Source: an uncultured delta proteobacterium
Lineage (GTDB): Bacteria; Desulfobacterota; Desulfobacteria; Desulfobacterales; UBA2156
Length of the DNA stretch: 64,000 nucleotides
Direction of reading: 5' to 3'
NCBI GenBank assembly: GCA_963736855.1
Contig: CAVTQK010000021.1
Span: 32,001-96,000, forward strand
Shown: positions 1 through 64,000 of the stretch, in pieces
Layout: each line of letters starts with the position of its first letter
Position numbering within the stretch: the first letter of the stretch is position 1
Made by a program: the position numbers and the translations under genes
Notes under the pieces: model-generated
Told to the model about the DNA's origin: nothing
Database searches by the model: none
The model's input: only the letters and a program-made list of their open reading frames with translations

Positions 1-279
1 TCTCTTGTCGGCGATTGACTTGATTCCACCGAGGCTTTTCGCATACTCTTTGATCAGGGACTGATCCTGTGGATGCTTCCGATATTCGTCACTGTAGATG
101 TCAATCGCCTTCTGGTACTCACCTGCCTCCATATGTTTTTTAGCCAGATTTGCAGCTTGACTTGATGTCTGTACAGAACTTTTTGGTGATACCGAGCTTT
201 TTTTCTCAGCACAAGACTGGCACAGGAGCAAGGATATGAGGACGAAGAGAAGCAGTTTTGGCCTTAAGAGATCCGTCAT
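1..279 (-). CDS. Putative lipoprotein with TPR-like helices (runs off window start)
   Basis: Not in the ORF track. ATG at 279 overlaps the HD-GYP stop (TGATG). Reads MTDLLRPKLLLFVLISLLLCQSCAEKK...AKKHMEAGEYQKAIDIY, i.e. signal peptide with lipobox-like Cys then a TPR-like motif; open to position 1. Confidence 0.7.
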   Translation of the reverse strand, partial: MTDLLRPKLLLFVLISLLLCQSCAEKKSSVSPKSSVQTSSQAANLAKKHMEAGEYQKAIDIYSDEYRKHPQDQSLIKEYAKSLGGIKSIADKR

Positions 280-1742
280 CAAACCACCTTCAAAACAGAT
301 AGCGGCCTGGGATAGGAGCTGTGCCTTTCTATCTGCTCGATGAAGACGGCAACAAGATTCGGACGGAACTGCACACCTGACATTCGATTAATCTCTCTCA
401 AGGCTTCCTTCTCGGAGAGCGCCTTCCTGTAAGGCCTGTCCGAGGTCATCGCATCAAACGTATCCGCTATGGATATAATCGCTGCAAACAGGGGAATATT
501 GTCTCCGACCAATCCGTCAGGATAACCTTTGCCGTTGTACCATTCATGGTGGTGGCGGGTGGAGGGAATATACTTAGCCAACGAGGGAGCCCAGCTGAGA
601 ATGGAGGAGCCGTACTCTACATGGTGCATCATCTCCTTATATTCAGCAGGGCTCAGTTTACCTGGCTTGAGCAAAATTGAGTCAGGCGTCTTGATCTTTC
701 CCACGTCATGAAAGAGACATGCGACCTCAAGATCGGTTAGCTCATCACTGGAAAGCCCTATCTGTTTGCCGATGAGAAGGGATAGCTGAGCGACCCGTGC
801 AGAATGCCCATGGGTATAGGAGTCTCTTGCATCTATGGCTGCAGCCACCACTTTGACTATGGAAACATACGCCTCTTCGAGATCGAGGGCATATTTATTC
901 AGTTTGCCCCTCTGTTCCGCGATCTGTGCAGACATTTCATTGAAATTGCGTGTCAGATGACCCAACTCATCCTGAGAATAGATCCTGAGCGGCTTCTTGG
1001 CGGTTCCGTTTTTCAATTCATCTACACCTGCGGAGAGTTCTTTTATGGGCTTAATGAGGAATGATGCGAGCAGCGAACTCGCAAAGATTCCTAGTACTAC
1101 AATTATTCCGAATACAATGAGTATCCTATAAGTAACTTTTCCCTGCGCCTCCATCAGGACAGACCTGTTCATGCCGAGGATCACATTGCCCAGCGGCTTC
1201 TTCATGAAAGCGATGGGGCACGATATTTCAAATATGGTACCTGACGGGTTTGGCAACTCTCTTATTATTGTCCCGTCAACAGCCTTTCTAAGAAGGCGAC
1301 CCTGTTTGAAAAGCATGGTTTCCCCGATCATCGGAGTGTCGCTATGAACGATAACATTCATGGTTGGATCGACGATGGCCACATAAGGCATGTCGCTATT
1401 TGATGACCTGGCCTTATAAACAAGATTATCCAGGCCCAGGAGATCCCCTGACAGAAGACTGTACCCTGCCGACGCAGCGATGCTCTTGCCTACGGATTCT
1501 CCTCTTTTAATGATCTCATTCAGTACGTAGTCGTTCATGATTTGAATCGTCATGATGCAAAGGGCAAAAGATGTACAGGTGAGAAGTATAACTGTAAAAA
1601 AAGTGATTTTGAACCGCAGGCTTGCAGACCGGAATCGCTGTGCCATCAGTAGCAGTGTGGCCTTGAAGAACCCCATCAGCGCAAGAATGTAGGATGCTAT
1701 CTTAGTGGCAAAAGAATGCTGCCAAGCAATCTTAGTAAACAC
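279..1742 (-). CDS. Membrane HAMP + HD-GYP cyclic-di-GMP phosphodiesterase
   Basis: Two TM segments, HAMP (DELGHLTRNFNEM), HDVGK and HHEWYNGKGYP motifs; true start probably an ATG at 1676 or 1646. Confidence 0.9.
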   Translation of the reverse strand: MFTKIAWQHSFATKIASYILALMGFFKATLLLMAQRFRSASLRFKITFFTVILLTCTSFALCIMTIQIMNDYVLNEIIKRGESVGKSIAASAGYSLLSGDLLGLDNLVYKARSSNSDMPYVAIVDPTMNVIVHSDTPMIGETMLFKQGRLLRKAVDGTIIRELPNPSGTIFEISCPIAFMKKPLGNVILGMNRSVLMEAQGKVTYRILIVFGIIVVLGIFASSLLASFLIKPIKELSAGVDELKNGTAKKPLRIYSQDELGHLTRNFNEMSAQIAEQRGKLNKYALDLEEAYVSIVKVVAAAIDARDSYTHGHSARVAQLSLLIGKQIGLSSDELTDLEVACLFHDVGKIKTPDSILLKPGKLSPAEYKEMMHHVEYGSSILSWAPSLAKYIPSTRHHHEWYNGKGYPDGLVGDNIPLFAAIISIADTFDAMTSDRPYRKALSEKEALREINRMSGVQFRPNLVAVFIEQIERHSSYPRPLSVLKVV

Positions 1743-1978
1743 GGATGACTACCCCAATATTCGCATCATTCGCAAGTTTGGCATGGAAGATGCCGGAGTA
1801 TGAGTTGCCATATAAAAGAAATGATAAGAACGCTTTTTTCCAAGCGGAGTAATCGAGAAAATGAGTTGTATATCGGCATCATCTGTGACACAAGATACGG
1901 GGCACACAGTTCTCATAGCCGACGGGTTTTAATTATCGGAAAGAGGGTAAGATGTCAATCGGGATTTAATTTTATCAT

Positions 1979-2013
1979 CCCCACCCGAATCCTCCCCCAT
2001 CGATGGGGAGGGG
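1979..2013. repeat. REP-like GC-rich hairpin downstream of korB
   Basis: CCCCACCCGAATCCTCCCCCATCGATGGGGAGGGG contains a CCTCCCC/GGGGAGG stem; single copy in the window. Confidence 0.45.
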
Positions 2014-2055
2014 AAAAAACAGGTTTTTGCTCTAATTAAGTTCCTTGGAAGCTCT

Positions 2056-2922
2056 TTATCCCGATCGCAAATTTGATAGAAATTCCTCTATTTTATCCGG
2101 TGAGACAGGTTTCATCTCGGCCAACGGCTTATCGGTGACATCTTTCCTGAAACGACTGGCAAAAGTTTCGCGCGGCGCGCTTTGGAACAGGATACCCGTG
2201 GGCATTCTGTCACCCGTCTCCAGAACTTTTTTCAAAGCAGATTCGCGGTTGCTCGGGTCATAATCGTTTCCGAGGTTATATACTCTTTCCTTATACCAGC
2301 TCATCGGGTGCGTTCCCCATGTTATGCAAGGCTGGATCACTTCAACATAGGAAAACCCGGTATGTTGAATTGCTGCCACTAGAATAGATTTTAACTGATC
2401 CATATCCCCAGCAAATCCTCTGGCCACAAACGTGCAGTTTTGTATGATGGCGATGGCAGGCATATTCAACGGCGCAATCTCCACGCCGTGAATTTGAAGG
2501 CTGCGTTTTTCCCCAATTCTTGTGGTCGGGGAAGCCTGGCCTTTGGTAAGCGCATAAAATTCGTTGTTATGGACCACGATCGTTATGTCGGGATTGCGAC
2601 GCAGCGCATGGAGGAAATGATTTCCGCCTTCACCATAGCAATCGCCTTCACCGGTAACGACGATGGTCGTCAGAAGCGGGTTGGCTGCATGAATACCCAA
2701 TGCCGCCGGAATGGCCCTTCCGTGCAATCCATTAAAAAAATTGCATTTAAGATAATGCGGAAATTTAGCGGCCTGGCCGATGCCCGATACCAGACAAATC
2801 TCATGCGGCATCTTCCCCAGATCTGCCAAAGCCATTTTGAAAGCGTTCAGGATACCAAAATTGGAACAGCCCGGACACCACTGTATTTCAACGCTGTTTT
2901 TGTAGTCTTCGATGCTATTCAT
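2056..2922 (-). CDS. korB: 2-oxoacid:ferredoxin oxidoreductase beta subunit
   Basis: WCPGC, GLHGRA, TPP-binding GEGD..GEG..N motif, QPC; overlaps the alpha subunit stop. Confidence 0.9.
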   Translation of the reverse strand: MNSIEDYKNSVEIQWCPGCSNFGILNAFKMALADLGKMPHEICLVSGIGQAAKFPHYLKCNFFNGLHGRAIPAALGIHAANPLLTTIVVTGEGDCYGEGGNHFLHALRRNPDITIVVHNNEFYALTKGQASPTTRIGEKRSLQIHGVEIAPLNMPAIAIIQNCTFVARGFAGDMDQLKSILVAAIQHTGFSYVEVIQPCITWGTHPMSWYKERVYNLGNDYDPSNRESALKKVLETGDRMPTGILFQSAPRETFASRFRKDVTDKPLAEMKPVSPDKIEEFLSNLRSG

Positions 2923-4588
2923 TGAAGGACCTCCTCACATAACTTCCGGTCAACGGCAGGCCGTCATACCGATTGATAGCACCGGCAAATGTGATTCCGT
3001 ATTCAGAGCGCAACAGTTTTGCCAATTGACCGGTGGCATTGTTTTCAACAACCCAGTATTTCTTCCGTTCCGGGAACTGGTATTGAGGCAGCGGCCATAA
3101 TTCCGTGAAGTGAATCATCCCTGCCCTGATCCCATCCTGGTCAAGCAGTTCAATTCCATCCATCAGGGCCTGTCTTGAAGATCCCCATCCCACAAGGATG
3201 TTGTCTGACCCATCGGCATCGATTTCCTCTGGCAGGTTGATGGCTGCTTTCAGGCTTTGAAATTTCGCGAGCCGTTTCTCCACCATCGCAATGACTGTGC
3301 CGGAAAGGTCCTCGGTGATGTGTCCCCATGCGTCGTGTTCATCGCTATCGGCTGTTACCAGATGCATGCCTTGTCCCGGATACAGGCGCGGCGATATGCC
3401 GCTTTGAGTTATCTGGTAGCGCTGGTAATCTTTGATTTTTGATGGATCAGCAAGACAGTATGTGGGCTTTAGCCCTGTCGGTATGATATCTTCCACTGAA
3501 AAGATGGAATCCATAAGGAATTGATCGGTGAGTAATATGACCGGTATCTGATACTTGTCGGCCAGATCAAACGCGCGCAAGGTTTTCTTAAAGATATCCT
3601 CAATATTGGCTGGCGCAAGCACCATTTTGGGGAATTCGCCATGACCGGCATTGATGGAAAATAAAAGATCCCCTTGCGCCGTTCGGGTCGGCAAACCTGT
3701 AGCCGGGCCGGGTCGCTGGGCCAGGACGATGACCAACGGTGTTTCTGTCATCCCGGCCAAACTGATGGCTTCTACCATCAGTGCAAAGCCGCCGCCGGAA
3801 GTGGCCGTCATGGCTCTTGCCCCGGCAAAGCTGGCTCCAATCGCCATGTTTACGGCGGCGATTTCATCTTCGGCCTGTTCCGTAAACACCCCTAAATCCT
3901 TTTCGTTTTGAGCAAGAATAGTGATAATATCGGTAGAAGGCGACATCGGGTAAGCCGCCATGAAGCGACACCCGGCAAGGACAGCTGCCGTGGCAAGCGC
4001 TTCTTTTCCCGCTATGAGGTTGTAATGAGCATCCAGTTTGGGCAGACGCCAGGGGCAGACGCCCTTGCAACCATCACTGGCAAGGGTATAGCCTTTCGCG
4101 GCCGCTGCAAAATTTTCCGCAATAACCTTTTCCCCTTTTTGGGCAAATTTTTGAGCCAGCACATGGTTGAGAACCTCAAGCTCCATCCCGACAACGGCCA
4201 CCAATGCGCCGATGGCCACCGTGTTGGCGTAAATTTTATTTCCCATTCCCTTCTGGGCGATTTCTGAAAAGGCAATGGTGATCATCTGCTCTCTGGTATT
4301 CTTCTGCGCGATGAGAATGCCGTCTTCTTTAATCAATGGTTCGTATTTCTTGACAGCGCCTTCATTTAACGCAAGAAGAATATCCGCTTTCATGCGCGGC
4401 GCATTGGTCGGTTTCTCGCTGATTCTGATGGAATAACTGTTTTGGCCGCCACGGATTCTGGATTCAAATTCTTGCCAGGCAAATACCGCGTATCCGTGAG
4501 CCGCTATCGTATCGGCAAGCACTTCCCCGACAGTTTGCACACCTTCACCGGCTGCACCGACGATGACAACATTCAGGTCATTCATCAT
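2915..4588 (-). CDS. korA: 2-oxoacid:ferredoxin oxidoreductase alpha (gamma-alpha fusion) subunit
   Basis: GAAGEGV, ESRIRGG, YPMSP, QAEDEIAA, ATSGGG and QRPGPATGLPT motifs; substrate not established. Confidence 0.9.
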   Translation of the reverse strand: MMNDLNVVIVGAAGEGVQTVGEVLADTIAAHGYAVFAWQEFESRIRGGQNSYSIRISEKPTNAPRMKADILLALNEGAVKKYEPLIKEDGILIAQKNTREQMITIAFSEIAQKGMGNKIYANTVAIGALVAVVGMELEVLNHVLAQKFAQKGEKVIAENFAAAAKGYTLASDGCKGVCPWRLPKLDAHYNLIAGKEALATAAVLAGCRFMAAYPMSPSTDIITILAQNEKDLGVFTEQAEDEIAAVNMAIGASFAGARAMTATSGGGFALMVEAISLAGMTETPLVIVLAQRPGPATGLPTRTAQGDLLFSINAGHGEFPKMVLAPANIEDIFKKTLRAFDLADKYQIPVILLTDQFLMDSIFSVEDIIPTGLKPTYCLADPSKIKDYQRYQITQSGISPRLYPGQGMHLVTADSDEHDAWGHITEDLSGTVIAMVEKRLAKFQSLKAAINLPEEIDADGSDNILVGWGSSRQALMDGIELLDQDGIRAGMIHFTELWPLPQYQFPERKKYWVVENNATGQLAKLLRSEYGITFAGAINRYDGLPLTGSYVRRSFNE

Positions 4589-4754
4589 TGATTGGCTCCT
4601 CTATCCTTAAAGTCATTTACTTATGGCGTTGCCATTATCCTTAGAACCATGTTTGACCCTCAAACACCGGCGCATCCGGCATCTTTCCGGAGAGTTTACT
4701 CTCTCCATATTTCATGGGATAGATAACAGTCAGAATACCGGTTAAGACGACAAG

Positions 4755-4792
4755 ATTAAACTACTACCGGCTTCAGCCGGTAGTAGTTTAAT
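4755..4792. repeat. Perfect 18-bp-arm palindrome
   Basis: ATTAAACTACTACCGGCT-TC-AGCCGGTAGTAGTTTAAT. Confidence 0.9.
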
Positions 4793-4918
4793 TGAATAAA
4801 AACCGTAATAGCAAACCATCTGCTCGCCCCGGTTCGGGATATGAGTGGAAAGTTGCGCCAGCCGGTCGAGGGGGTCAAATATTTTGGACGATGTGTCACC
4901 TTTGGACTCGTATATGAC
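4793..4918 (-). pseudogene. IS91-family (Y2 rolling-circle) transposase remnant
   Basis: Minus frame reads VIYESKGDTSSKIFDPLDRLAQLSTHIPNRGEQMVCYYGFYS, resembling the HxPxxGEQMVRYYGxYS motif of IS91-like transposases (recalled, not searched). Confidence 0.75.
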
Positions 4919-5172
4919 CGGCTGACCGCCGATGGCATTGACTGTCTTTTAACGCCTCATAGCAATATGCAAAAAGGGTGTGGGTCCTCTCACCTGAAGA
5001 GCGGGCGCACCGTCAATTACTCAGGACCCGGAGGTAGATCATCGATCAACGCTCAGATGTCATTTGCAAGATCAAGAACCTGCTGTTATTCCACAGTATC
5101 GATGTCCCTTACTCAAGCCGCCGCCAGTGGACCGGTCCCTTTATAAGGTGGCTTCATGATATGGGAAACTTT
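4913..5172 (+). pseudogene. IS110-family transposase remnant
   Basis: YDRLTADGIDCLLTP, then after a deletion/frameshift RVWVLSPEERAHRQLLRTRR*IIDQRSDVICKIKNLLLFHSI...WTGPFIRWL; contains an internal stop. Confidence 0.65.
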
Positions 5173-5173
5173 A

Positions 5174-5438
5174 ACCTAAATTGATCGTTTTCAATTTGGC
5201 AAAAAAGAATTGTGTTTGAATATCCTTGTGTTGGAACGGAGTTGACCATTCCAATTGCCCACCCGTCGGGTGTACCATAAAAGGCATGCAGTGGAATTAT
5301 TTGCCAAATTGAAAACCCTTTGGGATTTCCGATTTCACCGCATCTGCTACGTTGCCGAAAGCTCGACGTACGAATTGTACGCCTTCGCTTCCGGACGCCT
5401 TGCATCTGCGGCAAATTCGAAAATCGCTCAATTTAAGT
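5174..5438 (-). mobile_element. ~265 bp structured MITE-like repeat, copy 1
   Basis: Inverted copy of 40656-40921 (about 13 differences by hand count); imperfect terminal IR ACCTAAATTGA/TCAATTTAAGT and internal IRs. Confidence 0.85.
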
Positions 5439-5490
5439 TTCATTTAAAAAGTACCGAATATTAAGCCAGAGCTGGAACCGTTCATCATTT

Positions 5491-7029
5491 TTATAAGGCT
5501 TCAGAGCGATCCACCGGGTGTCGCTTGAGGTACTCGAGACGGTTTAAACCGTTGACGAATGCCCTGGCGCTGGCGGTGATGATGTCCGGATCCGCTCCTT
5601 TACCGAGGGCGATTAGGCCGTTTTCCCCCAACCGCACGGTGACTTCCCCGAGGGCATCCGTGCCGCTGGTGATGGCGCTTACGGAAAACCGGAGGAGTTC
5701 GGCTTTCGTGCCGGTCAATTTTGAGATGCTCTCGAATGCGGCGTCGATGGGGCCGTTTCCGTATGCGGCTCCGCGCACCATCCTTCCGTTGACGGTGAGC
5801 TGGACACTGGCCATGGGGAGCACGGTGGTGCCGCACGTCACGTGAAGATACTCAAGCTTAAAGGTATCCGCCGTTCTGAGGATTCCTTCCGTTACGATGA
5901 CTTCCAGGTCTTCGTCCACCACATGTTTTTTCTTGTCCGCAAGTTCCTTGAACCGGGTAAAAACAAGCTTGAGTTCTTCGTCGGACAAATCGTAGCCCAT
6001 GTCCTTCAAGCGGTTGCGCAGAGCATGACGGCCGCTGTGTTTTCCCAGGACGAGGCGGTTGGTGCTTAAGCCCACGGTCTCCGGCTTCATGATTTCATAC
6101 GTCATAGGGTTCTTCAGGACACCGTCTTGATGGATTCCGGCTTCGTGAGCAAAAGCATTGGCGCCAACGATGGCCTTGTTGGGTTGGACAATGATGCCGG
6201 TGATCATGCTCGTTAGACGGCTGGTAGGATAAATTTGCTCGGTTCGGATCCCCGTAGTCAAGGGGAAAAAGTTTGGCCGGGTGTGAAGCGCCATAACGAC
6301 TTCTTCCAGAGAAGTGTTTCCGGCCCGTTCACCGATCCCGTTGATCGTCACTTCGGCCTGACGGGCGCCGGCGCTTAGGGCGGCCAGGGTGTTGGACGTG
6401 GCCAATCCCAGATCGTTGTGGCAATGGACGCTGAGTACGGCTTTTCCGATGTTGGGAACATGAGATCGGACGTACTCAACCAGCTTGGCGAACTCCTCGG
6501 GAATGGCGTACCCTACGGTGTCCGGAAGGTTGACCACGGTGGCCCCGGCTTCGATGGCCGCTTCGAATATCCGGCACAAAAAGTCACGGTCGCTTCGCGA
6601 ACCGTCCTCAGCGGAAAATTCGACGTTTTCCGTTAATGTTTTGGAGTAACGCACCGCTTCCACGGCAGTCGATAACACCTCCTCACGGCTCATTTTGAGC
6701 TTGTGGGTCAAGTGGATGTCCGAAGTGGCGATGAAGGTGTGTATCTTCGGTTTTACGGCGTGGCGGACAGCCCCCCAGGCGCGGTCGATATCATTTTTAG
6801 ATGTTCGGGCCAGTCCGGCCACCTCGGCATTTTTGATCTTTTTTGAGATTTCCGAGACCGCTTCGAAATCCCCTTCCGAAGCTGCGGGGAATCCGGCTTC
6901 GATGATATCGACTCCCAATTTTTCCAGTTGGGTGGCGAGGCGCAGCTTTTCAGCGGTATTCATGCTGGCGCCGGGAGACTGCTCCCCGTCGCGCAGGGTG
7001 GTATCGAAGATAAAGACTCTTTCAATCAT
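5491..7029 (-). CDS. leuA: 2-isopropylmalate synthase
   Basis: DTTLRDGEQ, HCHNDLGLA, GIGERAGN, HEAGIHQDG motifs and C-terminal regulatory domain. Confidence 0.96.
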   Translation of the reverse strand: MIERVFIFDTTLRDGEQSPGASMNTAEKLRLATQLEKLGVDIIEAGFPAASEGDFEAVSEISKKIKNAEVAGLARTSKNDIDRAWGAVRHAVKPKIHTFIATSDIHLTHKLKMSREEVLSTAVEAVRYSKTLTENVEFSAEDGSRSDRDFLCRIFEAAIEAGATVVNLPDTVGYAIPEEFAKLVEYVRSHVPNIGKAVLSVHCHNDLGLATSNTLAALSAGARQAEVTINGIGERAGNTSLEEVVMALHTRPNFFPLTTGIRTEQIYPTSRLTSMITGIIVQPNKAIVGANAFAHEAGIHQDGVLKNPMTYEIMKPETVGLSTNRLVLGKHSGRHALRNRLKDMGYDLSDEELKLVFTRFKELADKKKHVVDEDLEVIVTEGILRTADTFKLEYLHVTCGTTVLPMASVQLTVNGRMVRGAAYGNGPIDAAFESISKLTGTKAELLRFSVSAITSGTDALGEVTVRLGENGLIALGKGADPDIITASARAFVNGLNRLEYLKRHPVDRSEAL

Positions 7030-8665
7030 TGTTATGACTCCTCTTTTCTATACGTCGTGGGTATCCGATGTTTTTTTCGGCGGAAAGTTTGTACTGAAAG
7101 CTGTCTTCCAGAGCCTTCCAGCTGGCTTCGATGATATCTTTAGACACGCCGATAGTACTCCAGATCTGATCCTGATCCCGGGAATCGATGAGCACGCGAA
7201 CCTTGGATGCGGTTCCTTCTCGACCGTCGATGACGCGCACCTTGAAATCCACCAGGTGCATGCTGTTGATTTCCGGGAAAAAGGTCTGCAACGCCTTGCG
7301 CAGGGCGTTGTCCAGGGCGCTCACCGGACCGTCTCCTTCCGCAGCGGTGATCTCCTGCTTCCCTCCCACGGAGATCTTTATGGTGGCATGTGCATTGCAT
7401 GGTTCATCCCGGTTCTTTTCGATGGTCACACGGAAAGATTCGAGTTCGAACAGGGGGTGAAATTGGTCGGTCAGCTTTTGGACCAGAATACGGAAAGAGC
7501 CTTCGGCAGCATCGAACTGATAACCCTTCTGTTCGAGATCCTTGATCAGAGACACAATCTTTCGGCTGTCGTGGCCGTTCCCGCCCAGTTCGATCCCGAG
7601 TTCCCTTGCCTTGTATTCGATGTTGCTTTTCCCGGACAAGTCCGACACAAGAACCCGCCGGCTGTTGCCGACGAGTTCCGGATCGATGTGTTCATAGGCC
7701 CTCGGGATCTTCATGACGGCGCTCACATGGATGCCGCCCTTGTGGGCAAAGGCGCTTTTTCCCACGAAGGGCTGGCTGTTGAGTGGGATGATATTGGCAG
7801 TTTCGCTGATGATTTGGGAGATCCGCTTTAAATAGATCATGTTTTCCGGAGGGATGCACGGCCGGTTGAGTTTGAGGGCGATGATCGGGATGAGTGTAAC
7901 GAGGTCGGCGTTTCCGCACCGTTCCCCGTAGCCGTTGATGGTTCCCTGGACCAGCGTGGCCCCGGCTCTAACCGCCGACAAAGTATTGGCCACGGCAAGG
8001 CCGCAGTCGTTGTGGGTGTGAATGCCCAGGACGATGGACCTGTCCCCGGCTGTTAAACCCTGGTTCTCCGCCAAACGGGCGTTCACCTTGCGGACGACGG
8101 CTTCGATTTCATGAGGGAGTGTGCCGCCGTTGGTATCGCAGAGCACGATGCTTTCCGCTCCACCCTCGGCGGCGGCTAAAAGCGTTTCAATCGCATAGTC
8201 AGGGTCGTCCTTGTAGCCGTCGAAGAAGTGCTCGGCATCGTAGACGATTTCCCGGCCTTTCGCCTTCAGATACGCCATCGTATCCCGGATCATGGCGAGG
8301 TTTTCTTTAAGGGTGTTTTCCATCACTTCTTCAACATGCAGGGTCCAGCTTTTTCCGAAGATCGTCACGACCGGTGTCTCGCTTTCGAGGATGGCTTTCA
8401 GGTTATTGTCGTCTTCAGGTGAAATTCCCGGCCTGCGTGTGGCGCCGAAGGCCGCAAGTTTGGCATGTTGAAAGGGGATTGATTTGGCCCTTTCGAAAAA
8501 GAGCTTGTCCCTCGGGTTGGAGCCGGGCCACCCCCCTTCGATGTAGTGGATCCCGAATCGATCCAGGCGTTTCGCGACGGCGATTTTGTCGTCTACGCTG
8601 AAGTTGATGTTTTCCCCCTGGGTGCCGTCTCTGAGAGTGGTGTCGTATAAAAGGATCGGTTTCAT
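7022..8665 (-). CDS. cimA: Citramalate synthase
   Basis: DTTLRDGTQGE, GGWPGSNP, GYGERCGN, HKGGIH motifs; start set at MKPILLYD. Confidence 0.9.
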   Translation of the reverse strand: MKPILLYDTTLRDGTQGENINFSVDDKIAVAKRLDRFGIHYIEGGWPGSNPRDKLFFERAKSIPFQHAKLAAFGATRRPGISPEDDNNLKAILESETPVVTIFGKSWTLHVEEVMENTLKENLAMIRDTMAYLKAKGREIVYDAEHFFDGYKDDPDYAIETLLAAAEGGAESIVLCDTNGGTLPHEIEAVVRKVNARLAENQGLTAGDRSIVLGIHTHNDCGLAVANTLSAVRAGATLVQGTINGYGERCGNADLVTLIPIIALKLNRPCIPPENMIYLKRISQIISETANIIPLNSQPFVGKSAFAHKGGIHVSAVMKIPRAYEHIDPELVGNSRRVLVSDLSGKSNIEYKARELGIELGGNGHDSRKIVSLIKDLEQKGYQFDAAEGSFRILVQKLTDQFHPLFELESFRVTIEKNRDEPCNAHATIKISVGGKQEITAAEGDGPVSALDNALRKALQTFFPEINSMHLVDFKVRVIDGREGTASKVRVLIDSRDQDQIWSTIGVSKDIIEASWKALEDSFQYKLSAEKNIGYPRRIEKRSHNND

Positions 8666-8721
8666 CGATTGTCTCTCCTGAGACCGGAGCTCATGGAAAG
8701 TCCCGGTCCATTGATTGAGCC

Positions 8722-9783
8722 TTATTGCTTTCCAGCTTTTCGGTTTTCGGGCCTCAAGCTCCTGACGGCGGCTCCGGCTTTCCACATTTCGGATTCCCGT
8801 ATGACCTCCAGTTCCTTTTCCAGACCCTGCCGGTAATCGGGACGGCTGTTGGCTTCCAGAACCCGCCGGGTTTCTTTTCCGGATACCACGCTTTCATAGA
8901 GCTCGTCGAAAACCGGGAAAACGGCGTCCCGAAAGCGCGGCGACCAATCAAGGGCACCTCTCTGGGCGGTGGTGCTGCAGTTGGCATACATCCAATCCAT
9001 GCCGTTTTCCGCCACCAAGCGGATCAGGCTCTGGGTGAGTTCTTCTACGGTTTCATTGAAAGCTTCGCTGGGGCTGTGCCCTTTTTTACGGAGCACGGTG
9101 TACTGGGCTTCCATGACACCGGCCAGCGCGCCCATCAGGACCCCTCGCTCCCCGGTCAGGTCGCTGTGTACCTCCTTTTCAAAGGTGGTGGGGAAGAGAT
9201 ATCCGGATCCGATGGCAATCCCCAGGGCAAAGGTTCGCTCTGTTGCCTTACCCGTGAAGTCCTGAAATACGGCATAACTGGAATTGATCCCGCTGCCGTT
9301 TAAAAAGTTGTTGCGAACGGTGCGCCCGGAGCCCTTAGGCGCCACCAGGATGACGTCCACGTTTGGGGGTGGAACGACACCGGTCTGATCTCGGTAGGTG
9401 ATGGCAAAACCATGGGAGAAATAAAGAGCATTGCCGGATTTCAGACAGGGTTTGACTTTCGGCCAGAGAGCCACCTGTCCGGCATCGGATAGCAAATACT
9501 GGATGATGGTTCCTTTGCGTGCGGCTTCCTCGATGGGAAAGAGAGACTTTCCGGGGACAAAGCCGTCGGTTATCGCCTTCTCCCAGGATGCGGTCCCTTC
9601 CCTTTGACCTATAATGACCCGGATGCCGTTGTCACGCATGTTCAGGGCTTGTCCGGGACCCTGGACGCCGTACCCGAGAACGGCCACGGTTTCATCTTTG
9701 AGCGCCTTTTCGGCTTTTTCCATTGAAAATTCCTCCGAGGTGATCACATCTTCAATCACCCCGCCAAAATCGATCTTCGCCAT
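8722..9783 (-). CDS. ilvC: Ketol-acid reductoisomerase
   Basis: GYGVQG, FSHGF, VAPKG, SDLTGERGVLMG, NCSTTA motifs. Confidence 0.96.
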   Translation of the reverse strand: MAKIDFGGVIEDVITSEEFSMEKAEKALKDETVAVLGYGVQGPGQALNMRDNGIRVIIGQREGTASWEKAITDGFVPGKSLFPIEEAARKGTIIQYLLSDAGQVALWPKVKPCLKSGNALYFSHGFAITYRDQTGVVPPPNVDVILVAPKGSGRTVRNNFLNGSGINSSYAVFQDFTGKATERTFALGIAIGSGYLFPTTFEKEVHSDLTGERGVLMGALAGVMEAQYTVLRKKGHSPSEAFNETVEELTQSLIRLVAENGMDWMYANCSTTAQRGALDWSPRFRDAVFPVFDELYESVVSGKETRRVLEANSRPDYRQGLEKELEVIRESEMWKAGAAVRSLRPENRKAGKQ

Positions 9784-9865
9784 TAAGTGACTCCTTTCTT
9801 AAAAAATCGTCGTTTGGCATTCCTTAGAGCCGGTCGGCTGATTCTTAAGGACTAATCCGGTAAGA

Positions 9866-10360
9866 TTAATCCGGTTCCCGGTACAAGGCGATGTATCCTG
9901 TCCGGGCGATTTTTTTTATTCCCATGGGTTTGAGGAGATGAATCAGCGCTTCCAATTTTCCCCGGTCCCCGGTGGCCTCGATGATGTAATACTGAGGGCC
10001 CACATCTACAATTTTACACCGGAAAATATCTACCAGTCGCAAAATCTCATCCCGGTTTTCCCGTTTGGCCCGGATGCAAATGAGGGCCATTTCCCGTTTC
10101 ACGGCCCGGGAGCCGGTCATATCCCGAAGCTTGATCACGTTGATGAGTTTGCGCAGTTGCTTTTCAATCTGTTCTAAAACCAATTCATTGGCCTGGGTGA
10201 CGATAGTGATCCGGGAAACCGCCGGATCGATTGTTTCGGCCACACAAAGGCTGTCGATGTTGAAACCCTTTCCGCTGAACAGTCCCACAACCCGGGAAAG
10301 CACTCCGGGCTTATTGTCCACAAGCATCGTGAGAATGTGTTTTTCTTCGTTTTCCATCAT
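9866..10360 (-). CDS. ilvN: Acetolactate synthase small (regulatory) subunit
   Basis: VDNKPGVLSRVVGLFSGKGFNIDSL ACT domain; AAGGAG RBS before MMENEEK. Confidence 0.94.
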   Translation of the reverse strand: MMENEEKHILTMLVDNKPGVLSRVVGLFSGKGFNIDSLCVAETIDPAVSRITIVTQANELVLEQIEKQLRKLINVIKLRDMTGSRAVKREMALICIRAKRENRDEILRLVDIFRCKIVDVGPQYYIIEATGDRGKLEALIHLLKPMGIKKIARTGYIALYREPD

Positions 10361-10382
10361 TGCCGTTTCTCCTTTAGCGATA

Positions 10383-12074
10383 TCAAGCCAGAAGCATCTC
10401 GGTGATCGGTGAGCCCGCGGGGACCATGGGATAGACACATTCTTCTTTTTCGACGCGGAAGTCCATAATTACCGGACCAGGGGTTTCCAGGCCTTTACGC
10501 AAGATCGGCTCAACGTCGGAGGGGCGTTCCGCCCGGAAACCGGTTGCGCCATAGGCCTGGGCCAGAAGGACGAAATCCGGCCCACAGCTCATGCATGTGG
10601 CGGAGTAGCGTTTGTCGTAGAAAAGCTGTTGCCACTGCCGTACCATGCCTAAATAGCAGTTGTTCAGAATCACGACTTTTACCGGCAATTTATATTCTAC
10701 GGCTGTGGCCATCTCCTGGATATTCATCTGAATACTGCCGTCTCCGGCCACATCCACAACCAGCTTGTCCGGGAAAGCGATCTGAGCGCCAATGGCGGCA
10801 GGGAGACCGAATCCCATGGTGCCTAATCCGCCGGAGGAAAGAAAATGCCCCGGCTTTTCGAAGTGATAGTACTGGGCTGTCCACATCTGATGCTGGCCCA
10901 CCTCTGTGGTGATGAGTGCTTTCCCGTTGGTGAGCCGATACAGTTGATCAACAACATACTGGGGCTTGATGGGTCCGTCGGGATCCTGTTGATAGGCCAG
11001 CTTGTGAGTCTTGCGCCAATCATCGACCTGTTCCAGCCAGGGGCGGTGTTTGGCCTCCAGGTCTTGCATTTTCGCTTCATCGATCATGCGGTTGAGATGC
11101 TGCAGGCTGATTTTGCAGTCTCCCACCACCGGTACGGCAACGGTTACATTTTTACGGATACTGGTGGGATCGATGTCGATGTGAACGATCTTGGCCTGGG
11201 AAGCGAAACAATCGGTCTTGCCCGTAACCCGATCGTCGAAACGGACACCGATTCCGATCAGTAGATCGCAGGAAGCGGTTGCCATGTTGGCTCGGTATGT
11301 TCCGTGCATCCCGATCATTCCCAGGCTTAACGGATCGTTTCCGGGAAAGGCTCCCAGACCCATGAGGGACATGGTTACGGGAATATGGGTTTTTCGAGCA
11401 AAAGCCGTCAATTCCTCGGAGGCCCTGGAAAGAATCACACCGCCGCCGGCAAAAATTATAGGTCTCTGGGCCACTTTGATTAATTTGATGACCTCTTTGA
11501 GCTGTTTGGAGTTCGGTTCATAAATGGGGTTGTATGACTTGATTGAGACCCCTTCGATCGGTTTATAAGTCGTTTTTGCAACGGAAACGTCTTTAGGGAT
11601 ATCCACGAGTACCGGTCCGGGTCTGCCGGATCGGGCGATGTAGAAAGCTTCTTTGAGGATCTGGGCAAGATCCTCGATATGCGTAACCAGGTAGTTATGC
11701 TTGGTGCAGGGACGGGTGATGCCCACGATATCGACTTCCTGGAAGGCATCGTTGCCGATCAGATTAGTGGGGACCTGCCCGGTTAAAATGACCAGGGGTA
11801 TCGAATCCATGTATGCCGTGGCAATGCCGGTGACTGTGTTGGTCGCACCCGGTCCGGAGGTAACCAGGCAGACACCCACTTTCCCGGAAGCACGCGCATA
11901 GCCGTCGGCCGCATGTGCGGCTCCCTGTTCATGGCGCACCCGGATGTGTTGAATATCGGTCTTCATCAATTCGTCGTAAATTTCGATAACCACTCCCCCG
12001 GGGAATCCGAAGATCGTGTCCACTTGCTCCTCTTGGAGAACCTTCATTAAAATCTGTGCGCCGGTGAGTTTCAT
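10383..12074 (-). CDS. ilvB: Acetolactate synthase large subunit
   Basis: FGFPGG, RHEQGA, TSGPGATN, SGGLGTMG, GDGS..MN, GMVRQWQ motifs. Confidence 0.96.
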   Translation of the reverse strand: MKLTGAQILMKVLQEEQVDTIFGFPGGVVIEIYDELMKTDIQHIRVRHEQGAAHAADGYARASGKVGVCLVTSGPGATNTVTGIATAYMDSIPLVILTGQVPTNLIGNDAFQEVDIVGITRPCTKHNYLVTHIEDLAQILKEAFYIARSGRPGPVLVDIPKDVSVAKTTYKPIEGVSIKSYNPIYEPNSKQLKEVIKLIKVAQRPIIFAGGGVILSRASEELTAFARKTHIPVTMSLMGLGAFPGNDPLSLGMIGMHGTYRANMATASCDLLIGIGVRFDDRVTGKTDCFASQAKIVHIDIDPTSIRKNVTVAVPVVGDCKISLQHLNRMIDEAKMQDLEAKHRPWLEQVDDWRKTHKLAYQQDPDGPIKPQYVVDQLYRLTNGKALITTEVGQHQMWTAQYYHFEKPGHFLSSGGLGTMGFGLPAAIGAQIAFPDKLVVDVAGDGSIQMNIQEMATAVEYKLPVKVVILNNCYLGMVRQWQQLFYDKRYSATCMSCGPDFVLLAQAYGATGFRAERPSDVEPILRKGLETPGPVIMDFRVEKEECVYPMVPAGSPITEMLLA

Positions 12075-12104
12075 AGTAAACCTCTCCTTATGATTATTTG
12101 GATT

Positions 12105-12146
12105 AAAAAAAAATCCGTTATCAGTTTGGGGCTGATAACGGATTTT
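12105..12146 (-). terminator. Attenuator (Rho-independent) terminator in ilvB leader
   Basis: On the minus strand AAAATCCGTTATCAG-CCCCAAA-CTGATAACGGA followed by a 9-T run, 30 nt before the ilvB ATG. Confidence 0.9.
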
Positions 12147-12166
12147 AATTGGTTAGGATGTCGGTA

Positions 12167-12265
12167 TTAGGCCATTATCAACCCTTTTTCCTTCCGGTTG
12201 CCGATGAGGATTACCGGAAGGAGGAGAATAAGGATAAGGTTGATAACGGCAAAAAATCGATCCAC
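12167..12265 (-). CDS. ilv/leu operon leader peptide (32 aa)
   Basis: AAGGAG RBS + GTG; MDRFFAVINLILILLLPVILIGNRKEKGLIMA*; 13 of codons 7-21 are Ile/Leu/Val. Confidence 0.88.
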   Translation of the reverse strand: MDRFFAVINLILILLLPVILIGNRKEKGLIMA

Positions 12266-12295
12266 AAAAATCTCCTTAATCTAAATAATATTTTT

Positions 12296-12324
12296 CGTTT
12301 AACAGTACTGGAAATTCATGTCAA
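12296..12324 (-). promoter_or_regulatory. Sigma70-type promoter of the ilv leader
   Basis: TTGACA-17 nt-TAAACG with TGn extension; the -35 box overlaps the topA stop codon. Confidence 0.55.
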
Positions 12325-14600
12325 GTGGAAAATTTTTCTTTATGGGAACACCCCTCAGTCTTGCAGGTTATAAATGTTCCGTCACGCTTGGTGGTCTTTT
12401 CGACCAGGAAGCCGACGCCACACACGGGGCAGGGTTTGGGCACGGGCTTTTCCCACATGGCGAAAGTGCATTTTGGATACCGGCTGCACCCGTAAAAGGT
12501 TTTTCCCCTTTTGGATGTTTTTTCGACCAGCTCGCCGTTGCAGCCAGTTTCAGGGCACTTGACCCCCGTTTTCTTTTCCGAGCGTTTCAGGGAAATGGAT
12601 CGAGCGTTCTTGCACTCCGGATAACCGCTGCAGGCCAAAAAATTCCCGTATTTGCCCTGTTTGATGAGCATGGGGCGACCGCATTTTTCACATGTCTCAT
12701 TCGACGGCTCTCCCTGGTTCTGACCGTTGGCATGAATCCTTCCTTTTTCGTCACGGATGTAATTGGCCGTATAGGTGCATGCAGGGTATCGATTACAGGC
12801 TAAAAAAAGCCCGTTCTTTCCCATCTTGATATGGAGCATCCCTTCGTTGCAGGCCGGACAGATTAGACCGGCGGGGATTCCCACTCCCCTGAGGCTCAAC
12901 ATTCCTGTGGCGGCCTGTTGGAAAGCCTTCTGAAAATCCTCATAAAAGGCAGCGATCATCTTAAGGTAATCCATTTCGGCCGCTTCGATTTGATCCAGGT
13001 GGTCTTCCATCTTTGCGGTAAAGTCCACGTTGACTAAATCCGGAAAACTTCCGACCACCAGATCGTTGACGATGAGCCCGAGTTCGCTGGGATGAAAATA
13101 TCCTTTCACCAGTTCCACATACCCTTTATCCCGGATGGTCGAAAGAATGGTGGCATACGTACTGGGTCTGCCGATTCCGTTTTCTTCAAGTTCCTTGACC
13201 AGGGATGCTTCGGAGAATCGTGGCGGGGGTTGCGTGAAATGCTGTTTGGGTTCCAGCTTTTGCAGGGAAAGCCGCATGCCTTTGAATAGGGCCGGGAGCA
13301 TTTCCTTTTCTTCTTTTTCTTTCGTTTCGTCATCGATAGACTGGTAAAGCGTCATGAAACCCGGAAACTGGACCGTGGATCCGCCGGCCACGAAACGGTA
13401 GGGCCCGGCGCTGATGGACACGGTTACTTTATCGATGAGGGCGGGTTTCATTTGGGAGGCCACGAAGCGTTTCCAGATCATCTCATAAAGAGCCAGTTGG
13501 TGCTTATCCAGGAAAGGCGCGACTTTTTCCGGGGTATTGTATACGGAGGTGGGCCGAATAACCTCATGGGCATCTTGGGCCTTTTTTTTGTTCTTGAAAA
13601 TACGGGGAGTATCAATTGCAAAGCCCTGGCCGAAACGTTCCCGAACAAGGGCGATGGCTTCTTCGGCCGCTTCCTTGTTGATACGGACGGAATCGGTGCG
13701 CATATACGTGATGAGACCAACAGGTTCCCCTGGCCCCAAATCAATACCCTCGTAGAGTTGCTGAGCGATGATCATGGTCCTTTTGGCCGAAAAGTGCAGC
13801 TTTCGAATCGCTTCCTGCTGCAGTTTACTGGTGATGAAGGGGGGCTGCGGGGATTGGGTGACGGTTTTTTTTAAAACGTCTTCGACGATAAACAGACGAC
13901 CGGCAAGGTCGGAAAGTATCTCTTGACAGGACGCTTCGTCCGGAATTCGGAGCTTCTTTTCGGCCTTTTTGGATAATTTTGCAGTGAAGGGCGGCGGAGT
14001 ATCTGCTGAAAGGTGTGCTGTGATAGACCAATATTCTTCCGGTGTGAAGGCCTGAATCTCCCGTTCTCTTTCACAGATGATCCGTACGGCTACGGACTGG
14101 ACGCGGCCGGCGCTTAATCCTTGTTTTGCCTTGCGCCATAACAAAGGAGAAATGTGGTATCCCACGAGCCGATCCAGGACACGGCGGGCCTGCTGCGCTT
14201 CAAACTTATTAAGATTCAAGGACTCCGGGTTCCGAATCGCAGTCAGAATGGCATTTTCGGTGAGCTCGTGAAACAGTACTCTATGAAAGCGCCTTCCTTT
14301 TTTTTCAAGCACCTCTGCGGTATGCCAAGCAATGGCTTCCCCTTCACGATCCGGATCGGGCGCCAAATAGACATCCGTAATATTTCCTGCCGTCTGTTTG
14401 AGAGATCGGATAACCTTCTCTTTACCGGGTATGATTTTATATACCGGCATGAAACCGCCCTCGATATCAATGCCCATTTCCCTTTTAGGGAGATCCTTGA
14501 TATGTCCGACGGTAGCTGCGACGGCATAGGTGTTGTCGAGATATTTTTTCAGGGTTCTAACTTTCGTGGGCGATTCCACGATGACCAGGCTTTTTTTCAA
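12321..14600 (-). CDS. topA: DNA topoisomerase I
   Basis: IVESPTK, DPDREGE, SAGRVQS, ITYMRTD motifs and C-terminal Zn ribbons. Confidence 0.97.
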   Translation of the reverse strand: MKKSLVIVESPTKVRTLKKYLDNTYAVAATVGHIKDLPKREMGIDIEGGFMPVYKIIPGKEKVIRSLKQTAGNITDVYLAPDPDREGEAIAWHTAEVLEKKGRRFHRVLFHELTENAILTAIRNPESLNLNKFEAQQARRVLDRLVGYHISPLLWRKAKQGLSAGRVQSVAVRIICEREREIQAFTPEEYWSITAHLSADTPPPFTAKLSKKAEKKLRIPDEASCQEILSDLAGRLFIVEDVLKKTVTQSPQPPFITSKLQQEAIRKLHFSAKRTMIIAQQLYEGIDLGPGEPVGLITYMRTDSVRINKEAAEEAIALVRERFGQGFAIDTPRIFKNKKKAQDAHEVIRPTSVYNTPEKVAPFLDKHQLALYEMIWKRFVASQMKPALIDKVTVSISAGPYRFVAGGSTVQFPGFMTLYQSIDDETKEKEEKEMLPALFKGMRLSLQKLEPKQHFTQPPPRFSEASLVKELEENGIGRPSTYATILSTIRDKGYVELVKGYFHPSELGLIVNDLVVGSFPDLVNVDFTAKMEDHLDQIEAAEMDYLKMIAAFYEDFQKAFQQAATGMLSLRGVGIPAGLICPACNEGMLHIKMGKNGLFLACNRYPACTYTANYIRDEKGRIHANGQNQGEPSNETCEKCGRPMLIKQGKYGNFLACSGYPECKNARSISLKRSEKKTGVKCPETGCNGELVEKTSKRGKTFYGCSRYPKCTFAMWEKPVPKPCPVCGVGFLVEKTTKRDGTFITCKTEGCSHKEKFST

Positions 14601-14699
14601 AACGTCCGATTCCTTCGATTTATTATTTGCTTCAGTAATTCGATGAAAAGCCCTCGCCTTTGGGCAAGGACTTTCATTCGATTCTTATCCGTTTCTTGA

Positions 14700-15812
14700 T
14701 TACCCACCCGATCGGATGAACTGTTTTCCAGGCATCTGTCGCGCCAGTCCTTCCACTTCAAGCATCAGCAGGATTCCGGCCAACTTCCCCGGATCCATGG
14801 CGAGTTTTCTGACCAGATCGTCGATATGGATGGGGTAGGGTTCCAGTGCGTCCAGGACTATGACCGCTTCCGGAGTCAGGGAGGGGTGTTGGGTCGATGC
14901 CGGCTCTTTTTCCGCGTGTTTGTCTGTCGGCGGTTTCACATTCAAAAGATGACCGATTTCTTCCAGGATGTCGCCCGCATTCTCCACCAGCTTGGCGCCC
15001 TGTTTGATCAGGGCATGAGTGCCCGCACTTTTATGAGACTCGATGCTGCCGGGGACAGCAAATACCTCCCGGCCTTGATCCGCAGCCAGACGGGCGGTGA
15101 TGAGGGATCCGCTTTTCCGTGCCGCTTCAATAATTACGGTCCCCAGGCTCATCCCTGCGATAATCCGATTTCTTTTGGGAAAATGATGGGGCAACGGCTC
15201 CTCGGCCAAGGAAAACTCTGAGATCGCCGCCCCGTTTTCAGCGATTTGATGAAAGAGTTTTCGGTTTTCCGGGGGATAAATCTGTTCCAGTCCGGACCCC
15301 AGCACGGCGATGGTTTTGCCGCCTCCGGAAAGGGCCCCCTCGTGAGCCGCACTATCGATTCCCCTGGCCATGCCGCTGACGATGGTGACCCCGTAAGAGG
15401 CGACTTCTGCACAAAGTTTACGTGTCGTGGCCAGGCCATACGATGTGGCTTTTCGGGAGCCCACGACGGCCAGGCAGGCGGCCTGTCCGTCCAGAGTGCC
15501 GTAGCAGTATAAAAAAAGAGGCGGGTCGGGGAGTTCCCGCAACAGGGCCGGGTATTGCGGGTCGATCATGGTAACAATCTGATATTTTCTTTTTGCGGCA
15601 AGGTCGATTTCTTGTCTGAGTCGATCCGGCGCCCGATAGTTGAAAATTGCAGAGATCAGTCTCGGTGTCATCCCCGGTATCTCCAGAATATCTTCGGGAT
15701 TTGCCTGAAAAACCCTTTCCGGAGACTGATAGCGGTCGATGAGCCTTTTGCATAACAAGTCCCCGATTCCCGGTACGCTTTTGAGGGTCAACCAGGGGAG
15801 AAGATCTTCCAT
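14700..15812 (-). CDS. dprA: DNA-processing protein DprA
   Basis: VVGSRK, VSGMARGID, FPKRNRIIAG, SGSLITA motifs; usual dprA-topA synteny. Confidence 0.95.
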   Translation of the reverse strand: MEDLLPWLTLKSVPGIGDLLCKRLIDRYQSPERVFQANPEDILEIPGMTPRLISAIFNYRAPDRLRQEIDLAAKRKYQIVTMIDPQYPALLRELPDPPLFLYCYGTLDGQAACLAVVGSRKATSYGLATTRKLCAEVASYGVTIVSGMARGIDSAAHEGALSGGGKTIAVLGSGLEQIYPPENRKLFHQIAENGAAISEFSLAEEPLPHHFPKRNRIIAGMSLGTVIIEAARKSGSLITARLAADQGREVFAVPGSIESHKSAGTHALIKQGAKLVENAGDILEEIGHLLNVKPPTDKHAEKEPASTQHPSLTPEAVIVLDALEPYPIHIDDLVRKLAMDPGKLAGILLMLEVEGLARQMPGKQFIRSGG

Positions 15813-15815
15813 CCT

Positions 15816-16857
15816 CTATCTCTTCTTGGGCCGAGCTTGGAAGGTCAACAGGAACGGGCTGGCGATATAGACCGAGGAATAGGTACCGACGATAATGCCC
15901 ACTATCATGGCAAAGGCAAAATCGTGGATGATGCCGCCCCCGAAGAGGAATAGGGCAAAGACGGCGATTAACGTCGTCAGCGATGTGAGTATGGTACGGC
16001 TCAGTGTTTCGTTTACGCTTCTGTTGATGATGAACTCGAGGGGTTTTTTGTGGTATTTCCTCAAATTTTCCCTGATCCGGTCGAAGACGATGATGGTGTC
16101 GTTCAGGGAATAGCCGATAATGGTCAAAATGGCGGCGATGATCGGAAGAGAAAACTCTTTGTCGAACAGAGAAAAGACACCTACCGTAATGATGACGTCG
16201 TGTATCAGGGCCACGATGGCGCCCAAGGCATATTTCAGGTTTAACAACCAGAAGAGTACCAGTGTCACGATCATGGCGAAGACGATCAATATCGGAATGC
16301 TTACGGTGAACAAGTTGAGCAGATAAACGGCTCCGATCAGGGCCCCGGCCATGACTCCGCTCAAGATCCACTTGAATTCGAAACGCCCGGAGATGTAAAT
16401 GGCGATGAGGAGAAGGGAGAAGAATATGGCAAAAAGCGCCTTCTCCCTGAGATCTTTTCCAACCTGGGGCCCCACCATCTCCACGCGGCGGATGTCGGCT
16501 TGCTTGGTTGTCGAAGTCGTCAAAGCCTTTTTGATATCTTCCGAAAAGCCTTCGGATGCCGTGACGGCCTTATCAATCCGGATTAAATATTCGTTATCGG
16601 CTTTTTCCCCGAAAGACTGAACAGTCGTCCCTTCAAGACCTAGGGTGCGCATCCCTTCTTTCACGCCGGAAATTGACGCCGGGCCGGCAAACTTGACCTG
16701 AATGATGGTGCCTCCCGAGAAATCGATGCCGTATTTCGGCCCCCCATGGAATACGAGAGAAGCAATGCTGATCAGAATCATCGCTCCGGAAAGCCCGAAG
16801 GCGATCATTTGTCTTGATTAAGAAGTCGATATTGATGTCGGGTTTGATGAATTGCAT
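15816..16857 (-). CDS. secF: Protein translocase SecF (one extra base near 16815 separates the N-terminus)
   Basis: GIDFSGGT, VGPQVG, IGYSLNDTIIVFDRIRE motifs; the N-terminus MQFIKPDINIDF lies in another frame; span 1042 = 3n+1. Confidence 0.9.
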
Positions 16858-16921
16858 CTGTATTGTCCTTTGATGCATCTCGCTTAATAGAGAGACGTCT
16901 TATCAGGCGTTAACCCTATAA

Positions 16922-18500
16922 TTAAATACTCATCCGCTTCATTTTCCGGTTGATCAAAAGATAATCGAAAATTGCCCGGGTCAAAATCAAGGCCGTAAAC
17001 ATGCTGGAGCAAATCCCGAGACTCAGTGTGACGGCAAATCCCTTGACCGGTCCGGTCCCGAATTGAAACAGAACCAGAGCGGCGATGAGGGTGGTGATGT
17101 TGGAATCGAGGATCGTCAGGGTGGCTCGATCAAAGCCGGCCTCCATGGAGGCCCGGGCAGTCTTTCCAAGCCTCAATTCTTCACGGATGCGCTCGAAGAT
17201 GAGCACATTGGCGTCCACCGCCATGCCGATGGTCAGGACAATCCCGGCGATACCGGGGAGGGTGAGTGTGGCCTGGAACCCCGCCAGTCCGGCGGCGATC
17301 AGAAAAATATTCACGATGAGGGCCAGGTTGGCGATGAGGCCCGACACCTTATAGTAAACAGCCATGAACAGGATCACCAGGAGGCCGCCGATGACTCCGG
17401 AAAGAAGACCTTTCCGGATGGAGTCGGTCCCCAGGGAAGGGCCGACGGTCCGCTCTTCGATGATTTCGACCGGAGCCGGGAGCGCACCGGCCCGCAACAC
17501 GATGGCCAGATCTCGGGCTTCTTCCAAGGTGAAGCTTCCGGTGATGCGGGCTTGCCCGCCGCTGATTTTTTCCTGGATGACCGGGGCGCTGTAGACATTT
17601 TGATCCAAAACGATGGCCAGGCGTTTCTTGACGTTTTCCTCGGTGATCCGTTCAAAGATCCGTGCCCCTTTCTTATCGAAGGATAGGGAAACATGGGGCT
17701 CGTTATACTGGGAATCGATCTCCACCCGGGCCTCGGTAAGGTAGGCGCCGGTCAACAGGGAACGCTTCTTCACCAGGTAAGGGGTCTTGAGAATCCGCTG
17801 GGTCTTGGGGTCTGTCTGGGTCTGATAGAGAATTTCTGCACCCGGCACCACTAAGCCTTTCAAGGCATCTTCGACGGCATGAGTTTCATCCAGGAGCTTG
17901 AATTCCAAGAGCGCGGTTTTGCCGATGAGGTCCTTGGCGCGTTGTGTTTCCTTAATGCCCGGAAGCTGGATCAGGATCCGTCTTTCGCCTTGGCGGCGGA
18001 TATCGGGTTCGCTGACCCCGAATTGATCGATGCGGTTGCGTATGGTCTCGAGCGCCTGACCGACGGCCAGTTTTCGAATATTTTCCTTTTCTGTCATCCG
18101 GGAGGTCCATCTGGACTACAAGAATTTCTCCCTGTGTGGATTTTTCGAGGATCCGCAGTTCCTTGAATTCCTTGTCCAGGATTTTTTCGAAATCGGCAAC
18201 CCTCTTGGGGTCTTCGATCCGGATGGAGACTTTATCTCCTCCCACCCGCTCGGTTACGACTTGACGGATACCCTCTTTCCAAAGAAGCTCCCGAAGTTCC
18301 TGAAGAATCCGTTCCATCGTGCTTTCTACGGCCTTTTGGGCATCGACTTCCAGCACCAGGTGCATGCCTCCTTGGAGATCGAGGCCTAAATTGATGCGTT
18401 TTTTCGGCCACCAGTTCGGGTTGAAGCTGGGGATCAGATACACGACAGCAATGGCCATCACCCCGAGGGTGACCATTGTTTTCCATGAGATGCGTTTCAC
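16922..18500 (-). CDS. secD: Protein translocase SecD (split by a +1 frameshift near 18097)
   Basis: LGLDLQGG in the 5' ORF; IRNRIDQFGVSEP and IGMAVDANVLIFERIRE in the 3' ORF; GTG start at 18500, span 1579 = 3n+1. Confidence 0.9.
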
Positions 18501-18650
18501 AATGATTTTTCCCTTTCGTCCGGAAGCGCGCCTATTGAATAAGAAAAGCCCCAAAAGGGGTTTTGTTAAGGTTTGCTTCCGTCTGACATCAGAAAACTGA
18601 CAAAGGCAAAGACGGTGCAAAGGCGCATTTTCGGGGGCTTAACGAACCTT

Positions 18651-19013
18651 TCAGGCGGATTTTTTATTCTCCTCCTTCGGTGCCGGGGGAGCCGCTGCAG
18701 CCTTCACCAGCCCCGCCACATTCCCCCGGTTCACCTTAACCCGAACCTTTTCGGCGATCTCGACGGTGAGCGTGTTCTCGTCAGCTCCGGTGATGATTCC
18801 ATGGATACCCCCTGAAGTGATGATCCTGTCCCCTTTTTTCAGGTTTCCGATCATTTCCCGTTGATCCTTGCTCTTCTTCTGCTGGGGACGAATCAGAAGA
18901 AAGTAAAAAATTACGAACATCAAAATGAGCGGAATGAATGCCGTAAATCCGCCTCCCGCACCTTGTCCGCCCCCTAGTCCTCCCTGGCCCATGGCATACG
19001 CTAGACTGGTCAA
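18651..19013 (-). CDS. yajC: Preprotein translocase subunit YajC
   Basis: FYFLLIRPQQKK, LKKGDRIITSGGIHG; AAGGAGG RBS before a TTG start. Confidence 0.93.
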   Translation of the reverse strand: MTSLAYAMGQGGLGGGQGAGGGFTAFIPLILMFVIFYFLLIRPQQKKSKDQREMIGNLKKGDRIITSGGIHGIITGADENTLTVEIAEKVRVKVNRGNVAGLVKAAAAPPAPKEENKKSA

Positions 19014-19065
19014 AATCAATGCCTCCTTGAATTCAAAGTGTTTTTCAAACGAAAATAAAGCCCGG

Positions 19066-19752
19066 TCAGTCGGGCTTAGTGCTTTTATTTCCTGGCGATT
19101 CTGATGGCCATTCCATTTCGATATTCCCGCGAACACCGGTCACGATCAGTCGCATCGATGGGCTTTCCTTCTCGGCTGATAGCTTTGGAAACTGTACGGT
19201 GTACATGGATTTCCACGGATTGATGTATGGGAAAAAATGCTTCATCGAAGCATCTACCTTATTCTTTTGAATGGTTGCCGGTTGAATTCGGCTCCCATCG
19301 CACTGAACCAAATAGATTTTCCAGGACGGATTTTTCCGGTCAAAGTCATCCAATTGCTTGTCCGGGACATAGGTGGCGATCATGAACTCGTCGACATTCT
19401 GTGCGGCCTCGGTTTCCTTTTGTCGTATGTCCTGTATCTGCGCCTCATCCAGTTTATAGACCCGAGAATATTCTTGAAGATAGGCCCTCCTGAAATCGCT
19501 GGATTTGTAAGTCGCATTGGCCAGCAATTCGAGTTCGAGTCCCCTGTAAATCCTGCCTTCCCGGGTGTATTTCTCGACAGCCTGTGGATAGTTGCCGCCC
19601 TCGTAGGGTTCTTCCCACCCCACGAATCGTCTGACGGAAACTTCCCGCGTGCAGCCGATGGCGAGAAAAAAGATTATGGCAATGGCCAGGGCCGGACGTC
19701 CGTGCACTCCGGATTCGGGCAGCCTATTTCTTCCCACGGGGTCTCCTTGCAC
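19066..19752 (-). CDS. Hypothetical lipoprotein
   Basis: Hydrophobic stretch ending LAIGC (lipobox-like); fills the purB-yajC gap; start uncertain. Confidence 0.7.
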   Translation of the reverse strand: MQGDPVGRNRLPESGVHGRPALAIAIIFFLAIGCTREVSVRRFVGWEEPYEGGNYPQAVEKYTREGRIYRGLELELLANATYKSSDFRRAYLQEYSRVYKLDEAQIQDIRQKETEAAQNVDEFMIATYVPDKQLDDFDRKNPSWKIYLVQCDGSRIQPATIQKNKVDASMKHFFPYINPWKSMYTVQFPKLSAEKESPSMRLIVTGVRGNIEMEWPSESPGNKSTKPD

Positions 19753-21043
19753 CGAAAACGCGGTTAAAAATGGCGGGGATATACTTTAAATGATAATCCA
19801 CGTCAAATAGTTCCTCGATTTTTTTCAAAGACAGATACCCTGTGATCCGTTTATCCTTTTGGATCAGACGCTTGAAGTCTTTTTTCTGTTGCCATGCCTT
19901 CATGGCGTTTTCCTGCACCATCCGATAGGCCTCTTCACGCGATGTGCCGGCTTCCACCAGGGCCAGGAGAACCTGCTGGGAAAAGATCAAGCCTCCAAGC
20001 AGATTGAGATTGGCCTTCATCTTTTTTGGATAGACCATCAGATTTCGGATGATGCCGGTCATGCGGTTGAGCATGTAGTCCATCAGGATAGTGCTGTCCG
20101 GTGCGATGATCCGCTCTACAGAAGAGTGGCTGATGTCCCGTTCATGCCATAGACAGATGTTTTCCATGGCTGCCAGGGCATTGGCTCGCAGGATGCGCGC
20201 TAACCCCGCCAGATTCTCCGAACCTACCGGATTTCGTTTGTGAGGCATGGACGAAGAGCCTTTTTGTCCTTTCGAGAAATGTTCTTCGGCTTCGAGAATT
20301 TCCGTGCGCTGGAGGTGCCGGATTTCCACGGACATCTTTTCGATGGAAGCGCCCGTGATGGCAAGGGTGGTGAAGTATTCGGCGCAGCGGTCCCGCTGGA
20401 TGATCTGGGTGGATACAGGGGCCGGCTTCAGCCCGAGCTTCTTGCAGACATAGGCTTCGATCTCGGGGGATGTATTGGCAAATGTTCCGACGGCGCCGGA
20501 TAGTTTGCCGTAAGAGATGCTTTCTATGGCGTTTTTGAATCGCTTTTTGTTGCGGCGCATTTCGTCGTACCACACTGCCAGTTTGAGGCCGAAGGTAATC
20601 GGTTCTGCATGAATCCCGTGGGAGCGCCCCACCATGACGGTGTTTTGATGTTCCAGTGCCCGATCCTTTATGGCTTCCAGGAGCCCATCCATACCCCGGA
20701 GGATAATCTTGCCGGCTTCTTTCAAGAGGAAGGCCAGGCTGGTATCCAGAACGTCGGACGAGGTCAATCCCATGTGGATGTACCGGGCTTCCGGGCCGAT
20801 GTATTCCGCCACATTGGTGGTAAAGGCTATGACATCGTGCTTGGTTTTTTCCTCGATTTCTGCGATCCGTGAAACGGAAAAGGCGGCCTTTTCTTTAATG
20901 GTTTTCAGTGCTTTTTCAGGGATTTTTCCCATCCCGGCCATGGATTCGCAGGCTAAAATCTCCACCTTGAGCCAGATCCGGTACTTATTCTCGTCTGACC
21001 AAAGGTCCCCCATGCTTTTTCGGGTGTATCGCGGAATCATCAC
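19724..21043 (-). CDS. purB: Adenylosuccinate lyase
   Basis: MIPRY, HDVIAF, GRSHGIHAEP, GSSSMPHKRNP motifs. Confidence 0.96.
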   Translation of the reverse strand: MMIPRYTRKSMGDLWSDENKYRIWLKVEILACESMAGMGKIPEKALKTIKEKAAFSVSRIAEIEEKTKHDVIAFTTNVAEYIGPEARYIHMGLTSSDVLDTSLAFLLKEAGKIILRGMDGLLEAIKDRALEHQNTVMVGRSHGIHAEPITFGLKLAVWYDEMRRNKKRFKNAIESISYGKLSGAVGTFANTSPEIEAYVCKKLGLKPAPVSTQIIQRDRCAEYFTTLAITGASIEKMSVEIRHLQRTEILEAEEHFSKGQKGSSSMPHKRNPVGSENLAGLARILRANALAAMENICLWHERDISHSSVERIIAPDSTILMDYMLNRMTGIIRNLMVYPKKMKANLNLLGGLIFSQQVLLALVEAGTSREEAYRMVQENAMKAWQQKKDFKRLIQKDKRITGYLSLKKIEELFDVDYHLKYIPAIFNRVFGARRPRGKK

Positions 21044-21124
21044 AAAGCCTTTCTATCCGGTTGAAACCTGTCGGAATGCAGACTTGGATATCTAAAATGG
21101 ATGAAGGTGTCAACCGACTGCTGG

Positions 21125-22585
21125 TTATTCGAAGATCAGCTTGTTGTCTCCAGGGACCATGGAGGGTTGGGGTTCAACGTGGATGCAGCATTCTCGTCTG
21201 GATTCGATCTCCAAGATCTCTTTACGTTTCTTATTCAGGAGGTAGGACGCCACATCAGGTGGAAGGAGTGCTCGAATGCAGGCGCTTTTTTCTTTTAGGC
21301 TCTCCAACTGGAGTTGCCGAAGAAACCTGAGGGCGAGTGTTTCCACTGAGGGTGTGATTCCGCGTCCGTGGCAATATTTACAGGGCTCATAGCTCGTGAA
21401 TTCGATGGACGGTCGAACCCGTTGACGGGTCATTTCCAGCAGTCCGAACTTGGATATCCGGCCTAAATTGGTTCGTGCTTTATCGGCTTTCAAATGGGTT
21501 TTGAGCGTCCTTTCTACTTGGAGTTTGTGTTTGGAGTCGCGCATGTCGATAAAGTCGATGACGATCAGGCCCCCCAGGTCTCGAACCCGGAGTTGCCGGC
21601 CGATTTCCTCTGCGGCTTCCAGGTTGGTCTGAAGGGCGGTTTGCTCGATGCTCTTTTTTTGGGTGGCTTTCCCGGAGTTGACGTCGATGGCCACGAGAGC
21701 CTCGGTCTGGCTGATGACGATGGATCCTCCGGATTTCAAGTTTACACGGCTTTCGAATACGGAGGCGATCTGGGCTTCCAGGTCATCCATTGCCAGGATC
21801 GGCTCTGGGCCTTTGTGCAATTTGACGATATCGCCTTGGCGGAGGGAGACCATTTTGAGGAAATCCTTAACCTCGTTGTATGCAGTCTCGTCGTCCACCA
21901 CGATTTCGGTGACCTCCGGGGTGAAATAATCACGGATGGAACGGTAAACCAGGTTGCGTTCTTTATACAAGAGGGAAGGTGCTTTGCTCATGATCCCTCT
22001 TTTTTTAATGTTTTTCCATAGGCGAAGCAGATATCCTAAATCTTTGTTCAGTACGGTTTTGGTGCAATCGGTGCCGGCGGTTCGAACGATCAGGCCGAAG
22101 TCTTCGGGGACCTTGAGCTTTTCGATAAGATCCCGGATTCGGTTGCGTTCGGAATCGTCCTCGATTTTTCTTGAAATGCCTCGGGTCTTGCTCCCGGGCA
22201 TCAAAACCAAATGCCTTCCGGGTAGCGAGATAAAGGTGGTCAGGAGGGCGCCTTTTTGTGCGGAGGGCTCCTTGGTTACCTGGACAAAGAGTTCTTGTCC
22301 CCGCTTGATGAGATTGTCGATGGATCGGTTGCCCGTATCGATGTCCTGAAAATAGTCGCTGTGGATTTCATGTTTTTGCAAAAATCCATGTCTTTCGACG
22401 CCGAGATCGACGAACAAGGCCTGCAGACTCGGCACGATCCGGGAAACGACTCCTTTATAAATATTTCCCTGGATGGTTTCTCTGGAGGTGCTTTCGATGT
22501 AAAAATCTTCCAGCTTTCCATCTTTGACTTTGACAATCCGATATTCTTCCGGATCCAGGACGTTCATAAGGATCTTAGTACCCAT
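21125..22585 (-). CDS. Rne/Rng family ribonuclease (short, RNase G-sized)
   Basis: GNIYKG S1 domain, IDVNSG, RDLGGLIVIDFIDM, CxxCxGxG Zn link. Confidence 0.92.
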   Translation of the reverse strand: MGTKILMNVLDPEEYRIVKVKDGKLEDFYIESTSRETIQGNIYKGVVSRIVPSLQALFVDLGVERHGFLQKHEIHSDYFQDIDTGNRSIDNLIKRGQELFVQVTKEPSAQKGALLTTFISLPGRHLVLMPGSKTRGISRKIEDDSERNRIRDLIEKLKVPEDFGLIVRTAGTDCTKTVLNKDLGYLLRLWKNIKKRGIMSKAPSLLYKERNLVYRSIRDYFTPEVTEIVVDDETAYNEVKDFLKMVSLRQGDIVKLHKGPEPILAMDDLEAQIASVFESRVNLKSGGSIVISQTEALVAIDVNSGKATQKKSIEQTALQTNLEAAEEIGRQLRVRDLGGLIVIDFIDMRDSKHKLQVERTLKTHLKADKARTNLGRISKFGLLEMTRQRVRPSIEFTSYEPCKYCHGRGITPSVETLALRFLRQLQLESLKEKSACIRALLPPDVASYLLNKKRKEILEIESRRECCIHVEPQPSMVPGDNKLIFE

Positions 22586-22811
22586 GTATGATTTTTCCTT
22601 TACGGCTTTTATTTGACGAAAAAACGGCTCCAATTCAGTAATCTTAACCGTAATGGTAAGGTAAATCAATCATTGAATACGATTTGGGGCCTTTGGGTCT
22701 CCGACGTCCTATGATAGAAAGTTTGAGTGACAAAGATTTGCGGCTTGTTGACTTCACCAAGCTTTCGTGTCAACCATCCGGAGCAAACTAGAAAAGGACG
22801 GGAGAAAGAAT

Positions 22812-24083
22812 ATGAATCGACAATCTGCAGGGTATCGTTGGCTCATCTTCTGGATTATCGCCTTCGGATATGTCCTGGTCTATTTTCACCGTCTCTGTCC
22901 AGCCATTGTGGCGGTGGACATGATGCGGGATCTCAAGGCCGGTGGTGCACTGATCGGCTTTTTAGCGGCCGCTTATTTTTACCCATACGCCGTGATGCAG
23001 TTGCCGGCAGGGCTTTTGTCGGATTCCTGGGGGCCGCGAAAAACCATCACCGTTTTTTTTATCGTAGCATTTTTTGGGTCCATCCTGTTGGGTGTCGCAC
23101 CATCGGCGTCCTGGGCCATCATCGGACGCACACTGGTGGGATTTGGGGTGGCCATGCTCTTCGTGCCGGCAATGAAAATCCTGGTTGAATGGTTTACCAA
23201 GAAAGAATTCGCCTTCATGACCGGAATCCTGGTAGCTATGGGAGGAATCGGATCCCTGATAGCAGCCACTCCTCTGGCGTTATTGAGCGCCACCATCGGA
23301 TGGCGGTTCTCCTTTATCGCTGTGGGAGGATTCACCCTGCTTTTGGCTATTTTGATATGGCGTTTTGTCCAGGACCGGCCGGAATCCGGAAAAAGTGTTT
23401 CAAATAACGAAAAGACGGCTGAAGGGCAGGATGTCATCGGCCTCATGGATGGGGTCCGGCGGGTCTTGACGACCCCGGCTTTCTGGCCGCTTGCGGTGTG
23501 GTTCTTTTTTAATTTCGGCATCTTTTTTTCCTTCGGGGGTCTCTGGGGCGGGCCGTATCTCATGCATGTTTACCGGATGACTCGGGATCAGGCCGGCCAG
23601 ATTCTCTCCATGCTGGCAGTGGGAATGATCATCGGAAGCCCATTGCTTAGCTTTGTTTCCAGTTCCATCTTCAAGGCCCGAAAACCGGTCCTTGTGATAT
23701 CCAGCTCAATGGTCCTGGTCATTACGCTGCTCCTGGCGTTTTTCCCCGACCGAATCCCCCTTTATGGATTGTATGTCATTTGCCTGGCACTGGGCATCTT
23801 TTCCAGCGCCATAGTAGTGATCGGGTTTACGGCGAACAAGGAGCTTTTTCCGGTGCAAATCGCCGGAACGGCCTCCGGGTTGGTCAATCTTTTCCCCTTT
23901 GCCGGTGGTGCCGTGTTTCAGCCGATCTTAGGATACACCCTGGAAAAGTACGGCAGGGTCGATGGGATATTTACAGTTCAAGGATATCGGGGGGCTTTTT
24001 CTGTTCTTCTTTCCTGTGCCGTTGTCGCAATCCTCGCGAGCTTCTTCATCAAAGAAACACTGGGTTCAAAAGAAAGCTCCTGA
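22812..24083 (+). CDS. MFS transporter
   Basis: About 12 hydrophobic segments; motif A-like GLLSDSWGPRK. Confidence 0.9.
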   Translation: MNRQSAGYRWLIFWIIAFGYVLVYFHRLCPAIVAVDMMRDLKAGGALIGFLAAAYFYPYAVMQLPAGLLSDSWGPRKTITVFFIVAFFGSILLGVAPSASWAIIGRTLVGFGVAMLFVPAMKILVEWFTKKEFAFMTGILVAMGGIGSLIAATPLALLSATIGWRFSFIAVGGFTLLLAILIWRFVQDRPESGKSVSNNEKTAEGQDVIGLMDGVRRVLTTPAFWPLAVWFFFNFGIFFSFGGLWGGPYLMHVYRMTRDQAGQILSMLAVGMIIGSPLLSFVSSSIFKARKPVLVISSSMVLVITLLLAFFPDRIPLYGLYVICLALGIFSSAIVVIGFTANKELFPVQIAGTASGLVNLFPFAGGAVFQPILGYTLEKYGRVDGIFTVQGYRGAFSVLLSCAVVAILASFFIKETLGSKESS

Positions 24084-24138
24084 AGGATCGATTCGCTATT
24101 TTCGATTTTTTCTTGACTTCTCCTCATCGGTTATGTAG

Positions 24139-24160
24139 TCACATTATAGTTAGAATGTGA
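24139..24160. promoter_or_regulatory. Candidate operator palindrome upstream of the catabolic cluster
   Basis: TCACATTATAGTTAGAATGTGA, 18/22 self-complementary, just downstream of TTGACT at 24113. Confidence 0.45.
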
Positions 24161-24350
24161 TTAAACTCCGGATGCCTGTAACTTCTAATCCATCCAATTT
24201 ATTGAAAATATTAATCGCCGGCTTTATTAAGGCTTCAATAAGGGAAAGTGCGCCAGGCATAGGGTTTTCCAGGTGTCGCCCACGCCGGGTTCAGAGAAGG
24301 GAATGCCGGCAGGCGTTAAGCGGTATCGAATATAAAAAAGGGGACGGCAT

Positions 24351-24797
24351 ATGAAACTCAAACAAGTTTCCATTTCCATCGAGAACTCACCGGCGCGTCT
24401 TTACAAGGTCACCAAGGCTTTGGGAGATGCTGGGATCAACTTGCGGGCGCTTAACCTGGTGGAAACAGGCGGCGGTTTCGGGTTGCTGCGACTCCTGGTT
24501 TCAGATGTTACCACCACACGGCGCATCCTGATGAAAAAGCACATTCCGGCCCAAGTCAGCGAGGTGGTGGCGACTGAGATCGAAGACAAACCCGGCAGCC
24601 TGGCCCGAATGCTCAAATACCTCCTGGACGCCAAGATTCATACCGTTTACATGTATGCGTTTGCGGGTTTTTCTTCTGAGAAAGCAGTGATGATTTTCCG
24701 TTTCACGGATAACGACAAAGCCATTGAAATTTTAAAGAAAAAAGGGATTCAAGTCCTGGATGCCAAGGCTTTCGGGATGCTGAATGCCGAAGGTTGA
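24351..24797 (+). CDS. Tandem ACT-domain (amino-acid-binding) protein
   Basis: QVSISIENSPARL..GINLRAL and EDKPGSLA repeats. Confidence 0.88.
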   Translation: MKLKQVSISIENSPARLYKVTKALGDAGINLRALNLVETGGGFGLLRLLVSDVTTTRRILMKKHIPAQVSEVVATEIEDKPGSLARMLKYLLDAKIHTVYMYAFAGFSSEKAVMIFRFTDNDKAIEILKKKGIQVLDAKAFGMLNAEG

Positions 24798-24893
24798 ACC
24801 CTCGTGTCCGGTTTCATTGATTGCTCGTTTCGACACAACAGCCCGTATGCCGTTTCCGGAAAGCGGTGGCCTTTACGTCGGAAAGGATGAGAA

Positions 24894-25841
24894 ATGAAAA
24901 AGAAATCGAAGTTTGATCCAGGTTCCTTTGGAATCATCGGCGCCGGACCGGTGGGATGCATCGTGGCGGCATTTTTGGCCAAGGGGGGTTACGATGTGGT
25001 TTTATGCGACGTGATCCCGGACCTCGTGGCCCCGGCGGTTGATCGGGGAATCATTATCGAAGGCGCGGAAAACCTCACCCAACGCGTTCGCGCCACATGC
25101 ACCAGTGTTGACGAATTGTCCGACGTCAATCCCGACGCAATTTTTATCACCGTCAAAGCCAATGCGCTCCCGTTGATTGTTTCGGCCATCGAGGATTTTT
25201 ATCGGGAAGGGATGGTCGTGGTGAGCTGGCAAAACGGCATCGACACAGAACTTGAACTCGCAAAGATTCTGGGGAAGAAAGCGTCCATACGCGCGGTGGT
25301 CAATTACGGGTGTAGTCTTTTAGGTCCGGCCCACGTCAAAATGCCGTTTCATCATCCGCCCCATTATATCCAGGAACTCGATCCGGATTCCAGGGAATTA
25401 GCTGTCGGCATCGCCGGGGCCTTGACCCGCGGAGGGCTGGAAACCCGGCATACGGACCAGATCATCTCCATGGTTTGGCGCAAAAGCATCATGAACGCTT
25501 GCATGAATCCGGTCTGCGCCGTCACCGGTTTGACCATGGCCCAGGCCATGAATGATCCCATTATTTTTGAAACTGTCGATTCGTTGGTTAAGGAGTGCAT
25601 CCAGGTTGCCCGGGCCAACGAAATCTCCTTGGGGTGGGACTACTACACCCACGCCATGGATTATATGAGTCATGCAGGGGATCATAAGCCGTCCATGTTG
25701 ACGGATATCGAAAATCGACGGCTGACCGAAATCGATTTCATCAACGGCAAATTCGTGGAATACGGGGATCGGGCAGGCGTCGCCACCCCTTACAACACCA
25801 CGCTCCGATCGCTGGTCAAAGGTTTGCAGTCTAAGTTCTAG
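24894..25841 (+). CDS. Ketopantoate reductase (PanE/ApbA) family oxidoreductase
   Basis: GAGPVG, QNG, WRK, PSML.D, TEIDFING motifs. Confidence 0.88.
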   Translation: MKKKSKFDPGSFGIIGAGPVGCIVAAFLAKGGYDVVLCDVIPDLVAPAVDRGIIIEGAENLTQRVRATCTSVDELSDVNPDAIFITVKANALPLIVSAIEDFYREGMVVVSWQNGIDTELELAKILGKKASIRAVVNYGCSLLGPAHVKMPFHHPPHYIQELDPDSRELAVGIAGALTRGGLETRHTDQIISMVWRKSIMNACMNPVCAVTGLTMAQAMNDPIIFETVDSLVKECIQVARANEISLGWDYYTHAMDYMSHAGDHKPSMLTDIENRRLTEIDFINGKFVEYGDRAGVATPYNTTLRSLVKGLQSKF

Positions 25842-25894
25842 TCTGATATGGGATTAGTCACAGTGAAGATTTCGGGAACAGGGCAGAGGCATCC

Positions 25895-26728
25895 ATGAAA
25901 AGCAAGCCGGCTGGACACCCAGAGATCACCCCGCTTTTTGTGGGAGTCGACGTGGGATCTTCCAGGACAAAAGCGGCTGTACTGGACTCCGCATTGAATC
26001 TGGTCGGTTATGATGTCCGGAAATCGGGTACCGATTTTACCAGAACTGCGGATGAATGCCTGAATACCTCTCTTCAAATGGCCCGACGAAATCCCGAAGA
26101 TGTGGTCTATACCGTCTCTACCGGATACGGTCGGAAGAACGTTGTTTTTTCCAAGGATACCCGAACCGAAATCGGATGCCATGGAAAAGGGTGTTACCAC
26201 TATTTTCCGAAAGCGATCACCATCATCGACATCGGCGGTCAGGACAACAAGATCATCAAACTGGATGCAGCGGGTCGAAGACTCAGTTTCAAGATGAACC
26301 GAAAGTGCGCCGCTGGAACCGGTGCCTTTCTGGAGGAGATGTCCGCCCGTCTCGACATTCCGTTGGAAGACATGGACGGACTGGCCCGAAAGTCTACGGA
26401 TATGGTCAAACTCGGGAGTTTTTGCACTGTTTTTTCAGCCACCGAAGTTTTGGAAAATATTCGCGGCGGAAAAAAGATCGAAGACATCGTCAAGGGGTTG
26501 TTTTTTTCGGTGATTAAGCGGGTCCTGGAGATGGATTCCCTGACGGAGAAGGTCGTCATGACCGGGGGGGTGGTGCAGCACAATCCATTCCTGGTTCAGA
26601 TGACCGAAGTCCAGATCGGAAGATCCATCTTGGTTCCCCCGCACCCGCAGTTGACCGGGGCTGTCGGCGCTGCCCTCTATGCACTGGAGGCGGCAGGAAC
26701 GGAGCCTCTGCCGAACCGCGGAGCCTGA
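25895..26728 (+). CDS. 2-hydroxyacyl-CoA dehydratase activator ATPase (HgdC/HadI-like)
   Basis: GVDVGS, STGYGR, IDIGGQD, MNRKCAAGTG, CTVF motifs. Confidence 0.92.
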   Translation: MKSKPAGHPEITPLFVGVDVGSSRTKAAVLDSALNLVGYDVRKSGTDFTRTADECLNTSLQMARRNPEDVVYTVSTGYGRKNVVFSKDTRTEIGCHGKGCYHYFPKAITIIDIGGQDNKIIKLDAAGRRLSFKMNRKCAAGTGAFLEEMSARLDIPLEDMDGLARKSTDMVKLGSFCTVFSATEVLENIRGGKKIEDIVKGLFFSVIKRVLEMDSLTEKVVMTGGVVQHNPFLVQMTEVQIGRSILVPPHPQLTGAVGAALYALEAAGTEPLPNRGA

Positions 26729-26833
26729 GACCTCAGGCTCCAGGCGTTGCTGCTTTTTTAAAGGATCGGTATTGATTCGAGGGTGATTCTATCAACCGGA
26801 GGATCATCCGATATCATAGGGAGGAGATAACTT

Positions 26834-28081
26834 ATGGCACAAGAGAAAGAAATTGTAATTCGGCGTTTAAAAACCGCCAAGGACCTGGGTAAGTTCATGG
26901 CCGATTACTACTATGAACTGGATGAAGCCTCCAAGTCCGGCAAGAAAAAGGTTGCCTGGTGCACCAGCGTCGGGCCGGCGGAAATCCTGAGGGGAATGGG
27001 GTTTTTAACCTACTTTCCGGAGACCCACTCCGCCATGCTGGGAACCACAAGGATGGCCGTCGACCTGATTCCCAAGGCCAACGCCATCGGCTATTCCCCG
27101 GACATCTGTTCCTACCTTACTGCAGACATCGGTGCCTTTCTGGAGGGAGTCACCCCTCTGTCGCGGGCTTTTCCAGGCATCCAGAGCGTACCGAAGCCGG
27201 ACGTTTTGGTCTATAACACCAATCAGTGCCGAGATGTCCAGGACTGGTTTGCCTGGTATGCAGAACATTATAACGTGCCGTTGGTGGGGATCGAGACCTA
27301 TCGGAACGTTCCTGAAGTGACGCCGGCGCATATCACCTCCATTGTTGGACAGATGGAAAACATTGTGGAGCCTTTGGAAAAAGTAGCCGGTCGGAAACTA
27401 GACATGGGGGAGCTTAAAAATGCGGTGGCCCTTTCCCGTGAATGCTCGGATCTTTGGGAAAAATGTCTGGCTGCGGCCGCTTCCAAACCTTCACCCCTCA
27501 CCTTCTTTGACGGAACTACTTTGATGGGACCGGCCGTCGTGGGCCGCGGTACTCAGAGGGCCAATGATGCTTATAATCTGCTTTTGGAAGAGTTGAATGA
27601 ACGCGTGGCTCAAGGAATCGGGGCCATCGAGAATGAGCGATACCGGCTCTACTGGGACGGGATGCCGGTTTGGGGACGTCTCAGCATGCATTCCAAGCTC
27701 TTTGCCGGACTCGACGCCAACGTCATCGCTTCCACATACTGCAGCAGCTGGATTTTTACCGCCCTCGACCCCAGGGAACCCTTTGAAAGCATGGCCAAGG
27801 CCTACACCGAACTTTTCATCGTCAGGTCGGACGAGTACAAGGAAGAATACATCAAAGACAAACTGGAATTCTTCAAGTGCGACGGCATCATCTATCACGA
27901 CGCCAAGACTTGTCCCAACAACACCAACTGCCGGTACGGGATGCCGCAACGGCTCGAAAAGAAAACCGGGATTCCGAGCCTGATTATCAACGGTGACCTT
28001 AACGATCTCCGGTTACTTTCGGATGAACAGACCAAGACGAATGTGGAAGCCTTCATCGAACAACTTGAAGAGCGTAAATAG
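26834..28081 (+). CDS. 2-hydroxyacyl-CoA dehydratase family subunit
   Basis: FPE, GYSPDICSY, NQC, KTC Fe-S cysteines; directly follows the activator. Confidence 0.88.
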   Translation: MAQEKEIVIRRLKTAKDLGKFMADYYYELDEASKSGKKKVAWCTSVGPAEILRGMGFLTYFPETHSAMLGTTRMAVDLIPKANAIGYSPDICSYLTADIGAFLEGVTPLSRAFPGIQSVPKPDVLVYNTNQCRDVQDWFAWYAEHYNVPLVGIETYRNVPEVTPAHITSIVGQMENIVEPLEKVAGRKLDMGELKNAVALSRECSDLWEKCLAAAASKPSPLTFFDGTTLMGPAVVGRGTQRANDAYNLLLEELNERVAQGIGAIENERYRLYWDGMPVWGRLSMHSKLFAGLDANVIASTYCSSWIFTALDPREPFESMAKAYTELFIVRSDEYKEEYIKDKLEFFKCDGIIYHDAKTCPNNTNCRYGMPQRLEKKTGIPSLIINGDLNDLRLLSDEQTKTNVEAFIEQLEERK

Positions 28082-28108
28082 GGCCATCTGAAAAAGGGGG
28101 AAAAAGTC

Positions 28109-30187
28109 ATGTTAGACGCATTGTTTCGACCGAGGGCGGTCGCCGTCATCGGCGCATCGGGCAAAGAGCTTTCCATCGGAAACCGGGTCATCAAGAACCT
28201 CATCGACTTCGGGTTCAAGGGCGCCATATACCCCATCAACCCCAAGGCCGATGAGATTCGAGGCCTAAAGGCCTACCCGACGATCCTCGATTGTCCGGGA
28301 GAAGTGGACGTGGTCCACATGGTCATCCCGGCCAAATTTATCCCCCAGGCCGTGGAAGATTGCGGCAAAAAGAGGGTCAAGCACATTATCATCAACTCAG
28401 GCGGGTTTTCCGAGACCGGCCCCGAAGGAGAGGCCATTGAAAAGGATTTTTTAGCCCGTGCCAAAAAATATGGCATCCGGATCTTGGGACCCAACTGCCA
28501 GGGGATCATCAATTCGGATCCGAACATCCGGGCTTACTGCAATTTCACCTTCACCAAACCGGATCCGGGGTTTATCTCCATTGTGGCACTCAGCGGAGGA
28601 GTGGCCGAGGTCATTCACCAGGGATTCTCGGAGATGGGGGTAGGGACCCGGATCTACGCTTCCAACGGAAACGCATGCGATGTCACGATTCCTGAGATAA
28701 TCCGATATTTAGGCGATGATGAGGGAACCCGCGTCATCGTGACCTATGTTGAAGGGCTCCGGGATCCGGCCAACTTCATGAAGACGGTTCAGGAGGTTGC
28801 GGCTAAAAAACCGATTTTAGCCATGAAGGCCGGTCGGACCAAGGAAGGTGCCAAGGCCGCCGCGTCACATACCGGTGGGCTGGCCAAGGAAGACATCGCC
28901 ACCGACCTCATCTTCAAGAAGGCCGGGGTCGTGGATTTCAGGGACGAAGGGGAACTGATTCAAGCCGCCGTCGCCTTTGCTTCGCAGCCGATTCCCAAAG
29001 GGAACCGCGTGGGTATCATCACCAATACCGGCGGCCCGGCCGTCATCGCGACAGATGTTCTGGTGGGGGCCGGCCTTCAACTTCCACCGCTTTCCGCAAA
29101 AACCGAGGCATTTCTTAAGGAAAAACTTTATCCCGAGGCATCCGTGCATAATCCCGTGGATGTTCTTGCTACGGCCAACGCGGCGCATTATCGGGCCTGC
29201 ATGGATGCCATGATGGAAGACGATCACTTCGATTGCGTCTTCATCAATTTCGTCACCCCCTTTTTTGTGGACAACGAGAGCATCGCCAGAGAGATTGTTG
29301 TCGTCAGTCAGCAGCAGAGAAAGCCGATCGTTTGCAACCTGATGACGGATCGCAGGCAATGGACCGAGGTGGTCAAGATCCTGCAGGACGGAGGCGTTCC
29401 CTGTTTCAGCCTCCCAGGGGCCGCGGCGCGGGCCATGACGGCCATGGTGCGATACCACAACTTGCGGAACCGGGAGCGAGGAACGATTCCGGCATTCGGC
29501 GATGTCGATACAAAGGCTGCCGGTAAAATCCTTCAGAAGGCAGGAACAACCGGAGATTTTTTGGCTTCCGACGATGTTTACCGTCTACTGGAGGCCTATA
29601 AAATCCCTGTGCCAGGGTGGCGCGTGGTCCAAAATGTCGAGGAGGCGGTCAAAGCCGCCGAGGCGATCGGGTATCCGGTGGTGGTGAAGGCGGATGCCCC
29701 GTCCATCGTCCATAAAAGCGAGATGGGCGGGGTCGCGTTGGATCTTAAGGATGCCGGGGAGGTTCGATCTGCGGTGACCGGAATGCAAAACAGCTTGAAG
29801 GCCAAGGACCTGCGGTTTTTTATTCAGAAATGCCTGCCTAAAGGCCTGGAGGTCATCGTCGGCGCCAAGGCCGAAGAAGGGCTGGGACACATCGTCATGT
29901 TCGGACTGGGAGGAATTTATGTGGAAGTCATGAAGGATGTGGTCTTCAACCTGACTCCGGTCACCTCGGCAGAGGCTGAGGAGATGCTTTCTTCGATCAA
30001 AGGGAAGGCGCTGTTGACAGGTGTCCGGGGTCAGGAAGGGGTTGACCGAAAGACCCTGGAAATGCTCATTCTCAGGGTATCGCAACTGGTGTCCGATCTG
30101 CCGGAGATCCTCGAGATGGATTTGAATCCAGTCATCGCCTATGAAGACGGCCTTTTTGTTGCCGATGCGCGAATCCGATTGAAGTAA
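28109..30187 (+). CDS. ADP-forming acyl-CoA synthetase (alpha-beta fusion)
   Basis: AVIGAS, GPNCQG, SHTG phospho-His, HKSEMGGV and DLNP ATP-grasp motifs. Confidence 0.92.
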   Translation: MLDALFRPRAVAVIGASGKELSIGNRVIKNLIDFGFKGAIYPINPKADEIRGLKAYPTILDCPGEVDVVHMVIPAKFIPQAVEDCGKKRVKHIIINSGGFSETGPEGEAIEKDFLARAKKYGIRILGPNCQGIINSDPNIRAYCNFTFTKPDPGFISIVALSGGVAEVIHQGFSEMGVGTRIYASNGNACDVTIPEIIRYLGDDEGTRVIVTYVEGLRDPANFMKTVQEVAAKKPILAMKAGRTKEGAKAAASHTGGLAKEDIATDLIFKKAGVVDFRDEGELIQAAVAFASQPIPKGNRVGIITNTGGPAVIATDVLVGAGLQLPPLSAKTEAFLKEKLYPEASVHNPVDVLATANAAHYRACMDAMMEDDHFDCVFINFVTPFFVDNESIAREIVVVSQQQRKPIVCNLMTDRRQWTEVVKILQDGGVPCFSLPGAAARAMTAMVRYHNLRNRERGTIPAFGDVDTKAAGKILQKAGTTGDFLASDDVYRLLEAYKIPVPGWRVVQNVEEAVKAAEAIGYPVVVKADAPSIVHKSEMGGVALDLKDAGEVRSAVTGMQNSLKAKDLRFFIQKCLPKGLEVIVGAKAEEGLGHIVMFGLGGIYVEVMKDVVFNLTPVTSAEAEEMLSSIKGKALLTGVRGQEGVDRKTLEMLILRVSQLVSDLPEILEMDLNPVIAYEDGLFVADARIRLK

Positions 30188-30200
30188 AAGGAGATCCGAA

Positions 30201-31760
30201 ATGGGTTCTTGGATGAATCTGGGGCAGAATCTGAAGGTCAATGCCAAAAGATTTCCCGATACTATCGCCCTCAAGGACGCCGGACGGAGCCTGACCTATC
30301 CCATGCTCAACAGCCGGGTGAACCGACTGGCCCACAGTCTTCTGTCCATGGGGCTTATTAAAGGGGATAAGTTGGCTGTCTTGATGGAGAACAGTATTGA
30401 AATTGTGGAGATCTACCTGGCCTGTGCCAAGACCGGAATCATCATCGTTCCCATTAATTTTCGGTTGGTGAGCCAGGAAGTTGCTTATATCCTGGAGAAT
30501 TCGGACGCCAAAGCCCTCATTGTTCAAGACCAGTTCGTCCTTACCGTGGAGCCTCTTCGGGAAAGTCTTACTGCCATCCGCTCCGACCGTTACGTTGTGG
30601 TGGGTCAGGAAAAACCGGGATATCAGCCCTATGAACAATGGATCGCCGGGGCACCCGATGCGGAACCGGAGGCCGAAGTGGCCCCCGAAGACACCTGGAT
30701 CCTAATCTACACTTCAGGAACCACTGGAAGACCCAAAGGGGTCTTACGTTCCCATCGCTCCCACATCGCCTTTTATCTCATCAATGCCGTGGATTTCGGG
30801 TTTTCTCAGCATGATATCTGCCTCAACGTCATGCCCCTTTGCCATATCAACTCCACCTATTTCACCTTCACCTTTACTTATATCGGAGCGACGGTGTATA
30901 TCCATCCGGCCCAGTCATTCCGAGCGGAAGAAATCATGGAAATTACCGAGCGGGAGAAAATTACATTCATTTCTCTGATACCGACCCACTATAACCTCAT
31001 CCTGAACGTTTCAGAAGGGGCCAGGAAGCGGGATGTCGGCTCCATCAAAAAACTCCTGTGCTCCTCGGCGCCGGTGAGGAAAAGCATGAAACTGGCCATC
31101 ATGGAGTTTTTCCCGGGAGTTGAGTTGTATGAAGGGTACGGTTCCACCGAGGCGGGCATCGTCACGGTCCTCAAGCCCGAAGACCAGATGCGGAAACTCG
31201 GATCCATCGGATACGAATCTCTGGGGACCGACTTCGTTAAAATCCTGGGTAAGGATGGAAAAGAGGTGCCCGTGGGCGAGGTGGGGGAACTCTATTCCAA
31301 AGGCCCCATGCTTTTCAACGGGTATTACAAACTCCCGGAAAAGACCGCCGCGTCCTTTCGGGGAGAATGGTTTTCAGCCGGGGACATGGCCCGAAAGGAT
31401 TCCGACGGATATTACCAGATCGTCGACCGGAAGGACAACATGATCATCACCGGCGGCGAGCATGTCTATCCCAGCGAGGTGGAAGAAGTCGTAGGGAGCC
31501 ATGAGGGTGTTTTCGATTGCGCCTGCATCGGGCTTCCGGACGAAAAATGGGGAGAAAAGGTTGTCGCCGTGGTGGTGCCGAAGCCCGGGGTGAAGGCGGG
31601 TGACATCGACGAGAAGACGATTATGGATTGCTGCAAAGGTAAGATGGCGGGTTACAAGCGACCCAAAGAGGTGATCTTCATCAAACCGGAGGAAATGCCC
31701 AGGACACCGACGGGAAAGATTTTACATCGCAGGTTAAAGGAGCGATTGGCTAATCGGTGA
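30201..31760 (+). CDS. AMP-forming acyl-CoA synthetase
   Basis: YTSGTTGRPKG, YGSTE, DRKDNMIITGG, TPTGKI motifs. Confidence 0.93.
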   Translation: MGSWMNLGQNLKVNAKRFPDTIALKDAGRSLTYPMLNSRVNRLAHSLLSMGLIKGDKLAVLMENSIEIVEIYLACAKTGIIIVPINFRLVSQEVAYILENSDAKALIVQDQFVLTVEPLRESLTAIRSDRYVVVGQEKPGYQPYEQWIAGAPDAEPEAEVAPEDTWILIYTSGTTGRPKGVLRSHRSHIAFYLINAVDFGFSQHDICLNVMPLCHINSTYFTFTFTYIGATVYIHPAQSFRAEEIMEITEREKITFISLIPTHYNLILNVSEGARKRDVGSIKKLLCSSAPVRKSMKLAIMEFFPGVELYEGYGSTEAGIVTVLKPEDQMRKLGSIGYESLGTDFVKILGKDGKEVPVGEVGELYSKGPMLFNGYYKLPEKTAASFRGEWFSAGDMARKDSDGYYQIVDRKDNMIITGGEHVYPSEVEEVVGSHEGVFDCACIGLPDEKWGEKVVAVVVPKPGVKAGDIDEKTIMDCCKGKMAGYKRPKEVIFIKPEEMPRTPTGKILHRRLKERLANR

Positions 31761-31809
31761 TCGGGAAACCGACACCCATCGAATCTATTTGAAACGAGGA
31801 GGGAAGTTC

Positions 31810-33000
31810 ATGTTCAAAAAAGCATTTATTCCTTACCGGGGTTACTATTCTTCTCCCTTTATCCGTTGGCAGGGAAGTCTGGCCAACGAGAACGCCATAT
31901 CGTTCGGGGCGGAAACATCCAGGAGATGGCTGCAATCCAAAAACTGGGATCCCAAGATGTTCGATTATGTATTTTTGGGGCTGACGGTGGGACAACCCAA
32001 GATGTTCTACGGCGGGCCATGGGCATCTGCACTTCTCGGTGGAACGGAGGTTCCCGGCGTATTGGTCAGTCAAGCATGCTCCACCTCAACGACGTGTATT
32101 TTTCAGGCGGCCATGGGGATTGAGACCGGAGCCTTTGAAAATGCTTATACCCTGATGACCGATCGATGTTCCAACGGACCCCACACGGTCTGGCCGAATC
32201 CCAAGGGCCCCGGCGGACAGGTGGTTTCCGAGGACTGGGTCATGGACCATTTCGGATTCGACCCATGGGGCGGAACATCCATGATCCAGACCGCTGAAAT
32301 TGTGGTCAGGGAAACCGGAATCACCCGGGAACAATGCGATGCGGTTGCTTTGAGACGATACGAGCAATACAAAGACGCCCTGGCCAATGATCGGGCTTTT
32401 CAGAAACGGTACATGTTTCCGGTGGAAGTCAAGGGCTCCAAGAAAAAAACCATCATGCTGGAGGCGGACGAAGGGGTAATAGAATCCACGGCAGAGGGAT
32501 TGGCCGCCCTGAAGCCTGTTCTTCCCGGGGGTGCCCACACTTTCGGGGCCCAGACCCACCCGGCCGACGGCCACTGCGCCGTCATCGTCACCGGTTACGA
32601 GAAGGCGCAGGTTCTCAGTGCGGATAAATCCATCAAGATCCAGATCCTTTCCTACGGATATACACGAGTCAAAAAGGCTCATATGGCCATGGCACCGGTG
32701 CCGGCTGCTCAAATGGCTCTCAAAAATGCCGGGCTTTCCATCCGCGATATCAAGGTCATCAAGACTCACAACCCCTTTGCCGCCAACGACATCTATTTTG
32801 CAGATCAAATGAAGATCGACGTTAACGGATTCAACAACTACGGCAGCTCGATCGTTTACGGTCACCCCCAGGCGCCCACGGCAGGAAGGCTGATCATCGA
32901 AGGGATCGAGGAAGCGGTCCTGCTGGGTGGCGGTTATGTTCTATTTACCGGGTGCGCGGCGGGCGATACGGGCGCCGCCTTGGTATTGAAGGTGAATTGA
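31810..33000 (+). CDS. Thiolase family protein (atypical motifs)
   Basis: QACSTS, ADG, HNPF, GHP, CAAG motifs. Confidence 0.88.
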   Translation: MFKKAFIPYRGYYSSPFIRWQGSLANENAISFGAETSRRWLQSKNWDPKMFDYVFLGLTVGQPKMFYGGPWASALLGGTEVPGVLVSQACSTSTTCIFQAAMGIETGAFENAYTLMTDRCSNGPHTVWPNPKGPGGQVVSEDWVMDHFGFDPWGGTSMIQTAEIVVRETGITREQCDAVALRRYEQYKDALANDRAFQKRYMFPVEVKGSKKKTIMLEADEGVIESTAEGLAALKPVLPGGAHTFGAQTHPADGHCAVIVTGYEKAQVLSADKSIKIQILSYGYTRVKKAHMAMAPVPAAQMALKNAGLSIRDIKVIKTHNPFAANDIYFADQMKIDVNGFNNYGSSIVYGHPQAPTAGRLIIEGIEEAVLLGGGYVLFTGCAAGDTGAALVLKVN

Positions 33001-33026
33001 ACCCCTCAACGAGAAAGGAAAAGAAA

Positions 33027-34307
33027 ATGAAAGCTTTGAAAACGGGATTCCTGTTGAGTATGCTGGCATTGCTGGTTGGCGGATTGCCGGCGGGTTTTGC
33101 CCAAGCCGCCGAGCCGGTGGTTATCGGAGTGCCGACATCCCTTGGTTTTGTGGAAGGGACCGAATCTCACAAGGCCGTGGAGCTGGCGGTCAAGGAGATC
33201 AACGCCAAAGGCGGCATAACCGTGGGAAAAGAAAAACGCCTGTTTAAGGTGGAAGCTTTGGATATCCGCGATGCGGCCCCCGGCGTTCCGGTTCCCGAAG
33301 CGTTGCTCGGCATCGAAAAGATGATCCTCGAAAAAAAACCGACGGCCATCGTGGTGGGGCCTTTCCGATCCGAGGCCCTGATCGCGGGCATGGATATCCT
33401 GGCCAAATACAAAGTCCCCATGCTGGGAACCATCGCTATGACTCCGGGATCCGAGAAGAAGGTCAAAGAGGAACCTGATAAGTACAAGTATATTTTCCGA
33501 ACCTGCCTGAATGCCGGACATCTGGTCAAATATCTGGCCGGCACTATGGGGCTCATCCATGAGCAGTTCGGGTTCACCAAGGTATACGTAATGATTCAGG
33601 ATGTAGCCTGGGCACGAGCGACGGCCGACTTCGTCAAGAAGATGTATTTCGAAAAGGCCGGATGGGAGGTGCTGGAAGAAGAGGCTTATCCCACCGGGAC
33701 CTCGGATTTTTCGTCAGGTCTCATGAAAGCCAGGACAAAAGGAGCCCAGGTGATCATGCCGATCTTCGACATGCCCCAAAGCGGGGTTCTTGTGAAGCAA
33801 TGGAAATCCATGCAGGTACCGGCGCTGATGGCCGGGTTCATCTCTCCCCTGGCAGGGTCTGAAGCGTGGAAAACCTTCGAAGGTAAAATCGGTGGCGCCA
33901 TCAATGCTATCTTTGAAATGGGAAGTGCCATCGCATCGGAGAAGATTCCCCAGTCCAAGGCATTTTACGAAAAATATGAAAAGGCTTATGGCAAGGCCCT
34001 TCAGGCCGGTCACGGCCCGGCGCCTTCCTACGAGTCTGTCTATATTCTGGCAGAGGCCATCGAACGGGCTGGAAGCATCGATCCGGACGCCGTCGTGGCT
34101 GAGCTTAAAAAAACCGATCGCAACGGCGTGATGGGACGTATTAAATATGATGAGGGACATCAGGTCGTATACGGGTTCGATCCCAAGGAAACTGCGGTTG
34201 CCGCTGTGTTCCAATGGACGGAAGACGGAAAACGCCAGATTGTGTTTCCGGAATCCGTAGCTGATGCCAAGATCATGCTGCCGAAAGGACTCAAATCGCT
34301 GAAGTAA
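33027..34307 (+). CDS. Liv-type ABC transporter substrate-binding protein
   Basis: Signal peptide ending AQA; AVKEINAKGG, YPTGTSDFSS, AEAIERAGS. Confidence 0.92.
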   Translation: MKALKTGFLLSMLALLVGGLPAGFAQAAEPVVIGVPTSLGFVEGTESHKAVELAVKEINAKGGITVGKEKRLFKVEALDIRDAAPGVPVPEALLGIEKMILEKKPTAIVVGPFRSEALIAGMDILAKYKVPMLGTIAMTPGSEKKVKEEPDKYKYIFRTCLNAGHLVKYLAGTMGLIHEQFGFTKVYVMIQDVAWARATADFVKKMYFEKAGWEVLEEEAYPTGTSDFSSGLMKARTKGAQVIMPIFDMPQSGVLVKQWKSMQVPALMAGFISPLAGSEAWKTFEGKIGGAINAIFEMGSAIASEKIPQSKAFYEKYEKAYGKALQAGHGPAPSYESVYILAEAIERAGSIDPDAVVAELKKTDRNGVMGRIKYDEGHQVVYGFDPKETAVAAVFQWTEDGKRQIVFPESVADAKIMLPKGLKSLK

Positions 34308-34315
34308 GATCTTAA

Positions 34316-34343
34316 GGGGGCAAAGGTCACTTTCTTTGCCCCC
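34316..34343 (+). other. Intra-operon stem-loop after the binding-protein gene
   Basis: GGGGGCAAAG-8 nt-CTTTGCCCCC. Confidence 0.65.
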
Positions 34344-34469
34344 GATTTATCTGTTATAGTTAATCCATGTTCAGGGTTTGCCCCCTTAATAAGCCCTGCG
34401 GTAACAAGTCATTCAAGTCTGCAGATCCCGACGGTCATGGATCCGCGGCGCGTCGGGAGCGTGGACCTT

Positions 34470-35342
34470 ATGTTTTTAGGTACCATCATTTACGCCTTGA
34501 TCAACAGCGTGGTCCTGGCGCTGATGGCCGTCGGTTTCAACCTGACCTTCGGCATCAGCGGCGTAGCCAATTTCGCGTATGGGGCCATGTATATTCTGGC
34601 GGCATACACCTGCTGGATACTCGTCAACCTCGTGCACCTTCCGTATATCGTCTCCATTATCGGCTCCATTTTATTGACCATGCTCCTGGGCGCTTTCATG
34701 TATCGATTCGTCCTGCTGAGGGTTCGCGGCCAGGTGCTTTCGGAGGTCATCGCCACTTTCGGCATCGGGCTGGCCACCCTGGAGCTTTTCAATCATCTCG
34801 GTTTTATCGGTTTTGAGTATTCCCTTCCGGTCTTTATCGATCGGAGTTTCATGGTTGCCGGCACCTTTGTGGACATGCAAAGGATCCTCATCGTGTGTGC
34901 CGGGATCCTGTTGGTGGGTGGGCTGTGGATATTCACCCACTATACCGCGCTGGGGCTTGCCTTCAGGGGTATCGCTCAGGATGAGCGCACCGCACTCACC
35001 CTGGGGATCGATTCGGATCGGATCGGCATGCTCAGTGTGGCCTTCGGGTGCGGCCTTGCAGCTGTCGCCGCGGTGATCATCATCCCGTTGGGAAGTATTT
35101 CTCCGGGAGAAGGGTACGAAGTGCTGATCAAGGCGCTGGCCGTCTGTATCATCGGCGGGCTGGGGAGCACCGGGGGAGTCATTGTTGCCAGTTTTATCGT
35201 CGGGTTTGCCGAGCGCTTCACCGACACCTATATCGGATCCCACTGGACTATGATCGTCAGCCTGGCGGCTATTCTGGTCGTGCTGGTCGTCAAACCCTCC
35301 GGGCTTTTCGGGAAACAAAAAGAGCTGGAAGAAAGGATATAG
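34470..35342 (+). CDS. Liv-type ABC permease (LivH-like)
   Basis: GFNLTFGISGVANFAYG, GLAFRGIAQD, IIGGLGS motifs. Confidence 0.92.
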   Translation: MFLGTIIYALINSVVLALMAVGFNLTFGISGVANFAYGAMYILAAYTCWILVNLVHLPYIVSIIGSILLTMLLGAFMYRFVLLRVRGQVLSEVIATFGIGLATLELFNHLGFIGFEYSLPVFIDRSFMVAGTFVDMQRILIVCAGILLVGGLWIFTHYTALGLAFRGIAQDERTALTLGIDSDRIGMLSVAFGCGLAAVAAVIIIPLGSISPGEGYEVLIKALAVCIIGGLGSTGGVIVASFIVGFAERFTDTYIGSHWTMIVSLAAILVVLVVKPSGLFGKQKELEERI

Positions 35343-35346
35343 GTCC

Positions 35347-36348
35347 TTGGAAAAACGAAAAGAGCGCGTGGAGCGGGGAATCAAAGTCCGATCGAATGAT
35401 GTTTTCGCGCTGACTTCCTGGCGTGAAATGCTCTACCTTTCCGCCCCGCGGCTTCTTCCGGTTTTGGGGTTTTTGATTCTACCGGCCTTTCTCAATGCCT
35501 ATTGGCAGAAAGTCTTCTTGTCGGTCGCGATTTTTGCCCTATTGGCCATCAGCTGGGATATCCTGGCCCAGAGCGGGATGATCTCCCTGGGCCAGGCTCT
35601 TTTTTTCGGCACCGGTGCATACTGTTCCGGCATCATGAACCATTACTTCGGATGGCACCCTTTGATCGCTCTTCCGCTGGCTACGATATCCGGAGGCCTG
35701 ATCTGCACGGTGACCCTTCTGCCGGTATTGAGGCTTCGAGGGGTCTATTTTTCCATGGTCACCCTCATTATCCCCCTGATGCTGGTTCGCATCGTGGAGG
35801 CTACCAAGGTCTTCGGCGGCACCGAGGGTCTCAGCGGCATCGATCCCTTTTCCTCCCTTTGGATTGAGATTTATCTGGTGGCTGTTGCCCTTTTAGGAGT
35901 GCTTTTCGGGTTTCGACGGATGATGGATTCCGATTACGGGCTGGTTCTCAAGGGAATCGCCGACAACGACCGTTCCGTTATGAACGCCGGGATCAATATC
36001 TACTGGTTCAAGGCCCAGGCCCTTTTCATCTCCAGCAGTATCGGCGCTTTTGCAGGGGCCTTCATGACCCACGTGTACATGTTCGTCGGAATGCCTGTGT
36101 TTGCGCTCGACTATTCGATTTTACCCATCGCCGCCGCAGTGGTCGGAGGACCCGGGACCCTGGCAGGGGCAACCCTGGGGGCCTGTATCCTCGTTCCGTT
36201 GTCGGAGATCCTCAGGGGAATCGGAGGATTGCGGATCGTTTTATACGGGATGTTTTTGGTCGTATTTATCGTCGGACTTCCGGAAGGGCTTTTTCATTAT
36301 ATCCAGCGCAAATACAACCAGTTTGAACGATGGGTCGAGGTGGAGTAA
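35347..36348 (+). CDS. Liv-type ABC permease (LivM-like)
   Basis: SLGQALFFGTGAY, LRLRGVYF, VVGGPGT motifs. Confidence 0.92.
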   Translation: MEKRKERVERGIKVRSNDVFALTSWREMLYLSAPRLLPVLGFLILPAFLNAYWQKVFLSVAIFALLAISWDILAQSGMISLGQALFFGTGAYCSGIMNHYFGWHPLIALPLATISGGLICTVTLLPVLRLRGVYFSMVTLIIPLMLVRIVEATKVFGGTEGLSGIDPFSSLWIEIYLVAVALLGVLFGFRRMMDSDYGLVLKGIADNDRSVMNAGINIYWFKAQALFISSSIGAFAGAFMTHVYMFVGMPVFALDYSILPIAAAVVGGPGTLAGATLGACILVPLSEILRGIGGLRIVLYGMFLVVFIVGLPEGLFHYIQRKYNQFERWVEVE

Positions 36349-37097
36349 TGAACTCCGGGCCGATTCTTGAGGTCTCCGGTCTTTATAAGAATTTCGGCGG
36401 GGTTCAGGCCGTCAACGACCTGAGTTTTTCGCTTGGTCAGGGGGAACTCCTCGGCCTCATCGGTCCCAACGGGTCCGGAAAGACGACGGCCGTGAATCTC
36501 ATCACCGGTTTCGTGAAACCCACCGAAGGGGAAATCGTATTTGAGGGCAATGACGTCACCGGCATGCCTCCTTACAAAATCGTTCGCCTGGGTATCAGCA
36601 GGACCTTTCAAATGGTCAAGCCCTTCTATCATCTTCCGGCATTCAAAAACATGATCATCCCCCTGTATTCCCCCAGGGTCAAGAAAATGCGGGGAGGCAA
36701 GTACGGAGATAGAGACGCCGTGGCCTTGGACCTACTGGAAGAGGTCGGCTTCGAGAGGGATTCCATGGTGGCTTACAAGAGCGCCGGTGCGCTCCCCCAG
36801 GGCTATCTGAAGCGCCTGGAACTGGCAAAGGCCATCGCACTGAATCCGAACCTGATCATCCTGGATGAGCTCTTTTCAGGCCTGAGCCTGGCGGAAGTGG
36901 CGGGTATCGTCCCGATTATTGAAAAGCTGCGTATTCAAGGAAAAACCATCATCATGATCGAACACCGGCTCAAAGAGCTCTTCCGTATTGCGGATCGGAT
37001 CCTCGTTCTCAATTATGGACAGAAGATCGCCGAGGGGAAGTCCGCCGATGTCATGGAAAGCGCGGAAGTCAAGAGGGCATATCTGGGAACGGAATGA
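36348..37097 (+). CDS. Liv-type ABC ATPase (LivG-like)
   Basis: GPNGSGKT, RTFQ, IILDE, IEH motifs. Confidence 0.93.
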   Translation: MNSGPILEVSGLYKNFGGVQAVNDLSFSLGQGELLGLIGPNGSGKTTAVNLITGFVKPTEGEIVFEGNDVTGMPPYKIVRLGISRTFQMVKPFYHLPAFKNMIIPLYSPRVKKMRGGKYGDRDAVALDLLEEVGFERDSMVAYKSAGALPQGYLKRLELAKAIALNPNLIILDELFSGLSLAEVAGIVPIIEKLRIQGKTIIMIEHRLKELFRIADRILVLNYGQKIAEGKSADVMESAEVKRAYLGTE

Positions 37098-37101
37098 CGC
37101 C

Positions 37102-37851
37102 ATGTTGCTGGAAGTGAAAAACCTGATGGTCTTTTTCGAAAACGCGCTGGCAATCAACGATCTCAGCATGTACGTGCAGGAAGGGGAGCGGGTCGGGATC
37201 ATCGGATCCAACAGCGCCGGAAAGACCACATTGATGAACTCCCTGTCCGGATTGATCATTCATATGCGCATCAAGGAGAAGCGACGGGGAGGGGAGCGCA
37301 TAACGCTTTACGGTAAGATCCTGTTTGACGGGGAAGACATCACCGAGACCTCACCCAGCGATCGGGTGAAAAAAGGGATTGTTCTTTCCCGGGAACGGCA
37401 CCCGATTTTCCCGGAAAGCAGCGTGCTGGAAAATCTGAAGATTGCCGGCTATCTGCGATCCCGGGCCCAGGTCGCCCAGGGGGTGGAACAGGCCTTTGCC
37501 CTGTTTCCGCCCTTATCGGACCTTCGGAGACGAAAGGCAGGCTTCCTGAGCGGCGGCGAGCAGCAGATGCTGGCCATCGGGATGGCCCTGGTGGTGGGAC
37601 CAAGGCTCTTGCTCCTGGATGAGCCGCTTTTGGGATTGAGCCCCCTGATGCAGCGGACCCTGATGGATGCCGTGGTGAAATTGAAAGAGGAGACCGGCAT
37701 TACCATACTGCTCAGCGAACAGTTTGCCCGGCCCGTCTTGCCGGTGATCGATCGGGGATACGTGGTGGAAAACGGCATGCTGGCCCTTCAGGGGACCGGC
37801 CGGGAGCTCATGGATAACCCGGAGATCAAATCCGCCTATTTCGGCATATAG
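37102..37851 (+). CDS. Liv-type ABC ATPase (LivF-like)
   Basis: GSNSAGKT, LSGGEQQMLA, LLLDEP motifs. Confidence 0.93.
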   Translation: MLLEVKNLMVFFENALAINDLSMYVQEGERVGIIGSNSAGKTTLMNSLSGLIIHMRIKEKRRGGERITLYGKILFDGEDITETSPSDRVKKGIVLSRERHPIFPESSVLENLKIAGYLRSRAQVAQGVEQAFALFPPLSDLRRRKAGFLSGGEQQMLAIGMALVVGPRLLLLDEPLLGLSPLMQRTLMDAVVKLKEETGITILLSEQFARPVLPVIDRGYVVENGMLALQGTGRELMDNPEIKSAYFGI

Positions 37852-37860
37852 GAAGCCCAC

Positions 37861-39504
37861 ATGGTGGATCTAAATGAACAGAGCATTTTTTCGGTTTTTA
37901 AAGAATGTGCCGAAAAACGGCCTGGCAAGACCGCTGTTTTTTATTTAGGAACCCGCTTTTCCTACGGCCGTGTCATGGACCTTGCCTCAAGGTTTGCTTA
38001 CGCACTTTCCGACCTAAAGATCGGCCCGGGTTGCAAGGTGATGCTTTATCTTCCCAACAGCATCCAATGGGTGGTGGCCTGGTTGGGTCTTCAACGCATC
38101 GGCGCCGTTCCGGTTCCCGTCACCCCTATTTATACACCCCACGATCTCACATACATCGCCAACGACAGCGGTGCCGAGTGCATTGTTTGTATGGATACCA
38201 ATTTCGGCTATGTATCCAAGGTCCTCCCGGAAACTGGTATTCAAACGGTCATCGTTTCCAACATGGTGGACCTGCTTCCGGCATGGAAACGCGCCTTCGG
38301 CTTTCTTTTTGATGTGGTTTCAAGAGGGAATGTCGGTTGGGGGGAACGGGTGCATCCTTTACGGCGACTTCTGTCTCGACATAGCCGGTCTTCCGACAGG
38401 CTGCCGGCACCTAAAAACGGCGGCGCCCTTACGGCGGAGATCCTGTATACCGGCGGGACCACAAAATTCCCCAAGGGGGTTCCCATATCCCACGCCTTTT
38501 TCTTGATATCCGCTCATGAGCAGATTCACATCCCTGATCCGCTTTTTCCTCCGGAAGACAACGTGGTCATGGGGAACGCTCCACTGTTTCATATCCTGGG
38601 ACAGACCTGCAGTTTATCCACCCTTTTGACCGGGGGTTCCCTGATCATTCAGCCCAGAGTGAATCTGGATGCGGCCTTCGATGCCATTCAAAGGTTCAAG
38701 GCCAAAAGCATGATCGGCGTCCCCATGCTCTACCGAATGATCCTGGAGCATGCCCGCCTGGATCAATACGATTTGAGTTCCATCGACTACTACTTCAGCG
38801 GCGGAGATGTCCTGCCCGTGGAGATCGGAAAACGCTGGAAAGAACGATTCAACCGCACGATACATCAGGGCTACGGCGCCACGGAGACCTGCGGCGGGGT
38901 GGCCATGTGCCCGGTCGACCGTGAGCATCCGGCCAAAAGCGCGGGACTTGTGGTGCCCAGTAAAACGACCTGCATCATGGATCCGTCAACCCTGGAGCCG
39001 GTTGGCCCTGGGGAGCCCGGAGAATTGTGGGTCTCTTCCCCTGAAATGGTTACGGCATATCTGAACAAACCGGAAGAAACCGCAGAGGCGTTCATCGAAA
39101 AAGACGGACGGACGTGGTACCGGACCACCGATATCATGTCGATGGATGAAAACGGGTACCTTTACTTTGTGGATCGGACCGTGGACACCATCAAACACAA
39201 GGGATACCGGGTTTCCGCCTCCGAGATCGAGACGGTGCTGCAGGAGCATCCTGCGGTGGTTGCTTCATGCGTGGTGGGGATTCCGGACGAAAAAGTCGGA
39301 GAACGGATCAAGGCTTACGTGGTGCTCAAGGAAGACGTCAAGGGGATCACCGGTCAGGATCTCATCAAGTGGTGCAGAAAGAGCCTGGTTTCCTATAAAG
39401 TGCCGCACTACATCGAATTCAGGGATATGCTCCCGAAATCAAAGGTCGGAAAATTGCTGCGGAGAGAAATCCGCAGCGAAGAAAAGAGGAGGAGCGCGAT
39501 CTGA
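37861..39504 (+). CDS. AMP-forming (long-chain-type) acyl-CoA ligase
   Basis: YTGGTTKFPKG, GYGATE, SKVGKLLRR motifs. Confidence 0.92.
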   Translation: MVDLNEQSIFSVFKECAEKRPGKTAVFYLGTRFSYGRVMDLASRFAYALSDLKIGPGCKVMLYLPNSIQWVVAWLGLQRIGAVPVPVTPIYTPHDLTYIANDSGAECIVCMDTNFGYVSKVLPETGIQTVIVSNMVDLLPAWKRAFGFLFDVVSRGNVGWGERVHPLRRLLSRHSRSSDRLPAPKNGGALTAEILYTGGTTKFPKGVPISHAFFLISAHEQIHIPDPLFPPEDNVVMGNAPLFHILGQTCSLSTLLTGGSLIIQPRVNLDAAFDAIQRFKAKSMIGVPMLYRMILEHARLDQYDLSSIDYYFSGGDVLPVEIGKRWKERFNRTIHQGYGATETCGGVAMCPVDREHPAKSAGLVVPSKTTCIMDPSTLEPVGPGEPGELWVSSPEMVTAYLNKPEETAEAFIEKDGRTWYRTTDIMSMDENGYLYFVDRTVDTIKHKGYRVSASEIETVLQEHPAVVASCVVGIPDEKVGERIKAYVVLKEDVKGITGQDLIKWCRKSLVSYKVPHYIEFRDMLPKSKVGKLLRREIRSEEKRRSAI

Positions 39505-40646
39505 TGGATTTTTCATTGAACAAGGAACAGAAAGATATTCAGAAGGCGGCGCGGGAGTTCGCCGTGAAAGAATTCACGGATAAAGCCCAGGTCTTCGATC
39601 GGGAGGAGAGGTTTGATCTGTCCATATGGAAAAAGGCTTGCGACCTGGGATTCGTGGGCGTTTTCATCGATGAGCAATACGGGGGTGCGGGATACGGCTT
39701 CTTCGAGCATTGCCTGATTGCCGAAGAGTTCTGGGCCGCAGACCCGGGGATCGGTGCCGCCATCTTGTCCGCAACCTTCGGGTCCGAATTGCTCCTCCTT
39801 TACGGTACACAAAAGCAGAAAGAAACGATCCTTCCCCAACTCGTGTCCGGGGAGGCCATGATCGGCACCGCCATAACGGAACCGGACGCCGGAAGTGATG
39901 TCACCTCGGCGGTTACCGCCGCCGTTGAAGACGGCAATGATTGGGTGATCAACGGCTCCAAGATGTTCATCACCAACGGGTCCCTGGCCCGGTATATGAT
40001 GGTTTTTTGCCTGACCGATCCGGAAAACCCGTCCCGCCACCACCGGCACAGTTTTTTTGTGGTCAAAACAGATACGCCGGGATTCAAGGCCATCAAAATC
40101 CACGGCAAAATGGGAATCCGGGCTTCAGACACCTCCGAACTCGTCTTGAAGGATGTGCGGATCCCGGCGGAGAACCTGTTGGGAAAACGTGGGGAAGGGT
40201 TTCACCAACTCATGTCTTTTTTCAACCGAACCCGGCTGCATATCTGCGCTCAGGCCGTGGGGCTTGCCAGGGCCGCCCTGGAGGAGTCGATCCGGCACAT
40301 CAAAAACCGCAGGCAGTTCGGTCAGCCCCTGGCTTCTTTTCAGGCCATTCAGTTTAAGATTGCCGAGATGGCCACATGGATTCGGGCCGCCCGGAATCTT
40401 TACTACGAAGCGGCCTGGAGAACCGATCAGGGAAAACTCGATCACGCCCTGGTGGCCATGGCCAAATGGTTTTCCGCCAGGATGGCGGTCCGCTGCGCCG
40501 ACGAGGCCCTCCAAATGCACGGCGGGTACGGATATATCGACGAGTACAAAGTGCAGCGCCTCTACCGGGACGCAAAAATCCTGGAGATCTACGAAGGGAC
40601 CCGGGAAATGGAAAAGGTAATCATCGCACGATCCCTCTTGGGATAA
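39504..40646 (+). CDS. Acyl-CoA dehydrogenase
   Basis: ITEPDAGSD, NGSKMFITNG, KMGIRAS, QMHGGYGY, IYEGT motifs. Confidence 0.95.
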   Translation: MDFSLNKEQKDIQKAAREFAVKEFTDKAQVFDREERFDLSIWKKACDLGFVGVFIDEQYGGAGYGFFEHCLIAEEFWAADPGIGAAILSATFGSELLLLYGTQKQKETILPQLVSGEAMIGTAITEPDAGSDVTSAVTAAVEDGNDWVINGSKMFITNGSLARYMMVFCLTDPENPSRHHRHSFFVVKTDTPGFKAIKIHGKMGIRASDTSELVLKDVRIPAENLLGKRGEGFHQLMSFFNRTRLHICAQAVGLARAALEESIRHIKNRRQFGQPLASFQAIQFKIAEMATWIRAARNLYYEAAWRTDQGKLDHALVAMAKWFSARMAVRCADEALQMHGGYGYIDEYKVQRLYRDAKILEIYEGTREMEKVIIARSLLG

Positions 40647-40655
40647 TTAAGTAAG

Positions 40656-40921
40656 ACCTAAATTGAGCGATTTTCGAATTTGCCGCAGATGCAAGGCGTC
40701 CGGAAGCGAAGGCGTACAATTCGTACGTCGAGCTTTCGGCAACGTAGCAGATGCAGTGAAATCGGAAATCCCAAAGGGTTTTCAATTTGGCAAATAATTC
40801 CACCGCATGCAATTTATGGTACACTCGATGGGTGGGCAATTGGAAGGGTCAACTCCGTTCCAACAAAAAGATATTCAAACACAATTCTTTTTTTGCCGAA
40901 TTGAAAACGATCAGTTTAGGT
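40656..40921 (+). mobile_element. ~265 bp structured MITE-like repeat, copy 2
   Basis: Terminal IR ACCTAAATTGAGCG/CGATCAGTTTAGGT; near-identical inverted copy at 5174-5438. Confidence 0.85.
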
Positions 40922-41142
40922 AATAAAAATTTCTCCAATGCTCGGGTTAGGAAATGAATCTTTGCATCGATAAGATTCATCAATTCTGCGGATTCAAGAG
41001 TGAGCATTGATAGCCGAAAGCTTCTAGTTTTATGATACGGCAGCCATAATGTCGGGACGCTGCCCAAGCCTCGCCAATGATTGAATTTCCCATTTAAGAC
41101 GGCGTTTCCCAGCCTCCCGTAGAGTAGTGCCGGTTGTGTTGA

Positions 41143-41361
41143 TCAGGCATAAGCCAAGCGACCCTTCGGTTGAGGGATAGGCCTACCAATTTCCTTGGCA
41201 GTTTCAATCCACTCTTCGATAATTTTTTCAGCATTGCTAAGAGCCTCCTGGTAGGTCTTGCCGTCGGCCATACATCCTGGAAGTTCAGGAACCTCGGCCA
41301 CATATGCATTGTCTTCGGCACTCCAAAAAATGATTATTTCATATCTCTTACCCATGGTCAC
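41143..41361 (-). CDS. hicB: HicB-family antitoxin (short form)
   Basis: YVAEVPELPGCMADGKTYQEAL..EWIETAKE.GRPIP. Confidence 0.9.
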   Translation of the reverse strand: MTMGKRYEIIIFWSAEDNAYVAEVPELPGCMADGKTYQEALSNAEKIIEEWIETAKEIGRPIPQPKGRLAYA

Positions 41362-41612
41362 TCTCCGATACGAATTTGATAGTTCAGGATTATTTCCCTG
41401 ACCTGCTTAACTTGGTACGGTTTCCCTTTACTGTCCTTTGGTTGTAGGTTGAGTATTTCCTCAACGCCATCCTTGGTAAAAATGTGATTATCACCTTTGA
41501 CACGCTCCCTAAAACCAAGCCGTTTGAGCAAGGCGCATAAAGTTTCGAATGGGACGTTCGCGTCTGATCGGCGCATCAAGATATGCTCATACAGCTTTTC
41601 GATTTTGCCCAT
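41358..41612 (-). CDS. hicA: HicA-family toxin
   Basis: LKRLGF.ERVKGDNHIF..ILNLQP..KPYQVKQV; ATGA overlap with hicB. Confidence 0.88.
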   Translation of the reverse strand: MGKIEKLYEHILMRRSDANVPFETLCALLKRLGFRERVKGDNHIFTKDGVEEILNLQPKDSKGKPYQVKQVREIILNYQIRIGE

Positions 41613-41870
41613 GTTCGGATCTTATCATTTATTCCCCAATGTTAAAAGCCTCTATTCATCCTCCGAGCACTTCTTGCCAAAAAAGTCCACGGTTGAAATC
41701 AGCCGATCACAACCGAGCACTGCTTGCCAAGAGATATAGAATTTCCCCCTATATCCAAAACTGTCCTTCAGCAAGGACTATATTCCCGCCGAACAGACAG
41801 ATATCATAATTGATGATTCATTTCTAAATGGTTGAATTTGCCGATACAAAATAAGGTGCCGGTTTCTAAA

Positions 41871-41899
41871 TTGACATACAACGAGCCCCTTGCTATAAC
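41871..41899 (+). promoter_or_regulatory. Near-consensus sigma70 promoter
   Basis: TTGACA-17 nt-TATAAC with TGn extended -10. Confidence 0.65.
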
Positions 41900-42020
41900 T
41901 CACCAAAATAAAAGCGTTTTCCCGGCGTTAACGGAGGCGGGACGAGCGGCATTCCCGTGGTGGAGCGACGAGTGCGCCAGGAGCGTCCGGATGCAAGAGA
42001 TACAAAAACAGGAGGCAAAC

Positions 42021-42518
42021 ATGAGATTCTTAGCGCTATGGCGAACGATGGCAGCGGCGGTCGGCTTGCTGATGGCAGCCGCGTCGATAGCGCCGGCACA
42101 GGCCGATAGTCTCAACTTTTGCATCGACAGGTGCTTCAATACGTTTAATCCTCCCTCTGACTGCCCTACCTGCACAGGGGAAAGGGACCGATGCGTCGAG
42201 GAGTGCAGCAAACATGCGTACTCCTATGGCGCCATCGCCTACGGCCCCAGGAGCGGGGCCTGGGGCACCTCCTATCGCTGGCAGACGAAGGCAAAAGCGG
42301 AGAGCGAAGCGATGGCCAAGTGCTCGGAGCACGGCAGCGACTGCGAAGTGATGGTATGGTTCGAACACCTATGTGGAGCGGTGGCCACGGGCAGAGACGG
42401 GAAGGTTTCTTGGGGTCTGGGCGACGGCGAGGGTCTGGCGCGCAAAAAGGCCCTAGACAAGTGCGCGCAAGCCGGCGGCAAGGCTTGCAAGGTGCAAGTC
42501 TCACAGTGCTCGCGGTGA
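42021..42518 (+). CDS. Secreted Cys-rich DUF4189-like protein
   Basis: GGAGG RBS, signal peptide (AQA), YGAIAY..A..EA..KC..C....WF...CGAVA..AL..C pattern. Confidence 0.8.
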   Translation: MRFLALWRTMAAAVGLLMAAASIAPAQADSLNFCIDRCFNTFNPPSDCPTCTGERDRCVEECSKHAYSYGAIAYGPRSGAWGTSYRWQTKAKAESEAMAKCSEHGSDCEVMVWFEHLCGAVATGRDGKVSWGLGDGEGLARKKALDKCAQAGGKACKVQVSQCSR

Positions 42519-42708
42519 GGGCCGACCACGCGCGTAAGATCAACGAGTATCTTCCGAACAAATCAGCCGGAAAGTTGTACATGTGGTTGTGCGCTTAGTG
42601 TTTCTGTTCTAAAAGGTTTCCAGGGGACCGCAGATACATATAAAGCCTAAAGCAGCCCGATAAGAAGCGCAAGATCCTGAGATACTTCATTCGCATAGGA
42701 GGTCTGAC

Positions 42709-44346
42709 ATGGTTGTACCAAGCCAGAATCTTGCCCTGAATGCACGCCTGCTGAAATCAAAAGTTAACAAATACGCCGTGTGGGGGGTTGCTATTTCTTT
42801 TGCGGCGATTGTTATCGCAACGATTATATCCGCCTTTTTACAGACTGGTGCGATCGCATTAGACAGCATTTTCGAGGCACAGATATCAAATATGGGCCTC
42901 TGGTTTCTTGATGCCATGCCGTTTGCCTTTGCTATTTGGGGGCAGTATATGGGTACCGTGATATCCAATGAGGCCAGCGCTATGATCGCCGACCAGACTC
43001 AGGAACTGAGGGATCAGGCCGACGCCATCGAGAAAAAGGCGATGCACGGCGCGACCCATGATGCCCTAACCGGGTTGCCCAATCGCGTTTTATTCAGGGA
43101 TCGGGTCCTTCAAGCAGTCCGGAATGCCAGGCGGGAGAAGCGGGGGCTGGGCATTTTACTGATGGACCTGGATCGATTCAAGGAGATCAACGACACCATG
43201 GGGCATTATAACGGAGATCGTCTTCTCAAACAGGTTGCCATGCGCCTTGAGAGTCTTGTACGCGAATCCGACACTCTTGCGCGGCTAGGTGGTGATGAAT
43301 TCGGCATTCTGCTGCAGTCGATCAGCGGTGAAGTTGACATCGGCACGGTGGCCGGGAAGATCCACAACGCCATCAGACCTTCCTTTACCGTAGAAGGACT
43401 GACCCTTGACGTGCAGGTGAGCATTGGGGCTGTGATATTTCCGGATCATGGCGATGATGTGGATGTCTTGATTCAACGCGTGGATGTTGCCATGTATGTC
43501 GCCAAGCAGGAAGGCAGGAATGTTGTCCTTTATTCCCCCAAAATGGATCAGCACAGCCCATACCGCCTGACACTCATCGGCGAATTGCGCAAAGCCATTG
43601 AAAATGATGACCTGGTGCTCCACTATCAACCTAAGGTGGATTGCAAGACCGGAAACGTCCTGGGGGTGGAGTCCCTCATACGATGGAATCATAAGACCCA
43701 TGGAATGATACCCCCGGATGAGTTCATTCCTATCGCCGAAAGGACCGGTTTAATAAAGCAGCTCTCACGCTGGGTGCTTAGAAACGCCCTGCACCAGGGG
43801 GTTGTGTGGCATGCGCAGGGGCTTGATATTGATGTCGCGGTGAATCTTTCAGCGCGCAACCTCCTGGATCCAGACTTTCCCGATGTGATTGCGGGCATGC
43901 TGGCATCCCAGGATTTCCCACCCTCTTCTCTCATTCTCGAAATTACCGAAACAACCATCATGTCGGATCCGGTGTTTGCACTGGAGACCATAAACCGTAT
44001 CTCCAAGATGGGAATCAGATTTTCCATTGATGACTTCGGCACCGGCTATTCATCCCTTTCATACCTGAAGAGACTCCCCATCAGTGAAATCAAAATCGAT
44101 AAATCTTTTATCATGGACATGCTGGGCAATGAGAACGATGCCGTCATCGTTCATACCACCATCAATCTTGCCCATAACCTAGGGCTTAAGGTTGTTGCCG
44201 AGGGGGTTGAAAACACGGAGACACTGGCGGCGCTTCGTGAGTCGGGCTGCGATATGGTACAAGGGTTTTATATCAGCAGACCCCTCAATAGTAAGGATAT
44301 CGGCGCATTGCAGGAAGGGTGGAGGTTAAACCATGGAACATCTTGA
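42709..44346 (+). CDS. Membrane GGDEF-EAL protein
   Basis: HDALTGLPNR, RESD I-site, GGDEF, ESLIRW, DDFGTGYSS, EGVE motifs. Confidence 0.94.
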   Translation: MVVPSQNLALNARLLKSKVNKYAVWGVAISFAAIVIATIISAFLQTGAIALDSIFEAQISNMGLWFLDAMPFAFAIWGQYMGTVISNEASAMIADQTQELRDQADAIEKKAMHGATHDALTGLPNRVLFRDRVLQAVRNARREKRGLGILLMDLDRFKEINDTMGHYNGDRLLKQVAMRLESLVRESDTLARLGGDEFGILLQSISGEVDIGTVAGKIHNAIRPSFTVEGLTLDVQVSIGAVIFPDHGDDVDVLIQRVDVAMYVAKQEGRNVVLYSPKMDQHSPYRLTLIGELRKAIENDDLVLHYQPKVDCKTGNVLGVESLIRWNHKTHGMIPPDEFIPIAERTGLIKQLSRWVLRNALHQGVVWHAQGLDIDVAVNLSARNLLDPDFPDVIAGMLASQDFPPSSLILEITETTIMSDPVFALETINRISKMGIRFSIDDFGTGYSSLSYLKRLPISEIKIDKSFIMDMLGNENDAVIVHTTINLAHNLGLKVVAEGVENTETLAALRESGCDMVQGFYISRPLNSKDIGALQEGWRLNHGTS

Positions 44347-45181
44347 TCCCATAGAGGATAGAAAGGCTACGCGCTTTCCCTTGTCAAGGGAAGAAGGTGT
44401 ATACTGCGTCATTTATAAGCCTAATGTACGGAAAAAGACCATGACCTTAGCCGTATTGGATTTTAGCGAAAAAGGCTTTAGGTTCATGATTAAAGCATAT
44501 TTGGAAAGCGACTTCTCAGTCTCAATTGGAGAAAAGCTATTTCTCATAGAAATCATCGGCACAAGGAATGTAAAATTTGAAAATCCGCTGGAACTCATCG
44601 TCAGATGGAAAAATAAAGATAATGAAAGGATAGATATTGGTTGTGAGATTATTCAAATCACGACGAATTCCAGGAAACAATTCATCGCTTTTATTGAGGC
44701 CGAAGTCTCCTTCAGCGGTATGGGGTATAAAGATCAAATCCCCATGGACTCAAGAGAAATAATTCCTTCGGAAAGCACTTTGGAACCTGAGCACCGAAAA
44801 AGTGGCCGAGATCTCAATGCCTCTCAGCAAGTGGTCTGGCATAAATATTGGCTGATCGGGATTAGCGGAGGATTTTTGATACTTCTATTGGCTTTTTTAT
44901 TTATTCTGCATACCACAGGAGCATTCACGGAGCGCCTTAACAGGATCGAGAACGACCATAAGACTTCACAAACAGCCCTCAAACCCGCCGAAGAGATAGG
45001 GGCCGCCATAAAATTGATCGACGCAAGAATAAACCAGTTAGAGGCATCAATACAGAAAAGCAATAATCAGTTCAATGCCGTTGAAAAAAGGATTACCGAG
45101 CTGGAACAAAAAGTCTCACGGCTGGAAAGTCTTTCCGCCTCTAAGAAATCTTCGGTATCAGATACCACAGTTACGAGGTAG
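44333..45181 (+). CDS. PilZ-domain membrane protein with C-terminal coiled coil
   Basis: RKATR (RxxxR) and DFSEKG (DxSxxG), one TM segment, heptad-rich tail. Confidence 0.75.
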   Translation: MEHLDPIEDRKATRFPLSREEGVYCVIYKPNVRKKTMTLAVLDFSEKGFRFMIKAYLESDFSVSIGEKLFLIEIIGTRNVKFENPLELIVRWKNKDNERIDIGCEIIQITTNSRKQFIAFIEAEVSFSGMGYKDQIPMDSREIIPSESTLEPEHRKSGRDLNASQQVVWHKYWLIGISGGFLILLLAFLFILHTTGAFTERLNRIENDHKTSQTALKPAEEIGAAIKLIDARINQLEASIQKSNNQFNAVEKRITELEQKVSRLESLSASKKSSVSDTTVTR

Positions 45182-45319
45182 AGTTCGGAGCCTAACGCGC
45201 GTTACAACGTCGTGCAATAGGGAGAAAATCTTTTTAGAATCTTAACGCTCGATCTTGATAAAGATGCGCAGGCTGTCAAAGGAACCGATTAAGATACCAA
45301 GAAAAGAAGGAGTCAATCC

Positions 45320-46957
45320 ATGCCAATACAAACGAACCCCGGCGCAGGAATGACCCGCAATGACGAAGAGGCTGTCCTCAAGCAGCTGCGTCAGACTTTT
45401 AGCCAGCTGTCCAACGACATTCCGCTTTACCTCTTTGTAGCCCAAGACCAGGACGATGTATTCGTGCAGGCCATCCGTCAAATAGTGAGGGTCTTCAGGG
45501 AATTGAGCCCCCGGATCACCATCAAGGAACACTACCTGGACCACGCTTTGGCGACCAAGTGGCGCGTGGAAAGCTCACCGACCCTGCTCATCGATCCGGA
45601 ACATTATAATATCCGCTGGCTGGGCGCGCCCATGGGGGAAGAGGGCCGCTCTTTTCTAGAGGCCATGATCCTGCTAGGCCTTGGCCAGAGCCGTGTCAGC
45701 GACCAGTCCAAGACGGTTCTGCAGCGTGTGGATGCGCCTCGGCATCTGAAGATTTTTGTAAGTCCCACGTGTCCCTATTGCCCTCAGCAAGTCGTCAACG
45801 GCCTCAAGGCAGCCATCGAACGCCCGGATATGATCAGCCTTGAAATTATCGACATCCAGTGCCGCCCGGACTTAGCCGAGCAATACAAAGCCCACAGCGT
45901 GCCCCAGGCCTTTGCCAACGAAGTGCTCATCGGCATGGGTGCACAGCAAGAAGAAGTTTTCATGCTCTCTTTGCTGAAGCTCGATCCGCAAACGCTTTTT
46001 ATTCCCGAAAGCACGGCTCAGCTTGTGGAGACCGATCTGGTGGTCATCGGAGGCGGGCCTGCCGGTCTGACTGCCGGTATTTATGCCGTGCGCAGCGGCC
46101 TGAAGGTGGCACTGATCGAACGGGACGTCTTGGGCGGTCAGGTCGCGCTGACGCCCATCGTGGAGAACTACCCTGGGTTTACCCAGGTGGGCGGTAAGAC
46201 CCTGGTGGACATCATGGTCAGCCATGCCCTTCAGTACGTTCAGATTTTCCAGGGCGAGGAGGTGCTGGAGATCAAACCGGGAATGCCTTTTGAAATCCTG
46301 ACCACTCGCCGCAAATTTGTCGCCAAGAGAGTGTTGCTGGCCACAGGCGCTAAACACCGCAATCTGGGCGTGCAGGGTGAACGCCAGTTTTCCGGACGCG
46401 GCGTCAGTTACTGCGCCACCTGCGACGGCCCGTTGTTCAAAGGTCGCAAGGTGATCATGGTGGGCGGCGGCAATTCAGCGGTAACCGAGGCCCTGCACCT
46501 GCATCATATGGGCGTAGATGTCACCATGGTACACCGCCACGATACGCTGCGCGCCCAGGAGGTACTGACCCAGCAGCTGGAAGCCAATCATATTGCGATC
46601 CTTTGGAACACCGAGGTTCAGGAAATACTCGGCAAGGAGCGTGTGGAAAAGGTTCGGCTGATCAACAGCGTCACCGGGAAAACCAGCGAAATGGCGGTCA
46701 GCGGGGTCTTCATTGCCGTGGGTTACCAGCCCTGCGTAGATCTGGCCCAAAAAACCGGCGTAGAGCTCACCGCCGAGGGCTACATCAAGCACGACGCCTT
46801 CCATCGGACCAACATTCCAGGAATCTATTCAGCCGGTGACGTGGAGGGCGGCTACAAACAGATCGTCACGGCCACAGGCCAGGGTGCTGCTGCGGCTATA
46901 ACCATCTTCGAGGACCTGATCAATCCTTATTGGAAAAAACCCCAATCAAGCACCTGA
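45320..46957 (+). CDS. Thioredoxin reductase with N-terminal double thioredoxin-fold domain (AhpF-like)
   Basis: CPYC in the N-domain; GGGPAG, GVSYCATCDG, GGGNSA, AGD motifs. Confidence 0.9.
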   Translation: MPIQTNPGAGMTRNDEEAVLKQLRQTFSQLSNDIPLYLFVAQDQDDVFVQAIRQIVRVFRELSPRITIKEHYLDHALATKWRVESSPTLLIDPEHYNIRWLGAPMGEEGRSFLEAMILLGLGQSRVSDQSKTVLQRVDAPRHLKIFVSPTCPYCPQQVVNGLKAAIERPDMISLEIIDIQCRPDLAEQYKAHSVPQAFANEVLIGMGAQQEEVFMLSLLKLDPQTLFIPESTAQLVETDLVVIGGGPAGLTAGIYAVRSGLKVALIERDVLGGQVALTPIVENYPGFTQVGGKTLVDIMVSHALQYVQIFQGEEVLEIKPGMPFEILTTRRKFVAKRVLLATGAKHRNLGVQGERQFSGRGVSYCATCDGPLFKGRKVIMVGGGNSAVTEALHLHHMGVDVTMVHRHDTLRAQEVLTQQLEANHIAILWNTEVQEILGKERVEKVRLINSVTGKTSEMAVSGVFIAVGYQPCVDLAQKTGVELTAEGYIKHDAFHRTNIPGIYSAGDVEGGYKQIVTATGQGAAAAITIFEDLINPYWKKPQSST

Positions 46958-47009
46958 GGCTGTGGGAGGTCAAACCAAGGCCCCCACCCTGAATGGTCAA
47001 AACGCAGCT

Positions 47010-47125
47010 TGACCGCAAGCTGTTATCCGACTTAAACCGCTGCGGCTGGGAAAGCCTGAAGGCATATTCCAGTTTGGCCTCAAGAAATTCAACGGCAGTA
47101 CCCGGCGCCGCCATCGGCAATCGGG
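47010..47125 (+). pseudogene. IS91-family transposase remnant
   Basis: DRKLLSDLNRCGWESLKAY..AVPGAAI; 52/64 identical to 48638-48701. Confidence 0.7.
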
Positions 47126-47171
47126 AATTAGGAATGAGAGTCTGAGAAATCACTGTGGGGATATCGTCCCG

Positions 47172-47801
47172 ATGCTCATAAAGCTGCCGTCCGGTCTAAG
47201 AATCTGTGTCTACCCCAGCCTTTTTTCGAGATTTCTGCACAGGGATCTTACCATTCGCAGTGGAAACGCCTTCCATCCCAGGCACGTAACCTCAAGGCTC
47301 TGCCTCGAGCTACTGGATCATGCTCTAGAATCGGGAGCTTGCATCAAGCTGCTCGACGTTGGCTGTGGGTCGGGGATTCTCGCCCTGGCAGGGGCCTCCA
47401 TGGGCATTCCCGTCGCGGTGGGGTTGGACATTGATCCACGTGCGGTTCTCTTGTCGCGTGAGAATGCACAAAGGAATCGGTTGGTGGGGAAGGCGCATTG
47501 GTTTGTGGGAACCGTCGAAGCATTGCAGGGTCGCTTCGATTGTATCATCGCAAATCTACCCTTCGAGGCAATCCTGGACAATCTGGATGACCTGGCAAGG
47601 CTGCTCGAATCGAAAGGACGATTGATCCTGTCCGGATTTCAGGATATCCAATGGCATGTAATCCACGATGAGCTCGCCCGCCGCGGAATGTCGATCGACA
47701 AAACATGTTCCGGTGATCTGTCGTTTTACGGAGTTCCTCCTTCGGGCAGTTTCACCTGGATGGCCGTCAGGGCAAGAAAGACAAAAGAGGTGGAGGCATG
47801 A
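47172..47801 (+). CDS. PrmA-like SAM-dependent methyltransferase
   Basis: AF..HVTSRLC, LDVGCGSGILA, IIANL, LILSG motifs; lacks the PrmA N-terminal domain. Confidence 0.82.
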   Translation: MLIKLPSGLRICVYPSLFSRFLHRDLTIRSGNAFHPRHVTSRLCLELLDHALESGACIKLLDVGCGSGILALAGASMGIPVAVGLDIDPRAVLLSRENAQRNRLVGKAHWFVGTVEALQGRFDCIIANLPFEAILDNLDDLARLLESKGRLILSGFQDIQWHVIHDELARRGMSIDKTCSGDLSFYGVPPSGSFTWMAVRARKTKEVEA

Positions 47802-48562
47802 CTGACAAGGGTGTGGTTTTTTTCCCCGATCGCCACCTCGTCGCCACGCCGAGGGAATATCGGCTGGAACCCTATGAGGACGTGTTTTTTCAGGCTGAAG
47901 ACGGGACGCGCCTGCATGGATGGTTCATCAACGGAGCCGATGAGAGTGCGGTCCTGCTCTGGTTGCACGGGAATGCCGAGAACATAAGCCACTGCCTGGA
48001 TAGCGTTGGACGGCTTATCCACACCCTTCACATTTCGGTCTTTCTCTTCGACTACCGGGAATACGGCCTTAGTGAGGGGTATATTTCGAAGCTGGGTACC
48101 ATTTGCGACGCTCGCGGGGCCTATGCGTATCTCGCAAGGAAAAGGGGTTTCAAGGGTTCATCCATAATGTTGTTCGGTCGCTCGCTCGGGACTGCTCCGG
48201 CTGTTGACGTTGCTGCCAGGGAAGAGTGCCTTGGAGTTGTTCTCGAGGCCGCCTTTACGTCAAGTGATGACATGATGCAGTTATATTTCCCCCTCATGCC
48301 GAACCAGGACACCCAGGCATATAAGTTCGACAGCTTATCCCTCATAGACAGGGTTCGATCTCCCATCTTGTTTATTCACGGAGAGTTTGATCATACGATT
48401 CCAATTTCCATGAGCCGCCGCTTGTATGACAGAGCGAGGGCTCCGAAGTACTTCTATGAAGTCAGGGGGGCAGACCACAACAACACGGACATCGTTGGCG
48501 GCTCGGGGTACATCGAGGTGTGGCAGAATTTCATGAGAAATTGCGTTGACAATCGGTTATAG
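47798..48562 (+). CDS. Alpha/beta hydrolase
   Basis: HGNAEN, DYREYG, GRSLG nucleophile, HGEFD, ADHN motifs. Confidence 0.9.
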   Translation: MTDKGVVFFPDRHLVATPREYRLEPYEDVFFQAEDGTRLHGWFINGADESAVLLWLHGNAENISHCLDSVGRLIHTLHISVFLFDYREYGLSEGYISKLGTICDARGAYAYLARKRGFKGSSIMLFGRSLGTAPAVDVAAREECLGVVLEAAFTSSDDMMQLYFPLMPNQDTQAYKFDSLSLIDRVRSPILFIHGEFDHTIPISMSRRLYDRARAPKYFYEVRGADHNNTDIVGGSGYIEVWQNFMRNCVDNRL

Positions 48563-48634
48563 TGGTGGGGCAATCCAAATGTGAGGCTATCGAGCGGATG
48601 CGGTAACTATGAAGATCGATTCGAAAAAAATACA

Positions 48635-48972
48635 ATATGACCGCAAGCTGTTTTCCGAATTAAGCCACTGCGGGTGGGAAAGTGTGAAGTGCTATTTTAG
48701 TACACCTCCCGTGGCAGATGCAAAAAAGCCGGGATCGATGAAATCCTCCTCTGCATGCTCCAATCGGAGTTGACCGATGCTCAGTTCCGGAAAAACTGGT
48801 CGTGCCTGATCCAAAAGATTTACCCGGTTGAATTTCCCGAAAGGAACCCTATTCAACCGGGTGAATGAGGTCGATCTCCTGATCTGTCCCAAGTGCCGGG
48901 GAAAAATGCGGGTGTTTGAGTTTATTGAAGATCCGGATGCGTTTGAAAAAATACTCAGACACTTGAACTTAT
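48635..48972 (+). pseudogene. IS91-family transposase remnant (internally deleted, C-terminal part)
   Basis: YDRKLFSELSHCGWESVK, then RKNWSCLIQKIY / EVDLLICPKCRGKMRVFEFIEDPDAFEKILRHL. Confidence 0.78.
48819..48865. repeat. Short palindromic element inserted in the IS91 remnant
   Basis: TTTACCCGGTTGAAT...ATTCAACCGGGTGAA arms (one G-T pair) with an inner TTCC/GGAA hairpin. Confidence 0.75.
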
Positions 48973-49090
48973 CTCTGATTATCAACCGGAGTTTTTGCCA
49001 TCACAGTTTATGTCATTTTTAAACAGTACAACTGATATTCATAATATTGAAGCTGGTTGAAATTGGATTTTTCTGGTTGTTTCACATGGC

Positions 49091-49591
49091 TCATCGCCAA
49101 ATAGCGAGTTTCAAATCATAGCTCGGTTCGTCATGAAATGCGATGTACGGAATCGCTCCTTGAAACAGCGCAATGGAGGTTCCCCATCCCACATCCGGTA
49201 AGTCTGCAACCTTTTGAATTATCCAAGCACTTCCATTCCAATATGCGTATTTGAGTATCTTCTCGCTTTCGCTGTTATAGCTGATATGGGGATGGTCGGC
49301 TCCGTCCAAAACCAACGAAGTGTCCCATCCGACATCCATTGCACTGTCCACGACCGAGATGCTCCACATCGATCCCGTCCAAGCGGCATATCTTAAATCT
49401 CCGTTAATGCTGTCGTAATAGCTGATGTGCGGATTTCCCGCGGCATCCAGCGCCAGTGAAGGATTGTCACCGACATCCCCTTCGGTCTCGATGGTGAGAG
49501 TGTCTTAAGCGCCGAACGCTTCAGACCCATTTCCGGAAAGAGACAAAATTAAAAAGGGGATCATATAAATCAGATTCGGCCATTTTTTCAT
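49091..49591 (-). pseudogene. Secreted beta-repeat protein with in-frame TAA at codon 29
   Basis: AAGGAG RBS, MKKW signal peptide, TAA at 49505-49507, then three DVGxxxSLxLxxxxxPHISY..L.YA.W repeats in the same frame. Confidence 0.75.
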
Positions 49592-49612
49592 TTTGCCGCT
49601 CCTTTGATGTGT

Positions 49613-50482
49613 TTAGGGTGCCGTCGGAAGCCAGGCTAAAAATTCAGCTTCGAACTGATCAATGGATTTTCCGGACACCGTCTCGAAAGCGACCGAAAAA
49701 GGGTTTCCCTGGCCGATTTGAATGAGCATCGATTGCATCACAGGCATCCCAACGCCGGTGACCATGTATTCCATAGCCGCTGCAGTCTGGTAATAAATGT
49801 AGTGGACATAAGGGGTTTGCATCCATTGCTGCCACTGTGCTTCTGTGGTGAGTTGGTTCAAGGAAATATAAGTGCCCGACTGCAAGGCCTCTTTCGTGGC
49901 TTTTCGGTAATAAGACCTCAATGAAGCGGCGTCGGCGGGGGAGATGCTCGACAGCGTTCGAATCCCTTCCTCCGTCGCTAATCCTTCATCAAACCACTTG
50001 TAGTTGACCTGCGAATTCAAGCCGGCGATCTGTTCAATGATGCGATGGCTGTACTCATGGCCGATGAAGTCGGCGCCCCGACCCGGCGGCACCCACATTT
50101 CATAATCGGCGTTCATCCGGGGAATCACGCGATAGGTGCGGATCCATTCGGGATAACCCCAATAATCCACGAGGTCATTGGAGAGGTCTTCCATGGATCT
50201 GTAGACATAGATCCGCGGTCGGATATTCGGATAGGCCAAGTCCGTCCCAACAATTGCATGCGCAACGTCGAAAAAGGTCCCGATTTCCAATACCCTCTGC
50301 GATGGGACGCCGTCCTGAAAATAGACGGTGGTATGGGAGGAGTCAAAAATCCCGAATCCCGGCCGCTGATCAATACTAGCTTCTACGGAAATCAAGGATG
50401 CGGGATACTCCGCATAAACCCGAACGCTTAGAAACAAAAGAATCACGGCAGATAAAACGGTCTTGAGTGGTCGCGTCTTCAT
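49613..50482 (-). CDS. Secreted zinc metallopeptidase (gluzincin/MA-like)
   Basis: Signal peptide, HEYSH and WFDEG motifs. Confidence 0.8.
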   Translation of the reverse strand: MKTRPLKTVLSAVILLFLSVRVYAEYPASLISVEASIDQRPGFGIFDSSHTTVYFQDGVPSQRVLEIGTFFDVAHAIVGTDLAYPNIRPRIYVYRSMEDLSNDLVDYWGYPEWIRTYRVIPRMNADYEMWVPPGRGADFIGHEYSHRIIEQIAGLNSQVNYKWFDEGLATEEGIRTLSSISPADAASLRSYYRKATKEALQSGTYISLNQLTTEAQWQQWMQTPYVHYIYYQTAAAMEYMVTGVGMPVMQSMLIQIGQGNPFSVAFETVSGKSIDQFEAEFLAWLPTAP

Positions 50483-50769
50483 CTTTCCATTTCACCTGAA
50501 GAAGATAAAACGTCCAATTTCAGGAAACGCTTTTGAATTCAACATGAAAAATGAATTGAGTGTTCGAGTCGACGCACAATGTTTTTGCGACTCAAATAAG
50601 TTGAAGTCAGGGCCTCAATGCTAAAACGAGCTTCAATAAAGGGTGAACACTTGATACTGATAAATTTGGGTAATTGTCAAGAACATTAGAGATTGATTGA
50701 TTTTTAATTGCCATTGATTAAAATTTTTGAGAAAAGGTTTTATCAGATTCTTTTTAAGGAGATGACCTC

Positions 50770-53700
50770 ATGAGACCCAGTAACGAGATCGACACCCTGC
50801 GTCGGCAACTCCCCTACCACAAGCTGCGACAAGTCAAAAAGGAGCGGATCATCCCCATCGACTGGCAGACCGAATGGGAACGCTTCGACGCGGCAGAACT
50901 CTTTAATTACGACTTGAGCACCATTCCGGAGAAACTCCTGGAGAACATGCGCAAACGCCAGGATGTTTTGATGGACGGCAACCAGGCGGCCCTGTCAGTC
51001 CTGACCCGGGTAGTGGATGGGCTCTGCGGCTATCCTATCACCCCCTCCACCCCCATCGCCGAAAACTTCGCCCGGGTGGCGGCCAACGGCCAGAAGAACC
51101 TGTTCGACCATGAGCTCATGTATTTCCAGCCTTCCGACGAGCTCTCGGCCATTGCCGCGGTGGAGGCCATGGCCTGCCAGGGTGGGCGCTATGTGGACAA
51201 CACCTCTTCCCAGGGCCTGGTCCTCAAGACCAAGAATCTCTTCTCCGTAGCCGGCAAGCGCCTGCCGGTGATCATGACGGTGATGGCCCGGGAGGTCAAC
51301 AAGGGGTCGCTGTCCATCCACTGCGGCCACACCGATTTTTACGCGGTGCGCAACGCCGGCTGGGCTCAACTGGTCTCCGAAGACAACCAAGAGCTGCACG
51401 ACCTGCTGCCCATCGCCTTCAAGGTCTCTGAGCTGCGACAGGTGATGCTGCCCACCATGGTCATCGGAGACGGCTTCATCAAGAGCCACGCCATCGAAAA
51501 CCTCAAGGAACTCTCGAACGCCTTCCTGGAGTATTTTGTCGGGCCGCCCAGCCGCCTCTACCAGCCCAACTTCGAGCACGGCACTCTGACAGGCACCTTC
51601 ACCGACACCGACCTGACCATGGAGGGCCAAGTGGCCCAGGATCTGGCCTACCGCTTCTTCAGACGAGGCTTCGTCGTCGCCATGAACGCCATGAACAAGA
51701 CCCTGGGCACCAACCTCAAGGTGGTGGAGTGCTACCGCACCGAAGACGCCGATATGGTTGTGGTCATCCTGGGCTCCGCCGCCGGCGTGGTCAAGGACGT
51801 GGTGGACTATTACCGGGACGTCAAGGGCTACAAGATCGGGGTGGTGCGGCCGGTGCTCTTCAATCCGCCCTGCTATGAAGAGCTGGCCTACGGCATGCGC
51901 AAGGCCAAGGTGATCAGCGTCCTGGAACGTGCCGGCACGGCCCACAACCAGTTGCTGCTGGCGGACGTACAGGCGTCTCTGCAGATCTCCCTGCGGGCCG
52001 GCCGGGAAGGTAAAAAGGAGCACCGGATTTACGGCCGCACCGACATGCCCACCCTGTTCCACGGGGTCTACGGCCTGGGAAGCAAGGACTTCAACAAGTA
52101 CGACGCCGCCGCGGTGGTGGAGAACATGTTGTCCTTTTATGAGAAGAAGCGTCGCTTCTTCCGGGATTTTTACGTGGGTATCGAAGGGCCCTTGACCCTC
52201 CGGCCTGCGCCCTTGTCGGGCTACCTGGAGCGGGAAATGGGTATGACCTTCATAGGAGTGGGCGCTGAAGGCGTCAAGACCGCCCTGGAAACCGCCGCCC
52301 TGGTCTATGCTCAGGACAGCGGCACCGGCCGCAAATACATCCAGTCCGGGGCCCGCTACGGCGCCGCCCGCAAGGGTGCCCCTGTCTTCATGAACCTTAG
52401 GATCTCATCCCAGCCCATCCGCAACAGCTCGGAACTCACCGAACGGGACGTGCTGGCCTTTTTCAACGAGAAATTTCTAAGCGACCAGATCTTGAGGGAA
52501 TATGTAGGAGGCCTGAAGGAAAATAGCCTTCTGGTGATCAATACTGACAAGAGCTATCACGATATCATGGCCACTTTCCCGGCCCAGGTACAGGCCTTGA
52601 TCAAGTACCGGCGCATCAAGCTCATGACTCTGGAGGGCACCCAGGCGGCCATGAAACACCTGAACAAGAACCTCCCCGGGGCCGCGATCCTGGGCCTGAT
52701 CAACAAGGAGACCGGCATCCTCTCGGAGCGGGAGTTTGAGCAACGGTTCAAGAAGATTCTGGAGAAGAAGCTGGGTACCAAGAAGAAGGAGATGCTGGAG
52801 GCCAACGTCTCCCTGCTGAAATACGGCGTGGATCAATCATCCGGTCATGTGGCTGAAAAGGCCCCCGGGGCCCTGGCCCTGGATGCAGCCACCCCGGTTT
52901 ACACCCCGCCGCTGCCGGAGAACTTCGGCCAGGGTCCCAGGACCGCGGGGCTGCCGGTGCTCCTGACGGAAAAGGATCAGATGGGCACCATCAAGCCGGT
53001 GAATCTGATCCCCCAGTACCAGGAAGTTTTCTACGAAGAAATGGTCAAACCCATCCTGGAAGGCAGGAGAGTTCCCTGGGACCGCTTCCTGCCCATTGTC
53101 CCGGCAGGCACCAGCCGCTACCGGGACATGAGCTATATCGGCGCCCAGTTGCCGGTCTATGATGCCTCCAAGTGCATCGCCTGCGGCCTCTGCACCGCCT
53201 CCTGCCCTGATTCGGCCCTGATCTCCACCATCACCGACCGACCGGTGGACAGTGCGGCGCGTTACTTTAAAAAATTTAAAAAACCGCCCAAGGGTATTCC
53301 CTGGGAGCGCTTTGCCCTAAACCTTAACGCCGATCCCAGCGCCTGCAAGGGCTGCGGCGTCTGCGCCCAGGTCTGCCCCACCGACGCCCTGAAGATGATG
53401 CCCAAGAATGAATTAAAAGACGAGGATTTCCTGCCGGAAGAATGCCGGGCCTGGGACAATACCGTTGGTGCCGCCCCTTACGTGGGGCAGATGTCCCTCA
53501 ACCACCAGGTACTCTTTGTCTTTTCCAAGCTCTACCCCGGCAAACACACCCTGTGTCCGGGCTGTAGCGAGGGGGTCATCAACCTGCTGACCTTCTTCGC
53601 CGCCGAGTCCCTGCGCAACAACCCCCAGGGGATCGCCACCTTCTACCAGGGCATCAAGATCCTCTCGGACCGGAACAAGCGGGCCATCGAGCACATGCTG

Positions 53701-54645
53701 GACCACGGCTTCAACATTTATACCATCAACGCCACGGGCTGCGACCAGGTCTCGGAACTGGTCAACCCCTTCAACACCCGGATTTACCCGGCAGGCCACT
53801 ATGGCTTCGGAACCGCCTCGGCCGCGGCCCTGGGGGCCAAGTTCAACCTGGACCAGGCCCATCAGAACTCCTACAATAGCGTGCTCACCAAGATCATCGT
53901 CTTCGCCGGTGACGGGGCTATATACGACATCGGCAACGGCCCATTCAATCACGCCCTGGGGGAAAACTACGACATCACCTGGGTGATCCTTAACAATGAA
54001 GGTTACATGAACACCGGTATGCAGAAGTCCGGGGCCACCCGCTTCGGCTGCGACCGGTCCACCTCACCCATCGGCAAGAAATACGCCGGCAAAACTACTC
54101 TGCACCGGAGAATCATCAGCCAGGCCATGGCTATCTCGCACGTCTACGCTACCAAGCTGTCCATTGACAACCCTTTCTACGCCATCAAGATTCTCAAGGA
54201 GGCCATCGCCTATAACGGCCCGTCCCTAGTGGAGTTCTTCTCTACCTGCCCCACGGGGCACATCACCCATGACTGGGCCGGGCCGCTCATCTCCCGGATG
54301 ATGGTGGAGTCGCGGAAATGGCAGGTGGCGGTGCGGAGACCCTTCCAGCGCATCGACATTTCAGCCAACCCGTCCCCGGATGAAATTTATCCCAAGGAGG
54401 GCAAGTCCTTTAAACGGGGAGTCAAGCGGGACGCCGCCACCTTCTACGACGTGGTCAGCATGTTGGGCCAGTACAACCCGCACATCAAGGCGGTGAAGAG
54501 CGGGGACATCCCGGAGATCGTCCGGATCAATGAAACCGTCAGCCTCTTCCGCTGGCTGCGGAACCAGTACATGGCCGGATACCGGGACACCATGCCCACC
54601 GAGGAAGAGGTGGAACGCATCGTGGAAGAGCGGTATAAGCTGTAA
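50770..54645 (+). CDS. Single-chain 2-oxoacid (pyruvate-type):ferredoxin oxidoreductase
   Basis: GYPITPS, TSSQGL, YGLGSKD, two CxxCxxCxxxCP motifs, CPGC, ATGC, GDG..NNEGYMNTG. Confidence 0.9.
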   Translation: MRPSNEIDTLRRQLPYHKLRQVKKERIIPIDWQTEWERFDAAELFNYDLSTIPEKLLENMRKRQDVLMDGNQAALSVLTRVVDGLCGYPITPSTPIAENFARVAANGQKNLFDHELMYFQPSDELSAIAAVEAMACQGGRYVDNTSSQGLVLKTKNLFSVAGKRLPVIMTVMAREVNKGSLSIHCGHTDFYAVRNAGWAQLVSEDNQELHDLLPIAFKVSELRQVMLPTMVIGDGFIKSHAIENLKELSNAFLEYFVGPPSRLYQPNFEHGTLTGTFTDTDLTMEGQVAQDLAYRFFRRGFVVAMNAMNKTLGTNLKVVECYRTEDADMVVVILGSAAGVVKDVVDYYRDVKGYKIGVVRPVLFNPPCYEELAYGMRKAKVISVLERAGTAHNQLLLADVQASLQISLRAGREGKKEHRIYGRTDMPTLFHGVYGLGSKDFNKYDAAAVVENMLSFYEKKRRFFRDFYVGIEGPLTLRPAPLSGYLEREMGMTFIGVGAEGVKTALETAALVYAQDSGTGRKYIQSGARYGAARKGAPVFMNLRISSQPIRNSSELTERDVLAFFNEKFLSDQILREYVGGLKENSLLVINTDKSYHDIMATFPAQVQALIKYRRIKLMTLEGTQAAMKHLNKNLPGAAILGLINKETGILSEREFEQRFKKILEKKLGTKKKEMLEANVSLLKYGVDQSSGHVAEKAPGALALDAATPVYTPPLPENFGQGPRTAGLPVLLTEKDQMGTIKPVNLIPQYQEVFYEEMVKPILEGRRVPWDRFLPIVPAGTSRYRDMSYIGAQLPVYDASKCIACGLCTASCPDSALISTITDRPVDSAARYFKKFKKPPKGIPWERFALNLNADPSACKGCGVCAQVCPTDALKMMPKNELKDEDFLPEECRAWDNTVGAAPYVGQMSLNHQVLFVFSKLYPGKHTLCPGCSEGVINLLTFFAAESLRNNPQGIATFYQGIKILSDRNKRAIEHMLDHGFNIYTINATGCDQVSELVNPFNTRIYPAGHYGFGTASAAALGAKFNLDQAHQNSYNSVLTKIIVFAGDGAIYDIGNGPFNHALGENYDITWVILNNEGYMNTGMQKSGATRFGCDRSTSPIGKKYAGKTTLHRRIISQAMAISHVYATKLSIDNPFYAIKILKEAIAYNGPSLVEFFSTCPTGHITHDWAGPLISRMMVESRKWQVAVRRPFQRIDISANPSPDEIYPKEGKSFKRGVKRDAATFYDVVSMLGQYNPHIKAVKSGDIPEIVRINETVSLFRWLRNQYMAGYRDTMPTEEEVERIVEERYKL

Positions 54646-54690
54646 GTTTTGAAACCGCCGAATTTCAGGTCGGTCAGTTCCTACGAGAAT

Positions 54691-55689
54691 TCAGGATTCA
54701 AGAGACGCTCGACAGTGAGTGGATCGCAAGAAATCGATTACATGTTTTAGAATCGTATCGAGATCCGTTTTCGGCTCGAACCCTACGGAACGTTTGATTT
54801 TTTCGATTCCCGGGACCCGGCGCTGCATGTCCTCGAAGTCTTTTTCAAAGGCGTCTTCATAGGGGATCAAAGTGATGGGGGAGAGTGATCCGGTGGCCTG
54901 AATGATTCTTTTTGCAAGGTCCAGGATGGTGATCTCCTCCGTACCCCCAATGTTGAACACTTCTCCCAGTGCAGCCTCACTGTCCATCAGGGCCATCAAG
55001 GCCTGGACAACGTCCTTGACATACGTAAACGTCCGGGACTGCTTTCCGTCCCCATAAACCGTCAAGGGCTCATTTTTAAGAGCCTGGGAGACGAATCTGG
55101 GGATAACCATTCCATAGGCTCCGGTCTGCCTGGGGCCCACCGTGTTAAATAACCGGGCGATGATTACGGGCAACCTGTTGGTTCGATAGTAGGCCAGGGC
55201 GGTGAATTCGTCCATAAGTTTTGTGGCGGCGTAGCTCCATCGGAATTTGCTGCTCGGCCCGTAGATGATATTGTCCGATTCCACCAAGGGGGCGTGCAAA
55301 TGTTTCCCGTAGACCTCCGACGAAGATGCGATGAGGACTTTTTTCTTAAACTTGGAACAGATATCCAAGACCATTTCCGTGCCCTGGATATTGGTCCGGA
55401 TCGATTCAAGGGGGTGCTCGAGGATATATCGTACCCCCACGGCGGCTGCCAGATGAAAGACGACATCACAAGTTCCGGTCAGTTCCAGAAGGGCGTCCCG
55501 ATTCAGGATAGACTCGATACATACGAAGAAACGACCCTGGTAGTGGGAATTCTTTTCGAATTCTCGGATATTATCAAGGGAGCCGGTGGACAGGTCATCG
55601 ATGATATAGACGTCATCCCCCCTTTCCAGGCAGGCTTCCGCAAGATGAGAACCAATAAAACCGGCACCTCCGGTGATCAAGATACGCAT
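54691..55689 (-). CDS. NAD-dependent nucleotide-sugar epimerase/dehydratase
   Basis: TGGAGFIGSH, SSSEVYG, YAATK, FNTVGPRQ motifs. Confidence 0.92.
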   Translation of the reverse strand: MRILITGGAGFIGSHLAEACLERGDDVYIIDDLSTGSLDNIREFEKNSHYQGRFFVCIESILNRDALLELTGTCDVVFHLAAAVGVRYILEHPLESIRTNIQGTEMVLDICSKFKKKVLIASSSEVYGKHLHAPLVESDNIIYGPSSKFRWSYAATKLMDEFTALAYYRTNRLPVIIARLFNTVGPRQTGAYGMVIPRFVSQALKNEPLTVYGDGKQSRTFTYVKDVVQALMALMDSEAALGEVFNIGGTEEITILDLAKRIIQATGSLSPITLIPYEDAFEKDFEDMQRRVPGIEKIKRSVGFEPKTDLDTILKHVIDFLRSTHCRASLES

Positions 55690-55788
55690 GGAAAAATCCT
55701 TTATGATGCAGTTTGACCCAATTCTTTCGGATGCCGTTTCATAACGCAATCCGAAAGCTTAGGCAACCTCAAACTCCTGGGATAGTTG

Positions 55789-56050
55789 ACCCTGTTGTTG
55801 CAAAAGCCGAGGATGTCCCAGATCCAAGGCGTCCAAGGGCGAAGCCGTAGTATTTTACTGCGAGCCCTTGGCAACGAAGGAGATGGGGCATCTTCGGCTT
55901 TCCCTCCGGGTAAAAAACATGACAAATTTCTTCTTCGTTTTAGAAGTCACTAAAAGTCTATTCGCGAACCATGCCTAAACGTATTCAAATGCCCTGTTAT
56001 CATTCTTTTTTTCTACACCTTGTCATGTTTTTTTAATGCAACTGCAGGGT
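55789..56050 (+). mobile_element. ~262 bp structured repeat, divergent third member
   Basis: Terminal IR ACCCTGTTGTTGCA/TGCAACTGCAGGGT; shares the AGAT.CAAGGCGTCC...CGAAG.CGTA...CGAG...GGCAACG.AG.AGATG core, CCCnnnGGG linker and second arm with copies 1-2. Confidence 0.7.
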
Positions 56051-56078
56051 TGACACGAAACCGGATTCCCCTTATTGT
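56050..56078 (+). promoter_or_regulatory. Candidate sigma70 promoter
   Basis: TTGACA-17 nt-TATTGT upstream of the small Cys-rich gene and iorAB. Confidence 0.45.
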
Positions 56079-56257
56079 TCTTTCCAAGGCAAGGGGACGC
56101 GGCCAATATGGGGTCATATCGGCTGTTAAGAAAAGCATTTCGCTTAACCCCCCGAACCGTTGAGCCCTTGAACTACCTATTTTTAAATCCGTCACTCTCT
56201 GAAAGATGGGCACTTCTGGTCATAAGAGCATGCCATTTGGAAGAAAGGAATAAAAAC

Positions 56258-56464
56258 ATGAGCGAAAAGGTAACCTATATGTGTAAATCTTGTGGGGGAA
56301 AAAAAGAAGTCGACACCGCATCCGAAGGCGGTCCCGAATGCTGCAACACCCCCATGGAAAAAATGCCCCCTATGAATAGCTGTACGGTCTCAAGCACTGC
56401 CGAACACTCTCGGTTCGACGAAACGGATGAACCGTGCGACGATGGCCGGTCCGGCAAGATCTGA
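56258..56464 (+). CDS. Small desulforedoxin-like Cys-rich protein (68 aa)
   Basis: AAGGA RBS; YMCKSC-x15-CCNTPM plus an acidic tail with two more Cys and a His. Confidence 0.75.
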   Translation: MSEKVTYMCKSCGGKKEVDTASEGGPECCNTPMEKMPPMNSCTVSSTAEHSRFDETDEPCDDGRSGKI

Positions 56465-56530
56465 CCCGCCACAGCATGAAGGGGAATCCATTCGCCGTTG
56501 CGGTTCAAACAACACATTGAGGGAAATGAT

Positions 56531-58411
56531 ATGAAACGGCTGGGAGAACAGCTATTATCCGAGGAACCGTTTTCTGCGATTATGATGGGAAACCATGCAC
56601 TGGTGCGTGCTATGGTCGAAGCCGGAACCCGTGTGGTGGCATCGTATCCCGGTTCACCGACACCGGAGATCGCCGAGGCTATTACGGCCATTGCTGCGGA
56701 AAAGCGCCCTTTTTACTTTGAATTTTCCACCAACGAAAAAGTCGCCACCGAAATCGCTTACGGCGCTGCGGTTAACGGTCATCTGTCTACTACTTTTTTT
56801 AAGAGTGTGGGGCTCAACGTGGCCTCAGATACCTTTGTTCAACTGCCCCTCATGAACATTATCGGCGGCATGGTCCTGATATTGGGGGATGACCCAGGCG
56901 CTAATTCCTCCCAAAACGAGCAGGACAACCGGCATTATGCCCGGATGAGCTACACACCCGTGTTAGAACCCGCTTCTCCGGCGGAAGCCTATCGGTTTTA
57001 TAAAGAAGCCGCTGCACTTGCCATAAAGCACCATATGCCGGTTATCCTTCGGCTGACCACCCATGTGTGCCACGCCAAGGAACGGATTTCCTTCGAAGCC
57101 TGGAAGCCGATGCCTTGGGACCACACACCGCGATTCGATAAAAAAAACGGCCCCTATATTCCCCTTACCGCCGAAGTATTTCCTATGAAACGCAGAGCCC
57201 TCGAACGGTTGGATGCCGTGGAGGCGGAGGGCAACAACTCCCCGCTGAACACGCTGATCGACAACGGAGACAAGAGTCGGGGGATCCTCACCGCGGGACT
57301 CCCTTTTTTGTCCGTGATGGAGGTCACCAAACACCTGACTCAAAAACCGGATATCCTGAAACTGGGTACCGTCCATCCGCTTCCTCGAAAGCGGATCCTG
57401 GACTTTTTAAAAGATCATCAGGAAGTCAAAGTGGTGGAAGAGTTGGATGACATCATCGAAAAAGAGATCAAGAGCTTGGCATTCGACCAAAGGGTTCAGA
57501 CAAGGATCATCGGAAAGACAGACCGGGAGGAGTGGATCGGGGAATACACGGCGGATAAGGTATTTTCCGTGTTGAAAAAAACCTGGCCCGATCTTTTCCT
57601 CGACACTGAAAAAGAATTCAGAAAAGAAGTCCATATTCCATCACGGCCACCCCAAATGTGTCCCGGATGCGGCCATCGCAGCGCCTTTTTTGCCATCAAG
57701 AAGGCGCTGCAGAAGACCGATATCACCGTGGCCGATATCGGCTGTCACACTCTTGGCTTTCTCCCACCATATGAGGTCGGTGAGCTGTTGATGTGCATGG
57801 GTGCTTCAACGGCCATCGGCTCCGGTATGGCGCTTTTCAACGGCACCCGAAAGGTTGTCGTGTTTTTGGGCGATTCGACCTTTTTCCATGCCGGCCTTCC
57901 GGGGATCATCAATGCTGTCTTCAACCGACACAACATCACCTTGATCATCATGGAAAACGGGACCACCGCCATGACCGGCCACCAGGATCATCCCGGCGTG
58001 GGAAGAAATGTCAATCAGCCCACGGATCGCATTCCGGTGCGAAGCCTCCTGGAAGGGATCGGGGTGAAACACATCTTCGAAGCGGACACCTATCTGCAGG
58101 ATAAACTCACCGACCTGGTAAAGCAGGCCCTGGCCATCGACGGATTGAGCGTAGTCATCGCCCGGCATCCCTGCATGCTTAAATTTAACCGGGAACAGAG
58201 AAAAAAGCCGGGATATCAAACCCGACGGGTTGATATCGATAAAAATATCTGTCGAAGGATTTATGATTGCGTCGCGGTATTCGGGTGTCCCACCTTCACC
58301 AGGATGAAAGACGGGAGTGTTGAAGTCAACCCGGATCTTTGCATTGGGGACGGGTCTTGCGTTCAGACCTGCCCGGCCAAGGCGATTTCGCCCGTAAAGG
58401 AGAGAGCTTGA
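56531..58411 (+). CDS. iorA: Indolepyruvate:ferredoxin oxidoreductase alpha subunit
   Basis: YPGSP, NEKVA, GLNVASD, SSQNEQD, CPGCGHR, GDSTFFH, TAMTG motifs and C-terminal ferredoxin domain. Confidence 0.93.
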   Translation: MKRLGEQLLSEEPFSAIMMGNHALVRAMVEAGTRVVASYPGSPTPEIAEAITAIAAEKRPFYFEFSTNEKVATEIAYGAAVNGHLSTTFFKSVGLNVASDTFVQLPLMNIIGGMVLILGDDPGANSSQNEQDNRHYARMSYTPVLEPASPAEAYRFYKEAAALAIKHHMPVILRLTTHVCHAKERISFEAWKPMPWDHTPRFDKKNGPYIPLTAEVFPMKRRALERLDAVEAEGNNSPLNTLIDNGDKSRGILTAGLPFLSVMEVTKHLTQKPDILKLGTVHPLPRKRILDFLKDHQEVKVVEELDDIIEKEIKSLAFDQRVQTRIIGKTDREEWIGEYTADKVFSVLKKTWPDLFLDTEKEFRKEVHIPSRPPQMCPGCGHRSAFFAIKKALQKTDITVADIGCHTLGFLPPYEVGELLMCMGASTAIGSGMALFNGTRKVVVFLGDSTFFHAGLPGIINAVFNRHNITLIIMENGTTAMTGHQDHPGVGRNVNQPTDRIPVRSLLEGIGVKHIFEADTYLQDKLTDLVKQALAIDGLSVVIARHPCMLKFNREQRKKPGYQTRRVDIDKNICRRIYDCVAVFGCPTFTRMKDGSVEVNPDLCIGDGSCVQTCPAKAISPVKERA

Positions 58412-58412
58412 T

Positions 58413-59009
58413 ATGGACGAATTCAACGTCTATCTGACTGGTGTCGGTGGTCAGGGAATCGGGTTGCTCAGTGAGATATTAATCCGGGCGGCGGACCGCG
58501 CGGGATTTCATGTCATCAGCGTGGATACCCACGGGCTGGCCCAGCGAGGCGGCGTTGTCATCTCCCAGTTGCGAATGGGCGATAGCGTTTTTTCTCCGTT
58601 GATTCCCGCCGGATGTGCGGATCTGGTTGTGGCCTTGGAACGGCATGAAGCGCTCAGGGGTATACAAGCCGTTCTTAAAGACCGGGGAGCCTTGGTTTAT
58701 TATGATGCCGTTTGGCAACCTCTCGATGTGAGACTGAAGAAAGCATCGGAAGTCGGAAAAGAGACCATCGCCGAGCTGTGCCGAAGCCGGGGGATTCGAG
58801 AAATACGGGTCGATTGGCCGAACCTGCCGGATGCCCGGATGCAAAACATCGTCATTCTGGGAGCCCTGGACGCATATCGATTGATACCGGGTATCGATAC
58901 CGACAGTTATGAAGGCGCCATGCAGGATCTGATGACCGGAAAAATGCTGGAGGGAAATCTTAGTATTTTCAGGGACGTTTCGGCGCGACTGAAGGATAAG
59001 CAGACATGA
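58413..59009 (+). CDS. iorB: Indolepyruvate:ferredoxin oxidoreductase beta subunit
   Basis: GVGGQG, HGLAQRGG, SPLIP motifs. Confidence 0.92.
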   Translation: MDEFNVYLTGVGGQGIGLLSEILIRAADRAGFHVISVDTHGLAQRGGVVISQLRMGDSVFSPLIPAGCADLVVALERHEALRGIQAVLKDRGALVYYDAVWQPLDVRLKKASEVGKETIAELCRSRGIREIRVDWPNLPDARMQNIVILGALDAYRLIPGIDTDSYEGAMQDLMTGKMLEGNLSIFRDVSARLKDKQT

Positions 59010-59061
59010 CATGGCTTGTTTTGGAAAATTCCAAAATATCCCCAGCTTCTGTTCCCGCCGC

Positions 59062-59310
59062 TCAGAAATCTTTTAGAAAAAATTGGTGATATTCCGGTTC
59101 GCTCAAATGAATTTTTAAAAGATCCGACAGTTTGGAGAACAGGTCATTCAATTCGGTGTCGGCCATTCGTGGAAGAATGACGCGCAAAAGGTTGTCGTCT
59201 GAAAACGCCTGGAGATAATAAGCAAGGGCGTGTTCGTCGGTTTTTCGGTCCAGGCCGAAACCCACAAGACCCTCATAGCTTTCGGCAAATTCATGTGATC
59301 GTCGGGACAT
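59062..59310 (-). CDS. Small hypothetical cytoplasmic protein
   Basis: 82 aa ORF with RBS-like AAGGA; natural composition; fills the gap between iorB and the LysM gene. Confidence 0.7.
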   Translation of the reverse strand: MSRRSHEFAESYEGLVGFGLDRKTDEHALAYYLQAFSDDNLLRVILPRMADTELNDLFSKLSDLLKIHLSEPEYHQFFLKDF

Positions 59311-59443
59311 TTTTCAATCCTTTAACAGGGAGTTGGACCCATTCAAATATATAGGTCTTGATATGAAACCGATTATCGACTATAAAATTTAAAAATAGGT
59401 TTGATGACCCCCACTTAAATAGCAAGATAATGGAGGATAAGCA

Positions 59444-60085
59444 ATGCCTTGGGATGAAGATGAACGGATGAGCCAGATTCGAATCGAACCTGAAAAGGGG
59501 GAGATTCAAAAGGAAAGCGACCCGCTCTTTTTTCGGAAAGAAAAAAACCGGCCCAAGTGGTTCAAGCTTCCTGAGGAGATGCCCGGCGGCTTGATCGCCT
59601 TGGTGGTCCTCGCCCTGGTGGTTTTGTTCATCTTGTTCATCCCCAACTCCAAAAAAGCCGAAACGGAAAAAAAGATTGCCTCCCTCGAAGAAAAAGTATC
59701 CCGCCTCACGGAACGCGTCGGCCATGTCGAAGAGATGGGAAAGGGTGTCATCTCTCAAGAAACTCCGGATAATGCCAACGTGCAAATGAAGAGCCGTCTG
59801 GATCGGGTGGAAGCCTCCCTTTCGATGGTTACCAAACAGATGGAAGAAAGACTGACATCGCTGAAAACCCCGGCCAAAAAAGAGGAGCCTTCAAAAGGGG
59901 CCACAGATAAAAAAACCGTTCAACCCCCGCAGGGGGAAACTACCTTTCATATCGTCCAGCCTGGTGATACCTTGTTCAGCATCAGCCGGAAGTATGCAAT
60001 GAATCCCGATGAACTGAAGCAGCTCAACAAACTGTCCGAGGGGCGGATTTACCCCGGGCAAAAGCTTCAGGTTCGAGGTAAATAA
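59444..60085 (+). CDS. Membrane-anchored coiled-coil LysM protein
   Basis: One TM segment, coiled coil, HIVQPGDTLFSISRKY..IYPGQKL. Confidence 0.9.
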   Translation: MPWDEDERMSQIRIEPEKGEIQKESDPLFFRKEKNRPKWFKLPEEMPGGLIALVVLALVVLFILFIPNSKKAETEKKIASLEEKVSRLTERVGHVEEMGKGVISQETPDNANVQMKSRLDRVEASLSMVTKQMEERLTSLKTPAKKEEPSKGATDKKTVQPPQGETTFHIVQPGDTLFSISRKYAMNPDELKQLNKLSEGRIYPGQKLQVRGK

Positions 60086-60112
60086 TCCCTTTTCGCCCCC
60101 TGGAGTAACCCC

Positions 60113-61321
60113 TTGGATACGCCATGGCGCATGAAAAACCGCATCATGAACTATTCCTGGGGGTCCCATACCGCCATTGCGCGTCTCTTGGGGGCACCTG
60201 AGCCTTCCCCTGAACCCCAGGCAGAGCTTTGGATGGGCGCCCATCCAAAGGCGCCGTCTATGGTCCAGGTGCAAGATGTGCAGGTTTCCCTGGCCGATTT
60301 GATTGTCGAGAACCCGGAATCTATTCTCGGCACTGATGTGGCAAGGGATTTTAACAACCGGTTGCCCTTTCTTTTTAAGGTGCTGGCCGCTGAAAAACCT
60401 CTCTCCATCCAGGCGCACCCAAACTCTCAGAAGGCGAAAGAAGGATTTGAAAGAGAGAACAAGAGGGGAATCCCTCTTGGTTCATCCCGCCGAAGCTTTC
60501 AAGACGACAATCCCAAACCGGAGCTCTTGTGCGCCTTAAGCCCTTTCTGGGTCCTTTGCGGTTTCCGGAGAATCACGGATATTTTAAAACTCGGGAATCG
60601 ATTGGTTTCTCGCGGTCTGAAAAATGAACTCCGGGATCTCCAAAGGCAGCCGGATCCATCGGGCTTGAAGGCCTTCTTCAAGGCCATCATGGTGTTGGGA
60701 GACTCCCTTCGAAAAAATGTTATTGACGAAGCCCTTGCATTGGCAGCGCCCGAAATTGATTCGGATCCTGTCGCCAAATGGATTACGGCCCTTGCACGGG
60801 AATTCCCGTTTGATATCGGAGTGCTTTCCCCCATTTTTTTAAACCTACTGCGACTGAATCCCGGTGAGGGGATTTTTCTTTCCGAAGGGATCCTCCATGC
60901 GTACCTCGAAGGCGACGGTGTCGAACTGATGGCCAATTCCGATAATGTGTTCCGAGGCGGGCTGACCCGGAAATACGTGGATCTGAATGGGCTCATGGAT
61001 ATCCTTAAATTTGATGAATATGCGGCAACCATTATCAGACCCATACCGACCGGATTATGCGAAATGCGGTTTGATACACCTACAGAAGCCTTTTCCCTTT
61101 CCAAAATCACCGTCTCACCGGAAAGGGAATTCTTGAGCCAAGATCGAAAAAGCATCGAAATTCTCCTTTGCGTCGAAGGTTCAGGGGCAATCACGACAAA
61201 GACAGAAACAAGACGCATGTCGTTTCGGCAGGGCGATTCTTTCCTGATTCCGGCAAACTTTTCAGGGTATCGCATTAAGGGGGATGCGACCCTGTACAAG
61301 GCCTTTGTACCTGAACGATAA
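60113..61321 (+). CDS. manA: Mannose-6-phosphate isomerase class I
   Basis: YSWGS, AELWMGAHP, PLSIQAHP, KPE, HAYL.G, ANSDNV motifs. Confidence 0.94.
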   Translation: MDTPWRMKNRIMNYSWGSHTAIARLLGAPEPSPEPQAELWMGAHPKAPSMVQVQDVQVSLADLIVENPESILGTDVARDFNNRLPFLFKVLAAEKPLSIQAHPNSQKAKEGFERENKRGIPLGSSRRSFQDDNPKPELLCALSPFWVLCGFRRITDILKLGNRLVSRGLKNELRDLQRQPDPSGLKAFFKAIMVLGDSLRKNVIDEALALAAPEIDSDPVAKWITALAREFPFDIGVLSPIFLNLLRLNPGEGIFLSEGILHAYLEGDGVELMANSDNVFRGGLTRKYVDLNGLMDILKFDEYAATIIRPIPTGLCEMRFDTPTEAFSLSKITVSPEREFLSQDRKSIEILLCVEGSGAITTKTETRRMSFRQGDSFLIPANFSGYRIKGDATLYKAFVPER

Positions 61322-61372
61322 GCCCAAACAGCCCTTCAAAGTTGGTAGGTACCGAATGCAAAAAGAGATATC

Positions 61373-61957
61373 ATGGTAAAATACAAAGGCATCAATCATT
61401 TGGCAATGGCTACTCCGGATATGGATGCCACCATACGGTTCTGGAGGGATCTTTTGGGAATGCGCCTGGTGGCCGGGATGGGCAAGCCCGGGTACCGGCA
61501 TTATTTTTTCGAAATCAGCGAACATGACATGATCGCCTTTTTCGAATGGAAAGAGGTGGAAAAGATTCCTGAAAAGGACCACGGGGTCCCGGTATCCGGC
61601 CCGTTTGCCTTCGATCATATATCCTTTGAAGTGGGAAGTGATGACGACCTTTGGGAGATCAAGGATCGTATCGAAGCTGCCGGGGAATGGGTTTCCGAAG
61701 TCATCGACCATGGCTTCATCCATTCCGTCTATGCCTTCGATCCCAACCATATCCCTATTGAGTTCAGCGCCCCAGTCTCCGTTGTGGATTTGAGAAAAAC
61801 GCCTAAAATGAAAGACAAGGTTCCCACCGAGGCGGCAAAAGAAGGTCCGGATCCGGTTTTGGGAAAACGACCCATCGTGACACAACCCACACCCGAAAAT
61901 GAACGGATAACCTACCCGGGGGACGGGAGGGTGTTTCTGGAAGATTCGAACGAGTAA
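61373..61957 (+). CDS. VOC/glyoxalase family protein
   Basis: GINHLA, DHISF, SVYAFDPNHIPIE motifs. Confidence 0.88.
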   Translation: MVKYKGINHLAMATPDMDATIRFWRDLLGMRLVAGMGKPGYRHYFFEISEHDMIAFFEWKEVEKIPEKDHGVPVSGPFAFDHISFEVGSDDDLWEIKDRIEAAGEWVSEVIDHGFIHSVYAFDPNHIPIEFSAPVSVVDLRKTPKMKDKVPTEAAKEGPDPVLGKRPIVTQPTPENERITYPGDGRVFLEDSNE

Positions 61958-62790
61958 TGCCATTCTTCACACAAGCCACGGATATTACCGTACTTTCCGC
62001 AACTTGGACGTTGCTTCGAACGCTGGGATTCTTTCTATTAGCAATTTTTGCATTTCTTTTTTATCACCCGAAAACGACTCTGGCTGAGGATCTTGCCGGG
62101 GTTCATGTACTTCATGTCTTTCCCCACGATCCTTCGGCATTCACCCAGGGACTGATATTCGAGAAAGGGTATCTTTACGAGGGGACCGGAGGAAAGGGGA
62201 AATCCGTCTTGAGAAAGATCGACCTCGAAACAGGAGCTGTGCTGCTGCAGGCGAATCTGTCCAAGGCCTGTTTCGGTGAGGGGATCACTGCATTCAATGG
62301 AAAAATCTACCAGTTGACATGGCATTCCGGCATCGGATTCATCTACGATATTAAAACTCTTATGAAAGAAGGCACGTTTCGATATACCGGCCAAGGTTGG
62401 GGTCTGACCGATGACGGAAAACATTTGATCCTGAGCGACGGTTCGAGTGTTCTACGGTACTTCGACCCGGCTTCGTTCAAGGAGGTGCGCCGGATTCGCG
62501 TCTTTGAGGCGGATTACGAGATCGAAAAGATCAACGAACTCGAGTTTGTCAAAGGATATATTTATGCAAATATCTGGTACACCGATCATATCATTAAGAT
62601 ATCCCCGGAAACGGGAAGGGTTGTTGCGCGATATGATTTATCCGAGATCATTCAAAAGAATCAACCCGAAGATCCGGAAGCGGTCCTCAACGGTATTGCC
62701 TATGATGAGAAAAATGACCGGCTTTTTGTCACCGGCAAACTTTGGCCGATGCTTTTTGAAGTACAATTCAAAGAAAATATAAAAAAGTAA
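61957..62790 (+). CDS. Glutaminyl-peptide cyclotransferase (plant/bacterial type)
   Basis: PHDPSAFTQGL, FGEGIT, QLTW, GWGL, NELE, VLNGIAYD, TGKLW motifs. Confidence 0.92.
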   Translation: MPFFTQATDITVLSATWTLLRTLGFFLLAIFAFLFYHPKTTLAEDLAGVHVLHVFPHDPSAFTQGLIFEKGYLYEGTGGKGKSVLRKIDLETGAVLLQANLSKACFGEGITAFNGKIYQLTWHSGIGFIYDIKTLMKEGTFRYTGQGWGLTDDGKHLILSDGSSVLRYFDPASFKEVRRIRVFEADYEIEKINELEFVKGYIYANIWYTDHIIKISPETGRVVARYDLSEIIQKNQPEDPEAVLNGIAYDEKNDRLFVTGKLWPMLFEVQFKENIKK

Positions 62791-62888
62791 ACCCGGTTGT
62801 TAATCGAAAAAATCCTTTTCATTGATTGAGATCTGGAGTAAAAATGAGCATTATTCATTTGATACCTTTTCAGACAGAAAGGAAACCT

Positions 62889-63107
62889 ATGGAAACTAAA
62901 AAAACCAAACGAGGGGCTTCCGGAACCAAAGCAGGTATTTTGAAAGGCACGGAAGAAATGAGATATTGGGAATTCAGGAAGGAATTTTGTAGTAATAATG
63001 GCTGGCAACTGCGAAGACTTGATGCACAAATTTATGAAGTTATCGACAGTAAACATCAAAAGATTGGAATTTTTAGGAGTGGAAAGGGGTATTTTCCAAG
63101 TGAGTGA
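62889..63107 (+). CDS. Small basic hypothetical protein
   Basis: 72 aa ORF with AAGGA RBS; no recognisable motif. Confidence 0.5.
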   Translation: METKKTKRGASGTKAGILKGTEEMRYWEFRKEFCSNNGWQLRRLDAQIYEVIDSKHQKIGIFRSGKGYFPSE

Positions 63108-63240
63108 GCGCGTTTTATCCGGTTATTAGCGATATCGATTGAACTCTAACTCTCGAACTTCAATAAGCCGTCTTCTTCCGATTCCCCTTTTCAGCGTACG
63201 GAGCGAAAGGGAAAAAAACCAATTAAAAGGAGGAACAGAC

Positions 63241-64000
63241 ATGAACACGCCCACAAAGTTATCCGTAGTGATCCTGATCGGTGTGATCTCTATTTTTGTC
63301 CATGCAGGATGTAGCAGTTCCGGAGGTGATGATCCGGTCGCACCTAGTAATGCATCGAGTATTATTTTACTCCATCATAGCACAGGGGGGGTTATCTGGA
63401 ATGGAGGAGTTCCGGCATGGTTTGCGCAGAACGCCCCGCAACATTCCATCACGGAACAATGGTTCCCTGGAGCCGTAGAAGGAAATTACCCGTATGACTA
63501 CTGGAACATTTGGGTGAATTACGGCGTCCCTGGCGATGCCACACTCGAAATGCTGACCGCACAATATCATGTGATTGTTTTCAAACACTGTTTTCCAGTC
63601 AGCGAGATCGAGGCAGATACCGGCGCTCCAAATGTTGCATCCGAGGAGAGACGGCTTGAAAACTACTACTTGCAGTATAATGCTCTGAAAGCCAAACTGC
63701 GTGAATTTCCGAATACCCGTTTTATTATCTGGACGGGAGCAGTGCAAGTCGAGGGCCTCATCGATGTGGAGATGGCCACTCGTACCCGCATCTTTTTTGA
63801 TTGGGTGAAGAACGTTTGGAATGAACGGGGCGACAATATTTACGTCTGGGATTTTTATGAACTGGAAACGGAGGGCGGATTGTATCTGCGCTCTGAATAT
63901 GCCTCAAGTCCGGACGATGCCCATCCAACTGCGGCGTTCGCTCAACGGGTCGCCCCGCTTCTGTGTCAACGGATCGTGAACGTTCTCAACGGAATCGGAG
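63241..64000 (+). CDS. Lipoprotein, possible SGNH-like hydrolase fold (runs off window end)
   Basis: Not in the ORF track. AGGAGG RBS, MNTPTKLSVVILIGVISIFVHAGC lipobox, HHSTG, FKHCFP, C-terminal DAHP; open to 64000. Confidence 0.8.
   Translation, partial: MNTPTKLSVVILIGVISIFVHAGCSSSGGDDPVAPSNASSIILLHHSTGGVIWNGGVPAWFAQNAPQHSITEQWFPGAVEGNYPYDYWNIWVNYGVPGDATLEMLTAQYHVIVFKHCFPVSEIEADTGAPNVASEERRLENYYLQYNALKAKLREFPNTRFIIWTGAVQVEGLIDVEMATRTRIFFDWVKNVWNERGDNIYVWDFYELETEGGLYLRSEYASSPDDAHPTAAFAQRVAPLLCQRIVNVLNGIG

Follow-up and report, generated by a model that had tools for sequence, protein, structure and literature searches.

Three segments of a 64-kb window (the window being the whole stretch of DNA analyzed, 64,000 nucleotides from an uncultured delta proteobacterium) carry helices in the same order, and they raise the question of which molecule selection keeps folded and at which step it acts. 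The first-pass annotation had taken the segment under study for the third, divergent member of a structured repeat family, a candidate non-coding RNA or single-stranded DNA mobile element. Inspection of the sequence finds the helices and module order quoted there in all three segments. The elements exist, but their true limits are 55790-56049, 40657-40920 and 5175-5437, and the supposed common termini ACC...GGT take in, on either side, a single base of the target duplication. Moreover, the element at 55790..56049 has a family of its own (family B), with 10 full-length copies at 88-100% identity. The features are as follows.

55786..55789, + strand: TTGA, target duplication (4 bp) on the left side; present once at the empty site of relatives
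55790..56049, + strand: family B MITE, the element under study; 260 bp, + being the folding strand
55790..55802, + strand: left terminal inverted repeat, IS1380 type; also the 5' strand of the closing stem
55803..55901, + strand: arm A, the rod holding the conserved core; strand-specific covarying helices
55826..55876, + strand: core, consisting of the internal-loop motif and distal hairpin; the part common to other MITE families and, probably, ERIC
55826-55831 opposite 55872-55876, + strand: core internal-loop motif, inside arm A
55902..55910, + strand: CCC-nnn-GGG mini-hairpin at the predicted four-way junction; pairs kept in 43-44 of 45 elements
55911..56035, + strand: arm B, A/T-rich stem (55911-55925 with 56020-56035) round a variable loop
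56037..56049, + strand: right terminal inverted repeat; with adjoining bases, identical at 18 of 20 positions to the right end of an IS1380 in a relative (L160)
56050..56053, + strand: TTGA, right copy of the target duplication; begins the TTGACA-17-TATTGT promoter-like site
40657..40920, + strand: family A MITE, 264 bp; flanks TAAGA/TAATA
5175..5437, - strand: family A MITE, 263 bp; downstream of leuA

Ends, target duplications and the IS1380 connection

The element is almost certainly a non-autonomous MITE of the IS1380 type. Family B has 13-bp inverted ends (CCCTG...CAGGG), complementary at 11-12 of 14 terminal bases in the parsed full copies; no ORF of 100 aa or more lies over 55790..56049; and perfect 4-bp target duplications flank 8 of the 10 full copies (mismatched-pair control, 0.12). 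In the sister family A, with 9 full-length copies in the genome including those at 40657-40920 and 5175-5437, 3 of the 9 show perfect 5-bp duplications (control, 0.025); in both families each copy was counted once, although both strands are listed. Family C shares the core and lies outside the window (153 bp; 52 full copies in the genome under a strict pattern), and it shows direct repeats of 6 or 7 bp in 34 of the 52 copies (control, 0.05). Among relatives, 82 elements were parsed and 63 retained, the remaining 19 being excluded on account of length, weak ends or absence of the junction. In the retained set, end type predicts duplication length, with 4 bp in 24 of 36 elements and 5 bp in 18 of 27 and no cross-over, at rates inflated by an end picker that rewarded the presence of a duplication.

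For the DNA of the family B element, matches occur in 18 of 40 relatives and in 11 of 300 genomes from the phylum, and none in the plasmid collection. Empty sites, which the first-pass annotation had proposed to look for, were found: in pairwise alignments, 3 of 5 orthologous loci in relatives read straight through the junction, lacking the element and showing one TTGACA, which is conserved in these three relatives, and the other two alignments end short of the junction. Because the insertion duplicated TTGA, the site TTGACA-17-TATTGT survives downstream of the element as a putative promoter, facing a small ORF and an indolepyruvate oxidoreductase alpha-like gene. The copy at 55790..56049 sits between divergent genes, upstream of this promoter-like site, and as a single insertion it is ordinary and probably near-neutral. 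The small ORF (56258-56464; 68 aa, cysteine-rich), immediately before the oxidoreductase gene, is conserved in relatives and has no NCBIfam or Pfam match. Elsewhere in the window, the family A copy at 40657..40920 starts 11 bp past an acyl-CoA dehydrogenase-like gene, and a 75-bp direct repeat (46999-47073 and 48627-48701, 77% identity) surrounds methyltransferase and hydrolase genes; the 25 codons of its first copy have no Pfam match, and the repeat resembles an IS91-type transposase fragment.

The IS1380 family includes ISEcp1 and ISPme1. One member was found in the element's own genome (C19:64735-66458, above the cut-off for PF13701 and NF033539, the latter at 266 bits), and its terminal bases are identical to those of family A at 16 of 16 positions. 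Family A thus has an intact cognate transposase in the same genome. Among 33 IS1380 loci examined, a script obtained the end pair for 12, two of which have family B ends with 4-bp duplications: the intact IS1380 L160 of a relative (473 aa, 235 bits) and L158, which is interrupted by a stop. Family A-type ends occur in the genome's own IS at C19 and in L167 and L174. Two genomes (G378 and G538) each contain an IS1380 together with core-bearing MITEs of matching end type, and a third IS1380 end type (L146) has core-bearing MITEs in G538 and a single one in the own genome; a lone MITE of this end type, with its core at G000 C6:7346-7418, has the same four-way architecture. No intact B-type transposase was detected in the own genome (a 25-contig assembly) or in 5 relatives searched with the L160-type protein, and no family-C-ended IS among 30 DUF772 loci. 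A 38-codon relic of a B-lineage transposase, 84% identical to L160, lies at G000 C9:155985-156098.

The divergence of the termini had been advanced as an argument against a MITE. This argument fails on the terminal inverted repeats of each family, the family-specific duplication lengths, the empty orthologous sites and the end matches to IS1380-family insertion sequences; the first-pass annotation had itself set its proposal against a possible match to the ends of a known IS, and such a match is what we find. Judging from ends and duplications, mobilization in trans by an IS1380 transposase is likely. We consider it very improbable that the repeats are a host non-coding RNA family or a single-stranded DNA element mobilized by an HUH nuclease. 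The strong covariation would be expected of such molecules, and the family indeed bears no recognized name, with no Rfam match at gathering score in the 64-kb window (best local E 0.097) or in 20 core-bearing or ERIC loci, where weak local matches are attributable to chance. The target duplications, empty orthologous sites and IS1380-matching inverted ends nevertheless speak against both, as do internally deleted copies that keep both ends. HUH elements, in the case of IS91 as described in the portion of PMC9330008 consulted, leave no direct repeats, and the duplications and inverted ends rule against an HUH or REP-type element.

The 3' strand of arm B continues the IS-like right end, and the element interior is not IS sequence: the two covariance models of the core described below detected none in IS loci that were intact or nearly so (R2 in three loci, R1 in four). 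Because IS1380 members are reported to take up adjacent DNA (PMC9330008, same portion), capture of the core module by IS1380-type elements is plausible.

A predicted strand-specific fold

Selection very probably acts on the fold. One strand is predicted to form a four-way junction with a long arm holding an ERIC-like core, and the folding z of the element is -8.8 as RNA and -7.4 as DNA, with none of 200 shuffles equally stable. We aligned 45 of 49 representatives with less than 85% identity, excluding four with long insertions or deletions. In the structure drawn from this alignment, 91.4% of the cells are paired and 55 of the 68 pairs show two-sided changes. None of 500 shuffles scored as high and slid partners were 36-46% paired, in statistics that ignore relatedness; the top mutual-information pairs of the same alignment include the drawn pairs. 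The closing stem, arm A, mini-hairpin and arm B join without unpaired bases in 37 of the 45 elements, and the element at 55790..56049 itself has extra bases at the junction. One copy (L100) has lost the arm B loop and kept the junction, within a perfect 5-bp duplication.

The covariation is strand-specific. The ratio of G·T to A·C combinations is 99:8 in arm A (12:1 by column pair) and 31:3 and 26:2 in the core helices, with weak bias elsewhere (23:10 in the ends, 21:15 in arm B). The proposal that selection acts on a folded single strand is thereby supported by 45 divergent elements. The loop words called invariant, by contrast, are constant only in the pair that was compared and vary across these elements (AGAT in 24, AAGGCGT in 9, CGAAG in 12, CGAG in 16, CAACG in 17 and AGATG in 27). 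What these elements retain is the geometry of the internal loop, which comprises a G-C pair (43 of 45), a G opposite A (42 of 45), C·A or A·G (44 of 45) and then a covarying pair. Conserved wobble pairs occur at two positions of the structure, one being T·G (26 of the 45) and the other G·T (30 of the 45).

A pattern of this kind could in principle arise with no function at all, if template-switch repair of quasi-palindromes and recombination between repeats generated the covariation and the core were a passenger. We regard this as unlikely, even though several observations fit it: resident copies decay, some core-less copies have a left end that mirrors the right end, and a chimera joins a family A left end to a family C core. 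In this chimera (G000 C15:238344 onward) the family A left end is nested in a family C copy and joins its core via the motif common to both, an arrangement suggestive of recombination through the core. Repair, however, should be strand-symmetric and erase mismatches, whereas in arm A the asymmetry is strong and a non-canonical loop persists; this loop, together with the distal hairpin, furthermore recurs across phyla.

Mini-hairpin loops are GNA in 26 of 44 elements, with the middle base conserved in 28 and the first base in 29 of the 44, and in DNA a d(GNA) loop with a C-G closing pair has unusual stability according to the part of PMC3201870 available. We have downgraded this as an argument for DNA: descent from GAA explains the loops equally well, and further loops are often non-GNA. 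The core terminal loops are diverse, with no favored tetraloop, and neither IHF-site words (9 of 45 elements versus 9.3 shuffled) nor sigma-70 words (8 versus 6.7) are enriched in the arm B loop. Element lengths in relatives cluster at 206-209 and 253-260 bp despite the non-conserved loop sequence. Some MITEs have short insertions (about 20-60 bases) that look like hairpins and lie at fixed places, without obvious inverted ends, in arm A (L047, L048, L083), in the mini-hairpin (L060, L067, L107) and also in L094.

The core in other repeat families and its probable relation to ERIC

A covariance model built from the 45 cores of the IS1380-type lineage (R1) detects a family whose ends differ (74-82 bits) and also family C (about 25 bits); none of its 62 hits in the element's own genome is unrelated, and it misses ERIC altogether. 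An exact-pattern scan of species genomes gave at least 120 matches, of which the 80 listed were analyzed. Among these listed matches, the core-bearing records are titled as Bacteroidota, Lachnospiraceae, Beta- and Gammaproteobacteria, Streptomyces, spirochaetes, Chlorobium, Acidobacteriota, NC10 and Desulfobacterales; 61 of the 80 fold with z < -2, and beyond what the pattern demands 73 continue with A and 24 with AGATG. Several of the cross-phylum copies have ends resembling an IS5-family element (L303).

A second model (R2), built from 36 cores of the listed cross-phylum matches and partly circular in that an ERIC-minded pattern fixed 18 of its bases, scores the element at 32 bits, the 40657 copy at 38 bits and ERIC at up to 39.5 bits, against a best background of 12 bits. 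It matches 14 of 14 E. coli ERIC loci at the repeat, 6 of them with E <0.001. A matrix restricted to columns outside the pattern recovers the distal hairpin in 6 of 9 ERIC copies (shuffle p <=0.01) and gives 19.2 for the 40657 copy and only 2.7 for the element at 55790..56049. From these comparisons of sequence, a relation of the core to the center of ERIC is likely, and it would be an indirect one.

Among the listed matches, the spacing of the loop strands is bimodal, 38-41 nt in 26 of 73 and 55-60 nt in 40 of 73, in a scan that covered 38-66 nt, and the two classes differ by about one helical turn. The same short core is also carried by a rod-shaped family of about 105 bp with different ends (L103, L106, L110, L112 and, in G475, L325 and others). 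G475 holds at least 133 core hits, and the left flanks of the ~105-bp family there are alike, as if it targeted another repeat.

Probable selection at copying and comparison with known systems

Copies already resident in the genome behave differently from the families compared with one another. Their G·T to A·C ratio is 27:18 (p 0.23; variants unpolarized and counted once); the family B core has 0.34 variants per site versus 0.40 in the loop, and family C has 9 variants on 11 motif sites. Resident copies of two of the three families, B and C, thus decay almost neutrally; the family A core is protected (0.09 versus 0.34 variants per site, p 2e-5). Because changes between families respect the fold and changes in resident copies mostly do not, selection is likely to act when copies are made, on the founding of new ones. 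The core is an aid to movement and not a requirement, since core-less copies with the same ends exist: three clean ones with family B ends and one carrying an insertion, each with both ends kept. In addition, a 190-bp core-less family has family C-type ends (25 left ends, 6-bp duplications); copies lie at, e.g., C23:38486-38675 and C6:111189-111378, and this family is twice nested at the same place within the family B loop.

The explanation that we favor overall, at somewhat less than even probability, is an IS1380-type MITE whose fold aids propagation, probably as single-stranded DNA bound by a host protein. The IS1380 transposase would move the element in trans; replication or transposition would expose the folded strand as single-stranded DNA; and a widely conserved host protein would bind the fold during copying and raise the chance that the copy propagates. 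The spacing by a helical turn would fit a protein that reads two sites on one face. A fold of the DNA strand is favored because the decay of resident copies points to selection at the copying step and because no bias towards the transcribed strand is seen in the IS1380-type copies (sense to antisense 3:3 in the own genome and 8:11 in relatives, with crude ORF calls). No replication-strand bias of the copies was seen, which counts against this explanation, as do the core-less copies and the failure to find an intact B-type transposase in the own genome and the 5 relatives searched. Taken separately, the question of whether the folded molecule is DNA rather than RNA is evenly balanced, and the benefit falls, with fair probability, mainly on the element and not on the host.

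The chief competitor accepts the same MITE and lets the fold act as RNA in read-through transcripts, as a rod recognized by a nuclease or another protein that makes insertions tolerable or tunes the neighboring mRNA; we hold this possible, at a somewhat lower probability than propagation as DNA. The stems are wobble-rich and strand-specific, which fits RNA no less than DNA; family C copies are biased towards the sense orientation relative to flanking genes, at 27:11; and the cores of family A are protected, so that all three count against the DNA-copying reading. There are also precedents, insofar as the available parts of the sources go: nucleases are reported to target the RNAs of ERIC and Correia elements (PMC10969869, PMC2759123), RNase III cutting Correia transcripts and RNase E effects being described for ERIC (PMC10969869, PMC3184786). 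Against the RNA reading stand the absent sense bias of the IS1380-type copies, the near-neutral decay of family B and C copies, the position of the copy at 55790..56049 between divergent genes and upstream of a promoter-like site, and the diversity of the core terminal loops.

Returning to propagation as DNA, we tentatively suggest a broader, less probable generalization, namely that MITEs of unrelated transposases (IS1380 and IS5, both by end match, and also ERIC) have more than once acquired the same portable folded signal, specific to one strand, which a conserved host protein would read at two sites a helical turn apart and which would boost the copying of its carrier. If this is true, the center of ERIC gains a function, a cis-acting amplification signal shared across phyla is defined, and the IS1380 lineage mounts this portable signal on a gap-free four-way junction. 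ERIC has been known since about 1990, and the reviews, in the portions accessible, give its core no function. MITE interiors are usually treated as decayed filler, whereas this interior covaries strongly between divergent families and outlasts changes of transposase ends. The lineage is also a clean test system: it has a cognate transposase, variants that naturally lack the core or an arm, and numerous compensatory alleles.

The element resembles IS1380 MITEs in its CC...GG inverted ends, 4- or 5-bp A/T-rich duplications and lack of coding capacity, and differs in its interior, a conserved four-way fold that persists with three types of end. MITEs as such are known, and those with stable folds are a kind already described (PMC3184786, in part); what seems to be new is an IS1380-type MITE with a conserved, strand-specific, ERIC-like folded module. 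A full-text search of the literature outside subscription journals, bioRxiv supplements and ISfinder returned no IS1380 MITE with this fold and no MITE core common to several families. The multicopy Geobacter sequences of PMC2700814 gave no match to the core words in the searchable text, which included 19 Geobacter metallireducens supplements and in which alignments may be pictures. Rfam V_AS5 has no match in the own genome.

With ERIC (IRU, RU-1) of enterobacteria, the element core probably has in common the proximal loop and distal hairpin. ERIC is, however, a 127-bp single rod flanked by TA, according to the part of PMC2759123 at hand, whereas the element is a 260-bp four-way junction with CC...GG IS1380 ends, a TTGA duplication and a short-spacing core. 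The bcr1 repeat of the Bacillus cereus group, as the available part of PMC3184786 describes it, is mobile, has 5-bp direct repeats and shows compensatory changes in a cruciform-like fold. Likened to the element by this description, bcr1 is a precedent for a structure-conserved MITE and is described from one species group. The Correia or NEMIS repeats of Neisseria are likewise structured MITEs (PMC10969869, in part).

The ends of the Correia and NEMIS repeats differ from those of the element, and their target is TA.
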